From contig JBGSTX010000067.1 of the NCBI GenBank assembly GCA_041736305.1, positions 1-23,186 on the forward strand: a DNA stretch of 23,186 nucleotides. Reading direction: 5' to 3'. Under the pieces are notes generated by a model, which did not search any database, was not told the origin of the DNA, and saw only the letters and a program-made list of their open reading frames with translations. Both the position numbers and the translations under genes were made by a program. This document shows, in pieces, positions 1-23,186 of this stretch; the first letter of the stretch is position 1, and the number at the start of each line of letters is the position of its first letter. This DNA is from Oligoflexus sp. Its GTDB lineage: Bacteria > Bdellovibrionota_B > Oligoflexia > Oligoflexales > Oligoflexaceae.

Positions 1-386
1 GCACGATCGGCTGAACGAAGCGTATAGCGCTGCTGCGTGGGTGGCGGCATTAGGCTGTCCTTGACCTGCACCAGGATATTCGGAGAGGCCATCACGGTCG
101 CTGCATCCGCATGACAGCCAGCATAGATGCAGCTGCCGCGAACCAAAGCCAAGACTTGAGTTTCATTGAGAGGTGCTGGAGTAGTTTTGGCGACCGGCGT
201 TGGGGCCGGTTTAGAATTATCCCCAGCCGCTGGACTGCCTGACCCTGGCGTTGGATTTTCGCTGACATCAAGCTTCCCTGCTGGGGACTCTTCCTGGGCC
301 GTGTCTGCCCGATACTCACCGGGCTGCTCCGTGCACGCCAGTCCAGAAAACAGGATACTGATGCTCGTCATCCAACTCTTGACCAT
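1..386 (-). CDS. Lipoprotein with putative c-type cytochrome domain (CX4CH); partial, runs off the left edge; absent from ORF track
   Basis: Manual translation from ATG at 386 (SD GAGGTGG upstream): MVKSWMTSISILFSGLA-C lipobox, Pro/Ser/Thr-rich linker, then LVRGSCIYAGCHADA...VKDSLMPPP. Open to the window edge; starts 10 bp after the upstream gene's stop. Confidence 0.8.
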   Translation of the reverse strand, partial: MVKSWMTSISILFSGLACTEQPGEYRADTAQEESPAGKLDVSENPTPGSGSPAAGDNSKPAPTPVAKTTPAPLNETQVLALVRGSCIYAGCHADAATVMASPNILVQVKDSLMPPPTQQRYTLRSADR

Positions 387-395
387 GACACCACC

Positions 396-836
396 TCAGT
401 TAAAATCTCGTTCCGCCAAGGCTGGGCAAAAATTATCCCTTGTGAAGCCATCAGCACGCATATCACGCACGGTCTTGCCGTCGAGGGTACGCTTATCGAA
501 AAGAATGTAGCTTGCTGGAATGGATTGGGGACCGATCTCAATAGGGCACTCAAGCAGGGGCTTGGACGTGGTGTCGAGAACAGGAAGCGTTTCCGGACAA
601 GGACCCGTCTTGCTCTCAAAATCCTTGATGGTATAGGCGGCGGCATCGAGTTTGGCCTTATCAACTTCTACGCAACCCCAGGCTACCGAGAAAAAATGAA
701 CATAGGTGCCTGCACCTGAGGTGACGGCGGGCTGCCCATCAGCAGGCTGCTGCTTGCCTCCCGTGCTCGATGACTGGGAACAGGCCGAATATGTGGACGC
801 CATTGCCAGCATGCAGAACATGAGACGCTTCATCAT
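396..836 (-). CDS. Hypothetical Cys-rich lipoprotein
   Basis: ORF track 396..848. Likelier start is ATG at 836 (GAGG upstream), giving MMKRLMFCMLAMASTYSA-C lipoprotein signal; four further Cys in the mature part. Confidence 0.75.
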   Translation of the reverse strand: MMKRLMFCMLAMASTYSACSQSSSTGGKQQPADGQPAVTSGAGTYVHFFSVAWGCVEVDKAKLDAAAYTIKDFESKTGPCPETLPVLDTTSKPLLECPIEIGPQSIPASYILFDKRTLDGKTVRDMRADGFTRDNFCPALAERDFN

Positions 837-878
837 TCTGAGCCTCACTCATAAATTCGCTTTTATCGAGCGTGTAAA

Positions 879-905
879 GTATCGGCAAAAATGACAGAAA
901 ACTTG
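879..905 (-). promoter_or_regulatory. Sigma28 (FliA)-like promoter
   Basis: Minus strand CAAG-N15-GCCGATAC versus consensus TAAA-N15-GCCGATAA, about 40 bp upstream of the 836 start. Confidence 0.6.
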
Positions 906-973
906 AGAGAATTGGTCTTGGTCGATTTAGCGAAAAGATTTCGAGAGGTTCCACCCCCTTTCGGCTTTTTTAT

Positions 974-2068
974 TCAAAGAGGAACAAATGTTTCGACCAT
1001 TCCAATCCCTCGTCCTTCGGTCTGATCCGGACGCACATACCGAAGATCACGAATCACGACCCGATAACCCTGTTCGAGTTGCTGCACCTCATAGGTGGGA
1101 AAACGCATCCAATTCACAAAGCCTCGAATATCAGGATTGGAAAGAGCCTTTAAAACGACGGGATCCGGATGCGGGACCGGCACAGGTGCAAAGCGTTGAA
1201 CGATCTCATTATGATTGAAGACAGGGACCTTCAAACCATAGTAGTGCGTGGAACTCACGGCAACGACTTCGCGATAGAATGGATTGGCCGGCAAAGGTCC
1301 AATCATAACATCTGTCCAACTCTCGCCATGGTTCGCACGGAGCCAATCGCTAACCTTGGTCTGCACGTGTCTATTACCTGCGGAAAGGGCTGCCAGATAA
1401 AGCGAAAAGGCCGCCAAACATCCCAGAGCCATCGCGCTCTGTCGTGATAGGGTAAGCCCCCGAATGCGCAGTCCCACAATAACGAGAATGCCAAACCACC
1501 AGACAACCTTCGCAGCCGAAGGGATAAAAGAGGCTCCCGTAACAAGAGCGGATGTGGCAAGCCCAAGCCCAATCCAAAGAACCTGTTTCCAGCGCGTCTG
1601 CGAATAGCCCAGTACAGCCGCAGCCCCCATCAGGAGCCACATCCAGGCATCAACAATAAACAGTGTGTCACCATAAAACCACCGTCCGCTAAAGGGCATA
1701 AGTAGCCGCACACCATAGGTATTAAGCCAATCCAAAAAGGGATGACTGAGCACCCCCAAATAGGCCAGCAGCATGACCTGTAGGGGTCGGGCTGGGCTGA
1801 GATCAGTTCGCTGTCGTCGGCGCAGAAAACGATCAAAAGCCAGGATCGCAGCGGTCAGCAGCAGAGGCAGGAGCAATTGGGCTACGACTCCGTGGGTAAG
1901 GCCCCGACGGTAATACAGAGCCGCATCCGAGCCAAAGAAATTCATGACACCGTCGATGTCGGGAAGATTCGCGCCGATGATCAGTGTTGCCGTGGCAAGC
2001 GGCGTGAGTTTACGCAGACCGGTTTGAGCCAAAGTAGCTCCAGCCAGAGTGTGGGCGATGGGGTCCAA
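974..2068 (-). CDS. Membrane-bound metal-dependent hydrolase (YdjM-like)
   Basis: N-terminal MDPIAHTLAG, ANLPDID, RRGLTHG, SHPFLDWLNTYGVRLLMPFS and FIVD motifs; multiple hydrophobic segments; TTG start with GGAGG SD. Confidence 0.85.
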   Translation of the reverse strand: MDPIAHTLAGATLAQTGLRKLTPLATATLIIGANLPDIDGVMNFFGSDAALYYRRGLTHGVVAQLLLPLLLTAAILAFDRFLRRRQRTDLSPARPLQVMLLAYLGVLSHPFLDWLNTYGVRLLMPFSGRWFYGDTLFIVDAWMWLLMGAAAVLGYSQTRWKQVLWIGLGLATSALVTGASFIPSAAKVVWWFGILVIVGLRIRGLTLSRQSAMALGCLAAFSLYLAALSAGNRHVQTKVSDWLRANHGESWTDVMIGPLPANPFYREVVAVSSTHYYGLKVPVFNHNEIVQRFAPVPVPHPDPVVLKALSNPDIRGFVNWMRFPTYEVQQLEQGYRVVIRDLRYVRPDQTEGRGIGMVETFVPL

Positions 2069-2160
2069 GTCATGTCCTCCGCTTCTATTCGTCGCAGTCT
2101 AATATGAATTGGCTGAAACCTGCAATCAAGGGCAACGCTGCCGGAGCCCTATATCTCAGC

Positions 2161-2187
2161 CAAGTCTGACACAGTTTCTGCCGATAA
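2161..2187 (+). promoter_or_regulatory. Sigma28-like promoter
   Basis: CAAG-N15-GCCGATAA (perfect -10, consensus spacing); lies 325 bp upstream of the next CDS. Confidence 0.5.
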
Positions 2188-2511
2188 TCGAAAAGTAAAG
2201 AAATTGCTCTTCTTAGTATTCTGCAAGACGCCTGCTTCTGATAAAGACTTGCTCCTATTTCGCCTTTGGTATCTTTGAAAAGAGTCTCTATAGCCTGGTG
2301 GACTAGACCGCATCGCTTCTGGTCAAAAAACCACGTGAAGACCGGCGAAGGACAACTTTCACGATCGCCATTGGCTGACCGAAACTCTTAATATTTCATA
2401 TTTTCAATATGTTAACTGCCATTCGGCCCACGCCTTCTACCTATAAACCCGCTCCCCCTATGCAATCGACATCAGCCATCCGATAAGCCCTTCACGACAA
2501 GTGGAGGCCCT

Positions 2512-5500
2512 ATGCGCTACATCAACGGCAAACTCATCTTCTCCCCATCCGACCTCGTCGTCTTCGCCGAGTCCGAATTCGCCTCTTGGATGGATCGCTG
2601 TCACAAAGAAGACCCCTCCCGCTTCGCCATGGACGAAGCCGATCCCCTGATGCTGATCCTTGGGGAGAAGGGAGCTACCCACGAAGCGAAGGTGTACGAG
2701 AGACTCAAGACCGAGGCAAGGTCCTTTGCTGACCTTAGAGGTGGGGACCTCGAACATACGATCAGAGCGATGAAAGAGGGTGTCGAGCTTATCTATCAAG
2801 CCGGCCTCACCCATGGACCCTTTGCGGGCGTTGCCGACTTTCTCCGCCGTATCCCGGGACAATCCGCTTTTGGGAACTATTGCTACGAGGTCTGGGATTC
2901 CAAGCTAGCCCGGACTGCCAAGACCTCGGCTCTTCTCCAACTCTGCACCTACACCGATATTCTCGAAGCCATCCAAGGCGTGCGAGCCGAACACTTTGGA
3001 CTCATACTAGGGAAAGGCAATGAGGAACGCTTCCGCGTCAGTGATTTTTTCTATTACTATGCGATGCTGAAGTCTAGATTCCTCGGTTTTCAGGATAGCT
3101 TCAATGCTAATCAAAGACCCGCCCCCGCTGACTCTCGCTCTTTCGGCAAATGGAGTGACGTAGCCACTGCAATCTTCGAAGAAGAAGAGTCTCTCTTTCA
3201 AGTCGCTCACATCACGCGACTGCAGGTCAAACGTTTCAACAAGACCGGCCTCAAAAGGATGACGGACCTTGCCAAATCCACGGCTGGCTCCATCCCAGGG
3301 GTGAATAAAGACGTTCACCAACGCCTCATCGAACAAGCACAGCTGCAACTCGCTTCGAAGGGCAAAGATAAACCGGAGTTCAAGCTATTGCCAGCCGATG
3401 GCAGCAAATTAGCCCAACTCCCTCAGCTGAATCCAGGTGACATATTCTTCGATATGGAGGGCTACCCCCTCGACGAAAACGGCATCGAATATCTCTGGGG
3501 TTACGTCTACCTCCAAGACGGCAAGCCGATCTTTGACTGCATCTGGGCCCATAACGCGGAAGGAGAGCGCCGAGCCGTTGAGAAATTCATTGATTATGCG
3601 CACGATCGCTGGCTGAAGTTTCCTGGTATGCACGTCTATCACTATGCTTCTTACGAGACTCGAGCCGTAAAGACCCTAGCCCAACGCTACGGAACCTGCC
3701 TCGATAAGCTGGATGACCTTCTGCGCAACGAAATTTTTGTCGACCTCTACGATACGGTTCGTGGCTCCCTTATGCTGGGTGCCGAGAGCTATTCCATCAA
3801 GAAGCTTGAGCTTCTTTACCGGGATAAGCGCCAAAGCGAAGTCACAAGCGCGATGGCTTCTGTGGTCTACTATCAGACCTGGCTTAATCTCAATGCTAGT
3901 GATCAGGCCGGGGCTGCAAAAGTCCTGGAAGACATTAGAATTTACAACAAAGATGACTGTGATTCGACCTTTGAGCTAGCTATTTGGCTCGACGCCCAGA
4001 AAAAAATGATCGGCATCTGCAATCCAACCCTGGCGGAAGTCCGCCCACCCGAATCCACTCCACCTGAGCTCGTAGCTCTCATGCAAAAGCTTGAGAAAAT
4101 GGGACCGGTGGGACAATTGATGGGGCATCTGATCGGACATGACAAGAGAGAAGATAATGTCTCCTGGTGGGAGCACTTCGCCAACCTCAAAGCCCCCGTT
4201 GAAACTCTTTTGAATGATCCCGACGTCATAGCAGGCGTGAGCTACAACGGTTCGGCTCCTGGCAAGGTCGATCGGAGTCTAAGCTATCAGTTCACCTTTG
4301 ACCCTAGTCAGCCTTTAGAAGTGGAAGAGGGGCAGTCTTTTATCTTTTCGTTTGGGGCTAAGCCGAGGAATGTCACGATTCTGCAGATCGATCTGGAGGG
4401 AGGCACTCTTCTCGCGAAGACGACTGAAAAAGATGTCCCCCCCTTATTCAATCTCCTACCCCCTCGTGAAACGGTCAAATCTCTCGACGAGCATATACTG
4501 GCTGAAGCTCAGGCCTACAGCGAGGGCAAAGTTCATCAGGCTCTCGACCACTTCCTCCATCGCCGGGCTCCTCAGCTGAAGGCAGGGGTAAGCTTGCCTA
4601 AGAATGAGAAGGAAACAACGGTTGAAAATATCATCAAAGTCATCGCAGCCATGGAAGGGAGCTCACTGGTTATCCAAGGCCCCCCTGGCGCCGGCAAGAC
4701 TTATGTAGGAGCCCAAGCTATAGCTGCTCTGTGTAGGGCAGGTAAAAAGGTAGGCATAACGTCCAACGCTCATAAAGCTATCGATCACCTTCTCGTAGCT
4801 GTTAACCAGCTTCTTGAGGGCTCGGGTCTTGGGGTCCTAAAGATCAATAAGCTGGATTATAGCCCAGCTCCCACCAACATTGATGTCAAGCCGAGAGTCG
4901 AGTCCTTAGAAGGGTATTCTCTCATTGGCGGCACTGCCTGGGCCTTTATTCGGGATGTCTTTGAAGGCAGTCTGGATTATCTCTTCATCGATGAGGCAAG
5001 CCAAGTGAGCCTCTCTAAGCTCGTGGCTTGCGCGAAGGCAGCCAAAAATTTCGTTTTTCTCGGCGATCAGATGCAGCTCTCTCAGCCGTCCCGGGCCAGT
5101 CATCCGGGCGAGAGCGGGCAATCGTGTCTCGAATACTTTCTGCAGGATCATGCAACCATTCCTGCCGATAAGGGGATCTTCCTCCCCCTGACTCGACGGA
5201 TGCATCCCACTCTCTGCGCTCTGGTCTCCGACACAGTTTATGAGGGGCGCCTGCACTCCCACCCGACGACTGAGGAGCGCTTTCTGATAAGACATTCCTC
5301 GTCTATGATCCCCAAGATAGAGGGAGTCTTGTACGTGCCAGTCGAACATCAGGCCAACCGGCAGTCGAGCCAGGAAGAGGCTGCGTGTATCAGAGAATTG
5401 GTCGACGAGATTTTACAGATGAAGTTTCAAACGGCACCAGGACAGGTGAGAAGTCTCAGCAGCAAAGATATCCTAATTGTGGCTCCCTATAACCAGCAGG

Positions 5501-5823
5501 TTCGTCTCTTGAGACGGACACTCGGCGAAGACTTTCTGATCGGGAGTGTCGACAAGTTCCAGGGTCAAGAAGCACCCATCGTCATACTATCGCTCGGCAC
5601 CTCGTCGGCACATGACGCTCCGCGAGGTCTAGACTTCGTATTCAACCGAAATCGCCTCAACGTTGCCCTCAGTCGAGCTCAGTCTCTGGCCATTGTCGTT
5701 GGCTGCCCGGGGCTTAGCCTCAGTTTTGCTGCCTCTCCTAAGCAGATGAGTCTTGTGAACTTCTTTTGCCGGATCGTGCATCAGGGTTCTCAAGAAGTAC
5801 TTGCGAAAACAAAGGCGTCCTAG
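2512..5823 (+). CDS. TM0106-family RecB-like nuclease + RNase H-like domain + Upf1/DNA2-like SF1 helicase
   Basis: Nuclease: SPSDL, PD-(D/E)xK-like GVADFL..YEVWDSKLA..LLQLCTY. RNase H-like: IFFDMEG, VYHYASYE, FVDLY, YNKDDCDST. Helicase: QGPPGAGKT, FIDEASQ, GDQMQL, RRMHP, APYNQQV, SVDKFQGQE, NRLNVALSRA. GGAGG SD. Confidence 0.9.
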   Translation: MRYINGKLIFSPSDLVVFAESEFASWMDRCHKEDPSRFAMDEADPLMLILGEKGATHEAKVYERLKTEARSFADLRGGDLEHTIRAMKEGVELIYQAGLTHGPFAGVADFLRRIPGQSAFGNYCYEVWDSKLARTAKTSALLQLCTYTDILEAIQGVRAEHFGLILGKGNEERFRVSDFFYYYAMLKSRFLGFQDSFNANQRPAPADSRSFGKWSDVATAIFEEEESLFQVAHITRLQVKRFNKTGLKRMTDLAKSTAGSIPGVNKDVHQRLIEQAQLQLASKGKDKPEFKLLPADGSKLAQLPQLNPGDIFFDMEGYPLDENGIEYLWGYVYLQDGKPIFDCIWAHNAEGERRAVEKFIDYAHDRWLKFPGMHVYHYASYETRAVKTLAQRYGTCLDKLDDLLRNEIFVDLYDTVRGSLMLGAESYSIKKLELLYRDKRQSEVTSAMASVVYYQTWLNLNASDQAGAAKVLEDIRIYNKDDCDSTFELAIWLDAQKKMIGICNPTLAEVRPPESTPPELVALMQKLEKMGPVGQLMGHLIGHDKREDNVSWWEHFANLKAPVETLLNDPDVIAGVSYNGSAPGKVDRSLSYQFTFDPSQPLEVEEGQSFIFSFGAKPRNVTILQIDLEGGTLLAKTTEKDVPPLFNLLPPRETVKSLDEHILAEAQAYSEGKVHQALDHFLHRRAPQLKAGVSLPKNEKETTVENIIKVIAAMEGSSLVIQGPPGAGKTYVGAQAIAALCRAGKKVGITSNAHKAIDHLLVAVNQLLEGSGLGVLKINKLDYSPAPTNIDVKPRVESLEGYSLIGGTAWAFIRDVFEGSLDYLFIDEASQVSLSKLVACAKAAKNFVFLGDQMQLSQPSRASHPGESGQSCLEYFLQDHATIPADKGIFLPLTRRMHPTLCALVSDTVYEGRLHSHPTTEERFLIRHSSSMIPKIEGVLYVPVEHQANRQSSQEEAACIRELVDEILQMKFQTAPGQVRSLSSKDILIVAPYNQQVRLLRRTLGEDFLIGSVDKFQGQEAPIVILSLGTSSAHDAPRGLDFVFNRNRLNVALSRAQSLAIVVGCPGLSLSFAASPKQMSLVNFFCRIVHQGSQEVLAKTKAS

Positions 5824-6238
5824 CTCAGCCGCGGCTAGGGACGACTCTGTTGGCTGCCAGTATCAATCAGCCGATTGCCGCGATTCAGGAGGCGTGTGAA
5901 GCCCAAAAGTTAAGCATCACTAACATCCAATTCTACGGCAACGCGAGGCTAGCTAACGACCAAACTGGCTAGAATCAAGCAGGTGAAAGCAAACAAGGTT
6001 CAAGCCTACCCACCCTTGCAAATTCATCTCGACACGCAGATTAAGTCCTGATAACTAAAATTTTCCGATTACGCTTCAAGCATAAGCCCAGACTGAGGTC
6101 AAACGATGCTTATCGCGCACGCTAGATCAACTCCCCTCTTGAGTCTTCCGTGAATGTTTCTCAGCTATTCGTCCTCGCTCCGCCCAAGGTAACTTCCACA
6201 GGAACGTTGCGAAACTGTCTCAAGAGAGGAAACGCACA

Positions 6239-8293
6239 ATGAGCAAGCACATATTCAAGCGCTTCATTATCTGCCTTGTATTCTCTCTAAACCTTATTGC
6301 ATGTACGAATGCCGAGAATGAAACCTCCGGGCTCCTTTCCGATTCCGCTCACAAATTCCAGATCTGTAACCGTACGAGCTTTGCTCTTGAGCTTCTAGAG
6401 CGCTACCAAGAAGGCAAACAAGATTACATCTCCCTCTGGCTTCGTGTCGGGCCTTACGAATGTGCTCCTGTCAGCTACCGTCAAACTAACTCTGATTATT
6501 ATATCCAGTCGACCGCGGGGCGCTACGTACCCGGCCCCACTGAATATAGCTACGATTCGTCAAATCAAGGCATAGTCTGCTGGGACCGAAGCATGCTGTT
6601 TTCCAAAAAAGCGCAGTATAGCTACGATGGAAACGAGGTGTTGTTGAGCGGTACTTGTCCGCACGGCATGGATAGAAAATCAGTTGCGTCTCTGAAGTGG
6701 ACTATTGACTCGGTTGGCGATCAAGATCTGATTTACACAGCATTAATTTCTACGGGGAAGATTGATGAAAGCGATAGAATCGACGGATGGAAATTTGTCG
6801 ATTTTTCGGAATCCGAGCTAGATCGAATAAAGAGAGAACTTACCAAAACCGAGCAAAGCATAGAGCGGATCAAAGATAATCTGAAGAGCTGCGGTAATCA
6901 GATCACGCAGTGGCAAAAGCAGAAGATCTTTTCTCTCGATACCAACGAAATTTCTAGTTTTGAAGCCTGCTCGGACTCGACTGCACGCAGAGCTATCAAA
7001 AGCACTATCGATGAAGCGAAAGAGAAGACTCGCAAACTTCTGCAGGACTTCCTCGATAGTGCTAACGGCTTTTTTACTCGCATACTTACTGAAGTTAACT
7101 CCGTCCTCAGCGAAACTTTTGGGTTTGATCAGGGGGCCCTGAGTTCCTTTTTGGGTGCAAAGGGCAGTACCTGGTCTCAACAGCCAGTTGACGCCTTTGT
7201 TCCGGAACTAAACCAGGCTCTGGATGCAAGCTATGGCCGGGACCATAAAGAATTTCTCGAGACGGCTCATGATGGGCTCCTGGTCATGGCTGAGCAAGGC
7301 CAGAGAATCCTAAACCAGTTGAACGATGAGCAGGCCGCTTTCAGCTACCTGAAGCAAGCTACCTCGGTTCGCGAGCACCTTGAGGGCAGGACGTTCGATC
7401 GGGTGGAAGAGATTGACTCTGAAGGATGGCCCACCGATTCTCCAGTTCCACAGGATATTCGTCAGGTGACGATCAAGCAGAAGATAGCTCCTCGGGACCC
7501 GGAACGGGCTGCGCGGCTGGAGGCGATACTGAAGCAGTGGCATAGCGCCGGGGTGCCTGAGACTGTTATTAAGCAGCGTTTGGCCTATATCGACGCTCTG
7601 CGTGCCCTGGGAGATGGCTTTGTCGCTGCAGCCTCGGACGTTCCCGAGGTCCTCGCTAAAATGCGGGATATCCTTGATGGGGCCATTACAGCTGCTAAAG
7701 ATGTGAGCACCTGCATCGCTTCGGTTGGAGTTGGTGGCGATTTTGTTGACTGGTACGAGCTGACTCAAGGGCGTGACTACTGCAACGGAGATGAGTTAAG
7801 CTTTTCGGGAAGAGTCGTGTCAGCCGTAGGCCTTGTGGCGGGAAGTGCTAAATTCTGGCGCGTGATGGGCGAAGCTGTTGGGATATCGGTTAATAGCAGT
7901 CGGGTATTTAAGAACACTGAAGAAGTTATCGACGCTGCGAAGGCTTTGGGATGGAAAGGGACGAAGGAAGTATTCGAAGATATCAGGGACGCTGTCACCT
8001 CCCTTGAAAAAGAAGGCAAATTGCCAGCCAGCTACCTTACAAAGAACGAAGCCAAAGCATTAGGCTGGGAACAAAGTAGGGGCAACTTGGGTGAAATCGC
8101 TCCAGGGAGAAAAATAGGTGGTGACGCATTTGGAAATCGGCAAGGAAAGCTTCCGACTGACAAAACTTACTTCGAAGCTGACCTAGGATACCGAGGGGGA
8201 TACAGAGGCACGGAAAGAATCGTCTACTCATCTGATGGTAAGAAGATCTACCTTACAAATGATCACTACGAAACCTTTACAGAGCTAAAATGA
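6239..8293 (+). CDS. Lipoprotein polymorphic toxin with pre-toxin TG-like motif and C-terminal barnase-family RNase
   Basis: Lipobox LIA-C; PT-TG-like GDFVDWYELTQGRDYCNGDELS..GRVVSAVGL; C-terminus LPASYLTKNEAKALGW..GNL..IAPG..IGGD.F.NR.GKLP..FEAD..Y.GGYRG.ERIVYSSD..IY.T.DHYETFT closely follows barnase; barstar directly downstream. Confidence 0.92.
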   Translation: MSKHIFKRFIICLVFSLNLIACTNAENETSGLLSDSAHKFQICNRTSFALELLERYQEGKQDYISLWLRVGPYECAPVSYRQTNSDYYIQSTAGRYVPGPTEYSYDSSNQGIVCWDRSMLFSKKAQYSYDGNEVLLSGTCPHGMDRKSVASLKWTIDSVGDQDLIYTALISTGKIDESDRIDGWKFVDFSESELDRIKRELTKTEQSIERIKDNLKSCGNQITQWQKQKIFSLDTNEISSFEACSDSTARRAIKSTIDEAKEKTRKLLQDFLDSANGFFTRILTEVNSVLSETFGFDQGALSSFLGAKGSTWSQQPVDAFVPELNQALDASYGRDHKEFLETAHDGLLVMAEQGQRILNQLNDEQAAFSYLKQATSVREHLEGRTFDRVEEIDSEGWPTDSPVPQDIRQVTIKQKIAPRDPERAARLEAILKQWHSAGVPETVIKQRLAYIDALRALGDGFVAAASDVPEVLAKMRDILDGAITAAKDVSTCIASVGVGGDFVDWYELTQGRDYCNGDELSFSGRVVSAVGLVAGSAKFWRVMGEAVGISVNSSRVFKNTEEVIDAAKALGWKGTKEVFEDIRDAVTSLEKEGKLPASYLTKNEAKALGWEQSRGNLGEIAPGRKIGGDAFGNRQGKLPTDKTYFEADLGYRGGYRGTERIVYSSDGKKIYLTNDHYETFTELK

Positions 8294-8568
8294 CAAAGTC
8301 TCAATTTGAAATAGATGGCAAGAAGATAAACACCGTGAATGACTTTCACACGGAAATTGCAGCGTTGCTTCGACTACCTGAATGGTATGGCCGAAACCTT
8401 GATGCCCTTTGGGATTTATTGACAGGTCATGTTGATACAAATGTAAAGCTGATATGGAAAAATCACTCGGTTTCTAAAGACCGATTGGGAAATGAATTCG
8501 ATAAGATAATTTCAGTATTTCTTGATCTTAGAAAGTCGGAACCCGACTTTGAATTTATTCTCGACTAA
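8290..8568 (+). CDS. Barstar-family immunity protein
   Basis: IDGKKI..FH..IA..L.LPEWYGRNLDALWDLLTG barstar signature; ATGA overlap with the toxin stop. Confidence 0.95.
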   Translation: MTKSQFEIDGKKINTVNDFHTEIAALLRLPEWYGRNLDALWDLLTGHVDTNVKLIWKNHSVSKDRLGNEFDKIISVFLDLRKSEPDFEFILD

Positions 8569-8639
8569 GATGCAGAGCTTTGGGCAAGAAGTTGTAGGCA
8601 AACGAGTCGCGGAGGTCATGACAAGATTTGCAGCCCTTC

Positions 8640-9195
8640 TTGATGTCGAACGCCAAAGATAAGCTTACTGAAAGGGACAAGCAGATCTCCGAACTCCAGC
8701 AGGTGGTAGGTGAACAGACCCTCCAGATCAGAGCGCTAAAAAAAGCATAGAAACAGCGGAACGGGACGAGAACAAGTCATAAAAGCCAAGACTGAGCTGG
8801 AGGCCGAAGGCTATAAGGAGTCAATCCGAAAGCTTTGCGATTGGTTCGATGTACCTCGGGCTTCTGTCTATCGCGAGCCAAAGGAGAGGCACAGATATAA
8901 ACTTGATGAAGGTTTCGTAGCGGAGATCCGAGCCATCATCGAGAAAAAGCCCTATTATGGTCTCCGGCGCATTGAGTGGGCCTTGAATCGGGAACGTTAC
9001 AAGCGGGTCAACATCAAGGCTGTTCATCGCATCCTCAAGATCAAAGGTTGGCTCATGAAAAAGAGGCAAAAAGGGATGCGCCTTCGAGTCGAATGTTGGG
9101 TTAGTCAAACGTCTATATCTGACACGCGCTGGGCAGTTGATATGTCCCATTTCATGACTCGGAAAGATGGCTGGTGTCATATTACAGCGGTCATC
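8640..9195 (+). mobile_element. IS3-family transposase remnant (orfA 3' end + orfB 5' half), truncated at both ends
   Basis: orfA end KQISELQQVVGEQTLQIRALKK with A7G run at 8738-8745. orfB frame from about 8776: SIRKLCDWFDVPRASVY..PYYGLRRI..VNIKAVHRIL..RWAVDMSH..DGWCHITAVI, breaking where IS3 integrase cores read VID. No terminal IRs seen. Confidence 0.85.
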
Positions 9196-9229
9196 GGGCT
9201 GCTGCGAGTTGTGATGCCATTACGAAGAT
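9195..9229 (+). repeat. 35-bp dispersed direct repeat (copy of 21892..21926)
   Basis: cgggctgctgcgagttgtgatgccat[t/g]acgaagat, 34/35 identical between the two sites. Confidence 0.95.
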
Positions 9230-9309
9230 GCAGGCCTAGCGCTTGCAGCGTGATGCGCCTCCCGAGATGGCATTGGGGCAGCTGTTCGGTACAGGCAGGC
9301 CAACATCGC

Positions 9310-9353
9310 TTGACTTAAATAGCTAAGTTAGCTAAACTAAGCTAACTTAGCTA
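9310..9353 (+). promoter_or_regulatory. Sigma70 promoter with overlapping palindromic operator of the TA operon
   Basis: TTGACT(9310-9315)-N17-TAAACT(9333-9338); perfect 14-bp inverted repeat TAGCTAAGTTAGCT(9320-9333)-N6-AGCTAACTTAGCTA(9340-9353) straddling the -10, typical of type II TA autorepression. Confidence 0.85.
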
Positions 9354-9366
9354 GATGAGGTAGGGT

Positions 9367-9600
9367 GTGAGAAAATTAAAGACCAAAGAGGCTAAAGATA
9401 ACTTTTCGCTATTAATCAGGCTTCTGAGAGAAGGGAAAGAAGATCGGGTAATCATCTATAATGGTGATATTCCTGTAGCCGAACTCCGACCTTATCAAGA
9501 ACCCCCTAGTAAGATCCATCTTTTTGGCACCGACAAAACTGCCAAGATGTCTGAAGATTTTGATCGTTATCTACCGGATGAAGTGAAGGATCTTGTGTGA
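9367..9600 (+). CDS. Phd/YefM-family antitoxin
   Basis: 77 aa; EAKDNFSLLI..VII...PVAELRPY pattern, acidic tail; GTGA overlap with the PIN gene; GAGG SD. Confidence 0.85.
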   Translation: MRKLKTKEAKDNFSLLIRLLREGKEDRVIIYNGDIPVAELRPYQEPPSKIHLFGTDKTAKMSEDFDRYLPDEVKDLV

Positions 9601-9995
9601 GCGAATTTTTGTTGGATACTTGCAGCTTGATCTTTGCTCTTGGCGCCGATGACAAAGCCAAAATCCTTCGAGACATTATCGCCTCCTCCCAGGTCTACGT
9701 GTCGGCCATCAACTTTTGGGAAATTGCTATTAAAACTTCCAAAGGTAAACTCTCCATGAGTATTACCCTTGATGATTTAATAGAGCGCTGTTCAAAGGCA
9801 CTAGCAGGCGTCCTGCCAATAGAAGCAAGTGATATATTGGACTATAAAAATCTTTTGGATAGATCGTCGCACAAAGACCCTTTTGATCTTATGCTCCTAG
9901 CTCAGGCAAAAAGTCGAAAAATGCTGCTGATTACCAGCGATCAGATTTTACTCTCAGAGTTTAAAAGACTAACCCGCCCCGTTAAGAAGAATTGA
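9597..9995 (+). CDS. vapC: PIN-domain (VapC-type) toxin
   Basis: LLDTC, VSAINFWEIAIK, HKDPFDLMLLAQA and LITSD motifs. Confidence 0.9.
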   Translation: MSEFLLDTCSLIFALGADDKAKILRDIIASSQVYVSAINFWEIAIKTSKGKLSMSITLDDLIERCSKALAGVLPIEASDILDYKNLLDRSSHKDPFDLMLLAQAKSRKMLLITSDQILLSEFKRLTRPVKKN

Positions 9996-10523
9996 ACACC
10001 GAGCCATCTGAGAAGCACCCCACTCTCTCACGCAGATTAAGCTGGATTTTACTAAGCTACTGATTCACTCAGCTCAGGGCACTTCGCTCCGAATCAACGG
10101 AGAGGTTCTTATCCTGGAGACGCTGGATATGGAGAATAGGGTGATGCTGGTGATTCCTGAAGGCGAGATAGAGGTTGCTGCCGCTCATCCCCGCCACCAG
10201 CCGCGATGCGACGTCTTCAGCGCAGTCGTAGGTAATGCGCTGCGCGCAGCGATAGCCTTCAAGCTCGGTCGATTTGTTCCCAAAAAGGTTTAAGCTTTAG
10301 ACAGTTTACGTAATTCTTTCGTCAGATATATTTTTAGCTTTAATTTTCGTTGGTATGAGCCGTCCCACCATTCAAGGACTAGATTCCTACCCCCCACGAA
10401 GCTCTTCCCTTATCTTCGGCATACGCGGCACATAATCGAAAGCTTACGGCAACTTATTGCTAGACCTCAACTGGGTCTGGGTTTTGCAAGATGGTGCATA
10501 CCATCTTTTGAACCGGGGAAGCT

Positions 10524-11861
10524 ATGCTCAACAGAATTCTTAAAGCTTCAATCTTGCTGCACCTGCTGATTAGCTCATGGACATTAACAGCCAGTGAATC
10601 TGCTTCTGTCTCTTTTTGCGAAGTTGATCCTTCCTTTTCCGTTTGTACCGAGAAAAAGGTCGAATGCAGTTTTTGCCATTCCGAAACTCCGAAATTAAAT
10701 CCCTACGGTGCTGATCTCATGACGGCCCTCAGCAAATTGAGCGGGTATTCAGCAGCCGAAATGCAGCGCTTTCTGCCTTCGGCTGTTATCAGCATTCAGG
10801 AACTCGACAGCGATAAAGATGGAGCAAGCAACGGTGAAGAGATCAGCCTCGGTCGCGCCCCTGGAACGGCTGATGTCAATGAAGATCAGAGCGAAGCCTT
10901 TATCTACGATGCTGCTACCGCCCTTAGGCGCCTCTCTGTCCTCTATTGCGGTCGTCATCCTAGCTTTGTCGAGATGAACGGCTTGGATGGCGCCACCGAT
11001 AAAAGAGGCTACCTTCATGAGCAGCTCGGAAAATGCTTGGAAAGCACTTATTGGTTGAATGAAGGTCTCAATCGTATCGCCGACGATAAGATAAGACCTG
11101 ATGCCCAGTTTGGGATCGATTCCAACGTGGTGTTTGCCGACTGGGACTTCGATTATCGGCTTTTTTCCCACATCATGAGCAAGGACAGAGACGTTAGAGA
11201 GCTCTTGACTGCCCAGTACCATATCGATGTCAATGGAAACGTGGTCCAGGGGCCTATAGCCAGCACTCTCGTGGCCGCGCCTGCGCGCCAGGTTTTAGGC
11301 GGTAACGGCCAGCCACTGGTCGCCACGCGGCGCCAGGGTATGATCACAACCCAATGGTTTATGATGACCAACAACATGCTAGATCCTCTGCCTCGCTCCA
11401 CGGGGGCCGAAGTTTATCGGGCCTGGCTAGGTCTGGATATCGCCAAGAGTCAAGGTTTAAAGCCAGTCGCCGCTGAGCCACGAGATGTAGACGCCAAAGG
11501 CATAAAAGCCCCGGACTGCAGTTTTTGCCACAGTACCCTCGATCCTTTGAGCTACCCATTTTCGGCCTATAGTTTTCAAGGCAACTATGTCGGTCCCAAA
11601 GCCTGGGGCGAGGCTGGGTCGATTCTTGGACAGCCCGTCGCTAATCTGCGCGCTTGGGTCAATGTCGCCATAGCCAGTGATGAATTCAAGATTTCCTTTG
11701 GCAAAACTCTTTGGAATCACGCTTTCAGCCGAGAACCCTCTGGCTATCAAAGCCAGGAATTTGCCGACCTATGGAAGTCTATGCCCGAGGACGGCTACTC
11801 TGCCAACAAGCTGATACATCGTCTGATTGATACCAAATCTTTTGGTGGAGTGCCCAAATGA
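10524..11861 (+). CDS. Secreted protein with two CxxCH haem-c motifs
   Basis: Signal peptide; CSFCH at codons 48 and 332; DSDKDGASNGEE Ca-loop-like motif; CH..LDPL pattern as recalled from planctomycete/myxobacterial cytochrome-like DUF proteins. Confidence 0.75.
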   Translation: MLNRILKASILLHLLISSWTLTASESASVSFCEVDPSFSVCTEKKVECSFCHSETPKLNPYGADLMTALSKLSGYSAAEMQRFLPSAVISIQELDSDKDGASNGEEISLGRAPGTADVNEDQSEAFIYDAATALRRLSVLYCGRHPSFVEMNGLDGATDKRGYLHEQLGKCLESTYWLNEGLNRIADDKIRPDAQFGIDSNVVFADWDFDYRLFSHIMSKDRDVRELLTAQYHIDVNGNVVQGPIASTLVAAPARQVLGGNGQPLVATRRQGMITTQWFMMTNNMLDPLPRSTGAEVYRAWLGLDIAKSQGLKPVAAEPRDVDAKGIKAPDCSFCHSTLDPLSYPFSAYSFQGNYVGPKAWGEAGSILGQPVANLRAWVNVAIASDEFKISFGKTLWNHAFSREPSGYQSQEFADLWKSMPEDGYSANKLIHRLIDTKSFGGVPK

Positions 11862-12547
11862 AAATCTATCAAGCTATCTTTCTCATACTCTTCGCTATTC
11901 AGCTGAGCGACTGCTCCAAGAGAAAAGTCAGAGGAGATTACGGAGATAGCAACCGCTCAACACCCAGCGATGGGTCCCAGGATAGTTCGCAAGGCGACGA
12001 GGACGAGCTGACGGAAGCCGAAAGAATTGCGAGGCAGGCACTTATCTCGCAGAACATGAATGTAATCTGGAAACGCTCCAAGGCTCTGGAATTATCGATC
12101 GCCAGTGCCCTGCGCTTGAGCCCGGCCGATATGTGTGTGGTAGGGAGCGGCAGCAACTGCATCAGCCAAGCCTTTCTCCCTTTGCTGGGCGGCAATGATG
12201 CCTTTACCAAAGGTCAATACCTTCCGCCCGCTTCCCCGTCCCGGCTGACTCCCTCGGTGGTCGACCGCGTTCTGCTCTCATCGTGCATCCGCCGAGCCGA
12301 GCTCGATCAGGCAGCCGCTCCTCAGATTTTTAAACAGTTTTCCCTCGCGGGTAGCGCCGCAGCAGTGAGCGATCAGCAGCTCGACGCTCTGAGCGATCTT
12401 CTCTATAAAGAGTTTCTTGCTCGAAAACCGTCACAGGATCAGCTGGAGATACTTCGTAAACTGAAGGACCAGAGCGCAACGGCTTTCGAGCTGGCAGTCC
12501 TGACTTGCTTTACTGTTAGTACTCAAACGGAATTTCTATTCTATTGA
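11858..12547 (+). CDS. Hypothetical lipoprotein
   Basis: MKIYQAIFLILFAIQLSD-C signal, acidic linker, four further Cys; ATGA overlap with the upstream gene. Confidence 0.75.
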   Translation: MKIYQAIFLILFAIQLSDCSKRKVRGDYGDSNRSTPSDGSQDSSQGDEDELTEAERIARQALISQNMNVIWKRSKALELSIASALRLSPADMCVVGSGSNCISQAFLPLLGGNDAFTKGQYLPPASPSRLTPSVVDRVLLSSCIRRAELDQAAAPQIFKQFSLAGSAAAVSDQQLDALSDLLYKEFLARKPSQDQLEILRKLKDQSATAFELAVLTCFTVSTQTEFLFY

Positions 12548-12558
12548 AAGAGAGACCC

Positions 12559-13980
12559 ATGGAAAAGCCCAGCAGACGCCAGTTTCTGAAAACAGCCGCC
12601 ATCTCTTCCCTCGGTAGCGGCTTGTCGCTAAACGGATTGCAGGCTCAAACCGGCAGCCGCGCCCCGGCCCGTTACTTATTCGTTATAGCTGCCAACGGCG
12701 GCGGCGACATCACGGAAAGTCTCCTGCCTATCGTCTCAGGCGGCGCCCTCTCTTTCCCGGTCGCCGAACTCCGCAGCATCGCCAACTCTCCCTTCGTAGT
12801 CCCGGTCCTGCCTGAAGCAGCTTTTACACTGATGCAGGCTCGATTTGCCAACAATTATCAGATGGCGACTTTTCTCACCAAGCATAAGACCGATACCGTG
12901 GTCATGACACAGACCAATTCCAGCGTTAACCACAACGTGGCAGCCGCGCGCGCCTTGACTGGTGACGACATCAACCGGGGTCAGACTCTGATGGAAGCTG
13001 CGAGCTTAAAATATGGCCAGGGCCTGGCTCTGCCTAACTGCAGCATGGCCAACGGTCACTATCTGCTCCATGGCTCCGACGGCGGGCTGCCGAATTTTGC
13101 CAGATCTGAGACGGTCATCGATCCTCTGACCTTCGGTTTCAGTACCCACGCAATCAAGGGCGTGAATAGAGCCCCGTCGCAAGAATCCATTAATTTTGCT
13201 CGCGGCCTTCGTGCTGATCTAGAAAAGTCTTCGCCAATTTTTCAAAAGCTCAAGAACCACGAGACCCTCGCCCACTATTTGGAAAATCGCCAGACTCTGA
13301 TCAATTCGATCGAAAAAGGCGATTACCTGGATAAGCTTAATTTAAGTCAAAGCTCGGGTGCGGACTATCAAAAGATCTTAGCTGCTTTCCCAGGGATCAC
13401 GAGCGATCCCCTGCAGGCCCAGGCAGCCTTAGCCTTTCTTTTAGCCAAAAATAACCTATCTTGCGCTCTAACAATCTCACCGGGCGGGCAGTTCCTTCAG
13501 CTCAACGGTGCCGGCACCAACGTCGCGACTGGGTTCGACCTCTCTCATACCAATCATCGTGAAACTCAGTATGTTATGTGGAATCGCATCATGCGGACCG
13601 CCGATGCTCTGATAGATTTGCTCAAATCGCAGGATGTCGACAACGATCCAGCGCAGGGTAAAATGTGGGACCGCAGCTTGATCTTTATCGCCACAGAATT
13701 TGGCCGAACCCGCTTCCAACCTGCTCGCGGCGGCGCCAGCGGTCACAATCTGAACAATGGCAGTATCCTGATTTCGCCATTGCTCAAAGGCAATACCATT
13801 TATGGCGGCGTGAACGGGGCGACGGGTGCAACTTTTGGCTTCGATCGAGTGACAGGTGCTCCTCGTCCCAACGATCCTGCCGCCACCATGAACGAGAAAG
13901 ACGTTTACAGCGTGATCTGCCAAGCGCTCGGGATCAGCTTTGAGGGTCGGCGTGATATACCTGCCATGGTTAAAGCATGA
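12559..13980 (+). CDS. Tat-exported DUF1501-like protein
   Basis: SRRQFLK twin-arginine signal, GGGD, SVNH, GFDLSH, TEFGRT, GNTIYGG motifs. Start is ATG 12559 or coupled TTG 12544. Confidence 0.75.
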   Translation: MEKPSRRQFLKTAAISSLGSGLSLNGLQAQTGSRAPARYLFVIAANGGGDITESLLPIVSGGALSFPVAELRSIANSPFVVPVLPEAAFTLMQARFANNYQMATFLTKHKTDTVVMTQTNSSVNHNVAAARALTGDDINRGQTLMEAASLKYGQGLALPNCSMANGHYLLHGSDGGLPNFARSETVIDPLTFGFSTHAIKGVNRAPSQESINFARGLRADLEKSSPIFQKLKNHETLAHYLENRQTLINSIEKGDYLDKLNLSQSSGADYQKILAAFPGITSDPLQAQAALAFLLAKNNLSCALTISPGGQFLQLNGAGTNVATGFDLSHTNHRETQYVMWNRIMRTADALIDLLKSQDVDNDPAQGKMWDRSLIFIATEFGRTRFQPARGGASGHNLNNGSILISPLLKGNTIYGGVNGATGATFGFDRVTGAPRPNDPAATMNEKDVYSVICQALGISFEGRRDIPAMVKA

Positions 13981-14038
13981 AACACCTTAGTTTTCGTTAT
14001 TTCCGGTATTAGGAAATCGCGACATCCAAAACCAATTT

Positions 14039-14067
14039 TGCAGGGCTTTGAACGCGGAAGCCCTGCA
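14039..14067. terminator. Hairpin between convergent genes (possible terminator)
   Basis: TGCAGGGCTT-N9-AAGCCCTGCA, perfect 10-bp stem; no U-tract on either strand. Confidence 0.4.
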
Positions 14068-14144
14068 GGATCTGCAGAAATATTGGGTAAGATGGGAGAG
14101 TTCCTCGATGCTCGAACCCATCGCCGCAATACGTTTCAACAGCT

Positions 14145-15125
14145 CTAGCGGTTGACGGTACTCATATCTGGGTACCGAAGACCACTCACACCTCCAGGAG
14201 GAAGAATCTTCTTCAAAGTTTCCAGCTCAGCAGAGCTAAAGGTAATCTCGCTAGCCTTCACGTTTTCAAGAAGCCGCTGCCGTTTGGTGGTTCCAGGAAT
14301 AGGAACAATGTCATCACCCTGTGCCAAGACCCAGGCCAAAGCAAGTTGGGCAGCAGTCACTCCGCGAGCTCTTGCCAGCTTTTCAAGCTCTTCAACGAGC
14401 TTTATGTTCTTCGTAAAATTTTCGCCTTGGAAGCGAGGACTGTTTTTCCGATAGTCACCGTCAGGGATATCTTCTGGCTTTTTAAAGGAGCCTGTGAGAA
14501 AGCCGCGTCCCAGGGGGCTATAAGCGACCAAAGCGATCCCGAGTTTACGGAGAAGCGGTAGGACTTCGGTTTCAGGATCTCGGGTCCAGAGAGAGTATTC
14601 TGACTGCAGGGCTGTGATGGGATGAATCCGATGAGCACGTTCGATAGATTCCGGGCTAGCTTCCGAGAGCCCCAGATACCGCACCTTACCCATCTTCACG
14701 AGTTCTGCCATGGCGCCTATCGTATCTTCAAGAGGAACCTTAGGGTCAATACGATGTTGGTAGTAGAGATCAATCGTATCAATTCCAAGGCGTTTCAGTG
14801 ACGCCTCACAGCATTTCCTCACATATTCTGGGCGTCCGTTCACACCAATTAGTTTTCCATCTGGGCTACGCTCGAGACCAAATTTCGTCGCGATAATAGC
14901 CTTATCACGTTTACCTTCTAGAGCCTTACCTAGCAGGCTCTCATTAGTAAACGGCCCATACATATCAGCCGTGTCAAAGAAATTAAGCCCTAACTCAAGA
15001 GCATAATGGAGAGTAGCCACAGATTCTTTCTCATCGCTACCTACATAAAATTCAGACATGCCCATACAACCCAGACCGATCCTGGATACTTTGAGGCCAC
15101 TTTTTCCAAGCTGAATGAGTTCCAT
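14145..15125 (-). CDS. Aldo/keto reductase
   Basis: [49 protein letters not shown]. Start moved to ATG 15125 ([14 protein letters not shown] upstream). Confidence 0.95.
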
Positions 15126-15369
15126 AAATAGTCCCCAATACAAAAGAATCAAAGAATTGTTATAGGCGTTGCGAGGCGAGCTGTCGAGAACTGTCACCCA
15201 TCATCTATTCCCTTCATCACACCTTCGCTGAGCCAGGTCACAGAGTTCCTCCTGCACATCTCTAGAGCAGCCTTCTGGGCTCGGCCGCTTTCTCAAAAGC
15301 CTTAATAATATATTTTCATGCGAAATTCCTTCGCTTTTACCGGAGTTTAAAACTTCCCCTGCTCATTTT

Positions 15370-15397
15370 TAAGCTCAGCGAAGTGAAAGGCCGAAAC
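15370..15397 (+). promoter_or_regulatory. Sigma28-like promoter
   Basis: TAAG-N16-GCCGAAAC, 32 bp upstream of the 15430 start. Confidence 0.45.
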
Positions 15398-15429
15398 GAT
15401 TTTTAGCGAGACAAGCAGAGGAGTTTTCG

Positions 15430-17988
15430 ATGTCAAATCTTTCCCACTCAAGTATATTTTTCGGCCTCTCATGGGGATTTATATTTATTCTTACTTCCTG
15501 TGGGAACCCCGCGCAATTTCGAAGTGCAGGGGCGAATTTCGTTATTGAATCTCCTAAGTCGACAAGAGAAGATGATCAAGTGGCTCTTATCGAAGCTTAT
15601 CGCTACGATTTAATTCTTGCCCAGGGTAAAACAGTCATACGGCCTGGAACGATCCCTGCCCACCCCAAGGTTATGCGGAACGAAGATCAAACTCCTCTGG
15701 TAGGAACTGATGCCGAGGCATGGTCCGTCCAGCTGCGAATCGCTCAGGAAGATCGGATACCGGGCCCCCTGCAGGAGCGTCCTCTCGATCTCTCGGCATA
15801 TGCTGGACTAATTCCTATTGAAGCTATTTTCACTCATAGCAGCGGCCGCAACGGCCAAGTCACTCGCGCTATTTTTGTTGACGGTGAAGCACCACGGCTG
15901 AATTTACTCGAGCAGTCCCTGACTCCGGCAGGCGACCAGCGTACTCTTTACTGGTCGGCGAGCGACAACTACCAGCTCCTCAGCGAGCGTAGCACCCTCT
16001 ACGCCTGCCTTAACAATGAGCCTAACTTTTTACCGAGCGACTATGAAGCCCTTAAAAACCTTCCCAAGCACTGCGCTCTCGTCCTTAGCGGCAATGAGCT
16101 CCACAAAGCGAGTGATCAGCTCACGCTTGGCGCGCTCACCATCGAAGGCACGAGCTATCTCCCAAGTCAGCTTCTGCACTATCTTTATGCTGAAGACAGC
16201 GTAGGGCAAATCACCGTCATACCTATGACAGCAGCCCCCAAGAATGCTGGAATTCTTAGCCTCGATTCTTCCATCAAGGGCGTTCGCTATACCAAAGAAA
16301 GCAGTATAACGGTTCCTTTGACCTTAGCTTTAATCCAAGGCGAGCAGGTGACGCGCGTCCATCAAGCTCCAAATAGCTGGGGTGGATTCACTTTTCAGTC
16401 CGAACGCCTGAGCGATAAGTTCACTTCCTCTAGCGATTTTGAAGCGACGAAGTCGCTGGCTCTAGGCAGTGAGGAAGGTCTCTACTCCCTAGTTATGCAA
16501 GCTCATGAAAAAGTTTCGGGGCTCAGTAGCAATTTACGCTCACTGCAGGTGGTTCTCGACCGGACTCCTCCTCAGGTCGGCGATCTGCAAATCCAGGTTC
16601 CTCTTGGTCTTTTGGAAACGACTACACAGGTTACCATCAACTGGAGCGCCAGCGATCTCAACGGTATCAGCACGCAGCGTCTGGAGTACCAGAGTAAGGG
16701 AGAGAGCAGCTGGACCAAACTTGCAGATCTTAACGGCGTCGAACGCAGCCTAACCTTGAGCTGGGGAAACCGTCCCCTAAAGACCTTTAGTGTCCGAGTT
16801 GTCGCGACGGATCTGGCTGGCAACGAAGGTGAGGGTGTCTCTGCTCCTTGGTCGCCACAGATCTTTAATGCAGCCGTCCTTACCTCTTCGGTCCAGTGCT
16901 TTTACTGTCACCTTAAGGTCGAGGGTGACGTCGCTGGAATCAACTTTACCTCCGATATCGAAGCAAGTTCCGGCGATAGATTTGAAATCATAGGTAAGCT
17001 TTTTGCTAGCAACCAGATTCCTCAGGTTTTCAAGACTAAGATTGCCGAAAGTAAGATGAAGGTTTCAGGGGGCGTTGTCGAAAACTACGACAATAGCGGG
17101 ATCAAGATCTTCCCCAGCAAGAAAGATGCTGCGGGCGTTCCGATCTTTCCGACCTTGACGGTCGAGCAGCTCACGCCTCGTATGAATGGAACTGTCACCG
17201 ACGCCAGCGGTCGCCGCTATAGCCGCATCTATGAGGGTAACCTCGTTCTGAGCGGCACCGAAGCCAACCCCATCGGCATCAGTGGTGAATTTCTGGTGAA
17301 CGGTGACCTCGTCATCAAAGGTGTTTACAAGGGCATTGGCTCAATATACGCCCGCAACGTCTATGTGGTCGGTGACCTCATTTCAAGCGACTGTCTTCCC
17401 GGCTCGCCGAACTGCCCTTATCCCTTCGTAGGCACGACTGACGAGGAAAAGCTGGCGAAGGCCAAGGCCGCAGTCAAAGCCAAGCGGAGTGCGCTGTACC
17501 TCGCCGGGATCAAGCAGACGGTCGTCGGAGGGGTGAGCCGTCATTGGGGGGATCAAATATCCCTTAGCGATCCCTACAGCTGGTTGCCTGAGTCTGAGTA
17601 CATCAAGCTCTGCACACCTGCTAGCCATCTCAGGCAATCCAATGGCTCGATTTTCCCGATTGACAATGCTTATATTGATCCGATAGCGACCGCGACCGAC
17701 ATCCGTATCCGTTGCGAAGTGGGACGGGTGGACGCTTTCCTCTACGGCCATGATGCCATTGCCTGGCGGAGTTATGCGAACTTTCTCATCAACGGTGGCT
17801 TTGTCGGCTACAAGGCTGCGCTCCTCTCTACGACTCCTTATCGCTGGTTCCACCATACCAACAAGTCTTTGGCTGTACCCAACAACCCTCGGAACGGAAT
17901 GCCGGCGAACCTCAATGTGATTCGCTACGACTGGCGCCTACGAGCTGGTGGTGCAGGCTTTGAAAGCCTGAAGCTACTCTTCGAATAA
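15430..17988 (+). CDS. Large lipoprotein: Ig/Fn3-like stalk + C-terminal beta-solenoid-like domain with CxxCH
   Basis: LTS-C lipobox; VDGEAP, LDRTPP, ATDLAGN Ig-like boundary motifs; CFYCH at 16897-16911; G-spaced beta strands GNLVLSG..GEFLVNGDLVIKGVYKGIGSIYARNVYVVGDL. Confidence 0.75.
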   Translation: MSNLSHSSIFFGLSWGFIFILTSCGNPAQFRSAGANFVIESPKSTREDDQVALIEAYRYDLILAQGKTVIRPGTIPAHPKVMRNEDQTPLVGTDAEAWSVQLRIAQEDRIPGPLQERPLDLSAYAGLIPIEAIFTHSSGRNGQVTRAIFVDGEAPRLNLLEQSLTPAGDQRTLYWSASDNYQLLSERSTLYACLNNEPNFLPSDYEALKNLPKHCALVLSGNELHKASDQLTLGALTIEGTSYLPSQLLHYLYAEDSVGQITVIPMTAAPKNAGILSLDSSIKGVRYTKESSITVPLTLALIQGEQVTRVHQAPNSWGGFTFQSERLSDKFTSSSDFEATKSLALGSEEGLYSLVMQAHEKVSGLSSNLRSLQVVLDRTPPQVGDLQIQVPLGLLETTTQVTINWSASDLNGISTQRLEYQSKGESSWTKLADLNGVERSLTLSWGNRPLKTFSVRVVATDLAGNEGEGVSAPWSPQIFNAAVLTSSVQCFYCHLKVEGDVAGINFTSDIEASSGDRFEIIGKLFASNQIPQVFKTKIAESKMKVSGGVVENYDNSGIKIFPSKKDAAGVPIFPTLTVEQLTPRMNGTVTDASGRRYSRIYEGNLVLSGTEANPIGISGEFLVNGDLVIKGVYKGIGSIYARNVYVVGDLISSDCLPGSPNCPYPFVGTTDEEKLAKAKAAVKAKRSALYLAGIKQTVVGGVSRHWGDQISLSDPYSWLPESEYIKLCTPASHLRQSNGSIFPIDNAYIDPIATATDIRIRCEVGRVDAFLYGHDAIAWRSYANFLINGGFVGYKAALLSTTPYRWFHHTNKSLAVPNNPRNGMPANLNVIRYDWRLRAGGAGFESLKLLFE

Positions 17989-18016
17989 CGACTAAGACTA
18001 TGAGTACGAGGTAAAT

Positions 18017-20068
18017 ATGAAAAGTAATTTTTTGCAGCGCAGATCGCCCATGATAATCCTGCTTGGCAGCGCAGTTTTCAGCTGCGGCAAGATCAGCAGC
18101 GACGAATCAGTCAGTTATCGGGGTAAGGCTACCGAAACCTTGCGAGCCGCGAGCGCTAACTCCGGCGTTTCACCTCAGTTGAGTCTCAAGGGGAGCCTCC
18201 AAAGCGGTGACGTTACCGGCCAACGTCTTCATCAATTGCGGTCTTATCTCAATCTCGAGTTCGAACACATGGCAGCGCTAGGCTTGAATGGTCAGGAGCA
18301 GCTGGTCTTTAGTATGCTCCTCAGGGACGCGCAAGGCCAAATCGTTTGGGAGAATGAGCAAACAAGTTCCATTCCTGTTGAAGAGCTCAGCTGGACCCCA
18401 AAGGTTAATGGTAAGGAAGGGGAATATACCCTTGAGCTTGAAGTTCGAGCCAAAACCGAAGATGGCAAAAAAACAGTATCGTCCTACAAATCAAGCTTTG
18501 TACTCGACACCACCTTGCCACTCATGGCGATCGAGGCCAAGCTCAGTCCGATTAACGATGAAGGTTTGCGCGATCTTTCGATCGCCACCCAGATTTACAA
18601 TGAAACTCAAGTTCAATGCCTCGATGCCAGCATTTTGCACCCGAGCCTTACCGAGGCCGTTTCGGTTAAACTCAACCCCATTGGGGCGGATGGCCGCATC
18701 GTATTGAATGGTAAAAGCAGCGGTCTCAAGGCTGCGCTTGCCAACGGCAACCTTTTGGTCAAGGTCAACTGTAAAGATGCGGCTGGCAATCAAGCGGAGC
18801 TTACCCAGGCTGCAATCCCGGACGGTGAAAGAGCCATGAGTCTTGCTTTCAAGCTAGATGCCAAGCGAGGGCGTGAACTGGAAGCTAGCGCGAACGCTGA
18901 GCTGCGGGCCTTCCTCAGCACGCCCCAGCTTGATTTTGAATTGAGTCTTTTAGATCCTCAGACTGGATCCGCGCATAGCGAAGCGCTGATTGCTGCAGAG
19001 AAGCAGACGCTTCGGGTCTATGTAACAGATTGGGCTCCCAAAAGCGTTGACGAGCTCCTCAAGAGCAAGACGGTCCTCTGGACTCAGCTCTATGGACCGA
19101 AGATGAAGGTTGCACTGCCCGCTAACTCCCAAGGCCCGCAGACGCTCTATCTTTCGCTATTGCGCCATAACCTGAGCGAGAATAAAACCTCACTGCTGGC
19201 ATCGACCGCGCTACCACTCTATATCGATGGCACGGGCGCTGGGCTCAAGTGGACGTCGGGGCCTGGATTCGCTGCGCCTGTGAAAGATTCGCTGCTAACC
19301 CTTAAGGGTGAAGTGAATATCGCAGGAGCTCCCCTGAGTGAGGCACTTCAGGCTGAGTACACGCTTGACGGCAGCGCATGGAAGGCCCTCCCTCTGATGG
19401 TCAAGTCTCTGCAAGGCGTTCAGGCTGAAGTGCAATTTGCCTATCCCCTCGCCAACGAGCTTCCCTTCCGCGTCCGGCTTAAGGCCCAAGACCTCGCCGG
19501 CAACATTAGCTACTCGCCTTCGAGCTCGCAAATTGTAGCTCGCTCCCAACTACCCTCTTTGGCAGTGAGCGCAGCTGAACGCTCGGCCTGTGTCAGTGGC
19601 TCGACTCCGGGTGCCAAGCTGCGTCCGCTCCTCGTCAGTCGCTATCTCTGCCGCAAGGCGGACGCTCTGGGGCAGCCAGTGGGCAACTCTCATGCGAGCC
19701 TACTTCTTCAGAATTTGGGGCAGGTCGCGCCCCTCTTCTACTCAACCTCACAGATCAGCGAGGGAATGGGCTACAAAGTGATAGGTGATGGCCAGGTCAT
19801 TGCTCTCGGCCGTATGGCGCCTCCTGACCCCTTCAGGCTAAGCAGCTCTGAGCAGCGCCTTTTGCAATTCGCGATCTCGCCTACTTGGCTTTTGGCCAAG
19901 CGCCTTGAAATAGCTTTCGATCTTGAAGAGAGCGACGCCTATTCTACGACAAACAGCTGCTATCCGGCCGAAGCTCCCTATCCGTCTGTGCTCCTGCAAG
20001 ACGTCGATCAGGGTTTAAGTCTGCAGATGAGTCCATTTGCTTGTGATCAAGAGGGGCTCCTGCCGTGA
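18017..20068 (+). CDS. Large lipoprotein with Ig-like repeats
   Basis: VFS-C lipobox; LDTTLP, KDAAGN, QDLAGN motifs; GAGG SD; 28 bp after the upstream gene. Confidence 0.75.
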   Translation: MKSNFLQRRSPMIILLGSAVFSCGKISSDESVSYRGKATETLRAASANSGVSPQLSLKGSLQSGDVTGQRLHQLRSYLNLEFEHMAALGLNGQEQLVFSMLLRDAQGQIVWENEQTSSIPVEELSWTPKVNGKEGEYTLELEVRAKTEDGKKTVSSYKSSFVLDTTLPLMAIEAKLSPINDEGLRDLSIATQIYNETQVQCLDASILHPSLTEAVSVKLNPIGADGRIVLNGKSSGLKAALANGNLLVKVNCKDAAGNQAELTQAAIPDGERAMSLAFKLDAKRGRELEASANAELRAFLSTPQLDFELSLLDPQTGSAHSEALIAAEKQTLRVYVTDWAPKSVDELLKSKTVLWTQLYGPKMKVALPANSQGPQTLYLSLLRHNLSENKTSLLASTALPLYIDGTGAGLKWTSGPGFAAPVKDSLLTLKGEVNIAGAPLSEALQAEYTLDGSAWKALPLMVKSLQGVQAEVQFAYPLANELPFRVRLKAQDLAGNISYSPSSSQIVARSQLPSLAVSAAERSACVSGSTPGAKLRPLLVSRYLCRKADALGQPVGNSHASLLLQNLGQVAPLFYSTSQISEGMGYKVIGDGQVIALGRMAPPDPFRLSSSEQRLLQFAISPTWLLAKRLEIAFDLEESDAYSTTNSCYPAEAPYPSVLLQDVDQGLSLQMSPFACDQEGLLP

Positions 20069-20197
20069 AAATAGCCTCAAAATGAATGCGTTTAGTTTCA
20101 ATTCTCGACGCTCCTTTTTAAAAGGCAAGTTTTAAGCAGTCGTCGAGGATATTTTAACCTATATTTTCCATAATTTACTTAGCTCACACCAAAGTAA

Positions 20198-20225
20198 TAA
20201 TATTCCTGCTACCCGCAGCCGATAA
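20198..20225 (+). promoter_or_regulatory. Sigma28-like promoter
   Basis: TAAT-N16-GCCGATAA upstream of the 20284 start. Confidence 0.45.
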
Positions 20226-20283
20226 GAAAAATGAAAATTATGCGGCGGGCGCATGAGTTCAGATCGATTCAAAGAGGTTTGGT

Positions 20284-21768
20284 GTGACGAAATTTCTGGT
20301 CTGGGGCTTACTTAGCCCACTCTTTTTTCTAGGCACAGGCTGTAAAGAAGATCCCAGCGAGCGGCAGGATACAACTGGAACCTTTGCAGCGGCCAAGGCC
20401 GAGGATTCGAGCGACGAGAATGAAGCGTTTGGCCTCACTGCTCAAGACTGCAGCAATGTCGACCGCATCAATCGGATAACGATTTCGCCCAATGGTTCGC
20501 TCTTCATCAACGATCCCCTAGTGATAAACTCGAACCGCGCAAAGACCGGAGTTTGGAGCTTCGGCTTCCTTCTTCGTGAAATTATGGAGCTACCCGTGCC
20601 GGGCAACGAGCCAGCGAAGCTCAAAGCCGAACAAGATGCGGTTATTCAGTTCCTGGATCAGTTTACTACGCAGACCCCTGTCAACAGCTTTGTTGCACCA
20701 CCCCGCGCCCTAGCGCGCCAGACGCTGCTCGCGACCTGGGGTAAAACAACGGGCAGTGACAATGTACAGTATCTGACTTTCGATAAGGCGCCTTTTAAAC
20801 TCGTAGGTATCACCAACCGCCTGGACATCAGCAAAAAGCGGCGGGAGCACATCACAGCCGGCGAAGGACGCTTCGTCTTCGGCTTTACGGGTGCTACGGG
20901 CATACAGCGAATGACCCTGATTCTCGAATACAATCTTCCTGTCGATGCTGCCAGTCCCACCGCTCGCACAGCATCGCAATGGGTAATGGAGTGGTACCGG
21001 CTGAAAAGGCATCTGCTTGACACCAATGCGTCCAAGGCTGGGGTGCAACCAGCTCAAGAGCTGGGTAGTCTCAATCTAGCAAACCCTGAACAGTATCTTG
21101 CGGCTCTGCAGGCTCTCACCGACAAGTTCACCCTGCGGAATGCGCGGAAGGCTTTCGATAGCGCCGAGACCTGGGTTCCCATCTCGCAGATACGGACCAA
21201 TGAATTTCTTACCGAGCTACGGCCCAATGGAACTATTAGCGCTCCATGGGAGCTGCGCGAGATTAAGCGCTTTCGTACCTACGGGGTGAAGACCTTGCAG
21301 TTGGTGCAGGTCAAAGACAACCCCGATCAGTCTTTTTCGAAAGGAGAAAAAGGCTTCGATGCCTTCATAGAACAAAGGGTTCAGTGTGCGAATCCCAACG
21401 ATCCCAATAGTTGTAGCTATCAGACTGCAGGGGGACAGCTACCCCCCCTGTTCGGCCCCGAAAAGCAGCCTCTCTTGGCTGCTTCAGCCCCAGTGGATTT
21501 CCGTTGGTTTCCGAACTCTCGGAACGTAAAACAGCGCTTCGTAGCGCTCAACACCTGCAGTGGCTGCCACGAGTTCGAGACGAAAACAAGCTTTGTCCAT
21601 GTAAACGAAGTGACGGGTGATCCCTCTGCGTTTATGGTCACCGACATCCAACGCCGCCTTATCAACTTCAAAGCCTTGGTCTGTCTCGCTGCAACCAATA
21701 ACTCTCAGTTGAATCTGGCCACTGAAGGCACGGAAGACCCGATTTTCTCCTCATCCTTTACCCACTGA
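20284..21768 (+). CDS. Lipoprotein with C-terminal CxxCH haem motif (uncharacterised family)
   Basis: GTG-C lipobox; APFKLVGITNRLD, GEGRFVFG, QIRTNE, PWELRE and LNTCSGCH..ET.TSFVHV blocks, recalled from myxobacterial hypothetical lipoproteins. Confidence 0.75.
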   Translation: MTKFLVWGLLSPLFFLGTGCKEDPSERQDTTGTFAAAKAEDSSDENEAFGLTAQDCSNVDRINRITISPNGSLFINDPLVINSNRAKTGVWSFGFLLREIMELPVPGNEPAKLKAEQDAVIQFLDQFTTQTPVNSFVAPPRALARQTLLATWGKTTGSDNVQYLTFDKAPFKLVGITNRLDISKKRREHITAGEGRFVFGFTGATGIQRMTLILEYNLPVDAASPTARTASQWVMEWYRLKRHLLDTNASKAGVQPAQELGSLNLANPEQYLAALQALTDKFTLRNARKAFDSAETWVPISQIRTNEFLTELRPNGTISAPWELREIKRFRTYGVKTLQLVQVKDNPDQSFSKGEKGFDAFIEQRVQCANPNDPNSCSYQTAGGQLPPLFGPEKQPLLAASAPVDFRWFPNSRNVKQRFVALNTCSGCHEFETKTSFVHVNEVTGDPSAFMVTDIQRRLINFKALVCLAATNNSQLNLATEGTEDPIFSSSFTH

Positions 21769-21775
21769 GATTCTT

Positions 21776-21795
21776 GTCAGGCCCTCGGGCCTGGC
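21776..21795. terminator. GC-rich hairpin between convergent genes
   Basis: GTCAGGCC-CTCG-GGCCTGGC, 8 bp after the 21768 stop; weak U-tract. Confidence 0.45.
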
Positions 21796-21818
21796 GTTCT
21801 AATCCAAGATCGCTCCTC

Positions 21819-22625
21819 TTATACCTTACAAAAGCTTCTCCAAAGTGCTGGCCGGCCCAGCTGCGGCGGAATTCGCGTTGAGCTGTCGCCGCGGGCTGCT
21901 GCGAGTTGTGATGCCATGACGAAGATACTCTTGCTGAGGTCTGCACCACATAGATTGGCCCCTCGCAGATCCGCTCCGGTCAAGTCAGCCAAATTTAGAT
22001 CTACGCGGCGGAGATCGGCCTTGAGCAGCAAAGCCCCACGCAAATTAGCACCCCTCAAATCAACGCGACGTAGGTCGGCACCAATCAAATCCGCGCCCCG
22101 GCGATTTAGTTTGCTTCCTGCGGAACTAGCGCGGACTAGTTCACTTGTACGAGTCAGCAGCGCATTAATTTCCTCTCGATATTGTCCAACATCGAGACCG
22201 GCAAGGGCGTGAGGTTCCAAGCGAGTGATCTCGTCGATCTTTGCGAAAGCAGCTCGCAATTCAACCTGCAAGGGGTCATCACCAACAAGTGCAAGACCTG
22301 CATCAAGGTAGTAGAGCAGTTGATGAAGTTGTCGAACGATTCCAAAAACCTCAAACATCAGGGGCGCGCTTGCAGGCTCCTGGGCCCAGCTCTGCCCCTT
22401 GAAAGTTACCTGCGAAACTTTTTGTCCGGCACCGAGACAATCAAAAGCGACACAGCCTGGAAATCCCCGGCGGACTAGGTCTCCATGAATCCCACAGTGA
22501 AAATCAGCCTTTAAGTTGCTACAGGCTTGGCCCGCGCGCTTGTCGATAGCGAAATCGGACGAGCGTGCAAATGCTGTTGCAACGCAGCAAAGTCCAAAAC
22601 AGCGGCTGCAATCCGAGCTCAACAC
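21819..22625 (-). CDS. Pentapeptide-repeat protein with Cys-rich N-terminal domain
   Basis: DCSRCFGLCCVA..C.NL..HCGIH..GCVAFDCLGAGQKVSQ; C-terminal GADLI/GADLR/RVDLR/GANLR repeats; GTG start with GGAGAG SD. Confidence 0.9.
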   Translation of the reverse strand: MLSSDCSRCFGLCCVATAFARSSDFAIDKRAGQACSNLKADFHCGIHGDLVRRGFPGCVAFDCLGAGQKVSQVTFKGQSWAQEPASAPLMFEVFGIVRQLHQLLYYLDAGLALVGDDPLQVELRAAFAKIDEITRLEPHALAGLDVGQYREEINALLTRTSELVRASSAGSKLNRRGADLIGADLRRVDLRGANLRGALLLKADLRRVDLNLADLTGADLRGANLCGADLSKSIFVMASQLAAARGDSSTRIPPQLGRPALWRSFCKV

Positions 22626-22697
22626 AAGTATGTCTCTCCGTACTGGACTAGGTGTTTGACTTTGACGATATACCTCACTTGCACTGCCATACGCAGA

Positions 22698-23047
22698 TCA
22701 GCCGGTATTCCGCAAGCCACCTGCGATGGCGTTGATCGTCAGCAGCAAAGCCTCGAGGCTGGATTCTCGCTCTGGACTGTTTTCTGCTAGGCTTCGCCAG
22801 CTCCGCAACTGCTCAATCTGCAGCTTATGAAGGAGCACGAGACTCCTTTCGCGCAATTGAATCGTCTTCACCACGTGAGGACGCCTCGCTTGAACCGTAG
22901 CTCCGAAAATCTCGACCAGCATCTGCCGCGTGCGACGAAATTCTAGAAGGATCGGTTCCATGAAGAGTTTGCGCAGCGCGGGATCGGTGACGAGCTCTGC
23001 ATAGGCGCTCATCTGATTTTCACTGGCAGATTCTACCGTTGTTTCGT
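22698..23047 (-). pseudogene. ppc: Phosphoenolpyruvate carboxylase 3' fragment
   Basis: Ends in LLLTINAIAGGLRNTG (PEPC C-terminal RNTG signature). Similarity fades upstream of ETTVESAS; in-frame TAA at 23076-23078; PEPC is normally about 900 aa. Confidence 0.75.
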
Positions 23048-23186
23048 ACGTCGTCGAGTAAGCACACCTGAGGCTTTACCTCAATTTTGCACCTTGGCTT
23101 TTTGATCTTACAACCATCCCTCCTGAATCCCTTGCCACTTCCTGGATAGCTGTTAGTAGGCTGCAGGCCTTGATTGGTAGGTTTTG

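Follow-up and report, generated by a model that had tools for sequence, protein, structure and literature searches.

The window analyzed here is the whole 23,186-nucleotide stretch of contig JBGSTX010000067.1 from an Oligoflexus sp. genome (GCA_041736305.1). It contains a 684-codon toxin gene and, directly downstream, a barstar immunity gene, the two ORFs overlapping by 4 nt (ATGA). An AGGA motif precedes the toxin ATG and the remnants of a third gene lie upstream of it. The features, all on the forward strand, are the following:

5997..6105, +, retained upstream (presumed promoter) region of an ancestral accessory-toxin operon (blastn to contig C56 of the same genome)
6106..6179, +, 5' remnant of an accessory gene (coiled-coil plus trypsin-like protein), aligning to the first 74 nt of the gene for a 733-aa protein on C56
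6180..6186, +, deletion joint, 7 nt replacing 2,073 nt of the C56 locus (L020, 6444-8516), seen as a gap between two blastn segments
6187..6238, +, 3' remnant, the last ~52 nt of the accessory gene with the toxin ribosome-binding site, at the start of a block 94% identical to C56
6239..8293, +, toxin gene, 684 aa (ORF and Pfam)
6239..6304, +, type II signal peptide with lipobox L-I-A-C ending at Cys22 (sequence, alignment of Cys22, LspA in the genome)
6353..6769, +, N-terminal beta domain, aa 39-177, DUF1036-like, with conserved cysteines (model, homolog and structure matches)
6809..7381, +, helical stalk, aa 191-381 (long helices in the model)
7394..7948, +, conserved pre-toxin region, aa 386-570, containing a PT-TG match at aa 500-545 (relatives, model, alignment)
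7949..8290, +, barnase-family RNase tip, aa 571-684 (Pfam, alignment to a solved barnase)
8290..8568, +, barstar immunity gene, 92 aa, without signal peptide, its start overlapping the toxin stop (Pfam)

The host genome is a 392-contig bin of the genus Oligoflexus (Bdellovibrionota), 92.7% complete with 2.7% contamination, and the paralogs described below could stem from co-binned strains. Logan contigs of run X1, which may be the sample from which the window was assembled, bridge positions 6003-6415 (413 nt) and 7858-8563 with 0 mismatches. A second study (X2) contains the same joint between N terminus and barnase at about 96% identity. No RNA dataset was listed among the runs matching the sequence.

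Domain architecture of the toxin and its inhibitor

By inspection, a basic n-region and a hydrophobic core precede the lipobox L-I-A-C noted in the initial annotation, and Cys22 is invariant in all eight aligned sub-family members. The gene for LspA is present in the genome. The AlphaFold model of the toxin (mean pLDDT 73) comprises a beta domain (aa 39-176, strands at about 80-90), the long helices of aa 191-381, which bear out the proposed helical stalk, and, at about aa 400-550, a helical domain modeled with confidence (about 85-95), while the barnase part was poorly modeled (about 35-65). The best lead on the identity of the N-terminal ~570 residues is the DUF1036-like beta domain. Pfam detected DUF1036 in the homolog P0002 (E 1.9e-5, 25.7 bits for a cut-off of 23), gave it only E 0.097 in the near-identical paralog P0001, and did not report it for the window protein at E<=0.01. 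A structure search of the Atlas reached a TM of 0.56 to DUF1036 clusters.

The only Pfam families matching the toxin were Ribonuclease and PT-TG. A PT-TG-like motif had been placed at ~7730-7845. The match (PF14449) does lie there, at nt 7736-7873 (aa 500-545, E 1.9e-4), but its 21.8 bits fall just below the Pfam gathering cut-off of 23.5 bits. Many homologs pass this cut-off over the same aligned region (e.g. P0035 at 44.1 bits). Read by eye from the alignment, the TG motif is N-G in the window toxin. Across 49 aligned sequences of the pre-toxin region, C515 never varies, and D504, E507, G511 and G535 each occur in 90% or more. The conserved pre-toxin region (aa 386-570), which is the portion common to most of the 112 relatives described below, is much longer (~185 aa) than the PT-TG Pfam model (68 positions).

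No characterized toxin family matched the N-terminal ~570 residues in Pfam, NCBIfam or PADLOC, and the latter matched neither toxin nor barstar. In agreement with the initial annotation, which had reported no RHS, CdiA/B, VgrG/PAAR or LXG motif, none of the RHS, CdiA, VgrG, PAAR, LXG and MafB families matched the toxin in Pfam at E<=0.01. With the whole model, Foldseek returned barnase rows only at E>=0.03 and weak pVHL-like rows at E 0.09-0.2. A VIA-wide search with the same model gave generic helical bundles with Z no higher than 8.4, leaving stalk and pre-toxin region without an assigned fold, and the stalk of P0002 found no usable match in the Atlas.

The C-terminal tip matches Ribonuclease (PF00545) at aa 589-683 (E 4.4e-14, 53.2 bits) and aligns to a solved barnase (1bse) at E 6.7e-32. 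When the six active-site equivalents were mapped by hand from the latter alignment, K27, R59, E73, R83, R87 and H102 were all found to be kept (aa 602, 634, 646, 656, 660 and 676), including the five residues noted earlier. The downstream product, predicted to be the coupled inhibitor, matches barstar (PF01337, E 2.3e-22, 79.2 bits) and aligns to barstar of Bacillus amyloliquefaciens at E 4e-15, retaining D35, W38 and D39, with Y29 replaced by W. It is the only barstar found in a search of the genome. The homology to the Bacillus pair extends to catalytic and barnase-binding residues, but barnase of B. amyloliquefaciens is a free secreted enzyme whereas here it forms the C-terminal cassette of a 684-aa lipoprotein.

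Exchange of tips among paralogs and relatives

The same genome encodes a paralog on contig C56 whose 94% identity to the window copy begins 52 nt ahead of the ATG and extends to codon ~569. Beyond this codon, the paralog has an unrelated tip, with an Imm8 gene (E 5.6e-28) downstream, and the DNA identity with the window stops at 7942-7948. Over the 569 shared codons, dN/dS was 0.144 and dS 0.186, a two-copy comparison that cannot tell which lineage is constrained. A third paralog on contig C232 has an EndoU tip (E 2.4e-11), and downstream of a fourth PT-TG lipoprotein gene on contig C83 lies an Imm40 gene.

A k-mer protein search with aa 1-560 had the paralog as sole match, and an exhaustive phmmer search retrieved 112 relatives. 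In 99 relatives a tip of 60 aa or more could be mapped; these tips fell into 47 BLAST clusters, and 3 of the 99 were barnase. Tips recognized by Pfam included barnase, EndoU, Colicin-DNase/WHH, CdiA_C, Colicin_D, two deaminase families, Tox-REase-3, Ntox30 and TNT. The family of the downstream immunity gene changed with the tip (barstar, Imm8, Imm40, SUKH, CdiI_4), a deaminase tip being paired with SUKH and an EndoU tip with CdiI_4 at other loci. Conversely, the tips of the window toxin and P0012 share 81% identity, against only 36% over 175 aa of their N-termini. The tip and its immunity gene are an exchangeable cassette, and the initial proposal, a polymorphic barnase toxin with barstar as its immunity protein, is upheld. 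The protein combines three of the features by which polymorphic toxins are recognized (Zhang 2012), namely an N-terminus found with unrelated tips, a tip-matched immunity gene and, by inspection, an export signal.

The lipid anchor is the mark of a small sub-clade. By inspection, eight close relatives (P0001-P0006, P0011, P0014) have a lipobox and the majority of the 112 begin with ordinary signal peptides. Since most relatives have ordinary signal peptides, the lipid anchor cannot be a family-wide delivery principle, and it may be incidental to delivery.

A repeat scan around the module revealed short two-copy repeats only. One copy sits at the tip joint (7927-7951), probably by chance.

Upstream deletion and accessory genes at related loci

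Positions 5997-6179 are 87% identical to a C56 stretch that begins 109 nt upstream of the 733-aa accessory gene. The 5' remnant opens with an ATG at 6106 and runs for 15 codons before a TGA at 6151. No sigma-70 consensus site was found in the retained upstream region. The initial annotation had noted the lack of delivery genes. This holds for the window itself, where no gene separates the toxin from the helicase gene and none of the other larger ORFs scanned matched a secretion-system family in Pfam or NCBIfam. But this lack is a secondary loss, as the accessory gene was removed there by the 2,073-bp deletion, and 10 of the 11 loci examined have secreted accessory genes upstream. Because of this deletion, the window copy may be impaired. 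Elsewhere in the window, ORFs at 8821-9318 were considered as a transposase remnant and dropped without Pfam or NCBIfam support.

At these 10 loci, the accessory genes lie directly upstream on the same strand, abut or overlap the toxin start, and encode products with signal peptides (by inspection). Most loci have three or four such secreted proteins, from families A0, A, B and C/D, or E. Local BLAST and HMM comparisons grouped them into families that recur across Oligoflexus and other Bdellovibrionota genomes. An orthologous operon (L005) is found in the cultivable Oligoflexus tunisiensis, a species of the same genus as the window's genome. A Cellvibrionaceae MAG also has upstream genes of similar size, one matching the E-type only indirectly through a fragment. 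The exception is locus L011, without an accessory-like gene upstream; the C83 toxin has an upstream ORF overlapping it. Trypsin is the sole Pfam family among the accessory proteins, and all four sequences compared keep the His and Ser of this trypsin-like domain. Accessory sets differ between sub-families, and alignments of B-type (A5) and E-type (A4) proteins showed no detectable relation (hhalign probability 1.5%). In the window's own genome (92.7% complete), only families C (on C56) and E (on C232) were found, and A0, A and B were not. PDB profile searches with two accessory families yielded E>=0.13, the top row, EsxA, being a lead only. A weak Bacillus_HBL match of one accessory protein (E 8.5e-4, under the cut-off) had raised the idea of a ClyA-like pore former, which was dropped because the accessory proteins have no internal hydrophobic segment.

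Genome-wide searches for known delivery components did not find TssC (PF05943) or PAAR in this genome at 92.7% completeness, with positive controls. For ShlB, the control was silent. The Myxococcus cysteine-rich repeat TIGR02232, which TraA presumably carries, had no match in the genome, and the control genomes were silent too.

Proposed export, delivery and comparison with known systems

Taken together, these data suggest that the locus is probably the toxin-immunity module of a Sec-exported polymorphic toxin family, with a lipid-anchored precursor, a barnase tip and a lost accessory gene. Judging from the lipobox and LspA, the 684-aa precursor would leave the cytoplasm through Sec, receive its lipid at Cys22 and be directed to the outer membrane. 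The architecture is such that tether, DUF1036-like domain and helical stalk could present the PT-TG-containing pre-toxin region, directly followed by the 114-aa barnase tip with its catalytic residues. The tip would be freed near its boundary, in the vicinity of R555, which is invariant in the sub-family, and would then enter the cytoplasm of a neighbor and degrade RNA. Homology and gene coupling suggest that the cytoplasmic barstar would shield the producer and its kin. The exchange of tip and immunity gene as one cassette is shown by the comparisons above. The window copy stems from an operon that also encoded the secreted coiled-coil and trypsin-like protein. With that gene deleted, the toxin would either act alone or borrow in trans the accessory protein that the 94%-identical paralog still has intact. 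The ideas of the initial annotation on vesicles, membrane exchange, kin discrimination and action against prey are conjectural.

Several elements of this module have precedents. Lipobox-bearing polymorphic effectors and Sec-dependent polymorphic toxins are classes already described by Zhang 2012 (PMC3482391), which qualifies the possibly undescribed lipoprotein toxin family of the initial annotation. PT-TG was defined in Gram-positive toxins (Zhang 2011, PMC3113570), and its best-known carriers are T7SS LXG/WXG substrates according to the Pandoomain survey (PMC13483458), which in 2026 catalogued PT-TG toxins in diderms and left their secretion route open. The "PT-TG toxin" and "PT-TG singleton" groups of these two sources share with our toxin a helical PT-TG region before exchangeable nuclease or deaminase tips and a downstream immunity gene. 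They differ from it in that the latter has a diderm host, a Sec/lipoprotein signal, a DUF1036-like domain and a ~200-aa stalk. The supplementary tables of the 2026 survey may list such architectures. MafB/MafA of Neisseria and APD1/APD2 of Amoebophilus (PMC3482391) likewise combine a signal peptide or lipobox and a conserved N-terminus with a polymorphic C-terminus, and a secreted or lipoprotein partner is encoded upstream. However, the window toxin has no MafB-N (DUF1020) match at E<=0.01 or other named N-terminal family, no MafA gene lies upstream of it, and the accessory genes at related loci include one for a trypsin-like protein, unrelated to MafA as far as Pfam tells. Literature searches on Oligoflexus with toxin, on DUF1036, and on polymorphic toxin with lipoprotein, trypsin-like or accessory found nothing on this family. 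As far as these searches show, the toxin is the first such noted in Oligoflexia.

A more ambitious reading, which we consider possible but hold only tentatively, is that the upstream secreted proteins are a dedicated apparatus for export, processing or translocation, the window copy being a satellite that relies in trans on the accessory protein from C56. The signal-peptide-bearing genes abutting the toxin at 10 of 11 loci, the recurrence of their families, the Cellvibrionaceae MAG, the invariant His and Ser, the absence of Pfam families besides Trypsin, and the upstream region and gene remnant kept in the window all agree with a new multi-protein pathway. This is weakened by the finding of only C and E in the window's genome, by the variation of accessory sets between sub-families, by the lack of a detectable relation between B- and E-types, by the lack of internal hydrophobic segments, and by the situation at L011 and C83. 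One could then speculate, at similarly modest odds, on an undescribed diderm antagonism system without T5SS, T6SS or T7SS, made of three to four secreted proteins, including the trypsin-like peptidase, and a Sec/lipoprotein-exported PT-TG toxin. Equally tentatively, accessory proteins and toxin would act together in the export, processing or delivery of exchangeable tips, both nucleases and deaminases, and the window would show a satellite copy lacking its accessory gene. If true, such a multi-gene system would answer how diderms deploy PT-TG toxins. Polymorphic toxins shape which bacteria coexist, and each known delivery route is a field of its own. The locus and its relatives make concrete the question of diderm PT-TG secretion that the 2026 survey raises (PMC13483458). 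They offer a defined order of parts (signal peptide or lipobox, then the DUF1036-like domain, the stalk, the extended pre-toxin region and the tip) with a sharp cassette boundary, conserved secreted accessory genes, including one for a trypsin-like peptidase, amenable to deletion or co-expression, and, within one genome, both an intact locus and a copy that naturally lacks its accessory gene.

Returning to the probable toxin-immunity module, its retention as a working weapon can be questioned. The 2,073-bp deletion, the premature stop in the remnant and the lack of a sigma-70-like site upstream would be expected of a decaying copy that is no longer deployed, its barstar being kept against barnase-tipped toxins of neighbors. 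We consider this improbable, given the intact 684-codon frame, the dN/dS of 0.144, the conservation of all six catalytic residues checked, the retained 109 nt upstream and ribosome-binding site, and the same joint in study X2.

Slightly less probable still is delivery in the manner of SitA, the myxobacterial lipoprotein toxins that use TraAB outer-membrane exchange. The toxin would reside in the inner leaflet of the outer membrane and be transferred by receptor-mediated outer-membrane fusion, its N-terminal ~570 aa serving as an escort domain into the cytoplasm. The gene layout does match the description of SitA in PMC8546572 (lipoprotein signal, large conserved N-terminal domain, modular C-terminal nucleases, downstream immunity gene, optional upstream accessory gene), and a distant relative (P0060) comes from the myxobacterium Archangium primigenium. 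But P0060 is annotated merely as "hypothetical protein", the host of the window belongs to another phylum, and most relatives have ordinary signal peptides. SitA proteins are delimited by an N-terminal escort domain from one of six SitA families, to which no sequence relation was demonstrated here; NCBIfam, a library that may not hold SitA models, had no match for the toxin. Moreover, the literature combining PT-TG, polymorphic toxin and lipoprotein contains no SitA paper.

Finally, it is very improbable that the pair is an ordinary secreted RNase with its inhibitor, used for nutrient scavenging rather than as a weapon: barnase-barstar pairs of the simple kind occur widely with little polymorphism according to Zhang 2012 (PMC3482391), but here a conserved 570-aa N-terminal region with a pre-toxin domain precedes the RNase, and such a reading is contradicted by the tip polymorphism, since the tips of relatives, whether close or distant, are unrelated toxins that come with matching immunity genes.

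Architecture of the toxin-barstar module

The window encodes a toxin directly coupled to its immunity gene, the barstar start and the toxin stop sharing 4 nt. The toxin was modeled with AlphaFold from 49 sequences (mean pLDDT 73), the barnase part of the model being of poor quality.

Features of the toxin-barstar module
6239-8293 (+): toxin ORF, 684 codons (ORF reading)
Toxin aa 24-33: disordered tether (AlphaFold model)
Toxin aa 39-176: beta domain (AlphaFold model)
Toxin aa 191-381: long helices, the stalk (AlphaFold model)
Toxin about aa 400-550: confident helical domain (AlphaFold model)
Toxin aa 500-545: PT-TG (Pfam, E 1.9e-4; 21.8 bits, slightly below the 23.5-bit cut-off)
Toxin aa 589-683: Ribonuclease (barnase-type) domain (Pfam, E 4.4e-14)
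8290-8568 (+): immunity ORF, 92 codons (ORF reading), Barstar (Pfam, E 2.3e-22)

The lipobox, stalk, PT-TG-like motif, barnase tip and barstar described in the initial annotation were all confirmed by the ORFs, Pfam, alignments and the model, while its interpretation was supported in part only. The tip aligned with solved barnase (E 6.7e-32), and the catalytic residues are intact, with equivalents of K27, R59, E73, R83, R87, and H102, read off the alignment by hand, at toxin aa 602, 634, 646, 656, 660, and 676. The inhibitor residues D35, W38, and D39 are likewise retained in the barstar. From inspection of its N-terminus (a basic n-region, a hydrophobic core and L-I-A-C with Cys22 last), the toxin is a putative lipoprotein. 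Cys22 is invariant in 8/8 aligned members of the closest sub-family, and a signal peptidase II gene was found in the window's genome. A Pfam scan of the toxin revealed no RHS, CdiA, VgrG, PAAR or LXG domain, as first noted, and no MafB domain. Secretion-system matches were also absent among the other larger window ORFs scanned.

The N-terminal 570 residues matched neither a toxin-trafficking family nor a characterized toxin family in Pfam, NCBIfam or PADLOC, in line with the earlier suggestion of a possibly undescribed family. The beta domain is DUF1036-like. In the relative P0002, it exceeds the Pfam DUF1036 cut-off (E 1.9e-5), and the Atlas model of this protein compared with DUF1036 clusters gave a TM of 0.56 and a feature score of 0.83, the latter being a lead only. 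P0001, a near-identical paralog of the window toxin, reached E 0.097 only, and DUF1036 was not listed by Pfam for the window toxin at E<=0.01. To our knowledge, DUF1036 has no known function. Fold searches of the stalk and pre-toxin region returned generic helical matches only. The conserved pre-toxin region (~185 aa) greatly exceeds the 68 positions of the PT-TG model; the region's C515 is invariant among the 49 aligned sequences, and the C-T-G motif of the relatives reads C-N-G in the window toxin (alignment read by eye).

Polymorphism of tips and immunity genes

Three further relatives are encoded in the same genome. Contig C56 encodes the 674-aa P0001. The two loci are 94% identical from 52 nt 5' of the ATG as far as codon ~569; past that point they are unrelated. 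The ~105-aa tip of P0001 belongs to no Pfam family, and an Imm8 gene (E 5.6e-28) comes next, a family listed mainly with Ntox7 in passages of Zhang et al. (2012; PMC3482391). The N-terminal region shared by the two paralogs is under purifying selection (dN/dS 0.144, dS 0.186, 569 codons). A 728-aa relative on contig C232 combines an ordinary signal peptide with an EndoU tip (E 2.4e-11) and is followed by a small ORF without assignment. The fourth PT-TG toxin of the genome, a lipoprotein on contig C83 (locus L025, 1073-2958, -; PT-TG E 3.7e-10), has 511 aa, a lipobox (L-F-S-C), a Gly/Ser-rich linker and a tip without Pfam family, with an Imm40 gene downstream.

An exhaustive phmmer search with toxin aa 1-585 yielded 112 representatives at E<=1e-3. 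The full N-terminus could be aligned in only a handful of them; most have only aa ~390-570 in common, and this stretch sits at a constant position in proteins that are about 560-840 aa long. Pfam-recognized tips were barnase, EndoU, Colicin-DNase/WHH, CdiA_C, Colicin_D, Ntox30, TNT, YwqJ-type and BURPS668_1122-type deaminases, and PT-HINT with Tox-REase-3, and many other tips had no Pfam family. When the tips, cut where the mapped conserved region stops (at least 60 aa; n = 99), were grouped by BLAST, they formed 47 clusters, with barnase in 3 of the 99. The homologues thus do not all share one RNase tip, as a plain secreted RNase would. The window tip is 81% identical to that of P0012 over 114 aa, whereas the N-termini share only 36% over 175 aa. 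With the tip of P0105, a protein whose N-terminal architecture differs (M48 peptidase plus PT-TG), the window tip shares 61% identity. At other loci, SUKH is the immunity gene paired with a deaminase tip, and CdiI_4 accompanies an EndoU tip. This polymorphism of tips with matching immunity genes bears the marks of cassette exchange.

Eight relatives (P0081, P0085, P0089, P0091, P0102, P0103, P0105, and P0110) combine a signal peptide or lipobox, an M48 metallopeptidase, PT-TG and a tip, which suggests a processing peptidase that is built in and not separately encoded. Of note, a 25-nt direct repeat (7588-7612 / 7927-7951, 72% identity) has its second copy exactly on the joint between conserved region and tip, which may be chance.

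Because the genome, a bin of 392 contigs (92.7% complete), contains a second, 94%-identical copy of the toxin N-terminal coding region, a chimeric assembly is conceivable. Independently built Logan contigs argue against it: those of sequencing run X1, which is labeled hot springs metagenome, has 0.65 of sampled words and may be the window's source sample, match 6003-6415 and 7858-8563 with 0 mismatches each and bridge both critical joints. Run X2, from another study, carries the same N-terminus-to-barnase joint (about 96% identity) as well as a loose end running into the alternative tip. Two data sets thus contain both tip forms.

Accessory genes and their loss

We inspected 11 loci (the window, C56, C232, three named Oligoflexus, Cellvibrionaceae and four further Bdellovibrionota). 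In 10 of them, an upstream same-strand gene whose product has a signal peptide, as judged by inspection, abuts or overlaps the toxin start, usually as the last of three or four signal-peptide-encoding genes. The upstream products were sorted into recurrent families using BLAST and local HMM searches.

Accessory protein families
A0: about 160-260 aa
A: about 312-340 aa
B: about 418-434 aa, helical
C/D: 208-445 aa
E: 416-420 aa, takes the place of the other families in a second locus type

Family C is trypsin-like, its C56 member matching Pfam Trypsin (E 2.5e-6, 27.9 bits; cut-off 20.6). In 4/4 sequences, the triad His and Ser are unchanged, and the Asp position is ambiguous. The other accessory families matched no Pfam family. 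The C56 accessory protein (733 aa) comprises a signal peptide, a coiled coil, the trypsin-like domain and a helical tail, and its gene overlaps the toxin ATG.

In the window, this gene is deleted. Positions 5997-6179 are 87% identical to the 109 nt upstream and first 74 nt of the C56 accessory gene, and the sequence from 6187 on matches the final ~52 nt of that gene and the toxin at 94% identity; 7 nt stand where C56 has the intervening 2,073 nt. This stretch is what remains of the accessory gene seen on C56, and the remnant has a TGA at codon 16. That the window holds no delivery genes, as initially stated, is true but secondary, given this remnant. Having shed its accessory gene, the window copy is a duplicate that acquired or kept a different tip-immunity cassette. 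Searches of the window's genome (92.7% complete) detected no member of families A0, A, and B; within this incomplete genome, C was confined to C56 and E to C232.

Delivery, known systems and host range

TssC and PAAR were not found in the window's genome, while control genomes were positive. Three secretins were present, and searches for ShlB and the Myxococcus cysteine-rich repeat were silent in this genome and in controls alike. We propose that the toxin would be exported via Sec, lipidated at Cys22 and sorted to the outer membrane. Its tip may then be freed near the boundary with the conserved region, where R555 is invariant in 8/8 sub-family members; the partner enzyme is trypsin-like. The tip would enter the cytoplasm of a neighboring cell and degrade RNA, with cytoplasmic barstar conferring protection. 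Since most relatives have no lipobox, the lipid anchor more probably serves to present the toxin in one sub-clade than as the principle of delivery.

This kind of system is already known. Passages of Zhang et al. (2011; PMC3113570) define PT-TG in Gram-positive toxins and propose a role in receptor interaction or release, and a section of one review treats it as a linker of unknown function. Sec-dependent polymorphic toxins, APD1/APD2 effectors with a lipobox, MafB with the MafA lipoprotein, and barnase cassettes with barstar all appear in parts of Zhang et al. (2012; PMC3482391). A recent catalog lists 10,226 PT-TG proteins, including "PT-TG toxin" and "PT-TG singleton" groups from monoderms and diderms with secretion unknown (Becerra Soto et al., 2026; PMC13483458); its main text has no mention of lipoprotein, Bdellovibrio, Oligoflexus or DUF1036. 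SitA, compared by description only, has its layout in common with the window toxin but is defined by myxobacterial escort domains and TraAB (PMC8546572). The architecture, accessory operon and host group are not described in the literature searched.

The toxin family is sparse, unnamed and scattered across several phyla. A locus scan of named genomes located relatives in two Oligoflexus MAGs, Oligoflexus tunisiensis Shr3 and one Cellvibrionaceae MAG. A genome assigned to the same genus as the window's has its match at the O. tunisiensis locus coordinates, which puts the window in Oligoflexus as delimited by the scan tool (phylum Bdellovibrionota). In Bdellovibrionota, 10 of 131 genomes (the window's included) match aa 385-570 at E<=1e-5. 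Ten relatives with source names came from, among others, a Pseudobdellovibrionaceae MAG ("DUF1036 domain-containing protein"), Pseudomonadota MAGs and Archangium primigenium ("hypothetical protein"). In the Cellvibrionaceae MAG, a 582-aa family member is followed directly by a 182-aa ORF (locus L007, 4807-5355, +) whose N-terminus is hydrophobic and which encodes an LHH nuclease domain (E 4.7e-25); this ORF is perhaps a toxin module that is split or orphaned.

The gene immediately ahead of the toxin module (2512-5823, +) encodes a 1,103-aa protein in which an RNase_H_2 domain precedes an SF1 helicase (AAA_11/AAA_12). In PADLOC, this protein partially matches the helicase region of Mokosh MkoA (E 1.7e-44), so the gene may serve defence. 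An X2 contig is identical to 5500-5827 but departs from the window beyond that point, and the helicase gene there is thus not adjacent to the toxin module; X2 also diverges from the window after 8622. The ~800 nt between barstar and the Phd-like gene (8569-9366) contain only unassigned ORFs (8821-9180, -; 8983-9318, +). A toxin-antitoxin pair follows (9367-9995, +), consisting of a Phd-like gene (weak match, E 0.0028) and a PIN-domain gene (E 1.4e-13). Ahead of the pair, a perfect inverted repeat of 14 nt (palindrome 9320-9353) and a promoter-like site (9310-9338) look like an autoregulation operator. Finally, a gene trio (10524-13980, +) has a TAT-like signal and weak PSCyt3/DUF1588 and DUF1501 matches, all under Pfam cut-offs.
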